Origin: Pristiophorus japonicus
Lineage: Eukaryota
Assembly (NCBI RefSeq): GCF_044704955.1
Contig: NC_091999.1
Coordinates: 9,858,001 to 9,922,000, forward strand
Length of the DNA: 64,000 nt
Direction: 5' to 3'
A program made the translations under genes and the position numbers. The notes below the pieces were generated by a model. The model saw only the letters and a list, made by a program, of their open reading frames with translations. It did no database searches and was not told the DNA's origin. This document shows, one piece after another, positions 1 to 64,000 of this stretch. The first letter of the stretch is position 1, and each line of letters begins with the position of its first letter.

Positions 1-21
1 GATGGTTGGACCTTGAACTTT

Positions 22-2690
22 GCCCTGTAGACTCATCGAATCATCGAATCATAGAATGGTTTCAGCATGGAAGAGGGAAATTCGGCCCGTCCAACTCGTG
101 AGGACTCTCAGCTAGTACCTCACCCCTGCCCTTCCACCGTAACCCTGCATTCTTTAACCTTCAGGTACTAATCCAACTCCGTTTTGAAAGATAACATTGA
201 GTCTGCCATCATCATCCTTTCAGGCCATGCTTCCCTGATGGTAACCACCCGTGGTTTAAAACAGGTTTTTTCTTACATCGCCTTTGGTTCTGTCGCCAAA
301 CACGTTTAATCTGTGTGCTCTGGTTTTCGAAACTTCTGTCAATGGAAAAAATATCGTTCTATCTACCCTGTCCAGAACGCTCATGATTTTGAATTAAAAT
401 CTCCCATCAATCATCTCTGCTCCAATGAGAACAACCGCAGCTTCTCCAGTCTATCAACGTCACTGAAGTCGCTCATTCTTGGAATCATTTTACTCAATCT
501 CTTCTGCACATTCTTTAAGGTGTTCATAGCCTTCCCAAATGTGGGTCCCGACATTAGATATAAACTACAATTGGGACAGAACCAGTGTTTTATACAGGCT
601 CATTATAGGTTGCACACTTTTGTACTCTATACCTCTATTTATAAAGACAACGATCACGTCAGCCATTTTGAACTGCTTTCTTAACCCGCTCTGCCATCTT
701 CAACGATTTATGCACACATACCCCCAGGGCTCTCTGCTCGTGCACCTACTTTAGGATTGTACCATTTAGTTTATATGTGTTCTCCTCATTCTTTCTACCA
801 AAATGCATCGGTTAACATTTGCTGCGTTAAATTTCATTTCCCACGTGTCCGCCCATTTTACCAGCCTGTCTATGTCTTCCTGAATCTATCACTCTCCACC
901 TCAATTTACACTATACTTCCATGTTTTGTGTCAGCGAGAAATGTAGAAATTGTGCCCTGTACCGCCACGTCCACGACCAATAATATATATCAAGAAAAGC
1001 AGTGGGCATAGTACCGACCCTATCGAGAACATCACGGTATATCTTTCTCTAGTCCGAAAAACAACCGTTTAATACTACGCAGTTTCCTGTCATTTAGCCA
1101 ATTTCGAATACCAGCTGCCATGGTCCCTTTTATTCCATGGGATTTACTTTGCTACCAAGCCTATTATGGGGCATTTTGTCGAGTGCCTTTTTGAAATTCA
1201 TGTGCACTACGTCAATCACTTTACCCTCATCAACCCTGTCCATTACCTCATCAAAAATTCGATTAAGATGGTTAAACAGGATTTGCCTTTAACAAGGCTC
1301 CACTGGATTTCCTCAATTAATCGACACGTATCCAAGTGTCTGTTAATTTTATCCCTGATTACTGTTTCTAAAAGTTTCTCCACTACCGAGGGTAAAGTGA
1401 CTGGCCTATAGTTGCTGTGTTTCTCTTACTCCCTTTTTTGAACAATGGAGTAACATTTGCAATTCTCCAATCCTCTGGAACCACCACCCCCGTATCCATG
1501 GAGGATTGTAATCTTATGGCCAGTAATTATGCGATTACCGCCCTCAATTTCCTCAGGCTCCTAGGATGCATCCCATCCGCTCCTGGTGATTTATCTTCTT
1601 TAAGTACAGCCAGCCTTTTTAATAGGCTTCTTTTTCAATTTTTATCCCATCACGTGTCTCCATTACCTCCTCCTTCACTATGTCTATGGCAGCATCCTAT
1701 TCCTTGTCGAAAAGATGTGCAAAGTGCTCATTTCCCCTCATCAGCCTAATGCTCTGGCTCGATGCAAAAGTCTCCTTTTTGGACTCGAACCGGCCCCACC
1801 CCTCCTCCTACTGACCTTTTATTATTTATATGCGTAAGGAAGACTTTTGGATTCGTGTTTATGTTGGTTGCCAATCTATTATCACACACTCTGTTTGCCC
1901 CTCTTATTTTCATTTTTGTTTTTCCTCTGACCTTTCTGTATAGATCCTGATTCTCAGATACTTTTGCAACCTGACATCTGTCATCTGCGTGTTTTTACTA
2001 CTTCATCTTATTTTCTATTTGTTTCGTCATCCATGGAGCTCTGACTTTAGTTGCCCTACCTTCCCCTCGTGGGGATCTATCTCGAGTGTACACGAATAGT
2101 ATCCACTTTAAAGATTGGCAGGCAAATCATTTTTCCACTAGTTTTTCCTGCCAATCTTTGATTCCAGTTTACCCGAAATAGATCCAATCCCATCCGCTTG
2201 AAATTGGCCTTGCCCCAGTTAAACATTTTTACTCTAGATTATTCCCTGTTCTTTTCGATAGCTAATGTAATCCTTACGATACTTTGATCACTGTTATCTA
2301 AATGTCACCTACTGTCACGTGCTCCATTTGACCTACATCGTTCCCCAGGTCCAGCTCCAGCAAAGCCTCGTCCATCGTCGTGCCGGAAACATACTGATCA
2401 CCGATAGTCTCTGTAACACACTTGAATCATTATTCCCCTTCTCTGCATTTTACAGTTTTAAGATCGCAGTCTATGTTGGATAGTTGAAGTCTCCCATTAC
2501 TACAACTGTAAAGTTCATTCACCTCTCTAATTCCACTGCAAATGCATTCCTCCATATCTTTACCACTCTATAATATATAATATATTATATATTTCCTGAA
2601 GATCTTATAACCAGGAATATTTACTAGCCAATCATGCCCATTTTGTGCCACTTCTCAGTTAATGCCACAACAGCATATTTCCATGTTGCT
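22..2690 (-). mobile_element. CR1-type LINE, decayed ORF2 and 3' end
   Basis: 3' tandem tail seen as (TCATCGAA/TCATAGAA)n at 26-57. Reverse-strand ORF2 remnants align with the better-preserved CR1 copies in this window. Confidence 0.8.
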
Positions 2691-2699
2691 GTTTGTGCC

Positions 2700-3150
2700 T
2701 GCAGCTCAATTATCTCTCTCTATATATCACACTAGACCCTGCCTTAGTTGTTACTGCGCTAGACCATGTGCCAGTTTATATTATACTCGGGTGTGCCTCA
2801 TTTATTTCTACACTAATCTATGCCTCTGTTCATATTACACCATGCTTTTTCTCAGCTATTACTGCACGGGGCATGCCTCTGTTTATATTACACGAGGCCC
2901 TGTCTCAGCTATTGGTGCACTTGACAATGTCTCTGTGTTTATTACACTAGACCATGTCTTTTATATATTCGACGAGTACCTGTTTCTATTTATATTACAC
3001 CAGGCTTTGTCTCTGTTTATGAACACACGACCATGTCTCTGTTCATTCTACACTGGGGCATTATTCATTTAATAATCCTCTGGCATGTCTGATTTTATAT
3101 TTCATTAGACCTTGTTTCTTCTATTACTGCACTAGACCCTGATTCTTTCA
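2700..3150. repeat. Degenerate ~28-bp minisatellite (TATTACACTAGACC.TGTCTC core); paralogs at ~15720-16250 and ~26700-27230
   Basis: CACTAGAC-like cores recur every ~26-29 bp. Confidence 0.65.
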
Positions 3151-3820
3151 ATATTTGACTAGGCTCTGCTTCTCTTTTATTGTAATATAACATGTATTTG
3201 TTCAACGAATACATAGGTAGTTGAAAGTATGATAGATATTGAAATAAATGTGCATGATTATTAGCATTGGCGGGGAGTGCAATAATATTTGGTTGGAAAG
3301 ATGTGTTTAGATTTGTTAAAAACGCTAAAGGCAACTGCGTGCAATTTCTAATTGATCTGGTATTCTGTCGGTAATCTTTGTGTTGAAAGCATGGCGTGAA
3401 TCTTGTAGCAAACTCTGAAAAATGAATGAGGATTGAGGGACAGGTCGAAAGGTGAGCAAAAATGCTCCGCACTTGGCACTGCTTTCTGTCAAGCTCTGTT
3501 GTGCTAAAGTTTACTGATTCACACTTGTGTTGTCCCATGTCAATTGCTCACAGTTATCAATGTTAAGCATTAATTTTCCTGCTATATTTTCTATTTAGCT
3601 TTTGCGTGACACACTAATTGTTATCGACACAGCCCGGAACCGTGACCTCAGAGCACTGCTGGATGGGCGGCCGCAGGAGAATAATGAACACGGGGTCATA
3701 AGCGTTAAATTGTATGAACCTCTGTCCTTGTTTATATTACAGCAAATCAGTAACTGGGTGCATTTTAACTGAACCACTGAACGCTCATTTAATCCAGTCT
3801 CCTGAGGGGAAAATGCCATA

Positions 3821-3922
3821 CTGGTACTGAAGTTGCATGATTAGCCATGATCATATTGAATGTTGGTGCAGGCTCGAAGGGCCGAATGGCCTATTCCTGC
3901 ACCTATTTTCTATGTTTCAATG
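3821..3922 (+). mobile_element. Short 5'-truncated CR1 3'-end insertion (unit A only)
   Basis: GCAGGCTCGAAGGGCCGAATGGCCTA..CCTGCACCTATTTTCTATGTTTC terminus, absent at the paralogous sites ~16665 and ~27865. Confidence 0.75.
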
Positions 3923-4169
3923 ACACATTTCTGCTTACAGACTATTATCACAATCCCAGATATTTTTGAAGGTTAACTAATGCACGCAAGTTAATTGATG
4001 CATTCAGAGACCAGAACAGCAAGGTTAGCGATAGATTTGAGAAATCTCTCTACTTTCTCCAGTGGTCTGCCGAAATGTTCAATTATTATTCTCTTCATTT
4101 GCGCTCCCATTGGATTGCGTGTTTCCAACACCTCCGTTATCACGTTCGGAAACATGGATCTATCTTTAG

Positions 4170-4551
4170 GTCAAACTAAAATAATGTGGCAGAGGATTTA
4201 CCGAAAACCTGAACACATTAAATATTCGGTTTTCATGCAACGCGCGGGATGAATTCACAAACACAGGCAGAATATGGGAAGCGACAAGCAGGGAGTTCCT
4301 TGAACATCGATCTGTGACTTTAAGGGGAAACAGCTGATCAGAACGGGAAAGTACAGTTAAACCCGTCAGTTCATTTTGTGATCGATCTTTCTGACCGATT
4401 GGATCCTGCAGTTTATTTTCTCAGCTGCTCTTGGAAGTTGTTGGGTGACTGTTTGATCCGAGCTTCATTTGGTTTCCTCTCGGTGTGTATTTGAGCGCCT
4501 TACTGTGCGCTGCACATTGTGGCTGCATCTACCCGCGATTCCACACAAACC
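4170..4551 (+). pseudogene. Highly decayed plus-strand V relic with 23-RSS (CACATTG 4513-4519, ACACAAACC 4543-4551); paralogs ~16900-17320, ~28320-28565, ~33370-33770
   Basis: Exact 23-bp spacer. Across the copies the plus strand gives SVLIEC (~16960), QWIDQQ (~33495), TRRFIL (~28370) and GVYLSAL (~4482) in V-domain order. Confidence 0.5.
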
Positions 4552-4586
4552 TAACAGACAGGAGCTCCGACCTACTGTTCAATGCT

Positions 4587-4625
4587 CCTTAATGTACGGG
4601 GGTGAGACGGCTTTCCATCACTGTG
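4587..4625 (-). other. 23-RSS of V1
   Basis: CACAGTG + 23 bp + ACATTAAGG (degenerate nonamer) on the minus strand. Confidence 0.9.
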
Positions 4626-6061
4626 ACGCTCAGAGCGCAGTGATACACTGCAGCATCAGCCAGCTGCAGCCCGGCGAGAGTTAAACTCCTGAATTTAGTC
4701 GAGGTCTGGAGCTCTGCAGAGAAACGGGTTTTGAAACCTCCTCCTTTCTCTTCCTGTGTGCCCTCAGACCATCTCCACACAACAAACTGGGGCGCCTTCT
4801 CTGCTTTTTGCCGGTACCAATGAAAGACGGAGCGGTTTTCTGTGGTACTAGAGATACATTTTATAGTCACCGCTTCACCTTCTCTCCTCTCTACTGAAGA
4901 CTGGGACTGAGTAACAGAATCTCCGTCATTCTGACATAGAAACATAGAAACATAGAAACATAGAAAATAGGTGCAGGAGTAGGCCATTCGGCCCTTCTGG
5001 CCTGCACCGCCATTCAATGAGTCCATGGCTGAACATGCAACTTCAGTACCCCTTCCTGCTTTCTCGTCATACCCCTTGATTCTCCTAGTAGTAAGGACTA
5101 AATCTAACGCCCTTTTGAATATATTTAGTGAATTGGCCTCAACTACTTTCTGTGGTAGAGAATTCCACAGGTTCACAACTCTCTGGGTGAAGAAGTTTCT
5201 CCTCCTCTCGGTCCTAAATGACTTACCCCTTATCCTTAGACTGTGACCCCTGGTTCTGGACTTACCCAACATTGGGAACATTCTTCCTGCATCTAACCTG
5301 TCTAAACCCGTCAGAATGTTAAACGTTTCTTTGAGGTCCCCTCTCATTCTTCTGAACTCCAGTGAATACAAGCCCAGTTGATCCAGTCTTTCTTGATAGG
5401 TCAGTCCCACCATCCCGGGAATCAGTCTGGTGAACCTTCGCTGCACTCCATCAATAGCAAGAATGTCCTTCCTCAAGTTAGGAGACGAAAACTGTACACA
5501 ATACTCGAGATGTGGCCTCACCAAGGCCCTGTACAACTTTAGCAACAATTCCCTGCCCTTGTACACAAATCCCCTCGCTATGAAGGCCAACATGCCAGTT
5601 GCTTTCTTAACCGCCTGCTGTACCTGCATGCCAACCTTCAATGACTGATGTACCATGACATCCAGGTCTCGTTGCACCTCCCCTTTTCCTAATCTGTCAC
5701 CATTCAGATAATAGTCTGTCTCTCTGTTTTTACCACCAAAGTGGATAACCTCACATTTATCCACATTATTATTCATCTGCCATGCATTCTCCCACTCACC
5801 TAACCTATCCAAGTTACTCTGCAGCCTCATACCATCCTCCTCGCAGCTCACACTGCCACCCAACTTAGTGTCATCCGCAAATTTGGAGATACTACGTTTA
5901 ATCCCCTCGTCTAAATCATTAATGTACAATGTAAACAGCTGGGGCCCCAGCACAGAACCTTGCGGTACCCCACTAGTCACTGCCAGCCATTCTGAAAAGT
6001 CCCCATTTACTCCTACTCTTTGCTTCCTGTCTGACAACCAGTTCTCAATCCATGTCAGCAC
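4589..6061 (-). CDS. Open chimeric reading frame: CR1 RT C-terminal half fused in frame to the V1 domain (expression unproven)
   Basis: 490-aa ORF: GVPQGSVLGP..ISKFADD..RPHLEYC..FFTQRVVNLWNSLP, then 3'UTR/tail read-through, then the complete V domain. Confidence 0.45.
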   Translation of the reverse strand: MLTWIENWLSDRKQRVGVNGDFSEWLAVTSGVPQGSVLGPQLFTLYINDLDEGIKRSISKFADDTKLGGSVSCEEDGMRLQSNLDRLGEWENAWQMNNNVDKCEVIHFGGKNRETDYYLNGDRLGKGEVQRDLDVMVHQSLKVGMQVQQAVKKATGMLAFIARGFVYKGRELLLKLYRALVRPHLEYCVQFSSPNLRKDILAIDGVQRRFTRLIPGMVGLTYQERLDQLGLYSLEFRRMRGDLKETFNILTGLDRLDAGRMFPMLGKSRTRGHSLRIRGKSFRTERRRNFFTQRVVNLWNSLPQKVVEANSLNIFKRALDLVLTTRRIKGYDEKAGRGTEVACSAMDSLNGGAGQKGRMAYSCTYFLCFYVSMFLCQNDGDSVTQSQSSVERREGEAVTIKCISSTTENRSVFHWYRQKAEKAPQFVVWRWSEGTQEEKGGGFKTRFSAELQTSTKFRSLTLAGLQLADAAVYHCALSVTVMESRLTPVH

Positions 6062-6435
6062 ACTACCCCAATCCCATGTGCTTTAACTTTGCACATTAAT
6101 CTCTTGTCGAAAGCCTTCTGAAAGTCCAAATATACCACATCAACTGGTTCTCCGTTGTCCACTCTACTGGAAACATCCTCAAAAAATTCCAGAAGATTTG
6201 TCAAGCATGATTTCCCTTTCACAAATCCATGCTGATTTGGACCTATCATGTCATCTCTTTCCAATTTTTATTTTTATTTTTATGACCTGTAACATGTGTA
6301 GAGGAACAAGATAAGACCGAGTATTAAAGGGGCCAGGGAAATGATATTAGCATTTTAGTTTAAATACAGCATTAATCGATCATCCTTACCGACAATAAAC
6401 ACCCCAAACACAACCCAGGCGCTGAATATCTGCAT
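4626..6435 (-). pseudogene. TCR alpha/delta-type V segment V1 (family A), disrupted by a CR1 insertion at the start of the V exon
   Basis: Leader 6435-6390 MQIFSAWVVFGVFIV-G|gtaagg. Acceptor ttacag|gtca at 6287/6286. V exon 4935-4626 reads DGDSVTQSQSSVERREGEAVTIKC..FHWYRQKAEKAPQFVV..RFSAELQ..DAAVYHCALS. The normal spliced message stops within ~14 codons inside the insert. Confidence 0.92.
4936..6282 (-). mobile_element. Young 5'-truncated CR1 LINE inserted into V1
   Basis: (ATAGAAAC)n tail at 4936-4965, near-intact RT coding sequence, TGAC repeated at both junctions (4932-4935 and 6283-6286), and (TTTTTA)3 filler at the 5' junction. Confidence 0.92.
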
Positions 6436-6464
6436 GGCCGCTGCTGAGCCCGATCCTTTCGCTC

Positions 6465-6535
6465 CCTTTAAAAGCCCAATCCAGGACCAGAAGAGACGAT
6501 GTCTGGGGATTCTCAAAGCCCAACGTCACTTCCTG
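6465..6535 (-). promoter_or_regulatory. Family-A V promoter: composite ETS/CRE (CAGGAAGTGACGTTG) and TATA-like TTTTAAA; paralogs 19012-19080, 29129-29198, 34334-34403
   Basis: The motif is conserved ~90-100 bp upstream of the leader ATG in all four copies (variant in the 29.2-kb copy) and resembles the CRE-like decamer of TCR V promoters. Confidence 0.6.
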
Positions 6536-7299
6536 CACACATTACTCCAATGACACCATATCCAATTAACCCACCACATATTGAAAAGATTCAAATGATG
6601 GTCCTGGGTCAGTGGAATCCCTTCGAAGCTCAGCATAAAGCATCTCAGGGTGCAGTCAGTCACTCAGTGGGTGTCTCTGGCGTGAGGAAAGCTTCAGCTT
6701 TGCTGAAGTTTAGAGATTTATTTAATGGGCTCGAACAGGTGACACTGAGTGAGTGATTGTTGACTCTCTGTCGGTGTGTGACGGCTCAGCGAGAGCATTA
6801 ACGTAGTTCTTATTGTACCTTTCGTGTTTATGCACAACTATCCGCTGTGTGCAATATATTTACTCTGGTCACTATTTCTAAGGAAAGAATGTACGCATTC
6901 TAAAAGTATATGCTAGCGATTTAGTTAAAACAGCTTTCATATGAGTTTTCTACTGAGAGACCAGAGGAAAGCTTACAATTCTGTGTCCACAGCAGGTTAA
7001 CCAAATCCGACCCCCGTCAATCACCTCAGTCAGATTAATGAAACGGAATGAAATCAACTGAACATCTTTATCTATATTCAAACACATACATTGTCATTTC
7101 GAGATAATATTGCACCGTCAGCAGATTACTGTTTGTCAATTTCTCAGAGGGGAATATGAGAACTTTCCTCATATATCTCCTGAAGCCGTTAGATGATCAT
7201 TTTACTGAATCTACCCGGAATCACCATTCCACTGTGCTGAAATAATCATATGGGAAGGATGGTTATTGCCATTGGAGAAAGTCCTCACCCGGGTTTTAT

Positions 7300-7675
7300 T
7301 CCTCTCCCCCAGCCTCTCTCTGTCTCTCAAATCTCGCTCTCTCTGTCTCCTGAATCTCTATCCCCCAGTCTCTTTCTCTCTCCATTCCTGTCTCCTCTGT
7401 GTCCCCAAGTCTCTCTCTCTCTATTCCCTGTCTCTCCCCTAATCTCTCTCTCTCCCCTGTCTCTCTCTCTTTCACTGCCTCCCAGTCTCTCGCTCTCTCC
7501 TCAGTCTCTCTCTCTCTCCACCAACACAGTCTCTTTCCCTCAGTCTCTCTCTCTCCCTGACTCTCTCTCTCTCTCCCGAGCATCGCTGTCTCTCCATCCC
7601 CGTCTATCACATTATCTCTTCCCCTAGTCTTTCTTTCTCTCTCTAGCACCACAGTCTCTATCTCTCTTTCCATCC
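7300..7675. repeat. CT-rich polypyrimidine microsatellite; paralogs ~19815-20155 and ~29965-30450
   Basis: (CT)n and CCCCAGT(CT)n runs. Confidence 0.9.
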
Positions 7676-8429
7676 CACAGAAGGCCGCGAAAATATTCAG
7701 GTAGATAAGCACAGCGATAATTTAACCAAAAGTCTAAGTCAGTGAAGCAACGTGATCGACAGCAGAACCGGCCTCCTTCTGTGTCGTAATTTTCTATGAT
7801 TCTATGAAGTATGCTCGGGAGAGAATGTGATGAGAAATAGCTTCCAATCCAAGAAGAATAGCGGCGGCGAGGGAGTCTTTCTGAATATCAAAAATACTGA
7901 TTCAGATGCAAACAGGTTTTACATTTTGATGGATTTACAGAATTCAAGAAAAGCATGGAGCCGAGTCCCGCTGGAGCTTCGAGAAATTCGTGAGCACAGC
8001 GCCCTCTGACGAATATAATGAGAACATTTACTATTTTCGGATACCGGATGAATGGTAACAACTGTAAATGTATCCATGTGGCATTTTCCAGTGCGCTTTC
8101 ATGGGTAGATGTTGCTGATGACAAATACCGTGTCTTGCACATGAACACTGACATGGGCATCAACATTAATCAGATTAATTGGAACATGGAAATTTAGAGA
8201 GACAACTCGCAGATTTGACCCTTTCTGATCTGCACATTAACCAACAAACCACAATGTGCATTCACAACAACTGACTTTCATTTCCTTTCAGTTTAACAAG
8301 AGCCGGCTGCCCTTGATCTTTAGACACAGACTGCAGACAGTCAATATGTATTGTTCTCCTGCTTTCCCAGGTGTCCAGTGAGTCACTTCTCTGTGTCTCA
8401 GCACTGGAGGAAACTTAAAGAACAATGGG

Positions 8430-8830
8430 CCACCTGCTCAGCGACAACTTTAACCGTGGCACAGACAAGCAACTGCCCCTCTGCCTGTCAGTCATGAGCC
8501 TTGTTAACTTGGGCCCAGAAGAGGCGAGGGCCCAGGTGCAGCACGGACCAGCTGACACTGCGATATGTGGGCATGCTTGGTCTGTGCAGCAGAGCAGGTA
8601 CCCACTTTGTCTTGGGTATTCCTTGCCACTGGACCAAGACCTAGCTCTGTCAAGCCGATGTGGTGGCTGGTGTGCAACGGCCACTACACGTTAAAAAAAT
8701 CAAAACAGGCATCTTCCACCCTTCAATATGTAGAATATTATATCCTTCATTGAAACATCTGTGAACACATCCCTTTTTGGCGTGGAAGCAAGTCATCCTC
8801 GATACGACGGACCACCTATGAATGATGACA
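8430..8830 (+). mobile_element. Probable short retroposon with RTE-like 3' tail
   Basis: Ends in AAGCAAGTCATCCTCGATACGACGGACCACCTATGAATGATGA, similar to the RTE 3' termini at 38560-38600. Confidence 0.45.
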
Positions 8831-8929
8831 CCGGTACAAAGTCCTCTCACTCATCGACCTGCACTGGTATGTATTAGAATGAAGAGTTTAGGGTCGAACC
8901 TGCCTGTACCAGGATCTGCCTGTACCAGG

Positions 8930-9330
8930 AGTCAGCCATAGCTGAGTTGGAAGCACTCCTGCCTTGGACTCCAAAGGTTGTGAGTTCAATTCGCACTCCA
9001 TAGAGTTGTGCACAAAGTCTAGCCCACATTGCCCATGTGAGTACTGAGGGAGTGACGCAATGTCAGGGGTGCCATCTTTCGGATGAGACGTGAAACCGAG
9101 GGCTTGTCTGCCTTCTCAGGAGGACATAATATACCTCCGCCTTGTCCTGGTCAATATTTATCACTCAATCAACATCACTAACACATATTAACTGGTCATT
9201 ATATTTCGTTTTCTGCGGGACTCTGCCAGGCTCAAACTGGCTGCTTCGTTTCCTACATTACACGAGTGACAAGTACTTCAGTGGCTGTTGGTCACTTAGC
9301 GACGTCATGAAAGGCTCTCTATCAATACTA
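8930..9330 (+). mobile_element. tRNA-derived SINE with Deu-like central domain
   Basis: A-box/B-box head (AGCTGAGTTGG..GAGTTCAATTC), then GTGCCATCTTTCGGATGAGACGTGAAACCGAGG, which I recall as the DeuSINE core. Confidence 0.6.
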
Positions 9331-9505
9331 TTTCTCTTTCTTTACTCGTTTAACTTCATTTGTAAATTCTTATTATATATTTATTATTAATAAACGTAAA
9401 TATGCGTGAGAATTAATATTACAAGATATCACTGGATACTAATTCAGATTCGCCCCTGATCACAATGTTCGCATGATGGGCTGATATTTTGAGCGACACT
9501 CTGAC

Positions 9506-9543
9506 GGTTTTTGTACCGGTCGGGCCCCTCTTGTGTCTCTGTT
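9506..9543 (-). other. RSS of V2 (mutated heptamer)
   Basis: AACAGAG + 22 bp + perfect ACAAAAACC. Confidence 0.8.
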
Positions 9544-9974
9544 TGTTCAGTGCACAGTAATACATCGCAGAATCTGTGACGTGTGTTTCAGACACATTCT
9601 GCGGGAGGTGTCGGCTCGAATCATTGAGCTTCGCTGATAAACAGTCTGCTGGAAATCTCCCTCCCTCCTCAGTGTATCTCCTTCTCTGCAGCAGAAGCTC
9701 TATGGAGCCGTTGGAACACTGACGGTTCCAGTATAGGTGAAGAGTATCTCCGCTTGTCGCTGTATAATTATATTACAAATGAACAACGTCTCCTTCACTT
9801 ACTGTGGTTACAGCCAGTGTGTGTGAAACTAAGTTTCCTCGACAATTTGCTGCAAGAGCCCCGAGCGGTGTTGAATTAAACTATGTCACTTCACTGTGTT
9901 TATCCCCCAGAATCAGACAGACAGCCCCAATAATTACCTGTGAAGTAATTCAGGGCAGTTGAACAGAAATACAT
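9544..9974 (-). pseudogene. TCR alpha/delta-type V pseudogene V2 (family B)
   Basis: Leader 9974-9938 MYFCSTALNYFT-G|gtaatt. Exon 9849-9544 reads ..VSHTLAVTTVSEGDVVHL*YNYT..LYWNRQ..DSAMYYCALN, with an in-frame stop and the first Cys lost. Confidence 0.85.
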
Positions 9975-11164
9975 TTCCCCAGAGCTCAGAATCTGCAAGG
10001 GGAAGGTGTTCCGATCGATGGAAAAAACCTCCATTAATGAATTATCTCCACCTTCCAACGGGATCAGTTCATCACCTGCACATCTTGCTATATGAAGGGA
10101 ATATTGCAAACGGCCTGCGGCTTTAAGACTCATGTGTGTGTGTGTCAAATTCCGCCATGGGCCCGGGTGGGCGGGACAGGTCTGTCCGCCATTCATCTGT
10201 AATCTCACTTGTACTCTTCCAATTTCCCTTACTGATAAAGATTGTCCAGTTTCCACAAACGGTGTTCATTGGTGAGGCAACGTGGAGCAGGATGGTTTTC
10301 GTCATTTAGGATCAATCTATTGACATTCTTGGGTTCAGGCTACCGACGGATTACACATCATAAATATGTGAAATGCAGTATTGTGTTACTTGTGAACTGC
10401 AGTTGTGAGGAATAAATATAAAGTAACAGGCAACTACAGGGATGGCGCATTGAACCAGAAATTGATTTTTGTCAAGACGTAGGTGGATTTCAAGTCTTAT
10501 CCTGCTTCTCCGCTGATTGACTCAGTCATGTTAGAGTCAGCAGGTGATATCAAATCAGGACACGAATGCTTTTGTTCTCCAATTCATCCAATCAGCTCAC
10601 AGCTCCTTTGTTCGACAATTGTTCACTTCAGAGAGCGGAGCAGGTGATATCAAATTAGGTCACGAGTCCTTTTTTCCAATTCAATCAATCAGCTCACAGC
10701 TCATTTGTTCTCCAGTTCCTGACGTCAGAGAGCGGAGCGGGGAACGGAGCAAAATTGTTCCCTCACAGCAGAGAATTGGATGGGATTTCAACCCAATGCT
10801 GATACTTGAACTGGGTCAGTCTGTGAGGTGGGGCGAGTGAAGAAATATAGCTAATGTTGCTGTGGAATCGGTGCCGAAGGCTCCCATTCCAAGAGTTGCT
10901 GACAGACCAATAGAACTTTCCACAGCGGAAATAAAGTGGCATATTAATACAAGCTGGTCCTGAGGAATGTGAGCAAAATGATACGGTAAATTAGACAACA
11001 CCGCCACCTATTATATGAATGAAATGGGGTGTGATTGACTGTTTGAGTGTGATGGGAGGGCGTGAGCAGCGAGTGGGCTCAGTGGTACAGGGATGTGCTG
11101 CTCATTGCAAATATGTGCAATATATTGTCGGTTGCAATAACCATAATTCACAACACCCTATTGT

Positions 11165-11850
11165 TTCTCGTTTCTCGATGTGTGCATCACCGGCGAGGTC
11201 AGTATTAATTGGCCATGTATAATTTCCCTTGAGGAGATGGCGTGGAGCCGCCTTCTTGAAGCAGTGTTGAAGGTCCACCCGCAGTGCTGGGATATTGACC
11301 CAGCAACGACGATGTCGAATGGTGTCGAGTTTCTTGAATTTTGTTGAAGATGCACTCATCCAGGCAAAGAGAGATTATTCCGGCACACACCTGATGATGC
11401 ATTGACGAAGGTGGAATGGCTTTTGGGGGGACAGGAGGGGAGACACTCACGACAGAATACCCAGCCTCTGACCCACTCTTGTTGCCTCAGTGTGTATGCG
11501 GATCGTCCAGTAAATTTTTTGGTCAAAGGTGAACCCCAGGATATTCATGGCAGAGGATTGGGCGATGTTAGTTTCATTGAATCTCAAGGGGTATATAATT
11601 AGACTCTCGCCTTTTGGATATTTTCATTGCCTGGCACTTGTGTAGCACGGATGTTACTTGCCTCTTATCAGCCGAAGCCTAACTTTCGTAAAGATCCTGC
11701 AGCATGCATGCATAGACTGCTTCATTTCAGAGGAGTTGAGAATGGAACTGAACATTATGCAATCATTAGCGAACATCCCCACTCCTGAGCTTATGATGGC
11801 GGGAAGTTTATTGATGAAGCATTTGCGGAGGGTTGGACCTTGGACTATGC
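11165..11850 (-). mobile_element. Decayed CR1/L2-group non-LTR 3' fragment; related copies at ~20570-21225 and ~34495-35505
   Basis: ORF2 C-terminal motif MSA.STT.K.LDTIQDKAARLI..HSFHH..VAAVCTIYKMHC, best preserved at 34479-34940. Confidence 0.7.
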
Positions 11851-11854
11851 CCTA

Positions 11855-14800
11855 TAGAATCATAAAATCATAGAATGGTTGCAGCATGGAGAAGGTCAAT
11901 CGGCCCGCCCAACTCGTGACCACTCTCAGCCAGTACCTCTACCCTGCTCTTCCATCGTAGCCCCGCAATTTTTTTTACCTTGAGATACTTATCCAACTAC
12001 GTTTTGAAAGATAAAATTGAGTCTGCCTTCACCACACTTTCAGGCCATGCACCCCAGATCTTAACCACTCGTGATGTAAAACAAGTTTTTTCTTACGTCG
12101 CCTTTGGTTCTGTCGCCAACCACATTTAATCTGTGTCCACTGGTTTTCGAAACTTCTGTCAATGGGCAAAGCATCTTTCTATCTACCCTGTCCAGAACCG
12201 TCATGATTTTGAACACCACTATCAAATCTCCTATCAATCATATCTGCTCAAAGGAGAACAAACCCAGCGTCTCGAGTCTCTCAACATAACTGAATCGCTC
12301 ATTCCTGGAATTATTCTAGTAAATCTTCTCTGCACCTTCTTTAAGGTGTCACAGCTTTCCTAAAGTGTGGTAGCCAGAATTAGACACATAATCCAGTTGG
12401 TGCCGAAACAGTGTTTCATATGGGCTCATTATAATTTCCACATTTTTGTACTCTATACCTCTACTTATAAAGCCAATGATCCCGTAAGCCTTTTTAACTG
12501 CTTTCTCAACCCACTCTGCCTTCGTAATCCATTTATGCACACATACCCCCAGGTTTCTCTGCTCGTTCACCCACTTTGGGGTTGTACCAGTTAGTTTAAA
12601 TGTCATTTCCTCATTCTTTCTATCAAAATGCATCGCTTCACAGTTGCTGCGTTAAATTTATTCTGTCAAGTGTCCGCCCATTTTACCAGCCTGTCTATGG
12701 CTCCCAGAAGTGTATCAGTCTCCACCTAAATTTTCGCTATACTTCCATGTATTGTGTCAGGAAGAATTGAAGAAATTGTGCCTTGTACGTCCACGTCCAT
12801 TAATATATATCAAGTAAGGTAGTAGACATAGTACCGACCCCATCGGGAACACTACGGTATACCTCTCTCTGGTCGGAAAAACAACTGTTCAATACTACAC
12901 ACTGTTTCCTGTTACTTTGAGAATTTCCAATCCCAGCTGTCACTCGCCCTTTTGTTTCATGGGCTTCACTTTGCTGCCAAGCCTATTATGTGGCACTTTG
13001 TAAAGCGCCTTTTTGAAATTGATTTACATTATGTCAATCACATTACCCTCGTCAACCCTCTCCATTACCTCATCAAAAACTCGATCAAGTTGGTTAAACA
13101 CGATTTGCCTTTAACAAGGCCGCACTGGATTTCCTTAATGAATCCATCCCTATCCAAGTGTCTGTTAATTTTATCCCTGACTACTTGTTCTAAAAGCTTC
13201 CCCACTACCGAGGTTAAACTGACTCGCCTACAGTTGCTGTGTTTCTCTTTGCTCCCTTTTTTGAACAATGGTGTAACATTTGCAATTCTCCAGTCCTCTG
13301 GCACCTCCCTCGTATCTATGGAGGATTGGAATATTATGCACAGTACCTCTGCGATTTTCATCCTCAATTCCCTAAGCATCCTAGAATGTATCCCATCTCC
13401 TCCTGGTGATTTATCTTCTGTAAGTACAGCCAGCCTTTCTAATACCTATTCGTTGTCAATTGTTATCCTATAACGTGTCTCCACTACGTCCTCCTTCAAT
13501 ATGTCTATGGTAGCATCCTTTTCCTTGGCGAAAACAGGCGCAAAGTACGAATTTAGTACCTCAGCCATTACCTTCTGGCTCCATGCATTGTCTTATTTTT
13601 GGTCTCTACCCGGTCCCACCCCTCCCCTTACTAACCTTTTATTATTTATATGCATAAGAAAGACTTTTGGATTCGCGTTATGTTGTTTGCCATTCTATTA
13701 TCATACACTTTCTTTGCCCTCCTATTTTTATTTTTGCTTCTCCTCTGATCTTTCTATATCATCTTCATCATCATCATTGGCAGTCCGTCGGAATCACGGA
13801 AGACTTGTTTCCACTCTTAACATGAGTTCTTAGGTGGTTGTACAATGCAATGCGAGAACTACAGTGTCTATCACAGTTGGGACAGATAGTCATTGAGGGA
13901 AAGGGTGGGTGGGACCGGTTAGCCACACGCTCTTTCCGCTGCCTGCGCTTGATATTTCTGCATACTCTTGGCGACGAGTCTTGAGGAGCTTAGCGCCCTC
14001 CCGGATGCACTTCCTCCACTTAGGGTGGTCTTTGGCCATGGACTCCCAGGTGTCAGTGGGGATGTTGCACTTTATCAGGGAGGCTTTGAGGGTGTCCTTA
14101 TAATTTTTCCGCTGCCCACCTTTGGCTCGTCTGCCATGAAGGAGTTCCGAGTAGAACGCTTGCTTTGGGAGTCTTGTATCTGGCATACAAACTATGTGGC
14201 CTGTCCAGAGGAGCTGATCAAATGTGGTCAGCGCTTCAATGCTGGGGGTGTTGGCCTGGTCGAGGACGCTAACGTTGGTGTGTCTGTCCTCCCAAGCAAT
14301 TTGTAGGATGTTGCAGAGACTTTGTTGGTTGTATTTCTCCAGCGACTTGAGGTGTCTACTGTAACATGGTCCATGTCTCTGAGCCATACAGGAGGGCGGG
14401 TATTATCACAGTCCTGTAGACCATGAGCTTGGTGAGTTTTGAGGGCCTCGTCTTCAAACACTCTTTTCCTCAGGCTGCCGAAGGCTGCACTGGCGCACTG
14501 GAGGCGGTGTTGGATCTCAATGCCTGCTCTTGTTGATAGGAGGCTCCCGAGATAAGGGAAGTGCTCCACCTTGTTCAGGGCCGCGCTGTGGATCTTGATG
14601 ATTTGGGGGCAGTGCTGTGCGGCGAAGACAGGCTGGTGGAGGGCCTTTGTTTTACTGTTGTTTCGCGTAAGGCCCATGCTTTCGTACGCCTGAGTAAATA
14701 CTTCGATTATGTCCTGGAGTTGAGCATCTCTGTAGCTCAACGACAGAGTTTGGGGTGTTCTTGGATCTGGCCTGGAGATGGCGGAGATTGAACAGGTTCT

Positions 14801-15730
14801 CACTGGTTCTGCAGTTTAGTTCCACTCCAGTGGGGAGGTTGTCGACAGTAAGGTGGAGAATTGTTGCGCAGAGAATTGAGAAGTGGGTTGGGATGATGAT
14901 GCATCACTGCTTGACCCCGGTCCGGACGTGAATTGGATCTGTGATGGATCTGTTGGTATATCAATCCGGACTTTCAGATGTTTTTGAAACCTGACATCTG
15001 TCATATGCGTGTTTTTTCTACTTCATCTTATATTCTATCTGTTTCGTCTTCCAGGGAGCTCTGATTTTAGTTGCCTTGCGTTCCCCCTCGTAGGAATGTA
15101 CCTCGACTGTATCCAAGTCATTTCCTCTTTAAAGGTAGCCTATTTTTCCACTACAATTTTGCCTGCCAATCATTGATTCTACTTTACCCGGGCGAGATCC
15201 ACTCCAATCCGCTTGAAATTGTCCTTTTTCCAGTTAAACATTTTTAATCTAGATTACTCCCTGTTCTTTTAGATAGCTAATGAAACCTTATGATATTTTG
15301 ATCACTGTTCCCTAAATGTTCACCGACTGACACATGCTCCACTTGACCTACATCGTAGCCCAGATCCAGATCATGAAAAGCCTACCTCCTCGTCGGGCCG
15401 GAAACTGACTGATCAACAATAGTCTCCATATTACACTTCAAAACAATTTCAACTGCTCTGCCTTTTATACTATTACGATTGCAGTGTATATTGTATAGTT
15501 GAAGACTCCCATTATTACAACTCGAAAGTTCTTGCACCTCTCTGTAATTCCTCTGCAAATGCGTTCCTCCTTATCTTTATCACTGTTTGATGGTCTTTGG
15601 AATAGCTATATAATATATTTCCTGTACAACATATAACCAGGAATATATACTACCCAATCATTCCCATTTGTGTGCCACTTCTCAGTTAATGCCACAACAG
15701 CATATTTCCATGTTGCTGTTTGTGCCTGCA
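11855..15730 (-). mobile_element. CR1-type LINE (unit B copy), interrupted by an RTE
   Basis: ORF 13065-13379 has WRIANVTPLFKKG..VSLTSVVGKLLE..GKSCLTNLIEF. Paralog of 22-2690. Confidence 0.85.
13762..14956 (-). mobile_element. 5'-truncated RTE-clade LINE
   Basis: WTGHIVCMPDTRLPKQAFYSEL..GGQRKNYKDTLK motif, (GAT)n tail, and TATATCA repeated at 13755-13761 and 14957-14963 (TSD). Confidence 0.85.
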
Positions 15731-17346
15731 GCTCAATTACCTCTCTATATATCACACTAGCCCTGCTTAGTGTTACTGCGCTAGACCATGTGCCAATTTA
15801 CGTTAAATTCGGCCGTGCCTCATTTATTTCTGCATTAGTATATATCTCTGTTCATATTACACTAGGCCTTTTCTCAGCTATTACTGCACTAATCCATGCC
15901 TCTGCTTATATTACACTGGGAGCTGCCTCAGCTGTTACTGTACTAGACCATGTCTCAGTCCATGTAACAATAGAGTATATCTCTGTTTATATTACAATAG
16001 CCCTGTCTAAGTTTTTGGTGCATTTGACAATGTCTCTGTGTATATTACACTAGATATTGTCTCTCTATACATTCCACTTGCACCTGTTTCTATTTATATT
16101 ACACCAGGCTCTGTCACTGTTTTTGAAGACAAGACCATATCTCTGTTCATTTTACACCTGGACAGTATTGATTTAATAATCTTCTGGTATGTCTGATTTT
16201 ATATTACACTATCCGGTTTCTTCTAATACGGCATTAGAACCTGAATCCTTCAATATGGAACTCCGAGAGATGAATGAGGATTGAGGGACAGGACTGAAAG
16301 TGAGCAATTGTGCTCCGCACTTTGCACTTCTTAGTGGCAAGCTCTGTTGTGCAAAAGTTTACTAATTAACACTTGTGTTATGCTGTGTCAGTTGCTCACA
16401 GTTTTTTAACCTGAAAGATTGTGATTCCTGCAGCATTTTCCAGTTATCTTTTCCGTGACCCACTGATTGTGATACACAGAGCTTGGAACCGTGACCTCAC
16501 AGCGCCGCCGGAAGGGCGGCCGCAGGGCCCTAAGGTCCACCGGATCACCTGATTCCATTTTTGGAAGCTCTGTCCTTGTTTTTATTACAGCAAATCAGTA
16601 ACAGGATGCAATTTAACTGAACCACTGACAGCCAATTTAATCAAGCCTCCTGTGGGGAAACGACAACATGGACAGAGTTCTCCTTAAAGACGAAATGTAT
16701 AATTCCAGATTTATTTGAAGGTTAACTAAATCACGTAAGTTATTGATGCTTTCAGAGACCAGAACAGCAAGAACGCTGATAGCGTTCAGATGTTGTCTAT
16801 TTTCCCAACAGGTCAACAATATTTCTCTTCATGTGCTCCCCCATTGGGCTGTGTGTTTCCAACACCTCTGTTATCAAGGCCGGAAACATGGATCTATCTT
16901 TAGGTCAAACTAATATAATGTGTTAGCGGATTTACCGAGAACCTCAATTTATCAAATATTCGGTTTTGATCGAATGCGCGAGATGAATTCACAAACACAG
17001 GCAGAATACTGGAAGCATTTCCTGTCCCATTAACGGAGCGACCAGCAGACAGGAAGTTCCCTGAACATCACTCCATGACTTTATGAGCAAACAGCTGATC
17101 AAAAGCAGAAAAGACAGTTTAACCCATCGGTTCATTCTGTGATCGATCTTGCGGGTACTCACCTTCTGCAGTTTCCTTTTTCGGCAGTACCTGGAAACAA
17201 TTGGGCTACAGTTGAATCCGAGGTCAACTTGGTTTCCGCTCGGTGTGTGTTTGAGCGCCTTACAGGGCGCAACTCATTGTGGCTGCATCTGCCCGCGATT
17301 CCACACGACCCCAACAGCCAGGAGCTCCGACCTACAGTCCAATGGC

Positions 17347-18981
17347 AGTTTATGTACAGGGTGAGACTGCTTTCCATCACTATGAGTCAGACAGAGCGCA
17401 CTAATACACGGCAGTGTCAGTCAGCTGCAGCCCGGCGATGGTTAAACTCGTGAATTTAGTCGATGTCTTGAGAATTGCAGAGAATTGCGTTCTGAAACCT
17501 TCTTCTTTCTTCTCCTGTGTGTCCCAAGACATTCTCCACACAACAAACTGGGGCGCCTTCTCTGCATTTTGCCGGTACCAATATAAGTTGGCTCAATATT
17601 GCCGGTACCAATATAAGTAATTTCAGGTGGCTGAAAACATCCATCCTCCCCTCTGCTGGCCGCGATCGTAGGCTGAAGCAGACTGTTTGCAATTCTGGCT
17701 ACTTCCGACCCATCTCGCAAAGCCCACCTCTAGAACATCGCCCGTCTCCACCCCCGCCTCAGCCAATTTGCTGCTGAACCCCTTACCCAGGGCTTTGTTA
17801 CCTCCAGGCTCGACTATTCCGATGTTCTCCTGGCCAGCCTTACATCCTTTTGTAAACTTGAGCTCATCCAAAACTCTGCTGCCCCATCCCCTAATTCGCA
17901 CCAAGTTGTGTTCTCCCACGACTACGATATTATATTGGCTGCTGGTCCAGTGATGCTTCAAATTCTACCGTCCTTTTGTTAAAATCCCTCCTTGGCCCCT
18001 CTCCTCTCCATCCCTTGTCACCTCCTCCAGCCCTGGAAACTTAGTTCTGCGCTCCTCATATTACGGCCTCTTGAGCATCCCCGACTTTTATTGGTGGCCG
18101 TGCCTTCAGCTGCATTGGTCCCAAGCTCCGGAATTCCCTCGCTAAACCTCTCCACCTCTCTATCCCCTCAAATCTCATCCTTGTTTCAAATCCCTCCATG
18201 GCCTCGCTAAACCTCTCCACCTCTCTATCCCCTCAAATTCTCATCCTTGTTTCAAATCCCTCCATGGCCTCGCCCCCTTCCCTATCTCTGTAATCTCTTC
18301 CAGCCCCACAACCACCCGATATGTCTGCACTCCTCTAATTCTACCCTCTTGAGCATCTCTGATTTTAATCGTTCCACCATCGTTGGCTGTGCCTTCAGCT
18401 GCCTGGGCCCCAAGCTCTGGAACTCCTTCCCTAAATCTCTTTGCCTCTCTACCTCTCTTTCCTCCTTCAAGACGCTCCTTAAAACTCTGAGAGTTGTTAC
18501 TCTGTGAAATTCTCTACCGCAGAGAGTTGTTGATGCCAGTTCATTGGATGTATTCAAGCGCGAGTTATATATGGCCCTTACGGCTAAAGGGATCAAGGAG
18601 TATGGAGAGAAAGCAGTAAAGGAGTACTGAGGTGAATGATCAGCCATGATCTTATTGAATGGTGGTGCAGGCTCGAAGGGCGGAATGGCCTACTCCTGCA
18701 CCTATTTTCTATGTTTCTATGCTATAGCCGTTTTTTGTGATATTATAGGTACATTTTATAGTCACCGCTACACCTTCACTCCTGCTCTCTGAAGACTGGG
18801 ACTGAGTAACAGAATCTGCGTCACGCTGACCTGTAACATGTGTAGAGGAACAAGATAAGACCGAGTATTAAAAAGGTGTCGGGGAAATTATATTAACCCT
18901 TTCGTTTAAACACAGCAGTATTGAATCATCCTTACCGACAATAAACACCCCAAACACAACCGAGGTCATCAATATCCGTAT
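17347..18981 (-). pseudogene. TCR alpha/delta-type V pseudogene V3 (family A), split by a retro-insertion
   Basis: Leader 18981-18936 has ATG>ATA. Exon parts are 18830-18724 and 17621-17385. YYC is mutated to Y*C. RSS is CATAGTG (17378-17384) + 22 bp + ACATAAACT. Confidence 0.88.
17622..18722 (+). mobile_element. Composite insertion: L2-type 3' fragment joined to a CR1 3' end
   Basis: L2-like FVTSRLDYS coding and GCCTTCAGCTGCCTGGGCCCCAAGCTCTGGAA 3' region (internally duplicated), then a CR1 terminus ending TTTTCTATGTTTCTATG. Confidence 0.7.
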
Positions 18982-21232
18982 GGCCGCTGCCTAGCCCGAA
19001 ACTGTTGGTCCTTTTAAAACCCAATCCAGGAGCAGAATAGACCCTGCCAGAGGCTCCGAATGGTTCAACGTCACTTCCTGCACTCATTGCTCCAATGACA
19101 CACTATCCAATTCCCCCGCCACATATTGGTCCTTGATCAGTTGAATCCCTTCGAGCCACAGCATAAAGCATCCCAGGGTGGAGTCAGGCACTCAGTGAGA
19201 GTGTCTGGTGTGAGGAAAGTATCAGCTTTGCTGAAGTTGAGAGATTTATTTAAAGGTCCTGAACCGGTCAGACTGAGTGATTGTTGACTGTCTGCCGGCG
19301 TGTGATGTCTCAGCGGGTGCCTTAACTTCAATCTCATTGTACCTTTCGTGTTTACATTATGTGTGGAATAGATGTACTCTGGTTGCTGTTTCTAACGAAA
19401 GGCTGAATGCATTCTAAAAGAATATGCTAGCGATTTATTGAAAACAGCTTTCACATGAGATCTCCACTGAGTGACCAGAGGAAATCTTCCCCTTATGTGC
19501 CCCCAGCAGAAGGTTAATCAAATCCGACCTGCATCAACCACCTCAGTCTGATTAGTGAAAGTGAGTGAAATCAACTGAACATCTTTATCAATATTCAAAC
19601 ACATACATTATCATATCGAGATAATATCTCACTGTCATCAGCTTACTGTGTTGTCAACTTCTCAGAGGGGAATATGAGAACTTTGCTCAATTATCTTCTG
19701 AAGCCATTAGATTATCATTTTACGAAATCTATCAGGGGACCCATTCCACTCTGCTGAAATGATCACATTCGAACGATGGTTAGTTAAATGGGAGAAAGTC
19801 CTCACCCGGGTTTCAGTCCTCTCCGTCAAACTCTTTCTCTTTCCCCAATCTCGCTCTCTCTTCTCTCTGTGTGTCTCTCTCTCTCCCAGTCTCTTTCTCT
19901 CTACATCACCGTCTCACTGCCCCTCCCCCAAAGCTCTCTCTCTGCCCTAATCTCTCCCTCGCCCCCGGTCTCTCTCTCTCACACCCTCCCAGTCTCTCTC
20001 TCTCGCCCACTCTCTCTCTCTCCCCGGTCTCTTTCTCTTCCGAGTATCTCTCTCTCCCGATCTCTCTTTTCACTGCTTCCGCCTATCTCACTCTCTCTCT
20101 GTCTCTCTCTTTCTCTCGTTCCAGTCTCTCAATGCCTCCGATTTTTTCTCTCAACACAGAATGCCGCGAAAATGTCCGTGTAGATAATCACAGCGATATT
20201 TTTGCTAAAACTCTAAAATAGACGAAGCAACGTGGTCGACAGCAGCACCGGCTTCGTCTTGATACAGCACTCTTCTAATTTCGGGTAAGAGGATTCTGCG
20301 CATGCGCGGGAACTACTCATGGCAGAAATGAAGTGGCATATTAATACAAGGGGGTCCTGTGGAATTTGAACTCGATAATATGGTTAATTAGACAATCACC
20401 ACCTATTATATGAATGAAATGGGAAGGGACTGAAAGGTTCGAGTTGAATGGGAGGGTGTGAACAGCGAGTGGGCTCAGTGGTATGGTAGTGCGCTGCTTA
20501 TTACAAATATGTGCAACATATTAACGTTACCATTAACCATAATTCACAATACCGTATTTTAAAATTCGTTCCTTGATGAGGGCGTCGCCGGCAAGGCCAG
20601 TATTAATTGGCCTGTCTACTTTTCCTTGAGGAGATGGTGTAGAGCTGCATATTGAACCAGTGGTGAAGGTACACCCACAGTGCTTGGATTTTGACCCAAC
20701 AACGACGATGTCGAACAGTGTCGAGTTTCGTGAGTTTTGTTGTAGATGCACTCATCCAAGCAAATAGAGAATATTCCATCACACTTCTGACTTGTGCCTT
20801 GAAGATGGTGGAAAGGCTTTTGAGGGGTCAGGAGGAGAGACATTGACGGCAGAACACCTTGCCTCTGGTCCATTCTTGTTGCCTCAGGATGTATGCGGCT
20901 GGTCTATTTAAGTCTCTGCTCAAAGGTGAACCCCAGGATGTTGACCGCAGATGATTTAGCGATGTTAGTGTCATTGAATATGAAGGGGGATATGATTAGA
21001 CTCTCGCTTTTTGGATATAGTCATTGCCTGCCACTTGTGTGGCACGAATGTTACTTGCAGCTTATCAGCCAAGCCTATTTTTCGTAAAGTTCCTGCTGCA
21101 TGCATGCTTGGAGTTCTTCATTTAAGAGGAGTTGCCAATGGAACTGAGAAGTATGCAATCATCAGCGAACATGCCCAATTTTGACCTTCTGATGGACGGA
21201 CGTTCATTGGTGAAGCAGCTGCGGGTGGAGCA

Positions 21233-24045
21233 GAGAAACATAGACATTTACAGCGCAGAAGGAGGCCATTTCGGCCCATGGTGTCCACGCCGGTCGGCAA
21301 AGAGCCACACGGCCCTTGGTCAGCAGCCCTAAAGGTTATATTTAAACCTATGAACAATGATGGAATGGCAAACAGCACCCAGCCCAGCCAATCCGCCTCA
21401 CACAACTGCGACACCCCTTATGCTGAAATATTCTACACTCCACTCCAACCGAAGCCATGTGATCTCCTGGGAGAGGCAAAAAACAGATAAAAATCGAGGA
21501 CAATTTAGGGAGAAAAAATGTGGGGAAATTCCAATCTGACCCATCCAGGCGATCGAAAATAGTCCAGGAGACAAAACCTGGCCATATTCGATTCCCTGCA
21601 GTACTTACCATTATAAGTGCGCCACCAACAAAAGGTCATGCAGTCTGATCCCAATTACCAGCTCTAGGTCCGTAACCCTGCAGATAATTGCACTAAGTGC
21701 CCATCCAACCACCTTTTAAAAGTGGTGAGCGGTTCTGCATCCACCACTCTTCCAGGCAGTAACTTCCACATCCCTACAACCCTCTGTGTAAAGAAAACCT
21801 CCTCTTTTTCCACACTAAACCTCCACCAATCACCTTAAAACTATGCTGCCTCGTAATAGACAGATCCACCAATGGCAATACACGCTTACTATCCACTATG
21901 TCCAGGCCCCTCAATATTTTGTACACGTCAATGAGGTTTCCTCTCAACCTCCTCTGTTACAATGAGAACAAACCCAGCCTATCTAATCTGTCCTCATAAC
22001 TAAGATTCTGCATTACAGGCAGCATGCTTGTAAATCTCATCTGCACCCTCTCCAGTGCAATCACGTCCTTCCTCTAATACGGCGACCAGAACTGCACGCA
22101 GTACTCCAGCTGTGGCCTAACCAAAGTATTATATGACTTAAACATAACCTCCTTGCTCTTACATTCTATGCCCTGGCCAATAAAGGCATTCCGTATGCCT
22201 TGTTAATGACCTTATCCACCAGGCCTGCTACTTTCAGGGATCTGTGCACAAGCATTTCAAGGTCCCTTTGTTCATCTACACTATTACTTGGTCTACTGCT
22301 TAATGTGCATAACGTTTCCTTATTCGTCCTGCCAAAGTGCATCACCTCATACTTCGCTGAATTAAATTCCATTTGCCACTGCTCTGCCCACCTGACCAGT
22401 AGATTGATATCCTCCTGCAGCCCATGACTTTCCTCTTCATTATCAAACACACAGCCAATTTTAGTGTCGTCTGCAAACGTCTTAATCATACTCCCAATAT
22501 TCAAATCTAAATAGTTGATATACACCACAAAACAGCAAGGGTCAAAGTCCTGAGCCCTGTAGAACCCCACTGGAAACATCCTTCCAGTCACAAAAATATC
22601 CATCAATCATTATCCTTTGCTTCCTACCTCCAAGCCAATTTTGGTTCCAACTTGCCACTTCGCCCAGGAACCGATGGGCTTTAACCTTCATGATCAGTCT
22701 ACCATGTGGGATCTTATCAAAAGCTTTGCAAAAGTCTATATATACTATATCGTACGCACTATTCTCTTCGACCCACTTAGTTCCCTCCTCAAAAAATTCA
22801 ATCAGGTTAGTCAAACACGATCTTCCCTTAACAAATCCATGCCGACTGTTCATAATTAATCATTGCCTTTCCAAATGTAGATTTATCCTGTCTTTCACAA
22901 TTTTGTCCAATAATTTTCCCACCACTGAGATTATGCTGACAGGCCTGAAATTACTCGGCCTATCCCTTTCTCCCTTCTTAAACAAGGGTACTACATTAGC
23001 AGTCCTCCAATTCTCCGGCACCATGTCCAGATCCAAAGAGGATGGGAAAATGATGGTTAAGGCATTTGATACTTCCTCTCTTATTTCGCTCAACAGCCTG
23101 GGGATTTATCTACTTTCAAAGCTACTAAACCCCTTAATACTTCCTCTTTCAATATATTTATTTCATCCAGAATATCACACTCCTCCTTGAGAGCAGTATC
23201 TGCATTGCCCCTTTCCTTTGTGAAAAAAGATGCAAAGTATTCGTAAAGAACCTTACCAACATCTTCCGCCTCCACACAAAGATTACCCTCATGGTCTCTA
23301 ATACGCCCTACCCTTTCTTTAGTTACCCTCTTACTCTTAATATATTTATGTAACATCTTAGGGTTTTGCTTAATTTTACTAGCCTAGAATTTCTCGTGCT
23401 CACTCTTAGCATTCTTAATATCGTTTTTAATTTTGCCTCTTAACTATCTATATTCCTCTGAAGATTCTATTGCATTTAGCCATTGGTATATGAAATAATC
23501 GTCCCTTTTTTTCTTAATCTTCCACTGTAAGTCCCTAGACATCCAGGGTGCTCTAGAATTAGTATACCCAGCCTTTTTCTTTAAGGTCTCATGTTTGGCC
23601 TGAGCCCTCCGGATCTCCTCCTTGAATGCCTCCCACTGTTTCGACACTGCTTTATCCAGAAGCAGCTGTTTCCAGTCCACTATGGTCAAATCATTCGTTA
23701 ACTTTACAAAATTAACATTGCCCCAATTCAGAACTTTTATTCCAGGCTTATCCTTCTCCTTATCCATAACCAACCTGAATCTGACTGAATTATGATCACT
23801 GGCACCCAATGCTCCCCCATTGATACCCCTTCCAGCTGCCCAGCTTCATTCCCAAAAACTAAATCCAAGACCGCCCCTCTTGTGTTGGGCTTGCTACATA
23901 CTGACTAAACAAGTTCTCTTCAATGCATCTCAAGAATTCCGCACCCTCTATACCCTTCACACTAAATTTGCCCGAATCAATTTTTGGATAGTTAAAATCC
24001 CCTACTGTTGCTACGCTATGATTTTTGGACTTTGCAACAATTTGT
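21233..24045 (-). mobile_element. CR1-type LINE with long 3'UTR (same family as 48335-62535)
   Basis: Fragmented ORF2 (GASDHNSVRF, WRTANVVPLFKKG, HGFVKGRSCLTNLIEFFE, FADDTKIG). The 3'UTR matches 62100-62535. Confidence 0.88.
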
Positions 24046-24079
24046 CTACATTGGTGGCTGGACCTTGGACTATGCTCTA

Positions 24080-26700
24080 TAGAATCATCGAATCATAGAA
24101 GCATAGAATGGTTGCAGCAAGGAAGAAGGCCATTTGGCTCGTCGAACATGTGACGGCTCTCAGATAATACCTCCCCCTCCCCTTCCACCATCGCCCTGCA
24201 ATTTTGTTCGCTTTAGATACTTATCCAACTGCGATGAGAAAGATAACATTTTGTCTGCCATCAACACCCTTTCAGACCATGCATCCCAGATCTTAACCAC
24301 TCGTGGTGTAAAATAAGTTTTTTCTTACGTCAGCTTTGGTTCAGTCGCCAATCACATTTAATCTGTGCCCTCTGATTATTGAGTCTTCTGTCAATGGGAA
24401 CAGTATGCATGTATCTACTATGTCCAGAACGCTCATGACTTTGAACACCTCTATCAAATCTCCTATCAATCATTCTGCTCCAGGGAGAACAATTCCAGCT
24501 TCTGCAGTCTTTCAACGTAACTGAAGTCGCTCATTCCTGGAATCATTCTAGTAAATCTTTTCTGCACCTTTTTTTAGGGTGTTCACAGCCTTCCTAAAGT
24601 GTTGTGCCCTGAATTAGATACATACTCCAGTTACGACCGAACCAGTTTTATAAAGGCTCATTTCATTTCCACACTTTTGTACTCTATACCTCTATTTATA
24701 AAGCCAGTGATAACGTAAGCTTTTTGAAGTGTTTTATCAAACCGACCTGCCAGCTTCAACGATTTATGCACACATACCCCCTGGTCTCTCTGCTCGTACA
24801 CCCACTTTAATTTCAACCATTTAATTTATATGTCCTGTTCTCATTCTTTCCATCAAAATGCATCGCTTCACATATGCTTCGTTTAATTTCGTGACCGCTC
24901 ATTTTACCAGCCTGTCTATATCTGCCTGAAGTACCTCACTCTTCACCTCGCTTTCCGCTATACTTCCATGTTTCGTGTCAGCGAGAAATGTAGAAATTCT
25001 GCCCTGTACAGCCACGTCCACGTCCATTAATATAGATCAAGAATAACAGTGGGCATAGTACCGATCCCATCGGGAACTCCAAGGTATTCCTTTCTCCAGC
25101 CCGAAAAACAACTGTTCAATACTACACTCTGTTTCCTGTCACTGAGCCAGTTTAGAATCCCCACTGCTACTGTTCCTTTTATTCCATGGGCTTATCTTTT
25201 GCTGCCAAGCCTATTATGTGGCACTTTGTCAAGCACTTTTTTGAATTTCACGTACATCACATCAATCGCATGACCCTCATCAACCTTCTCCCATACCTCA
25301 TTACAACCTCGATCAATTGGTTAAACACGATTTGCCTTTAACAAGGCCGTGCAGGATTCCTTAATTAGTCCACCTCTTTCCAAGAGTCTGTTAATTTTGT
25401 CCCTGATTGCCGTTTCGAAAAGGATCCCCACTACCGAGGTTAAACTGACTGACTTATTGTTGTTTGGTTTCTCTTTACTGCCTTTTTTGAACAATGGTGT
25501 AACATCCCAGTATCAATGTAGGATTGGAATTTTATGGCCAGTACCTCTGCGATTTCCACCCTCAATTCCCTCAGCCTTCTAGGATGCATCACATCCGCTC
25601 CTGGTGCTTATCTACTGAAAGTACAGTCAGCCTTTCTAATATCTCTTCGTTGTCAATTGTTATCCTATCAACTATCTCCACTATCTCCTCCTTCACTCTG
25701 TCTATGGCAGCGTCCTATTCCTTGGCGAAAATAGGCAAAAAAGTATTAACTTAGTACCTCAGCCATACCTTCTGGCTACATGCATACGTCTCCTTTTTGG
25801 TCACTTAGCGGCCCCACCCCTCCCCTTACTAACATTTTATTATTTATATGCCGATGGAAAACTTTTCGATTAGCGTTTATGTTGCTTGCCATATTATTAT
25901 CACACACTCTCTTTGCCCCTCTTATTTTCATTTACGCTTCTCATCTGACCTTTCTGCATAGATCATGGTTCTCAGATGTTTTTGCAACCTGACATCTGTC
26001 ATCTGCGTGTTTTTTCTACTTCATCTTATTTTCTATTTGTTTCGTCATCCAGGGAGCTCTGACTTTAGTTTCATTAAATTCCCCCTTTGGGGAATGTACT
26101 TTCACTGTACATGAGTTATTTCCTCGTAAATGGCAGCATATTGTTACACTACAACTTTGCCTGCAAATCTTTGATTCTAGTTTTTCTGGTCCAGATCCAC
26201 TCCCATCCGTTTGAAATTTGCCTTTCTCCAGTTAAACATTTTTACTCTAGATTATTCCCCGTTCTTTTCGAGACCTAATCCAAACCTTATGATACTATGA
26301 TCATTGTTCCCTAAATGTGCTCCACTTGACCTACCTCTTTCCCTGGAACCAGATTCAACAAAGCCTTCTCCCGCGTCGGGCCGGAAACATACTGATCAAC
26401 AATGGTCTCAGTAACACACTTCAAAAATTATTCCCCTTCTCTGCCTTTTACACTATTATGATCCCAGCCTATATTCGATAGTTGAAGTCTCCCAATATTA
26501 CGACTCTAAAGTTCTTGCACATCTTTGTAATTGCGCTGAAAATGTGTTCTTCCATATTTTTACCACGCGTTGGTGCTCTATGGAATAGCTATATAATGTA
26601 TTTTCTCAAGAACTTATAACCAGGAATATTTAATATCCAATTATGTCCCTTTTTGTGGCACTTCTCAGTTAATGGCACAACAGCATATTCACATGCCTGC
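24080..26700 (-). mobile_element. CR1-type LINE (unit C copy)
   Basis: Paralog of 22-2690 and 11855-15730. Confidence 0.8.
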
Positions 26701-28084
26701 AGCTCAATTACTTCTCTCTACATATCACATTAGACCTTGCCTTAGTTGTTGCTGCGTGCCAGTTTCTGTTACATTCGGCCCTGCCTCATTTATTTCTGCG
26801 CTTGTATAGGCCAGTGTTCATATTACTCTCGGCATTTTCTCAGGTATTACGGCACTGGGGCATGTCGCTCTTAATATTAAACTAAGCCCTGTCTCAGCTT
26901 TTATTGCACTCGACCATTTCTCAGTTCATGTAACAATAGAGTATATCTCTGGTTATACTCCAATAACCCCTGTCTCAGTTATTGGTGCACTGGACAATGT
27001 CTCTGTGTTTATTACACTGAACCATGTCTCTGTATATATTCCACTCGTACCTGTTTCCATTTATAATACACCAGGCTTTGTCTCTGTTTTTAGAACACGA
27101 GTCCATGTCCCTGTTCATTTTACACCGGGACAGTATTCATTTAATAAACCACTGGTCCATGTCTGATTTTATATTGCACGAGACCCTGTTTCTTCCATTA
27201 CTGCACTCGATGCTGAATCCTTCAATAATTGGACAAGGCCTTGCTTGTCTTTTATTGTAATACAACGTTTCTTTTTATATGAATACATTGATAGTTGATA
27301 GACAGATAGATATTGATATAAACAAGCATGTATATTAGCGAGGGCGTGGAATGCAATAATATTTCGTTGGATGCATACGTTAGAATTATTTTAAAGCTAT
27401 CAACAACTAAGTGTGCAATTTTTACTTGATCTGATATTCTGTCGGTATCTTGGTGTTGATAGCATGGGTTGAATCTTGTTGCAATCTCCGAGAGATTAAT
27501 GAGGGACAGGAGAGAAGGTGAGCTTTGATTCTCCGCACTATGAACTGCTTAGAGGCAAGCTCTGTTGTGCTAAAATTTACTAATCACACTTGTGTTGTCC
27601 CATGCCAATTGCTCACAGTTTTAAATGCTAAGGATTGATTTTCCTGCAGTATTTTCCATATACATTTTGCGTGACCCACTTAATGTGTCAGACTTCACAG
27701 CGCCGCCGGATGGGCGGCTGCAGGGCACTAATATCGACTGGCCATTACATTTGCATTGTGGGTAGCTCTGTCCTTGTTTATATTACAGCAAATAAGTAAC
27801 AGGATTTAATTTAACTGAACCACTGAACTCTAATTTAATCCAGTCTCCTGAGGGGAAACAACCACAAGGACACATTTCTCCTTATAGACTATTAGCACAA
27901 TCACAGATTTAATGCACGAAAGTTAATTGATGCATTCTCAGATCAGCATGGATAGCGGAGAATTTAGAAAATTCTCTATTTTTTCCACAGGTCTGCCGAA
28001 GTACTATTATTCTCTTTATGTGCTCTCCCATTGGGCTGTGTGTTTCCAACATCTCTGTTATCAAGTTCAGAAACATGGATCTAT

Positions 28085-28318
28085 TATGGAAGAAGGGACT
28101 GAATGTAACGTAACAAAGTTTGCTGACGGTACAAAGATGGGAGGAAAAGCAATGAGTGAGGAGGACACAGAAAATATACAAAAGAACATAGACAAGCTAA
28201 GTGAGTGGGCAAGAATTTGACAGATGGAGCATAATGTTGGAAAGTGTAAGGTCATGCATTTTAGCAGAAAAAAAATCAAAGAGCAAGTTATTATTTAAAT
28301 GGAGAAATATTGCAACGT
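28085..28318 (+). mobile_element. CR1 ORF2 internal fragment (unit C only)
   Basis: EEGTECNVTKFADGTKMGG..IDKLSEWA. Confidence 0.7.
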
Positions 28319-28597
28319 GCGGTGACTTTAAGGGCAAACAGCTGATCAGAAGCAGAACGGACAGCTTAACCCGTCGGTTCATTCTATGATCGATCTTTCG
28401 GGCCGATTGGCTTCTGCATTTTCTTTACTCTTCCACACCTGGAAACAGTTGGGCAACAGTTTGATCAGATGTTAATTTGGTTTCCTCTCGGTGTGTCTTT
28501 GAGCGCCTGACAGCGCGCTTCACATTGTGGCTGCACATTGTGGCTGTGATTCCACACAACCCCAACAGACAGGAGCTCCGACCTACAGTCCAATTGA

Positions 28598-28636
28598 CGT
28601 TTTTGTACAGGGGTGAGACTGCTTCCCATCACTGTG
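28598..28636 (-). other. 23-RSS of V4 (near consensus)
   Basis: CACAGTG + 23 bp + ACAAAAACG. Confidence 0.95.
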
Positions 28637-29098
28637 AGCCAGATAGAGCGCAGTAATACACGGCAGTGTCAGGCAGTTGCAGCCCGGCGATTGTTAAACT
28701 CGTGAATTTAGTCGAGATCTGGAGCTCTGCAGAGAAACGTGTTCCGAAACCTTCTCCTTTTCTTTCCTGTGTGTCCCAAGACGTTCTCCACACAACAAGC
28801 TGGGGCGCCTTCTCTGCTTTTTGCCGGTACCAATATAATAAATAGTTCTTTACTTTGATACTATAGGTACATGTTATAGTCATCGCGTCACCTTCGCTCC
28901 TGCTCACTGAAGACTGGGACTGAGTAACAGAATCTCCGTCACTCTGACCTATAACATGTACAGAGGAATAAGTTTAGACCGCGTATAAAAAAGTATCAGT
29001 GGAATGATGTTAACACGTTCGTTTAAACACAGCATTATTGAATCATCCTTACCGACAATAAACACCCCAAACACAGCCCAAGCACTGAATATCTGCAT
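28637..29098 (-). CDS. Apparently functional TCR alpha/delta-type V segment V4 (family A); exons 29098-29053 and 28948-28637
   Basis: Leader MQIFSAWAVFGVFIV-G|gtaagg, ttatag| acceptor, open V exon QSDGDSVTQSQSSVSRSEGDAMTITCTYS..LYWYRQKAEKAPQLVV..RFSAELQ..DTAVYYCALS with both Cys and the Trp, and a good 23-RSS. Confidence 0.93.
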
Positions 29099-31094
29099 GG
29101 CCGCTGCCGAGCCCGAATCTTTCGGTCCTTTTAAAAGCCCAATCCCGGACCAGAATAGACCCTGTCAGTGACTGCTCATGGTTCCACGTCAGTTCTTGCA
29201 GTCATTGTTCAAATGACGCAATATCCACTTCACCCTCCACATATTAAAATGAGATTGAAATGATGGCCCTGGCTCAGTTCAATCCCTTTGAGCCACATCA
29301 AAAAGCAACTCAGCTGGAGTCAGTCACTCAACAGGAGTCTCTGGTGTGAGGAAATCTTCAGCTTTGCTGAATTTTAGAGATTTATTTAATGGTCCGAAAC
29401 CTGTCACAGTGAGTGAGTTGTTTTTTCTGCTGGCGTGTGACGGCTCAGCGTGAGCATTAACATCATTCTCATTGTACCTTTCGTGTTCACACTCAACTAT
29501 CCGCTGGGTGCAACAGATTTATTCTGGTCGGTATTTCTAACGAAAGAGTGAACGCATTCTAATTGAATCTGCTGGTGATTTAATTTAAACAGCTTTCAGA
29601 TGAGATTTCCACTGAGAAACCAAAGGAAAGCTTCACCGTCTGTGTCCCCAGCAGGTTAATCAAACCTGATCCGCGTCAAACATCTCAGTCTGATTAGTGA
29701 AACTGAATGAAATGAAATGAAAATTTTTATCTATATTCAAGCACATACATTGTCACTTGGAGATTATATATCAGCGTGAGCAGATTACTGTGTTGTCAAT
29801 TTTTCAGCGGCGAATATCAGAACATTTCTCAAAAATCGTTTGAAGCCGTTAGATTATCATTTTACTCAATCTATCAGGAGGCGCCATTTAACTGTGCTGA
29901 AATGATCACATGGGAAGGATGGTTCGTGCCATGGGAGATATTCCTCACCCACGTTTCAGTCCTCTACCCGATCTTTTTTTCTCTCCCCAAACTCGCTCTC
30001 TCTCCACAGTCTCCCTCTCTCTTCTAATCTCTCTCTCTCCCCCTTTGTTTCTCTTTCACTGCCTCCCAGTCACTCTCTCTCTCCCGCTGTCTCTCTCTCT
30101 CCCCCAGTCTCTCTCTCTCTTCCCCAGTCTCTCTCTCCCCAGTCTCTCTCTCTTCCGCAGTCTCTCTCTCCCCAGTCTCTCTCTCTCCCCAGTCTCTCCC
30201 TCTCTCCCCAATCTCTCTCTCTCCCCCAGTCTCTCTCTCTGTCCCCCAGTCTCCTTCTCTCCCCAGTCTCTCTCTTTCTGCCCAGTCTCTCTCTCTCCCC
30301 CAGTCTCTCTCCCTCCTGCCTTTCTCACTACCTCCCTCCGCGTCTCTCGTTTTAACGCTATCCCAAGTCTGTCACACTCTCTCTCGCACCCCAGTCCCTG
30401 TCACTCTCTCTACCCCCGTCTCTCTCTGTCTCCCCAGTCTCTCAACACCTCCGATTTTTTCCCTCCCACAGATGGCCACGAAAATGATCGTGTAAATAAT
30501 CACAGCGATATTTCAGCCAAAAGTCTAAATCAGCGCAGCAGCGTGATCGACAGCAGTACCGGCCTCCTCACGCTACAGCCCACTGCTGGTTTCGGGTTCG
30601 AGGAGGCTGCGCATGCACGGAACGGTGGGGGAAGATGGCGTTCGATATCCAGGGCGGCCGTATGCGCATGCGCAGCATGTTGGGCCAGAGACTCAGGGCT
30701 GAGATGTGCAGCAAGACGGACAAAACCGTTGCAATTGAACCTCCGATAACCTACACATGGTCATTCTGAATCAAACCCTCTGGTTGTCACTTTGAGATGC
30801 CATATTGCCTCCATCATTTGACTATGTTGTTAGTTCCTCGGAAAGGAATAAGGATTCCTTTCTCAAATATCTGCTGAAATCCTTAGATTAATATCTACCT
30901 GAAGCTCACACTGTGCTGCAATTAAAGCCATGGGGTGGTGACATGGAATAAACTCCTCAACCGGGTTACAATCCATGATGTGTCCTTCATTCCAGATTTT
31001 AAAATACAAGAAATATCATTCGAATGGTAGCTTTATATAAATACCATACATTTATATCGCAGTTGCTTTAAGATTTGCAGCATGAAGAAATAAT

Positions 31095-32215
31095 TGATCA
31101 ACGTGATTTGTTAAGGGACGTTCGTGTCTGACTAACTTGATTGAGATCTCTGAGGAGATAACAAGGAGGGTCGCTTAGGGCAGTGCGTTTGCTGTAGTTT
31201 ACATGGATTTACCAAGGCTTTTATCAAGCTCCCACCTACTTTCTCTCCCACAGAAGGCCGCGAACATATTCGTGTAGATAATCACAGTGATATTTTAGCC
31301 AAAAGTCTAAGTCAGCGAAGCAACGTGATTGACAGCCATAGCGTCCTCCTTCTGTGTCGGTAACAAGGAGGGTCGATTAGGGTAGTGTGTTTGGACTAGT
31401 TTACATGGATTTTAGCAAGGCTTTTGTCAAGCTCCCACCTGCTAGGGATCCAAGGGAGACTTGCAAATTGGTTCCAAATTTGACTTAGTGGCAGATAGCA
31501 AAGGGATATTTTTGTCACTGGAAGGCTGTTTCCAGTGGGGTTGCACAGGGCTCAATATTCGATCACTTACTTTTTGTAGTTTATATTAATGGCTTAGAAT
31601 TAAATGTAGGGGGCATGATAAAGAAATTTGCAGATGATAAAAAATGACAGTGTGATTGACAGTGAGGAGGAAACCCCAAGACTGCAGGAAATATCGATGA
31701 ACTGGCCAGTTGAGCAGAACATTGGCAAATGGAATTCAATCCAGTAAAGTGTGAAGTAATGTATTTGGGGAGTAGTTACAAGTCAAGGGAATATATTATA
31801 CATGGGAGGATACTGAGAGACATGCAGGAACAGCGTGACTTGGAGTATATGTCCACAGATCCTTAAAGGTTAAAGGGTAGGTTGACAAGGTAGTTAAAAG
31901 GCATAAAGAATTCTTAGCAGAGGGGTCAATAACCAGGGGGCAAATAATTCAATTAGTTGGACGAAGGACTAGAGGGGGGATGAGGGCACAGTTCTTCACT
32001 CAGAGAACGGTGAGAGTGGGAACTCACTGACTGAAATGGTGGTAGAGGCAGAAACTCTCATCACATTTTGAATGTACTTGGATGTGCACTTAAAGAGCCG
32101 TAACCTACAGGGTTACTGATAAAGTGCTGGAATGTAGGTTAACCTTTTCTCGACCGACACCGACACGATGGGCCGAATGGCCTCCTTCTGTGTCGTAATT
32201 TTCTATGATTCTATG
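31095..32215 (+). mobile_element. Decayed CR1-type LINE 3' half
   Basis: RT remnants (KFADD at ~31624) and a GGGCCGAATGGCCTCC..TTCTATGATTCTATGA terminus. Confidence 0.75.
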
Positions 32216-32678
32216 AAACGTGCTCGGGAGAGAATGTGATGGAGAATAACTGCCAAAACAAGGAGAATCCCACTATTTCGAAAAAGACCGGTGGCGTTTC
32301 CCCAGTGTAATGTTCAATATTTACCCCTCAATCAACATTACTAACACATATTAACTGGTCATTATGACGTCACTATTTGTGGGACCCTGCTGGGCGCAGA
32401 CTGGCTGTTGCATATCATATATTGCACGAGTGATGACACTTCAAATTATTTGACTGTTTTTGATCACTTAGGAACATCATGAAAGGTGCTCCATCAATAA
32501 TATTTCTTTTTTTCTTTACTCGTGTAACTGCATTTGTGTATTTTTATTATATATTTATTATGAATAAACGTAAATACATGTGAAAATTAAAAGTACCAGA
32601 TATCACTCGAGACCAACTCAGATTCACCCAGATCACAATGTCCGCATGATGCACTGATATGTTGAGCGACGCTCTGAT

Positions 32679-33149
32679 TGTTTTTGTTACCGGTCGAGCC
32701 CAGGTGCATGTCTTTGTGGGCTCAGTGCACAGCAATGCACCGTGGAGTCTTTCACGTGTGTTTCAGACACATTCAGCGGAAGGGTTCGGCTCGAAACACT
32801 GAGCTTCGCTGATAAACGGTCCTCAGCAAATCTCCCTCCGTTCTCGCTGTATCTGCTCGTCTGCAGCAGATGCTTCACGGAGCCGTTGGAATACTGACTG
32901 TCCCAATATAGATGGACAGTATCTCCGCTTGTCGTTGTATAACTACAGTGCAACTGAACAATGTATCCTTCACTTACTGTGGTTACAGCCAGTGTCTGTG
33001 AAACGGAGTCTCCTCCACAATTCCGAGCAAGAGCCGCCAGCGGTATTGAGTTAAACAATGTCAGTTCACTGTGTCTGTCCCCAAGAATCAGACAGACATC
33101 CACAATAACTACCTGAGAAGTTAATCAGGACAGGTAAAGATACGTACAT
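32679..33149 (-). pseudogene. TCR alpha/delta-type V pseudogene V5 (family B)
   Basis: Leader 33149-33113 MYVSLPVLINFS-G|gtagtt. Acceptor AG is mutated to CG. Open exon 33023-32719 reads GGDSVSQTLAVTTVSEG..LHCSY..LYWDSQ..DSTVHCCALS. RSS is CACAAAG + 24 bp + ACAAAAACA. Confidence 0.85.
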
Positions 33150-33215
33150 TTCCCCAGAGCTCAGGGGCTGCAAGGGGAAGATGTTGCGACTGACGGAATA
33201 AAACCTCCTTTAATT

Positions 33216-35850
33216 AACGATCTGTAAGTTTAGCAACAGACTTGCTAAATCTTTTTATATTCTCCACAGGTCGGCCGAAATGTTCAATTATTTTTCTGTT
33301 CATGTGCTCTCCCATTGGGTTATGTGTTTACAACACCTTTGTTATTAAGTTCTGAAACGTGGATCTATCTTTAGCAAAACCGAAATAATGTGGATTTCCC
33401 GAGAACCTCAAGAGATTACATATTCGGTTGTGATCGAATGTGCGGGATGAATTAAAAAACACAGGCGGATTACGGGAAGCGTTTCCTGTCCCATCAATGG
33501 ATCGACCAGCAGGACGTTCCCTGAACATCGATCCATGTCTTTAAGGGGAAGCAGCTGATCAAAAGGAAAGTTTAACCCGGCGGTTCATTCTCTGATCGAT
33601 CTTTCAGACCGTTGGCTTCTGCAGTTTCCTTTCCCGGCCGCTTCTGGAAACATTTGGGCGACAGTTTGATCCGAGGTTAATTTGGTTTCCTCTCGGTGTT
33701 TTTTTGAGTGCATTACAGAGCGCTGCACAGCACATTGTGGCTGCATCTGCCGCGATTTCACTCAACCCCAACAGACAGGAGCTCCGACATATAGTCCAAT
33801 GGAAGTTTATCTACGGGGGTGAGACTGCTTCCCATCAATGTGAATCAGATAGAGCGCAGTCATACACCGCAGCATCAGCCAGCTGCAGCCTGGCCACGGT
33901 TAAACTCATGAATTTAGTCGAGATATGGAGCTCTGCAGGGAAACGGGTTAGAAAACCTTTTCTTTTCTGTTCCTGTGTGTCCAAAGACTATCTCCACACA
34001 ACAAACTGGGGCACCTTCTCTGCTTTCTGCCGTTACCAATATAAGTAATAGATGTTTACTGTGGTACTATATGTATATTTTATAGTCACCACTTCACCTT
34101 CTCTCCTGCTTACTGAAGACTGGGACTGAGTAATAGAATCTCCGTCACTCTGACCTGTAACATGTGCAGAGGAACAAGATAAGACCGAGTATTAAAGGTG
34201 TCAATGAAATAATATGTATATTTTAGTTTATACACAGCATTATTGAATTATCCTTACCAGCAATAAAGACCCCAAACACAACCCAGGGACTGAATATCTG
34301 CATGGCCGCTGCCGAGCCTGAACCTGTCAGTCCCTTTAAAAGCCCAATCCGGGAGGAGACTAGAACCCGTCAGTGGTTCCTAATTGTCCAACGTCACTTC
34401 CTGCAATCATTTCTCCAATGACACAATATCCAATTCATCTGTCGCATATTGAAATGAGATTAAAATGATGGTTCTCGGTCAGTGTGGAGTCATTTTCTTT
34501 TCGTTCATGGGATGTGGGTGTCGCTGGCAAGGTCCGCATTTATTGCCCTTCACTAATTTCCCTTGTGAAGATACTCCCACCGTGTTGTTAGGGAGAGAAA
34601 TACAGGATTTTGACCCAGTGACGATGCAGGAACGGCGATATACTTCCAAATCAGGATGGTGGGGAAATTGCACGTGGTGGGGAACTTGGTGGTGGTGGTG
34701 TTGCCATGCGCCTGCTGCCCTTGTCCTTCTAGTTGCTGGAGGTTGTGGGTTTGGGAGGTGCTGCAGAAGAAGCCTTGGCGAATTGCTGCAGTGCATCTTG
34801 TAGATGGTACACACTGCAGCCACATTGTGCTGGTGGTGGAAGGAGTGAATGTTGAAGTTGGTGGCTGGGCTGCCAATCAAGCGGGCTGCTTTGTCCTGGA
34901 TGGTGTCGAGGTTCTTGAGTGTCGTTGAAGCTGCACTCATCGAGACAAGGGCTAGTATTCCATCACACTCATAACCTGTGTCTTGTAGAAAATGGAAAGT
35001 TTTGGGGAGTCAGGAAGTGAGACATGCGCCGCAGAGTAGCCAGCTTCTGAACTGCTCTTGTTGCCACATTGTTTCTGGGGCTAGTCCATTTAAATTTCTG
35101 GTCAATGGTGATCCCTAGGATGTTGATGGTGGGAGATCGGCGTTGGCAATGCCGTTGAATGTCATGGCGAATAGGTTACATTCCTGCTTGTTGGAGAAAG
35201 TCATTGCCTGGCAATTGTGTGGCTTCAATGTTACTTGCCACATATCCGCCCAAGCCTGAATGTCGTGCAGGTATTGCTGCAAGTGGCTTGGACTGCTCCA
35301 TTATCTGTGGAGTTGTGGATGGCAATGAACACTGTTCAGTCATCAGCGACCATCCCCACTTCAAACCTTATGCTGCAGGGAGGTCAGCTGTAGATCGTTG
35401 GACTTAGGACACTGCCCTGAGGAACTCCGGCAGGGATGTCCTGCGTCTGTAATGATACACCTCAAACCACCACAACCATCTTTCTTTGAGCTATGTATTT
35501 CTCCAGCCCGACTGGTCACGCTGAATGATTGTGATTCTCTGCCGGTGTGTGATGGCTCCCTGTGAGCATTAACTTCATTCTCGTCGTACATTTCATGTTT
35601 ACACTCAACTATCCACTGCGTGCAATAGATTTACTCTGGTCGCTATTTCTGAGGAAAGAGTGGACGCATTCTGAAATAATAAGCTAGCGATTTCTTTAAA
35701 ACAGCTTTCAGATGAGATTTCCACTGAGAGACTAGAGGAAAGATTTCCCTTGTGTGCCCCAGCAAAAGGTTAATCAAATCCGACCCGCGTCAACCGCTTC
35801 AGTCTGATTAGTGAATGTGAGTGAAATAAACTGAACATCTTTATCTTCCT
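33216..35850. repeat. Partial segmental duplication unit D
   Basis: 33220-34480 matches 4020-4930 plus 6283-6610, and 35515-35845 matches 6740-7075. Confidence 0.75.
33804..34303 (-). pseudogene. TCR alpha/delta-type V pseudogene V6 (family A)
   Basis: Leader 34303-34258. Exon 34154-33843 has first Cys>Tyr and WYRQ>W*RQ. RSS is CACATTG + 23 bp + AGATAAACT. Confidence 0.88.
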
Positions 35851-36633
35851 GATAGCCATTCAAGTTCCACCTTTACATGTGCACCCTTCTGCTCACCATC
35901 CTTCTATAAATGGTAATCCATATGACGATGTGCAGATTCATCAGCTGGGATAAGTTGGTCGGAGCAAATTAGCAGAACGCTTCTTTGTCAAGGTCTGACC
36001 CAAAACCATGCGACTTCATTATGACTAAGTACAACATTAAGGACTCCCAAGGTCTCTCCCACCCGAAGGTGTAGCTGAGCCCGTACCTCTGGTGGAACAG
36101 GACGTACCCAGGGATGGTGATAAGAATATAAGAACATAACATATAGGAGCAGGAGTAGGCCAGACCGACCCTCGAGCCTGCTGCGCCATTCAATCAGATC
36201 ATGGCTGAACTTCTATCTCAACACTTTCCTGCAATATTCCCATATCCCTTGATTCCCTCGTATTCCATGAATCTATCGATCTCTATCTCGAATATACTCA
36301 TCGATGGAGCATCCACAGCCCTCTGGGCTAGGGAATTACAAAGATTCACCACCCTCTGAGTGAAGAAATGTCTCCTCATCGCGGTGCTAAATGGCTGATC
36401 CCTTATGCTGAGACTGTGATTCCTGGTTCTAGACTCCCTTGCCAGGGGAAACATCCACCCTGCATCTACCTGTCAAGCCCTAGAAGAATTATGTAAGTTT
36501 CAATGACATCGCCTCACATTCATCTAAACTCTCGAGAATATCGTCCTATTCTAATCAATCTCTCCTCATTGGTGAATGCCCCAGCCCCGGGATATAACTG
36601 GTGAACTTTCATTGCACTTCCTCGATGGCAAAT

Positions 36634-38690
36634 CGTCCAACCTCTCGCTGCCCTCCAATCTACTACATTCCTCCAATCTTCCGCTGTTCTCTGATACTCC
36701 CGCTGTCTTCCGACCACCCGCTCTCCTCCGACCATCGGCTGTCCTCCGACCTCCCACTGTCCTCCGACCTCCCATTGTCCTCCGACCTCCCGCTGTACTC
36801 TGACCTCTCGTTGCCCTCCGACCTCTCGCTATCTTCCAACCTCCCCTCCCCAACCCTTACCTCCGACCTCCTGCTCTCCTCCGACCTCTTCTGGGCTCTG
36901 AACCCGCTGCTGGGCTCCACTTCGCACTAAGATTCACCAACCAATCCGCTACCTGGGATGCTATGACATCCGGTTTGTTGATCGCTTTGCCTTAGTCGCT
37001 CTCTAAACTGTCTCGCGCTGCTCTCTGCGCTGGTCAGCTCCTGCTGACGCGGCATTGGGTCCTGGGGCTGTGGTCCAACCACCGGGAAAGTCACCGCAAG
37101 AATCCTCCTGAATTGCCTTCTTGCTCTGGCTGAAGAACTCCTCCCAGTTTCGCAATGTGTATTTCGCCCACTAGGGGGCACAATGGACATGATGTTCTCA
37201 CGTCAGATATAAGAAATGCAGGGAACAGCACCAATCCCTGTACATGGCCTTCTTCGACCTCACAAAAGCCTTCGACACTGTCATCCATGAGGGATTATGG
37301 AGCTTCCTCGTTAGATTTGGCTGCCCTCAAAAGTGTGTCAACATTCTCTGCCTGCAGCACGATGACATGCAAGCCATGATCCTGGATAATGGATCCACCA
37401 GAAACCCATTCCACGTTCGGAGCGGGGTCAAGCAAGGCTGTGTCATCGCACCAACGCTCTTCTCGATCTTCCATGCTGGAATGCTCCATCTCACCCTAGT
37501 CAAGCTCACCTTTGGAGTGGAGATAAATTACAGGACAAGTGGGAAGTTGTTCAACCTCCGCTGCCTCCAGGCCAGATCCAAGGGTTTCCAATCCTCCATC
37601 ATTGAATTACAGTAAGTAGATGATGCTTGCTTCTGCGCACACTCGGGGGGCAAACTCCAAACCATCGTCAACACCTTTTCTGAGGCATACGAGAGAATGT
37701 GCCTTACACTAAACATCAGGAAGACAAAGGTCCTCTACCAACCTGCTCCTGTCACACAGCATTGCCCCCCCCCCCGGTTATCAAAATCCACGATGAGGCC
37801 GTGGACAACGTGAACTCTTTTCCATACCTCAGGAGCCTACTGTCAACAAGGGCAGACATCGACGACGAGGTTCAACACCGCCTGCAGTGTCACAGTGTAT
37901 TCTTCCGTCGCCTGAGGAAGAGAGTGTTTGAAGACAAGGACCTCAAACTTGGCACCAACTTCATGGTCGACTGAGCAGTGCTGATACCCGCCCTCCGATA
38001 TGGCTCAGAGACATGACCCATGTACAGCAGGCACCTCAAATCATTGAAGTGCACCAACATTGCCTGCGCAAGATCCTGCAAATCCATTGGCAGGATTGGC
38101 GCACCGATGTCGGTGTCCTCGCTCAGGTCAATATCCAGAGCATCGAACCACTGACCATGCTCGATCAGCTCCGCTGGACGGGCCAAATTGCTGGCATATC
38201 TGACACGAGTCTCCCAACGCAAGCGCTCTACTCGGAGCTCCAACACAACATCCGAGCACCATGGGGGCAGAGGAAACACTTCAAGGACACCCTTGAAAAA
38301 TGTAAGATCCCTACTGACACTTGGGAATCCCTGGCCCAAGACCGGCCAAATTGGAGGAAAAACATCCGGGAAGGCGCTGAACACCTCGAGTCTCTTCACC
38401 GAGAGCAAGCTGAAACGAAGCATTGACAGCGGAAGGAGCGCATGGCAACCGAGGCACCCCACCCACCTGTTCCTTCACCCACCGTTTTCCCCACCTATGA
38501 CAGAAACTGTAGGTTCTGCATTGGACTCTTTAGTAACCTGAGAACTCATTTCTTGTGTGAAAGCAAGTCATTCTCGACTCCGAGGGACTGCCTATGATGA
38601 TGAAGGCAAGTATATCCTTCCTTAGGTAAGGACATTTCTTGTGTGAAAGCAAGTCATTCTCGACTCCGAGGGACTGCCTATGATGATGAT
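36634..38690 (+). mobile_element. RTE-clade LINE (fragmented ORF)
   Basis: AFFDLTKAFDTV, GVKQGCVIAPTLF, FPYLRSLLS and LRWTGQIA..LPTQALYSEL motifs, with a (GAT)n tail. Confidence 0.85.
36690..36890 (+). repeat. ~18-bp tandem repeat (CTCCGACCTCCC.CT.TC)
   Basis: About 9 units of TCCGACC-containing repeats. Confidence 0.8.
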
Positions 38691-39451
38691 GGCAAGTATA
38701 TCCTTCCTTAGGTAAGGACACCATAACTGTTCACAATACTCCAGGTCTGGTCTCACGAGGGCTCTCTATAATTGCATTAAGACATCCTTTACTCTTATAC
38801 TTCAATCCTATGTAACAAAGGCCAACATACAATGATCTTTCTTAATCGTTTGCGGCACCTCATGTTAACTTTCAATGATTCCTGCACAGGGACATGCAGG
38901 TCACGCGGAACGCCAACATGAGTCCATTATCGGATTAGCCATGATTGTATTAAATAGTGGAGCAGGTTCGAGGGGACGTATGGCCTACTCCTGCTCCTAT
39001 TTCTTATTTTCCAATCTCTCAGATTTTAGAAGTACTCTGCTTTTATATTTCCTACCAAGGTGGATAACTTCACATTTCTCCAAACATTTTTCAATTTGCT
39101 ATGTTCTTGCCCATACACGTAGCCTATCTATTTCGCCTTCAAGCTTCTTTGCATTCTCCTCACAACGTACATTCCTATCTGGCTTTGTATCATCATCAAA
39201 CTTGGAAGATCACATTTGGTCCCCTCATCCAAATCATTGATATAGATTGGGAATAGGTGGAGACATGGGGAATGTTGACTGATTCTGTGAATTTGTTGAT
39301 GCGAGGCTTCGAATTTTACCAATGGGTTTCATGTAATGTGTAAATGTTTAAAGGATATTTGTGTGATTCGTGAATATTTTATGCACTTTACCTTCATTGC
39401 TTTGTGTCAACACTTAGCTCCTTTTATTTATCTTCCCATTTATAAAACACC

Positions 39452-40470
39452 ATGATATGTGTTGCCGATGTTCTTGTTCTAGTTTCCGGCAATAAAGTAT
39501 ACACTGGGAAAGGCATACCTAGATTGAGGCGGAGGCAGTATAATCTATTCGGCCCCGAGAGTGAAATTCCTGGACCATGGAGGGGGAACTGACATCAAGG
39601 CGGCACGAAGAGTGAAATTCCTAGATTTCGGTGGGAGCAGTGTAATCTAGGCTGCCCTGCGACTGAAATACCTGGACTGAGGCAGGGTCAGTGTAATCTA
39701 GGTTTCCCTGGGAGTGTAATTCTGGACTGAAGTGGGAGCAGTGTCATCATAAAATCATAGACTAGTACAACACAGAATAAGGCAATTTGGCTCATCTTGT
39801 CTACGCTGGCTCTGTGTCAGGCTGTCCATTCCATTCTTGATAAGCTGTCCTGCGTTCATCGATGTCTCTGACTGTACAATTATTAATCGGACTGTTTGTT
39901 TCTCTGTCTATCCATATCTCTATATCCAGCTGTTTATATGTTAATGTATTGCCCTTAATCTAATGGTTTCTATTTCTGTCCCATCGTCTCTTTGTCTATA
40001 AACCGAGCAAAAGTCAAGTCATATTGTAAAGAAATAAAAGCGAGATATCAGTGCTAAGTATGTATATATCTATATATCTATCTATGACCTGTTTTTTCAT
40101 TTTGTTTCCACGGTTAACCAGGACTATTTTCTGCAGGACTGAGTTCTGGAGATTCCGTCAAGCAGTGGCCAACAGATGCCCAATATCTGGAGGGAACCTC
40201 GATGAGCATTAATTGTAACTATTCAACCACAGATTCGAGCTATTCCCTACAGCTTTACCGTCAGAGCCCGAGCAAGGCTCAGACTTTAGTAATTCAGGCT
40301 CATTCCTTTGGAAAGGACGAAATTAACGGCCGTTTCTCTGTCATTCTGGAATAATCGAGAAATATCGTTGTTTCCGCCCTGACTGAGCTGCTTCTCTCTG
40401 ACAGCGCCGTGTACTACTGTGCACTGAGTTCCACAGTGAGAAGGGCCTCCGGATACCTTGTACAGCAACC
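39452..40470 (+). pseudogene. TCR alpha/delta-type V pseudogene V7 (single in-frame stop) with 23-RSS
   Basis: Candidate leader 39452-39488 MICVADVLVLVS-G|gc. Exon 40137-40431 reads GDSVKQWP..EGTSMSINCNYST..LQLYRQSPSKA..GRFSVILE*(40352)..DSAVYYCALS. RSS is CACAGTG (40432) + 23 bp + ACAGCAACC. Confidence 0.9.
39500..39745. repeat. ~51-bp degenerate minisatellite (4-5 copies)
   Basis: GTGAAATTCC-like cores at 39561, 39612, 39663 and 39714. Confidence 0.7.
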
Positions 40471-40510
40471 GTGTTCTGTGAGATCAGCTCAAAGAAGATA
40501 CTTTAAACTC

Positions 40511-40528
40511 GGCCACCAGGTGGCGCCG
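40511..40528 (+). promoter_or_regulatory. Candidate CTCF-binding element
   Basis: GGCCACCAGGTGGCGCCG matches the CCACCAG(G/A)(T/G)GGCGC consensus core. Confidence 0.65.
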
Positions 40529-41366
40529 AGAGAGCGCAGATTCCCACCGCCTGTCACCTTACATCAATCAATACTAAGTGACACTTCCTCAATAAAATTA
40601 ACGCTTAACATTAATGCTCCTTAATGTTATACATTCCCTCACGGTTTCATAGTGTCACAAATTAGTTATGTATAAATGACCTGTCCACCTCCAGAATCAT
40701 GGGATCAGTTGTCGTTTTGACCTATTGCCCTCCTCTATATTCAGCCGCTGGTTGTAAACCACTTCCCTGATGACCATTTCGATAACTATTGATTACTATA
40801 ATAATCCTGCTATTCTTGTCTCTGGACTGCTTGCTCTGAATTTGCAATCAAAGTAACGCAGTTCTTTTGGAAAGACAGTGTTGTATACTTTCGGCGGGGA
40901 CATAATTATTGAATTCATTTCCTTACAGACGGGCCCTACGTTTGACAACACTGCCTGCGGCAGCCCCACATACAGCTTCCCTTTGCTGCTCATGCTCTGA
41001 TCCGCCTTGCCTGACCTGTTTTATGAAACAGATTGATGCCGCTGCTCCCTGATTAGCCTTGGTTGTATCAGCACTGCAGTGGGGTGCGGATCTGTACTTC
41101 ATTCTATCGTGGAATAATTATTGTTTATTCTCTGTAGTCGCCCAGAATTATACATCAAAATATGCCTTATTCATAGAAAGCTTGATTAATTGCCTTGTGT
41201 CTCAATCTGTTTCTGTCCCCTCCTTCCTGTAGATTGCGCGGAGCACCTGGCCTTTTCTCTGCATCCACACATGCGCACCAGCGAGTTGCAGGCTCTAAAC
41301 TAACCAGAAGCAGCTTAAATCGAGAATTATAACCTTTTGTCACCGACCAGAAAAAGAGACACTGCC

Positions 41367-41752
41367 ATGGGTATACTATGAGTGGTTCTGCTGTTAGTGT
41401 CCTGCGAGTCGTCCACTTTTCATTCCAATCACCGTGCTTTATAGAATTGTCTGAATATAAAAATTCTCAAATGGCATCCAAAGCTGCTGTGAATTTGGCC
41501 CAGATTTCACAGGCTACCCGAGAACTTTCAGCACGCAGTACGGGTGTGGGTGCAGCTTGCCCGACAACATTTGTTGTTAAAGCCGACTGATGAGTCAGGC
41601 CCTGGTAGACATTCATTGCCAGATTCAAAGCAGAGCGCCACCAAGGCCAGTTAAAGTTGCACTCCGACTGTGAACAAAGTGAAAGCACACACGGCATGAG
41701 CAAGGCCATGTTGGCCGATACCGGAATCTATTGCTGCGCATTCGCCATAGTG
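41367..41752 (+). pseudogene. Decayed V pseudogene V8
   Basis: Leader-like MGIL*VVLLLVS, strand-D-like ARFKAE, and LADTGIYCCAF followed directly by CATAGTG (41746-41752). No good nonamer. Confidence 0.55.
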
Positions 41753-42852
41753 TGTGAGAAAGGCTCTTCAACAATATCTCCTCTCTGAGCAAAGCCTTGG
41801 TAGATTGCATGAGAGTTAAAACAACACAGGAAAGAAAGATGGAATGTTCCAAAGCATTTAATAGCCAGCGAACTACTTTGGAGGTGTTGTAATGGACAAA
41901 TAATGTCCCAGAACCCAAATGTTTGGTTGGATTCATAGAATATGCAATAATTCGAAAGTTTTCTCCTGGCTTGGCTTAAAAGTTGGAAGAAATGTGTCCT
42001 CTATACTATATATGCTGAGATATCATACATTGCATAGCCGTCCCTTATAAACCAGTTCTTCCTTTCTAATGGGAGCTTGAAGGGAAGTTCCACACGTGGA
42101 TCAAATAGAGGAATGTTGGCGGGAATTTGCTCTTCTGACTTTGACTCGGCGATATCGGTAGCGGAACAACGTAAATTTCCACATTGGTTACTTCTGTTAG
42201 CAAAATGTTCATTATAAATAAAATATGCAAGGCACTGCTTGACATCGCGATCAGAATCATTTCTCTGCTTTGATTATCATTCCGTTAACTAATCATTTTG
42301 TCAAGAAGAAATCACCCTTGATTAACCTCAAAGGAAATTAAAGGACTAAAGTGATTTTATTTTCAGCCGTTTTAAAAGATGCATTCATCATCTGGTCAGT
42401 GGGGTTCTTTTATTCTTTCTTTCGAGCTTTCTTTTTCCTTCCTTCCTTCCTTGTTTTATCTTTCTTTCTCTCTTTATGTTCTTAATAGTCTCTAAAATGA
42501 ACGTGTATAATTATAGTTATAAAAGAACAAACAGCTAACAGCGTATGCTGAAAAGGCGGGGGATGGTTTTTCAGAGAGACCATGAGGGGCGAGGGATGGG
42601 GACGAGTGTGTGTCTTTCGGAGAGACGGCGCTGAAATGATACGTTGAAAATTGTTCTAATGCCAGCTCTACCAATAAGACGCTTACTGGATTCTGGCGCA
42701 GTGCAATGCATTTTCTGTCTGCATATTAACTGTTGTTGATTTTCAGTTGTTTTGACGGATTGGACACCAACTTGTTGGTTTTTACTCTCCATGGATAACC
42801 GTTAGACTATTATTGACGATACTTCCCATGTTTTGGCTGACGGTTGCCTTGC

Positions 42853-43168
42853 AGATGAAGTACAGCAATCGCTGGTCTTCAAAACAGTGCAGCCGAGAGA
42901 TCCGGCCAGTGCTATTGCAGCTATACCATCTCGGAGATATCTGCCTTCCACTGGTACAAGCAGATCCCGAATGGACGGCTGATGTGAGTCATCACCAGCA
43001 CACGGTGCGGCAAAGATGTGCTCGGACGATTGGAGGTTGTGCTTGAAACTATCGAAAAGCGAGGTTATTTCGCTTTCAGAAGGACTGAGGCTCGGGATTC
43101 TGCATCTATTACTGTGTAATCGAGGCACTCACTATGACAGCACTGAGCAGCACCGCTGTTCAAAAACC
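42853..43168 (+). pseudogene. V pseudogene V9 with 23-RSS
   Basis: DEVQQS..CSYTISEISAFHWYKQIPNGRLM*..RDSA/IYYCVIEA with frameshifts. RSS is CACTATG (43130) + 23 bp + TCAAAAACC. Confidence 0.82.
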
Positions 43169-43284
43169 TGGCCTCGGGTGGGACTCGCCCTGCTTTACAA
43201 AGATCACCTGTGTCATTATCTTTTTACAAGATACATGCTCCTTAGGTTAGACAATGATGATTTGGCTGTATCATTGCATCCGGC

Positions 43285-43775
43285 AGGACATAGAATTTAC
43301 AGCACAGACACAGGCCATTCGGCGCAACTGGTCCAATGTCGCTGTCTAAGCGCCCACACGAGACTCCTCCCACCCGATGTCATTTCACTCTATCATCATA
43401 TCCATCAATTTAATGCTCCCTGATGTGATCACAACTTGATCTAGCGTCCCTCAAAAGGCATCTATGCTATTTGCCTCAACTACTCCTGTGGTATCACATG
43501 CCATCTTCTAAAAACGCTGTGTAAAAAAGATTCTTCTGATCCCCTTAATATATTTATTAGTGACTATATTGTATTTAATGCCTCTTGGTTTGGACTGTCT
43601 CACAAGCAGAAACAAATTATCTCTGTCTACGCTATCGGGGGGAAATCCTTCATAATTTTAAATAATTCTATTATGTTACTCCTTAGCTTTCTCTTTCCTA
43701 GAGTAGAGAGACATAGCCTGATCAGTCTTTCTTGATAATTATGACCTATAAGTTCTGGTAGCACCTGCTCCAGGG
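43285..43775 (-). mobile_element. Decayed CR1 3' fragment
   Basis: CAGGCCATTCGGC terminus and YQERLIRLCLSTLGKRKLR coding. Confidence 0.6.
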
Positions 43776-43969
43776 ATGGAACAATACTGACTGTGATCGG
43801 AATGAAAGCAATATCAATCAGACATTTTACTGCCAATTATTAATCTGTCCAGTTGTTCTCCAGCGAACCTCCCTTTGGCCAAGCTGTATGTGTTTTGTTA
43901 CAAATTGTACCGCCGCTGGCATGTGCGCCTTGTGGCGATTTTTAAAATTTCCATTGTTATAATTGAACT

Positions 43970-44550
43970 AATTGGCTCAGTGGCAGCACTCACATCGCTC
44001 ATTCATAAAGTTATGGGTTCAAGTCCGATTCCAGGAGAATTCAACTCAAAATCTAGGCTTCCATAACTGAGGGAGCTGCTTCCTTTCTGCTAACACATTA
44101 ATCGAGGCCTCTCTCAGATGGAGGGTCTCCATTCCTGGACATGACTGGCGGTGTCTGTGGAACAGTCACTGAGCTCCCTCTGCCATGTGAAGCCGGGAGA
44201 TGGTAGTTTATCTGAGGACTTTTAATTTTTACGCAGCGACTTGTTACGATCTGTAATGCAGGGCCTGAAAGCGTGATGGAAGCAGATTCAATAACTTTCA
44301 AAAGAGAACACTATCTGGAAGAAATGCAGAGGCGTTCTTCCAGGTCTCCTGTACAATATTTAGCCCTCACCCAACATTACTAAAAATGAGATGATCTGGT
44401 CATTATCACAATGCTGTTTGTGGGACCTTGCTGTACCCAAATTGGTTGCAGTGCTTCCTACATTACAGCAGTGAATACTGTTAATTTGATGTAAGGATCA
44501 TTGGGACGTCCTGAAGTCTCGAATTGCGCTGGAGAAATGCTGGTCTTTCA
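43970..44550 (+). mobile_element. tRNA-derived SINE (same type as 8930-9330) with an internal CR1 fragment
   Basis: TGGCTCAGTGG A-box, GGTTCAAGTCC B-box, and a 3' part matching 9150-9300. Confidence 0.55.
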
Positions 44551-45301
44551 TTTCCTTTTTATAATAATTATTAATATTATTATTATCCATCTCATGATGT
44601 TCTACATCGCTGATGCATTACATACTTGTTCCATTTCCGACGCTCTTACTGACAGCCGTTGGGCGATTGGTGGAATCTCTATCCTGTTTCCATTCGAGTA
44701 TTTCGGAGACTTCAGCCTGTCTCCAGTGCAAAAAAGCACTGAGCACATCTCTGGTGGGGCATTTCACATCGCCGTGTCCATGGCATGTGGAGCTGTATAT
44801 TCTCAGCTGTACAACAACAAGGACCTTAGAATTACCCTATTGAAAGCCTTGAATTCGGAGGCTTCAATGCAGCGTGTATAATTTCTTTCAGTGAAGGGGT
44901 GAGGTCGCTTCCACAAAATGGCTTATCATATCTGGTAAAATTCAAAGAGCATTCTGAGGCTAATTCAGTAAGCAACTCGTAAATTAGAATCCAATCAAGC
45001 AGTTTCTGTGCCCTGATTTCTGACTGAGGTCTTTGCCTCAGTGCACAGGGCAGTTTCTTCAACAGCCCCTTTTGGTCGTTTCATTTCCTGTTTAATTCAG
45101 AACAACATATTCTGTCCGCACCTCTTTTCAATGAAGTAGAGATAGTGCCTGAAATGATCAGATGGACGGACCCACCGCACAGATATTAGTTTTCAAACTG
45201 CGAATCCTTGAGGGAGGTGTCAACATTTTGATTCCATTTCGCCTTTTAGAGTAGTTCAAAGTCGGGGACAGAATCAGATTCTGAGGGAACAAACTGCCAA
45301 A

Positions 45302-46944
45302 ATGTCAAAGGATTTCCTCACTTTCTTTGCGACTCTTGTTGTGAAGCTCGGTGAGACGTTTAGCTGACATTAAAATAAATGTTCGGGAATAAATATTTGT
45401 TTTATGGAAGGAGGGACGGATGTAGGTAGAGAGGGACTTCTGGGATGGAGGGAATAATCGATGGACAAATGGTTGGGGAGAGAGCGACAGAGAGGGATGG
45501 GCGGGCGGATAGAAAGATGGATCGGATTGGATTGATCATTCGCTTGGATTAGAGGGAGGTATGCAGTAGTGCTTCCCACCGGTTGGTATAAGAACCCTGC
45601 TTTTTTTGATATAATGTAATGATCTTGACGTTGGTATATAGGGCTTAATTTCAAAATTTGCAGGCGGCACAACATCTTGAAATATTGTACAAAAATGAGG
45701 CGGATAGAAACATACTTTAAGAGAACATGGATAGATAGGTGAAAGGGGCAGACACATCGCAGATTAAATTTAACACAGAGAATTATGCAGTAATATATTT
45801 TGGCCGGAAGAACGATCAGATGCAATGCACACTAAATGATACAATTTTCAGGGGGCTCAAGAATAGAATGATACCTGAGGGTGTATGTACACAAACCTTT
45901 CAATGTGGATAAGTTGGGATGCGTGTTAAAAAGCAAGTGAGATATTGGGGTTCATTAATAGAGGCGTAGAGTGCAAAACAAATAAAAATATACTTACGCA
46001 GGTTATGATTCATCTAGAATATTGCGTTCAATTAAGGGCAACACACTTTAGGAATGATGTGAAGGTCTTGGAGAGTGTACTGATGAGATGTAGTAGAATG
46101 GGACCAGGGACCTGAGTTATGTGCAGGGACTGGGGAAGCTGGGGTTGAGTCCTTTAGAACTGAGAAGGTTAAGGGGAGTTTTGATAGAGGTGTTCACAAT
46201 TCTGGATGTTTTGATCGAGAAACTAAGGAGAAACTGTTTCCAATGGCAGAAGGGTCCGGAATCAGAGGTAAACAAATTAAGATGATTGGAAAAAGAAGCT
46301 GAGGCGCTGGGAAGAAACATTGTTTTACAAAGCGAGTTGTTGTGATCTGAAAAACACTGCCTGAACAGAAAGTGGAAACAGGCGTGATATTAACTTCTGT
46401 AGGGTAATTGGACAAATACTGACAGTAAAACATTTACAAGGCTATGGGTAAATACTAGGGGAGTAATTGGATAGGTCTATCGAAGAGCCGACACAGGTAT
46501 GATGGTCCAAGTGGCCAGCTAATATGTTGTATCATTCTATGATTCACTGAATTTAGGATGACGAGAGGGAGTGAGTGCATATTGGTGGTTCCGCTATCTA
46601 AGCCCCTGTTTGTTTTCTGTTTATTTACTATTTTCAGGACTGTGTTATTCGGATACAATTAAGCAACCGGCAGTATCAGTGCCATGTATGGAGAAAGAAC
46701 GCATGGTATTGCCCTGGTCATACTCCACCGACAGCAGCCGATATGAACTGCTCTGGTATCGGCAAAGAACGGGGGAGGCGCCGGTGCTTTTAGTCAGCAT
46801 GAATTCTGAGGGAGAAGGCCAAAATGCAGAGCGTGTGGGCGGCCGATTCTCTTCTACCCTCCGATTATCGGACAGTTTCTTCGCATTAATCCTGGAAGGT
46901 TTACAACTGGGTGACAGTGCGATGTATTATTGTGTGCTGAAGAC
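45302..46944 (+). CDS. TCR alpha/delta-type V segment V10 (open; first canonical Cys replaced by Trp); exons 45302-45350 and 46638-46944
   Basis: Leader MSKDFLTFFATLVVKL-G|gtgaga, ttttcag| acceptor, and exon GLCYSDTIKQPAVSVPCMEKERMVLPWSYST..LLWYRQRTGEAP..GRFSS..DSAMYYCVLK. Confidence 0.82.
45670..46545 (+). mobile_element. Decayed CR1 3' half within the V10 intron
   Basis: CR1 ORF2 C-terminal remnants and a ..ATTCTATGATT terminus. Confidence 0.65.
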
Positions 46945-46983
46945 CACAGTGTTTTAAACTGATGCAGGCCTCGTACGGAAACT
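46945..46983 (+). other. 23-RSS of V10
   Basis: CACAGTG + 23 bp + ACGGAAACT. Confidence 0.9.
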
Positions 46984-47209
46984 ATGGCTGGATTGTAATA
47001 TATCCTGCGAGTTGCGTGTTTAATGAATGTACAGCGGTACCTCATCACTGACAGGACCAGAACCAGACACCAACAGTTTATGGCTGTGGGTATTTAACCG
47101 CAAAAAAGATTGACTGAAATAAAAAGACATTTGCGAATGTTTCGGAATATGAATGAAAGAAATGTGGAAATGAATTTATGACATTCAGATAATGAGGATA
47201 GACCGCATC

Positions 47210-47554
47210 AGAGAGAGAGAGTTAATGTCAAGAAAACGTTGACAGAAAGGGACAGATGGAGAGTGAAAGAAAAGAAAAAAGAATAGAAAGAGTGATAGCG
47301 AGAGAGAAAGACAGAGAATGGGGTAAAAGACCGTTACAGATACAGAAAGAGACACGATTGGGGTCAACGATTTATGCGGCGAGAGGAGAGAGAGATAGAA
47401 ATACGCATAGAGAAACAGAGGGACAGGGAGAGGGAGAGATACAGATAGCAAGAAAGACAGATATAGAGAGAGAGTGAGAGAGAGTGAGAGAGATGGATAA
47501 AAGAGCGTTACAGAAAGAGACAGAACGGGGGACAACGATTGATGTGCCGAGAGG

Positions 47555-47593
<39 letters not shown>

Positions 47594-47730
47594 CGTGGAG
47601 ATGCAGAGGAATAAAGAGAGGGAGAGAAATACAGATAGCAAGAAAGACAGATATAGACAGACAGACAGAGAGAGACAGTGACACAAATATAGAATCAGAA
47701 AGACAGAGACAGGAGACTGACAGACACAGG
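47210..47730. repeat. GA-rich microsatellite with internal ~180-bp duplication
   Basis: (GA)n runs, with TACAGATAGCAAGAAAGACAGATATAGA repeated at ~47440 and ~47630. Confidence 0.85.
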
Positions 47731-48112
47731 AAGCATGTTTTTAATCCTCGAAGTTAATTTCTGATTTCCAGCTATTTTTTTTTAACCTGTCCTATTATGT
47801 GACTTCAATGTGACTGAACGAGGGTTTGACGGTTCGTTGGACATCGAGCTGCCTGGGGCCCCATTGCGGAAACCGCTCGTTTAACTGCTCTGTGTCAATA
47901 TGTGGAACAGAAGAGAGAAAACGGTTAACAGGTGCACGTCTCTTAGACATTGAGTTTAGACGGTGGGAAATGGGTGATTCTTCAAAGTGGGCAGTCTCAG
48001 GCAATCCGTGTCACCTTCCAGTTACTGACTGGCTATAGCTGTTAAACGGTAAGAAAATAGGAATGTGTTACAGAAATAGGAGCAATTCATTCAGCCGCCC
48101 ATTTACAATATT

Positions 48113-48332
48113 CATCATCATCATAGGCAGTCCGTCGGAATCAAGGAAGACTTGCTTCTGCTCTTAACATAAGTTCTTCGGTGACTGTACAGACCAATAT
48201 GAGAACCACAGTCTCTGTCACAGGTGGGACAAATAGTCATTGAGGGAAAGGATGAGCAGGGAGCCTGGATTGCCACACGCTCCTTAGGCAGCCTGCACTT
48301 GATTTCTGCATGCTCCCGGCGACGATACTCAA
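48113..48332 (-). mobile_element. RTE 3'-end fragment
   Basis: CPTCDRDCGSHIGLYSH coding and a (GAT)n tail matching 13762-13980. Confidence 0.75.
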
Positions 48333-51300
48333 TAAGTTTCTGCGGCCATAGATATGACTCACGAATGGTTTTGTGCCGCCCTGGTGCCAGGGTCAAGGAT
48401 GTCATAGAGCGGACGCAGGGCATTCTGGTGGGGGGGGGGGGCGGGGGGTAAACAGCTAGAGGTCGTGGTCCATATCGGGACCAACGACATAGGTAAAATG
48501 AGGGATGAGGTCCTACAGGAAGAATTCAGGTAGCTGGGAAGAAAGTTAAATGGTAAGGCCTCAAAGGTAGTAATCTCCGGGTTACTACTGGTGCCACGTG
48601 CTAATGAGTATAAGAATAAAAGGATCGAGAAAATGAACACATGGCTGGAAATTTGCTGTAGGAGGGAGGGCTTTAAATTCTTGAGGCATTGGGACCGCTT
48701 CTGTGGGGGATGGGACATGCACAAACCAGACGGGTTGCACCTCAACATTGCCGACACCAATATCCTCGCGGGGGGTTTTGCTAGTGCTGTTGGGGAGATT
48801 TTAAATTAGCTTGGCAGGTTCATGGGAACCTGAGAAGGAATTCAAAAGGGAAGGAAATAAACCAAAAATTGAATAGCAAGAATCCAGAAAGCGAATCTGC
48901 AAGACAAAGGAAACAGCGCTTAGTATGTAGTAAACAAGGAGGTCTTTCTGCGCTGACAGGTATATGCTTTAATGCAAGCAGTGTAGTGAATAAGGCGGAT
49001 GAGTTAAGAACACACGTAGACACTTGGGAGTATGATATTATAGCCATTACAGAAACATGGCTGAAAGAGGGGCAGGTTTGGCAGATCAACATTCTTGGTT
49101 ACAGGATTTTTAGACAAGTTCGAGAGGGGGCTACAAAGGAGGGGGGTGTGTTGCAGTACTGATTAAATAAATTATTACAGCGTGAAGAGCGATGATATGT
49201 TAGAGGGATCATCAAATGAGGCCATATGGGTAAAAATGAAAAAATAAAAAATGGGCTATCACACTTCTAGGCCTGTATTACAACCCCGCAAACAGGTGGA
49301 GGGAGATAGAGGAGCAAACATGCAGGCAAATTGTTGGGAAGTCCAAAAACCATAGGGTAGTAATAGCAGCAGATTTAAACTATCCAAATATTGATTGGGA
49401 CAAATTTAGTGTGAAGGATATAGTGGGTGCGGAATTCTTGAAATGCATTCAAGAGAGATTTTTTAGTCAGTATGTACGTAGCAAGCCCAACACGAGAGGG
49501 GACGGTCTTCGAATTAGTTTTGGGGAATGAAGCTGGGCAGGTTGAAAGGGTATTAGTGGGAGACCACTTGAGTGCCAGTGATCATAATTCAGTCAGATTC
49601 AAGTTGGTTATGGATGAGGACAAGAATAGGTCTGGAATAAAATTTCCGAATTGGGGAAAAGCTAATTTTGCTATGTTAAGGAGTGATTTGGCCATAGTGG
49701 ACTGGAAACTACTATTTTGAGTAAATCAGTGTCGGAATAGTGGGAGGCATTCAAGGAGGAGATCGGAAGGCTCAGGCCAAACATGTTGCCTTAATCAAAA
49801 AGACTGGGAAATTAATTGTTGAGCCTTCTGGATGTCTAGGGACTTATAGGGGAGGATTAAGACAAATAGGGATACTTATGTCGTATACCAACGGGTAAAT
49901 ACTTTAGAATCTTTAGAGAATATAGAAAGTTAAGAGGCAAAATGAAAAAAGATATTAGGAATGCTAAGAGAGAGCACGAGAAATCCTTGGCCAGTAAAAT
50001 TAAGGAAAACGCTAAGATGTTCTGCAAATACATTAGGAGTAAAAGGGTAACTAAAGAAAAGGCAGGGCCGATTATAGACCATGAGGGACATCTTTGTGTG
50101 GAGGTGGAAGATGTTGGCAGTACTCTTAACCAATACTTCGCATCTGTTTTCACAAAGGAAATGGATAATGCAGATACTGCTATCGAGGAGAGTGTGATAT
50201 CCTGGATGAAATTAAGATAGTGAATTAAGGCGTGAGCAGATTTGAAAATAGATAAGTCTCCTGGCCCGGATGAAATACATCCCAGGCTATTGAGCAAAGT
50301 AAAGGAGGAAAGAACAGAGACCGTGACAATCATTTTGCATCCTCTTTAGATCTGGGCATGACACCGGATGATTGGCGGACTGCTAATGTAGTACCCTTGT
50401 TCAAGAAGGGAAAAAGGGATAGGCCAAGTAATTACAGGCCTGTCAGCCGAACCTCATTATTGGAAAAAGTCCTGAAAGACAGGATAAATCTGCATTTGGA
50501 AAGGCAGAGACTAATTCGGGAGAGTCAGCACGGATTTGTTAAGGGGAGATTGTGTTTGACGAAACTGATTGAGTTTTTTGAGGAAGCCACCATGAGGGTC
50601 GAAGAGGGCTGTGCCTCCAATGTAGGACAGATGGAGTTTAGCAAGGCTTTTGATAAGGGCCTACATGATAGACTGGTCATGAAGGTTAAAACCCATTGGA
50701 TACAGGGCAATGTAGCAAGGTGGCTCCAAAATTGGCTTTGTGGTAGCAAGCAAAGCGTAATCATTGATGGATGTTTTTGTGACTGGAAGGATGTTTTTGC
50801 TATGGTTCCGCAGGGCTCAGTACTGGGTCCCTTGCTTTTTGTGGTATATATGAACGATTTAGGTTTGAATATACAAAGTATGATTAAGAAGATTGCAGAT
50901 AACACTAAAATTGGCTGTGTGGTTAATAACGAAGAGGAATGTCATGGGCTGCAGGAAGATTTCAATCTACTGGTCAGGTGGGCAGAGCAGTGGCAAATGG
51001 AATTGAATTCAGAGAAGTGAGAGGTGATGCACTTTGGGAGGCCGAATAAGGAAAGGGTATACACATTAAGGTGTATGCCACTTAATAGTTCAGAGGAACA
51101 AAGAAACCATGGAGTGCTTGTTCAGAGAACTCTTTTGGGAGGAAATGAAAAACATTAAATCGTGGCCCCCCGATCTGCGGGACGCACCAAACATTTACAA
51201 GGCCCATTTTTTTTGTTTTTATTTTGGGTTTCTTTTGTGTTTTTGTTTAGTTTTAAGTTTTTTTTGGGGGCACTAAAATCATATATATATATATTTTCTC

Positions 51301-51377
51301 CAAGTGCCCCCTACAACAGGGGAGGGGGACACTAAAAACACCGGCAATTAAAACAAATTAAACATTAAAACATAAAA

Positions 51378-54300
51378 TCAAATTAAAATTTGTTTGCCGG
51401 GCGTGATGATGCACTCCAGTCCCTCCGGTGCCCACCTCTTATGGAAGGCCGCGAGCATACTGGTGGACACCGCGTGCTCCATCTCCAAGGACACCCTGGC
51501 GCGGATGTACGCGCGGAAGAGAGGCAGGCAGTCAGGTTGAACGACCGCCCGCTGCCTGGACCGGCTGATGGCACCCTTGGCTGTGCCCAGGAACAGTCCT
51601 ATGAGGAAGCACTCGGACCTACCCGCTTCCCTCCGCACAGGGTGCCCAAAGATCAGGAGTGTGGGACTGAAGTGCAGCCAGAATTTCAGTAGCAGCCCCT
51701 TTAAATAATAAAACAGGGGCTGCAACCTCGTGCATTCGGTAAAAACATGGAACACGGACTCTTCCAGACCGCAGAAGTTGCAGGCGGCCTGGGAGCCCAT
51801 GAACCAGCTTAAAAAAGTATTGCACAGCATTGCTCCGTGCAACACCCTCCAGGCCAAGTCCCCGATAAATACTGGGAGGACTCACGCATAGAGTGCCTTC
51901 CATCGGGGACCCCCGCCTCCTCCGGACAGCAAGATGGTACGCCATGGTGTGTCCGGACGGCAGGCGAGGATGGCAAAGTTGAGAGTGTGCTGGAGCAGCC
52001 CGTACAGGAAACCCCTCTGCGCGGAACTGAAAGGCACGGAGGGGATTTCCCCGAGGCGGCTCAAGTTATGAGGCGACAGCTCCCGAGGGAGGTTCCGGGG
52101 TTTGGCGCCAATGAGGAATTCCGTCTGGACGGAGGTCAGTTCGGACGGGATCTCCCCACGTGCTTCAGCCTCCTTGATGCACCTAACGGAGTCGGGGCCC
52201 AGAGCTGTTTTTAGCGACTCGATGGCATCGGCTGCGCGGCGGACGTTGGCAGAATTTAGGTGCCGCGCCAGCGTGTCTGGCGCCATCCAGCCCGCTCCTC
52301 CGCCATCGAGCAGGTCCCTGACCCTGGTCACCTCACCAGCCACAGCCCTCTCGTCCGACCGCCACCTAAAACCTCGGTCGTGGAGGTACGGATTCCCGAG
52401 GAGCGGCTCCTGCAGGACAGCCGCCACTCCAGCCGGTGGTGAGCTGCGCTTGGTGGAGACTTTGTTCCAGACCCTGGTGAGTTCCTTGTAAAAGACAGGC
52501 AGCTCCTGGAAGGCGGTCCTGACGCCCCCCAAGCTCACAAACAGGAGCTGCGTGTCGTAGTTGAGGCCGTGCTGCTGGCGGAAGAAGTACATCGCCAGTG
52601 CACGCCACCTGGGAGGGGGCTCGACGTAAAGGTAGCTCTGCAGGGTCTGAAGACGGAAAGTCTCGAGCTGGGTGCTGACGCACACCAATGACTGACCGCC
52701 CTCCCCAAATGGGAGACTCAAGACCGCGTCAGAGACCCAGTGCTTCCTGTTGTTCCAGAAGAAGTCCACCAGCTTCTTCTGTATCTTGATGACAAACGCA
52801 GGGGGAGGGGTCAAAGTGACCAGCCGGTACCACAACATGGCGGCCACCAGCTGGTTTATGACTAGTGCTCGATCCCTGTAGGACAGCACTCGGAGCAGTC
52901 CTGTCCAGCGCCCTAGGCGAGCGGCGACCTTGGCCTCCAGCTCTTGCCAGTTCGCTGGCCAGGCTTCCTCGTCGGGGCTAAGGTAGGCTCCCAGATAGAG
53001 GAGATGGGTCGTGCTCCTGGCAAAAGGCCTGAGCTCCTCCGGCAGGGAGTCCACCCGCCACTGACCCACCAAGTGTCCGGAACATTTCTCCAAGTTGATC
53101 CTGGCGGAGGATGCGGCAGAGTAAATCTCCTGGCACTCACGCATCCTCCGCAGGTCACCGGGATCGTCTACCGTGAGGAGCACTTCATCGGCGTAAGCCG
53201 AGAGGACGACCTCCATACCCGGCCCTTGCAGAACCAGTCCCATCAAACTCGTCCACAGGAGGCGCAGGAAAGGCTCCACGCATATGGCATATAACTGGCC
53301 GGACATGGGGCATCCCTGGCGCACCCCTCTCCCAAAGCGAAGGGGCGCCATCAAGGACCCGCTAACCTTAATCAGACACTCTGCGGCGGCGTACAAAAGT
53401 CGGATCCGGGTGACGAAATGCATCCCGAACCCAAAAGCGCGCAGAGTTCCGAACAGATAGTCGTGATCCACCCTGTCGAACGCCTTCTCTTGGTCGAGAG
53501 ATAGGAAGGCGACAGACAGACAAGCCTCCTGGGAATGATGGATGAGGTCCCGGACCAGATGGATGTTATCGTGGATTGTCCGGCCCTGGACCGTGTAGGA
53601 CTGGTCGGGGTGGATCATGTGGTCCATCACTGCGCCAAGACGAGCAGATATCGCCCTGGCGAAGATTTTGTAGTCTGTGCTGAGGAGGGAGACCGGGCGC
53701 CAGTTCTTAAGGAGGCGGAGATCGCCCTGCTTAGGCAGCAGGACGATGACTGCCCTGCGCCAAGAGAGGGGCATCTCCGCGGTCGCCAGACTTTCCCCCA
53801 GGAACCGCGCATAGTCGCCCCCCAGGACGTCCCGAACACGCTGTGGAACTCCACGGTCAGCCCGTCCAGCCCCGGGGCTTTTCCCCTCGAGAGCCGGTCG
53901 AGGGCGCCGGTCAGCTCCGCCAGGTTTAGCGGAGCTTCCAGATTTTCGGTGCCCTCCTGGCCGACTTTCGGCAGGTCCTCCCACAAAACTCTACGCGCTT
54001 CCTCGCTGGACGGCTCCGGAGAGAACAGAGCCCCGTAATATTCACGGACCCTGTTGTTGATACCCTCCGGATCCGAGACGAGAGAGCCGTCGTCGGCCAG
54101 CAGCGTCAAGAGCTGCTTACGGACACTCTGCCTTTTTTCCAGTGATAGAAGAAGGGGGAGCCGCAGTCCAGATCCCGCAGGAACCGGATCCGCGACCTCA
54201 CGAACACGCCTCGGGACCCGACGAGCTGCAGATCCTTCAGCGCGGCCTTCTTCACTTCATACACCATCCGCAGGGCCGGGTCCTCGACGACTTGACCGAG

Positions 54301-55267
54301 ACGGGACTCCAGGTCGAGCACCTCCTTTTCTAGGCGCCCGACCCTGGCCGCCCGCCTCTTGGTCGACCCCCTCGCGTACTCTTGACAGAAGACGCGGACG
54401 TGAGCCTTGCCCACGTCCCACCATAGCCTCAAGGAGGGGAAGCCCCCCCTGCTTCCTTCTCCAGTCGGCCCAGAAACGACGGAACGAGTCCTGGAACCGC
54501 ACGTCCTCCAGCAGCTGGTTGTTAAATTGCCAATACGCGGACCACGTCCTCGCGCGGAGCGAAGTGAGCTCCGCCCACACCAGGTGGTGGTTCGAACACG
54601 GCACCAGTCGCATGGAGGCCGCCGGGACGCAGGAAACGTATGCCCGAGACACGTAAAGGCGGTCGACTCTGGACCGTCCTACTCCAGGCCTCACCCAAGT
54701 AAAGGCGCTGGAATCGGGATGGAGATTTCGCCAGACGTCCACCCAGTCGAAGGACCCGACCAGGTCCCTCAACTTCTCCATCGCCGTCATGCTCTGCGGG
54801 GCACCGGAGCAGTCCCTCGCCTCGAGGGTGCAGTTAAAATCCCCCCGAGGACAATGCAGTCGCCGACATCGACGGAGCTAAGAAGAGCGGACACTTCTTC
54901 GAAGAAGCGCGTTTGCTGCGGACCGGGCTGAGGGGCGTACACGTTCACGAGATGGAGCAGCACGTCCTCCAGGCGAACCGTGACGTGCAGCAAGCTGCCT
55001 GGCACGGGCTCCTTGACCCCCCAAGATCTCTGGCTGAAAATGCGGGGCCAACAAGATGGCCACCCTACAAGAAGTGGTAGTGAGGTGGCTCATGCGGACC
55101 TCTCCTTGCCATTGCAGGAGCCACGTGGCTTCGTCTCCCGGAACATTGTGGGTTTCTTGCAGGAAGCACACCGCATATTTCCCCTCCTGCAGGAGGGAAA
55201 AATTGTTAAATCTACAGCGTGCCTCTCTGCCGCCGTTGATGTTGAGGCTGGCTATGGTTATCTTCAT
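51378..55267 (-). pseudogene. Tx1 ORF2 (AP endonuclease-reverse transcriptase-zinc finger), frameshifted
   Basis: MKITIASLNING, FLQETH, LKNWRPVSLLSTDYKIFA, LDQEKAFDRV, GVRQGCPMSG, YADE (YADD variant) and CNFCG..HVFTEC. Confidence 0.88.
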
Positions 55268-55292
55268 GACAAAAGCATAGTTCAACCTCTAC

Positions 55293-57404
55293 CTAACCTA
55301 TTGTGGGGTGGGGGGGAGTGGAGTCGTTTGTTGACCTCCACTCCTTCAGCAGCCCAGCGAGGAACGTTTTGAGCCGGCGCAGCTCAAGGCCTTGCGCCTT
55401 TGATAAGGGCCCGCCCGCGGCCATGATTTTAGCGGCGGCGCGGACGGACACAATGAGCAGCCCCGGCTCGGACCATCTTTCCAGGGCCAGATGGGCTCGG
55501 TTGCGGCGACCCTGGCTCTGGACCAAAAAGACCCGGAGTTCCTTTGCAGGAATGAGGGGGGACTCAGCGGCGGGCACGAGGAGATCCAGGGCCTCATTGG
55601 CGATGGACTCGAGATCTTCTCCCTCGTACCCCACCGAGTCCCCATCCCCCTCCGGGAGGTCGCCGCCAGCAGCTGGCCTGTCGACCGCACGAGGTACGGC
55701 AAACGGCCCGGCCGCTCCATCCGACCCTGGCTCTGCCCCGATCCCACCCCCAGGATCGTCAGCAGAGGACTCCCCACTGGGCTCTTTTAAAAGTGGTGCT
55801 GGGTCAGGAAGCGACAGCAGAAGGTGTTCCTCCTCCACCCCAGGAACCGGGGAACACGGAGAGACCTGGCCAAAGTAATGTTCCAGGTCCTCCAAGTACC
55901 CCAGCTCCAAAGTAGGGGGCGAGGGTTGTTGTTCTTCCCCTTTCCCGCCGCCACCACCCGGCCCAGCGTGTACAGAATCATTAAAATTGTTCATATCTTC
56001 CATTTCTTCCGGGCCGAGCGACACGCAGGGGAAGTTGTTTAATAGCTGGCCGGGCTCAGGTTCGGCCTTTTCGGCCGCGCCCGCCTCAGTCCCTGGGACG
56101 CTCGACCCGGCGGCTACGCATTCCTACGCTGGGCCCATGCCCCCCACGACAGGCAGATCTTCCACGCCATCCCCGGGAGGCAGATTATGGGCAGCCTCGA
56201 CTGTCTCACCCTCCCCGGGGACAGATTCCTCCTGCCTACGGCGCAGTTTGGGGGCGCAGGTGGGGGATGCGGGACACGCGGCGGGCACCGACTCCTCCGC
56301 AGAGGGATGTTGTTCCCCCTCCGCCTCATTGTAGCGGCGCCTCCTTTTGTTCCTGGGGGGGGGCGCGGAGGCAGGGAGACCTCCATGTCTGCTGAGGCCT
56401 CCCGCTCCACTCCTCCATTTTTCTTATCTTGCCCACGCCCGAACCCCTCTGCGGTATTGGTCAAGGGCTCGGGCACGGGCTCTGAGCAACCCGCGCTCGC
56501 CGGTGACGGGGTTGGGCTGAGCGCGGTAAACAAATTTTCTGGCGCACTGAGGGGACGCGCCTCGAGATGTTTCGCCTTCCTCTGTGCCTTCATTCCGATC
56601 GGACACTCTACCTCCCCCCCCGCCGGAGGCCGTGAAAACAAAGGCCCCCGACGATGCCCGCGCACCTACGGCTCCCGGCACTCGGATGCTACTAGGGGGA
56701 GGGGTGGCGGCGGCGCTAGCCTTGGCCGCCTTCAGTGGTTTGGCGGCCTTGGAGGCGGGGCAGTTCTTGCGAACGTGTCCCACCTCCCTACAGGCATGGC
56801 ACCACACGCCGTCCAACGTCCAGAAGACGCGGTAGGCAGTCCCCTCGTGCACCACATTAAAATTGCCCTCTGTCGTCTCCTCCCGCGCGAGACGGACAAA
56901 GAGCTGGTGGCGGAAGGAGAACACATGGCTCAGGCTGTTCTCCCTGAGGCCGAGCGGTATGGGGTTGATCCCCGACCTTACCTCCCCAAGTTGGTGTAGG
57001 TGAGGGAGGAGGAGCTCAGCGGGAACAAAGGGCGGGACTTTTGAAAGGATGACCCTCTGCGCGGTGGCCTCGAGAGGGTCCACCAGCAGGAACGTCCCGC
57101 CCACCGCGAGCCCCTTTTCAAGGGCCAGGGACACCGCCCGCTCCGATCCCAGGAAGAATACAGCCTTCCCAGACATCTTGGAGGCTGCGACAATGGCCGA
57201 GGGGCCGACTACCCCAGCCATCGCCCGCACGCACTCCTCGATGCTCATTGTGGGGTGAGTGTAGCTTTTGACCCCGTGTTTTTTTGTTATGAGTCTGAAT
57301 GGTGGCAGGGCAGCAGGAGGCGCAGGAGGCGCCGTGGATGTGGACGCCGCCTGCTCGTGCGTCTTAGCTGGCCCTGCCACCGGCGTGGATGGGGTCGCCA
57401 TCAC
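55293..57404 (-). pseudogene. Tx1 ORF1 (gag-like nucleic-acid-binding protein), frameshifted
   Basis: IVAASKMSGKAVFFL, VILSKVPPFVP and CHACREVGHVRKNC motifs, followed by a Pro/acidic tail, spread over 3 frames. Confidence 0.82.
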
Positions 57405-58750
57405 GGGGTCCCTTTAAGGGCTACACCCACCCCAAATTCACAGGCATTAATGATCTTTATTTGGCCTCGTTGATGTTTTGAGCAGGGGGAGCTCTTAATG
57501 GGGATCACCTCTCCCCTAGTTAACGAATGGGGAGGGGCCTTACTCCCTCTGCTCAGTTGTCTTAATTAACTTTAATTAAGGAGGAAAGGGGCTCTCAGAG
57601 AGAGAGGGGAGAGACAGACAGAGTGACAGAGAGAGAGAGAGAGATGGGGTGGGAAAGAGGGAAGCTGCGAGGGCAGGTCTCCCCTCACAGCGATGGGTGG
57701 GCGTCTTTCTGGGGTGCACTCCCCAGATGATGGAAAAAATCAAGACACAGTCCTTGTAAATGGTCTTCGGGTGGGGAGAGAAGATTTCTTCACCTGGGGC
57801 AGCTGGAGCCACCTAGGCACACACTCCCAACGAAGTTAAATAGGGTGATTAGTACTACTTCAGCTAGGTAGCTCCAGCTATCCCAGGCTAGGAAATGGGG
57901 GTGCTTCAGTGGTGTGTGGGGCCTAGCTGTAAGCAAGACCCCCCACACACACTTCCACACACACACACCCGCCGCGATGTTCCGGCCCTCGAAAGGTCTT
58001 CTTTCCTCCCCCCACCGATACAACAAAGTCTTTCGGGGAATGCACCAAAACACACCCACCTGTCGAAGATTGCAGAAATGGCTCTCCCTCCTTCCACACT
58101 GGATGGTGTTTTCTCAGGTTGTTCTTTTCCCCCTCTCTCCAACTCTCTGTAGTAGTAATAAGTTGATACATTTTCTGCTCTCCTCCTCTCCCTCTGGACG
58201 TTGCATTGTAGTAAGTCAGCCCCCTCCTCCTCTTCCTGGGCTGGCCTCAGGTTTCACTCTAGGCCTTCCAGGCAGGAGCAAAGCAGGGAGTTCCTTCTCT
58301 CACAGCAGCACAGCTCCAACTGAATAGGCCACGCCTCCAAACTCCACCATTGGTCCACAGATCCCTGAAAGTAGCAGGCCAGGTGGATAAGGTGGTTAAG
58401 AATGCATACGGCATAATTGCTTCTTTTTGATGACGCATAGAATGTAAGCAGTGAGGTGATGCTTAAATTGTATAATACTTTGGTTAGACCACAGCTGGAT
58501 TACTGCGTGCAGTTCGGGTTGCGGTATTATAGGAAGGACGTGATTGCATTAAAGAGGGTGCAGAGGACATTTGCAAGATACTGACTGAAATGGAGACTCT
58601 TAGTTAGGAGGACAGATTGGATAGGCTGGCTTTGTTCTCATTGGAATAGAGGAGGTTGCGAGGGCATCCTCATTGAAGTGTACAAAATATTGAGGGCTTG
58701 GACATAGTGGAGAGTAAGGACCTATTTCCATTGGTGGAGCGGTATATTAC

Positions 58751-61700
58751 ATAGAAACATAGAAAATAGGTGGGAGTAGGCCATTCGGCCCTTCGAGCCT
58801 GCACCACCATTCAATAAGATCATGGCTGATCATTCCTTCAGTACAGCTTTCTTGCTTTCTCTCCATACCCCTTGATCCCCTTAACCATAAGGACCATATC
58901 TAACTCCCTCTTGAATATATCCAGTGAACTGGCATCAACAAATCTCTGTGGCAGTGAATTCCACAGGTTAACAACTCACTGAGTGAAGAAGTTTCTCCTC
59001 ATCTCAGTCCTAAATGGCCTACCCCTTATCCTGAGACTATGACCCCTGGTTCTGGACTTCTCCAACATCGGGAACATTCTTCCCGCATCTAGCCTGTCCA
59101 GTCCCGTCAGAATCTTATATGTTTCTATAAGATCCCCTGTCATCCTTCGAAACTCCAGTGAATAAAGGCCCAGTTGATCCAGTCTCTCCTCATATGACAG
59201 CCAAGCCTCCCTAGAATCAGTTTGGTGAAACTTCGCTGCACTCCCTCAATAGCACTCCCTCCTCAGACGAGGAGACCAAAACTGAACACAATATTCCAGG
59301 TGAGGCCTCACTAAGGCTCTGTACAACTGCAGTAAGACCTCCCTGCTTCTATATTCAAATCCCCTAGCTATGAAGGCCAACATACCATTTTCCTACTTTA
59401 CCACCTGCTGTACCTGCGTCCCCACTTTCAGTGACCAAGGTCTCGTTGCACCTCCCCTTTTCCTAGTCTGCCACCATTCAGATAATATTCTGCCTTCGTG
59501 TTGTTGCCCCCAAAATGGACAACCTTATATTTATCCACATTATACTGCATCTGCCATGCATTTTTCCACTCACCTAATCTTTCCAATCACCCGGCAGCCT
59601 CTTTGCGTCCTCCTCACAGCTCACACCGCCACCCAGTTTAGTGTCATCTGCAAACTTGGAGATATTACATTCTATCCCTTCATCCAAATCGTTAATGTAT
59701 GTTGTAAATAAGAGCTGGGGTCCCAGCACTGAGCCCTACGGCACTCCAGTAGTCACTGCCTGCCATTCTGAAAACGACCCATTTATCCCGACTCTCTGAT
59801 TCCTGTCTGTCAACCAGTTCCCTATCCACGTCAGTATATTACCCCCAATACCATGTGCTTTGATTTTGCACAACAATCTCTTGTGCGGAACCTTGTCAAA
59901 AGCCTTTTGAAAGTCCAAGTACATCACATCCACTGGTTCTCCCTTATCCACTCTGCTAGTTACATCCTCAAAAAATTCCAGAAGATTCGTCAAGCATGAT
60001 TTTCCTTTCATAAATCCATGCACACTTGGTCTGATCCTGTCACCGCTTTCGAAATGCGCTGCTATTTCATCTTTCATGATCGATTCCAACATTTTCCCCA
60101 CTGCTGATGTCAAGCTAACCGCTCTCAAATTACCCGTTTTCTCTCTCGCCATTTTTTTAAAAAGTGGCCTTACATTAGCTACCCTCCAGTCCATGGGAAC
60201 TGATCCAGAGTTGATCGACTGTTGGAAAATGGTCACCAATGCATCCACTATTTCTCGGGCCACTTCCTTGAGTGCTCTCGGATGCAGACTATCCTGGGGA
60301 CTTATCGGCCTTCAATCCCATCAATTTCCCGAACACAATTTCCCGCCTAATAAGGATATCCTTTCGTTCCTACTTCTCCCGAGAGCTACTGTCCCCCAGT
60401 ACCTTTGGAAGGTTATTTATATCTTCCTTCGTGAAGACAGAACCGAAGTATTTGTTCAATTGGTCTGCAATTTCTTTGTTCCCCACTACAAATTCACCCG
60501 AATCCGACTGCAAGGGATCCACGCTCGTCTTCACCAATCTTTTTCTCTTCAGATATTTACAGAAGCTTTTGCAGTCAGTTTTTATATTCCCTCTCGTACT
60601 CTATTTTCCCCCTCTTAATTAAACCCTTAGTCCTCCTCTGTTGAAATCTAAATTTCTCCCAGTCCTCAGGTTTGTTGCTTTTTCTGGCCAATTTATATGC
60701 CTCTTCCTTGGCTTTAACACTATCCCTAATTTCCCTTGTTAGCCATGGTTGAGCCATCTTCCCAGTTTTATTTTTACTCCAGACAGGGATGTACATTAGC
60801 TGACATTCATCCATGTGATCTTTAAATATTTGCCATTGCTTTTCCACCGTCAACCCATTGAGTATCGTTTGCCCGTCCATTCTAGCCAATTCAAGCCTCA
60901 TACCGTCGGAGTTAACTTTCCTTAAGTTCAGTACCCTAGTTTCCGAATTAACTTTGTCACTCACCATTTTAATACGGAATTCTACCATATTATGGTCACT
61001 TTTCCCCAAGGGGCGACGCACAAGATTGTTAATTCGTCCCTTCTCATTACACATCACCCAGTCTAGGATGCCCAGCTCACTGGTTGGTCCAGAAAACTTT
61101 CCTTAATACACTCCAGGACATCTTCCTCCACCGCATTGCTACCAGTTTGGTTAGCCCAATCAATGCGTAGATTAAAGTCGCCCATGATTACTGCTGTAGC
61201 TTTATTGCACACATCCCATATTTCATGTTTGATGCTGTCCCCAAACTCTCTACTACTATTTGGTGGTCTATACACAACTCACTAGAGCGTTTTCTGCCCC
61301 TTGGTATTGCGCAGCTCCACTCATACCGATTCCACATCATCCAAGCTAATGTCCTTCCTTACAATTGCATTGATTTCATCTTTAACCAGCAACGCCACCC
61401 CGCCTCCTTTCCATTTCTGTCTATCCTTCCTAAATGCTGAATACCCTTGGATGTTGAGTTCCCAGCCTTGGTCCCCCTGGAGCCATGTCTCCGTGATGCC
61501 AATCACATCTTATCCATTAACAGCTATCTGCGCAGTTAATTCATCCACCTTATTCTGAATACTCCTCGCACTGAGGCACAGAGCCTTCAGGCTTGTTTTT
61601 TTAACACACTTTGCCCCTTTAGAATTTTGCTGTAATGTGGCCCTTTTTGTTTTTTGCCTTGGGTTTCTCTGCCCTCCACTTTTACTATTCTCCTTTCTAT

Positions 61701-61907
61701 ATTTTCTCCTGCCCCCATTTTACTTCCCTCTGTCTCCCTGCATAGGTTCAAATCCCCCTGCCATATTAGTTTAACTCCTCCCCAACAGCACTAGCAAACA
61801 CTCCCCCGAGGACATTGGTTCCGGTTCTGCCCAGGTGCAGACCGTCCGATTTTTACTTGTCCCACCTCCCCCAGAACCGGTTCCATTGTGCCAGGACTTT
61901 GAATCCC
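58751..61907 (-). mobile_element. CR1 LINE (same family as 4936-6282) nested in the plus-strand CR1
   Basis: (ATAGAAAC)n tail at 58751, ORF2 pieces (IGITETWL, IMGDFN, GKSDHNMV, WRVANVRPLFKK), and TTAC at both junctions. Confidence 0.88.
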
Positions 61908-62900
61908 TTACGAGGGGGTACAGTTTTAAGGTTCGTGGTGGAAGATTTAGAGGGGATTTGAGGGGTGTCTTCTTTTTGCATAGGGTTGTAGGGATCTGGA
62001 ACATGCTGTTTGGAAGAGTGGTGGATGCAGAAACCCTCACCTCTTTTAGGAGATCGTTGGATGGGCACTTAAAGTGCAGTAACCTGCATCGTTACAGACA
62101 TAGACCTGATAATTGGGACTAGACTGAATGACCTTTTGTTGAACGGTGCAGATATAATGGTAAGTACTGCAGGGAATAGAATACAGCCAGGGTTAGCTCC
62201 TGGACTAGTTTCGATCGTCTGGATGGGTTGAAGACGAATTTTCGAGATTTCCTCTCCAAAAATTGGCCTGGGTTTTTACCTGGTTTTTGCCTCTCCCAGG
62301 AGATCACATGGCTCCGGTTGGGTGGTGTACAGAATGCTTCAGGTTATGGGGTGTCACAGTTGTGTGAGGCAGTGCGGTTCGGCTGGCTGCTCCTTGCCTT
62401 TCCATCGTTGATCATAGGTTTAAATGTAGCCTTTAGGGCTGCTGTCCAAGGGCTGTGCAGCTGTTTGTCGGCCAGCGCGGACATGATGGGCCGAAATGGC
62501 CTCCTTCTGCGCTGTAAATTTCCATGTTTCTATGATTCTTTATGGGTTAAATGGGGTAAAGGTTTATGGGGACAGTGCGGGGAAGTGGAACTGACTCCAT
62601 CATCAGATCAGCCATGATGTTATTGAATGGCGGCACAGGTCCGAGGGGCCGTATGGCCTACTCCTGATCCTATTTCTTAAGTTGTTATGTTAAAATCGCA
62701 CTGCCTTTGCTACAGGAGTCCAGGTGGCCTGTAAACAATTCCCACTACAGACTTAATCGTTTTCTATTTGTTAAATCTATCCATAACGTCTTCACTGCCT
62801 GCTTACCTCTCGTTACATCCTCTCATCATTGAAGTGATTTCATCCTTACCTCCCCATCTACCATTTGCCATAATCTGAAGTTTTCCTCCTTCAATGTACT

Positions 62901-62936
62901 GAGTGACGTTCTGAATGTTGCCATCAGATGACGTAG
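62901..62936 (+). promoter_or_regulatory. CRE-like motifs upstream of V11 (AGTGACGTT, GATGACGTA)
   Basis: Two TGACGT cores ~230-260 bp upstream of the leader ATG. Confidence 0.4.
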
Positions 62937-63163
62937 GTGGAATTAGAGAAACTATAACTGAAGAGTCACTAATCCTGTTGAAATGTAGTCACCCAATGAA
63001 TGCATTAGGTCGTTTTACCAGAAACAAAAATGCACGATATATTTCTGTACCTTCAGTTATACCTTTCAGTCGAAAACTTGCTCACATTATTCAGTGTAAC
63101 AGATTGCAACCAGAAATAGAACTGCTATTTCAAGGGATTGTTGGTGAAGAAAGAGCAGACCCC

Positions 63164-63601
63164 ATGTCGTACCATCAGCTCATTGTCGTATGGCTGATGT
63201 TCGGTAAGTGTGGCCATGTCTTCTATCTGTTTGCACTAATGTGAAATTATTAGACTTTCGAACTCAGTATTGTACTCAAAGATAACTTTTATTTCAGTGG
63301 GGATTCGAGCAAATTCGGTGTCACAACCTCAGACCGAGCTGTATGTGACTGAAGGAGATGGTGTGAAAATAAAATGTAGCTACACAACAAGCTACAGTAA
63401 CCCCGATCTGTACTGGTATCGACAGCACGTGAACCAGGCTCCGCAATTTATTTTGTACCGGGATAACAGCAGAAAAGCAGAAGCAGATTTTGCCAAGGGA
63501 AGATTCGATGCCGGCCAGGCAAACGCAGAAAAGATGTTTGATTTAACCGTGACTCGAGCAGAATTCCAGGACACCGCCCGATATTTCTGCGGGCTGAGCT
63601 A
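63164..63601 (+). CDS. Apparently functional TCR alpha/delta-type V segment V11; exons 63164-63203 and 63298-63601
   Basis: Leader MSYHQLIVVWLMF-G|gtaagt, atttcag| acceptor, and exon ANSVSQPQTELYVTEGDGVKIKCSYTTSYSNPDLYWYRQHVNQAPQFILY..KGRF..DTARYFCGLS. Confidence 0.94.
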
Positions 63602-63640
63602 CACAGTGTTTTAAAAGTCATCTGCCGCTTTACAAAAACT
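63602..63640 (+). other. 23-RSS of V11 (near consensus)
   Basis: CACAGTG + 23 bp + ACAAAAACT. Confidence 0.95.
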
Positions 63641-63764
63641 TCTGTGAAATAAAACTGCTGGAGACTGCGCCTCAACCCTCTGACTCAGAGACGAGCGTGA
63701 GACCAACTAAGCCAGGGCTGACAATTACAGTCAGTTCAAGGGAACGCACCCGTGTCTGTAAGTG

Positions 63765-64000
63765 TCAGGCGTGGCCCTGTCGCTTTTTGGTCAGATCATT
63801 TTCGGTTCATGTCCCACTCCAGAGACTCAGGTGCCATAATCGAGGGCCGACACTCCTGATGCCAGTACTGCGGGAGCGTTGCATTTTCGCACGTTCCGTC
63901 AATCAGATGGGATGTCCAGTCTGCCCTCGCAAGTGGATGTTACGATACCACGGCACTATTTCGAAAAAAAACAGCCGAGTTTACCCAGATGTCGTGGGCA
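63765..64000 (+). mobile_element. Decayed tRNA-derived SINE (same type as 8930-9330)
   Basis: GGTTCATGTCCCACTCCAGAGACT B-box region and CAGTACTGCGGGAG..GTCTGCCC similarity to the other copies. Confidence 0.45.

What the first reader, a model, noticed from the sequence alone, without database searches (positions are those of the whole stretch)
4589..6061. In-frame LINE reverse transcriptase-TCR V domain fusion that keeps its RSS
Seen: a CR1 inserted 4 nt into the V1 exon. Its ORF2 is stop-free for ~340 codons. Where related CR1 ends in this window stop (GEKARKLY* at ~58840; GEKAVKEY* at ~18630), this copy is 1 nt shorter (GCA GGA AGG GGT ACT GAA). It therefore reads through the 3'UTR and microsatellite tail directly into a complete V domain (both Cys and the Trp), followed by a CACAGTG-23 RSS, all downstream of an intact V promoter and leader. 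Inference: V(D)J joining could create an RT-V-J-C open frame, usable only from an internal ATG (for example EEDGM) because the normally spliced leader stops after ~14 codons. Chance is a serious alternative, since a young insertion plus one frameshift is enough to produce this.
Basis: partly seen in the sequence, partly recalled or inferred. Interest (0 to 1): 0.7.

Follow-up and report, generated by a model that had tools for sequence, protein, structure and literature searches.

The report
T-cell receptor gene broken by LINE
A shortened jumping gene (a CR1 LINE) has landed at the start of one of fifteen near-identical shark T-cell-receptor V genes and likely knocked it out; the long reading frame joining the two is in the assembled sequence but is most likely an accident, since it has no natural start, holds only half of the enzyme's core and is decaying without sign of selection.

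Summary
The 497-codon frame (4589-6082, minus strand) is in the assembly: the back half of a CR1 RT runs through the element's 3' UTR into a complete TCR-alpha/delta V domain, upstream of J and C-alpha in the same orientation. The fusion reading fails on several counts. The frame holds only RVT_1 positions 100-199 of 205. The normally spliced leader stops 13 codons into the insertion, and the first in-frame ATG lies past FADD, so its product has no RT match. The RT part decays neutrally (16 non-synonymous to 3 synonymous private changes). The RSS is only half kept: perfect heptamer, nonamer ACATTAAGG against ACATAAACT or better in all 9 open-frame paralogs. Five of 14 paralogs are also broken. 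Against pure chance: two changes private to this copy are needed (a lost G, 149 vs 82,661 copies; TAG to CAG in the UTR), a route with odds near 1e-5, although read-through fusions as a class run near 0.3% per insertion. Reads could not test the lost G. One contig from another sample matches a paralog; none matches this V. Verdict: retroelement-disrupted V pseudogene with a chance open frame.

The parts
6523..6530 (-). CRE-like promoter motif (AGTGACGT), shared with paralogs
   Evidence: its role is recalled, not tested
6390..6435 (-). V1 leader exon, MQIFSAWVVFGVFIV plus 1 nt, GT donor
6287..6389 (-). leader-V intron with its normal acceptor (the most pyrimidine-rich of 139 AG sites scanned)
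6283..6286 (-). first 4 nt of the V exon, repeated after the insertion (likely target-site duplication)
6265..6282 (-). 18 extra A-rich nt at the 5' junction, not matching family copies
4936..6264 (-). 5'-truncated CR1 copy in sense orientation: 3' part of ORF2, 3' UTR, microsatellite tail; ~94-95% alike to family copies
6246..6248 (-). TGA that ends the normally spliced leader after 28 aa
6058..6267 (-). RT piece in another frame (RVT_1 36-81, with LDFQKAFD), cut off from the long frame by a 12-nt deletion (~6107) and a 1-nt deletion (6069)
   Evidence: weak hits, E 0.02-0.06
4589..6082 (-). 497-codon open frame: RT back half, 41-codon UTR/tail linker, V domain; ends at a TAA inside the nonamer
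5870..5881 (-). FADD motif, upstream of the first in-frame ATG
5828..5830 (-). first in-frame ATG (EEDGM); its product has no RVT_1 match
5049..5053 (-). G run one base shorter than in sister copies; bypasses the ORF2 stop
4997..4999 (-). CAG where sister copies have TAG in the read-through frame: second enabling change
4626..4935 (-). V exon of V1 (TCR alpha/delta-type), open, Cys/Trp/Cys kept, 12 private amino-acid changes at conserved codons
4587..4625 (-). 23-spacer RSS: heptamer CACAGTG (4625-4619), nonamer ACATTAAGG (4595-4587), decayed against paralogs

Best explanation
A 5'-truncated CR1 copy sits four bases into the V exon of a TCR-alpha/delta V segment and puts a stop 13 codons after the spliced leader, so the segment is likely a pseudogene, and the open RT-V frame is likely a by-product of neutral decay. 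Shown: the insertion, the early stop, the two enabling changes, the half RT, the decayed nonamer. Inferred: insertion by target-primed reverse transcription; later loss of one G and of a UTR TAG by ordinary mutation; reduced but perhaps not zero recombination; any V1-J-C message removed by nonsense-mediated decay.
For: Normal splice gives a 28-aa peptide; the new acceptor beside the tail is out of frame. RT part: 28 N / 8 S against the family majority (omega 0.96); private changes 16 N / 3 S, omega<=0.3 rejected at P=0.004. The same copy has a 12-nt and a 1-nt deletion upstream. Frames open for >=300 codons are common in this young family: 8 of 30 short-form loci. The ORF2 frame is open through UTR and tail in 29 of 29 copies, and 3,127 of 85,788 copies have a changed stop codon, so fusion frames as a class run near 0.3% per sense insertion. 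Nonamer decayed. 5 of 14 paralogs are broken, one by another CR1-containing insertion in its V exon. V1 has 12 N / 1 S private changes against 0-8 N in the 9 open paralogs. A contig from another sample matches paralog C23:9791582 at 14 of 14 diagnostic letters and not V1. No RT-V protein among 365 candidates of 273-870 aa.
Against: The route taken is rare: both changes are private to this copy (sisters L035 and L032 have five G and TAG; 0 of 40 other CAG copies show the short site; 0 of 30 other short-form copies combine an open UTR with a long RT frame), odds roughly 5e-6 to 4e-5 per insertion. Omega 0.5 is not rejected (P=0.056). Leader, promoter motif, heptamer and both Cys are intact. Much of V1's divergence (6% private) likely predates the insertion (1.4-4%), so it is not all decay. 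The expression negative is weak: three contig sets of unknown tissue and kind, only one V contig seen in them.
Confidence: 0.75

Rival explanations
1. The missing G is an assembly error in a G run (or the tail length is wrong), so V1 is a pseudogene with no fusion frame at all.
For: The change shortens five G to four, and the same copy has a second G-run loss at 6069 that 0 of 14 covering copies share. One-base errors in homopolymers are the usual long-read error (recalled).
Against: 149 genome-wide copies carry the short form, some nested among copies with T at that site, where it is not a run contraction. This copy is among the most diverged sampled (83 of 84), so real indels are expected. 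A read-derived contig matches the assembly exactly over 4400-4719, but that is outside the insertion.
Confidence: 0.15
2. V1 is partly rescued by splicing: the leader donor skips the insertion and joins a weak acceptor inside the V exon (first exon base 4920, 4893 or 4890), giving a V shortened at its N-terminus; the RT frame is irrelevant.
For: These three acceptors are in frame with the leader; 4893 and 4890 have 14 of 20 pyrimidines upstream. V frame, leader and heptamer are intact.
Against: The normal acceptor and the new one at 4930, both out of frame for V, come first and score as well or better. The rescued forms lose the end of the signal peptide or strand A (inferred). Nonamer decayed.
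Confidence: 0.06
3. A working chimeric chain: after V1-J joining, a cryptic acceptor inside the CR1 (first base 5910 or 5577, in frame with the leader) or the internal ATG gives leader-RT fragment-linker-V-J-C-alpha, and selection fixed the two enabling changes.
For: Two private changes and the right phase coincide; two TAG acceptors give 455- and 344-aa open products from the leader; J and C-alpha are placed for deletional joining.
Against: No purifying selection on the RT part; 39 of 139 AG sites are in frame, as chance gives, and these two have only 11-12 of 20 pyrimidines; neither change helps without the other (inferred); no catalytic triad in one frame; nonamer decayed; no such protein found.
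Confidence: 0.04

Closest known systems
Retroelement-disrupted V pseudogenes that keep an RSS, e.g. human VH 4-20.1P (PMC2212390, table row seen in passages: Alu insertion, CACAGTG-23-ACACAAACC)
   Same: V segment in a tandem array, broken by a retroelement, RSS heptamer and spacer kept
   Different: Here the element is a CR1 at the exon start in sense orientation and its RT frame happens to run into the V frame; the leader is intact
Rearranging TCR pseudogenes/ORFs such as TRBV23-1 (10.1101/2025.09.30.679533, abstract; PMC5059964, passages: BV23-1 expressed in 20 of 20 people, 8 TRAV pseudogenes not expressed)
   Same: A non-functional V could still be joined and transcribed
   Different: No rearrangement or transcript of V1 was seen; its nonamer is decayed
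Lyosin, an L1 ORF1p-MYL4 fusion isoform (PMC12129022, abstract and outline)
   Same: LINE coding sequence in frame with a host exon
   Different: Lyosin is ORF1-derived, spliced in, ancient, under purifying selection and expressed; this is a young ORF2 fragment, neutral, with no shown transcript
NAR-TCR of sharks (recalled; no call)
   Same: A TCR V domain carrying an extra N-terminal part
   Different: NAR-TCR's extra part is a rearranging Ig-type V domain spliced to a leaderless V-delta; here it would be a LINE fragment

Membership tests
CR1-type LINE insertion | RT-type ORF2 3' end, 3' UTR and microsatellite tail shared with a dispersed family | tested here: met
   (82,661 exact matches of the family site); the label CR1 is recalled, no repeat library was searched
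CR1-type LINE insertion | 5' truncation with short or no target duplication | tested here: met
   4-nt repeat, 18 extra nt at the 5' end, empty site seen in paralogs
Functional TCR alpha/delta V segment | leader splices in frame to V | tested here: not met
   stop after 28 aa
Functional TCR alpha/delta V segment | V domain with both Cys and the Trp, open frame | tested here: met
Functional TCR alpha/delta V segment | usable 23-RSS | tested here: inconclusive
   heptamer perfect, nonamer 5/9; PMC2193808 passages: nonamers tolerate change, yet two changes in a non-consensus nonamer moved efficiency from 3.5% to <0.004%
Functional TCR alpha/delta V segment | found rearranged and expressed | tested here: inconclusive
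   0 V1 contigs in 3 runs of other samples, 1 paralog contig; tissue and kind unknown
Domesticated LINE fusion gene (Lyosin-like) | purifying selection on the LINE-derived part | tested here: not met
Domesticated LINE fusion gene (Lyosin-like) | conserved at the orthologous site across species | not testable with these tools
   no related genomes held
Domesticated LINE fusion gene (Lyosin-like) | fusion transcript | not tested
   no reads were laid across the junction
Active reverse transcriptase | whole RVT_1 core with all three catalytic Asp in one frame | tested here: not met
   which Asp residues are catalytic is recalled

The most novel reading that the evidence does not exclude
A rearrangeable shark TCR-alpha V that, after V-J joining and cryptic splicing into the CR1, yields a leader-bearing chain with 230-340 LINE-derived residues in front of the V domain: a retrotransposon fragment entering the somatically diversified receptor repertoire (or a source of LINE-derived peptides in the T cells that use this V).
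Probability: 0.04. Interest if true: 0.75.

Novelty: new member of a known kind. Interest (0 to 1): 0.16.

Why it matters
As read here it is an ordinary case of birth and death in a V array. The useful by-product is general: in this very abundant shark CR1 family the ORF2 frame stays open through the 3' UTR and tail (29 of 29), and about 3.6% of copies have lost the stop, so long RT-host open frames will turn up by chance and are no evidence of domestication. If the chimera were expressed, it would be a LINE-derived domain placed in an antigen receptor by V(D)J joining, which three paper searches (listings only) did not show in print.

Tried and rejected
An exact consensus RSS search found 0 matches in the window; RSSs were read from paralog alignments instead. 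The first frequency of the short site, 4 of 29, came from best hits to this copy and was replaced by whole-genome counts (149 vs 82,661). Inheritance of either change from a source element: not supported by trees of 48 and 58 rows (most forks weak). The codon table and the frame columns had offset errors and were redone. '0 of 14 open' was dropped as a measure, since 8 of the 14 segments are 1022 nt, one short of the majority, which may be an alignment edge effect. Germline hypermutation of V1: 7 of 18 private V changes are adjacent against 0-2 in paralogs, and tandem changes mark shark SHM (PMC5931798, passages), but the CR1 changes show no such spectrum; left as a note. The PDB search with the RT part found nothing at E<=0.001. 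Runs X5 and X17 laid no contig, which proves nothing; the small shares in 20 of 24 listed runs were not interpreted. No fold or complex job was run. Three look-ups of earlier scan notes gave nothing on this feature. Supplements were not read.

Full report
Setting. The window lies on contig C23 of a 5.9-Gb genome. The nearest named protein to this V family is P0002, called 'T cell receptor alpha chain' of Pristiophorus japonicus by its source, so this is a shark TCR alpha/delta locus. V1 is one of 15 segments of one family in a tandem array over about 120 kb (16 hits, one gene split). A C-alpha exon matching P0002 at 95% lies at C23:9722462-9722797 and 8 J-like segments at 9727.6-9736.8 kb, most with a recognisable 12-spacer signal, all on V1's strand. 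Deletional V1-J joining is therefore possible in principle.

The observation. The frame 4589-6082 (-) is open for 497 codons and hits RVT_1 and V-set. Paralogs show the empty site. The insertion is 6282-4936: 18 extra A-rich bases, then a 5'-truncated CR1 copy about 94-95% alike to family members; the first 4 bases of the V exon are repeated after it. The name CR1 is recalled from the motifs and tail; no repeat library was searched. Leader, donor and a TGACGT promoter motif match the paralogs.

What opens the frame. Against the majority of 29 fetched family copies this copy has a 12-nt deletion (~6107), a 1-nt deletion (6069) and a 1-nt deletion (~5052). The last bypasses the ORF2 stop. Genome-wide exact counts are 149 for the short site and 82,661 for the full site, 20,764 of them with five G. 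The new frame has a TAG 15 codons on in 20 of the 29 copies; this copy has CAG, a form seen 50 times against 39,100 for TAG plus CAG in that context. In two trees the copy groups with five-G, TAG copies (L035, L032), and none of 40 other CAG copies shows the short site (7 of the 40 unreadable there). Both changes are thus private. The fair measure is the class of event, though. The ORF2 frame itself is open through UTR and tail in 29 of 29 copies, 3,127 of 85,788 copies have a changed stop codon (some to another stop), and 8 of 30 short-form loci are open for 300 codons or more. With a one-in-three phase this gives about 0.3% per sense insertion into an exon. The contig holds over a hundred V-like matches, and this copy is among the most diverged sampled (83 of 84; 103 candidates, 19 too short), so it has had more chances than most. 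The number of trials is an inference.

Could it be used? The normally spliced message reads MQIFSAWVVFGVFIVGHKNKNKNWKEMT*. After a V-J join such a stop lies far ahead of the C-region introns; clearance of such TCR transcripts depends on a downstream intron in mice (PMC3135592, abstract), so decay is inferred. The pyrimidine-rich tail creates a new acceptor (first base 4930), which gives a stop at codon 17. Of 139 AG sites 39 are in frame with V, as chance gives; the better ones are 4893 and 4890 inside V and 5577 and 5910 inside the CR1. The first in-frame ATG (5830, codon 85) lies past FADD (codon 68), behind 15 ATGs on the spliced message, and its product has V-set hits but no RVT_1 hit at E<=0.1. 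The whole frame covers only RVT_1 100-199 of 205; positions 36-81, with the LDFQKAFD motif that aligns weakly to R2 proteins, are in another frame. No product could be an active RT (which Asp residues are catalytic is recalled).

Selection. Against the family majority the RT part has 28 non-synonymous and 8 synonymous changes (omega 0.96; the 29 others 0.23-0.77, which include inherited differences). Private changes are 16 to 3; omega<=0.3 is rejected (P=0.004), 0.5 is not (P=0.056), neutrality fits. Absence of a stop is expected in 15-38% of simulations. V1 has 12 non-synonymous and 1 synonymous private changes at conserved codons, against 0-8 non-synonymous in the 9 open paralogs and 7-12 in 3 broken ones (two fragmentary paralogs left out). 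Part of this likely predates the insertion, as V1's exon and flanks are 5-9% private.

The RSS. Heptamer and 23-nt spacer are intact. The nonamer is ACATTAAGG; all 9 open-frame paralogs keep AAAC at positions 5-8 (8 ACATAAACT, 2 of them at a 22-nt spacer; 1 ACAAAAACG). One contig of DNA run X1 matches 4400-4719 without a difference (X1 may be the assembly's own sample). Nonamers tolerate more change than heptamers, but two changes can cut efficiency a thousandfold (PMC2193808, passages), and the nonamer scales efficiency overall (PMC12205992, passages). Reduced use is likely; none is not shown.

Neighbours and expression. Five of the 14 paralogs are broken (stops, frameshifts, a lost 5' half, and a 1.1-kb insertion with an antisense CR1 end in the V exon at window 17586-18725). 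In three runs from other samples of the same organism, of unknown kind and tissue, one contig was laid; it matches paralog C23:9791582 at 14 of 14 diagnostic letters and V1 at none. This is a weak negative. A protein search with the linker and V part among proteins of 273-870 aa gave 2 hits of 365 candidates, neither with an RT domain. The junction, the tail length and the lost G were not tested in reads, so an assembly error stays open.

Comparison and verdict. The nearest known thing is a V pseudogene with a retroelement insertion and a kept RSS, such as human VH 4-20.1P (PMC2212390, table row). It fails the tests met by the domesticated L1 fusion Lyosin (PMC12129022, abstract): no purifying selection, no shown transcript. 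Three paper searches (listings only) showed no LINE RT-V fusion. Best reading: pseudogene with a chance open frame (0.75); assembly error (0.15); splice rescue of V (0.06); working chimera (0.04). Interest 0.16.

Noticed in passing
window 17586-18725 (V paralog 18830-17349, minus strand): A second V of the same family is split by a ~1.1-kb insertion that ends in an antisense CR1 3' end; a ~20-bp stretch of the V exon is doubled at the downstream junction, and its leader ATG reads ATA.
   Followed up: partly
G000 genome-wide, CR1 family of this copy: The ORF2 frame stays open through the whole 3' UTR and tail in 29 of 29 copies, and 3.6% of 85,788 copies have a changed stop codon, so thousands of copies could read on into flanking DNA.
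   Followed up: partly
window 4320-4935: V1 carries more adjacent (tandem) private substitutions than its paralogs (7 of 18 in the V exon, plus a cluster at the nonamer); tandem changes mark shark somatic hypermutation, but the numbers are small.
   Followed up: partly
L004 (G000:C23:9791582) and L002 (G000:C23:9773327): Two open-frame paralogs have a 22-nt RSS spacer; the first is the V matched by P0002 and by the X6 contig, so a 22-nt spacer may be in use.
   Followed up: partly
G000:C23:9.9-11.7 Mb; window 40148, 46652, 63309 (+) and 9419, 32687 (-): V segments of several families lie in both orientations over ~2 Mb upstream of one C-alpha, so many would have to join by inversion.
   Followed up: no
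window ~51400-57500 (minus strand): A GC-rich ~6-kb element with endonuclease-, RT- and zinc-knuckle-like frames, by eye a near full-length Tx1/L1-type retrotransposon broken by frameshifts (label recalled).
   Followed up: no
G000:C23:23-66 Mb, C3770, C3921: At least 15 dispersed ~120-nt matches to the 3' part of this V exon (79-80% alike, near-identical scores) far from the locus: likely a V fragment carried in a repeat or duplication.
   Followed up: no
L093-L097 (G000:C7:227-238 Mb): Five almost identical CR1 copies within 10 Mb of one contig, likely a segmental duplication.
   Followed up: no
window 3823-3922 (+): A 100-nt CR1 3'-UTR fragment lies 700 nt downstream of V1's RSS, inverted relative to the insertion (88% alike).
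   Followed up: no
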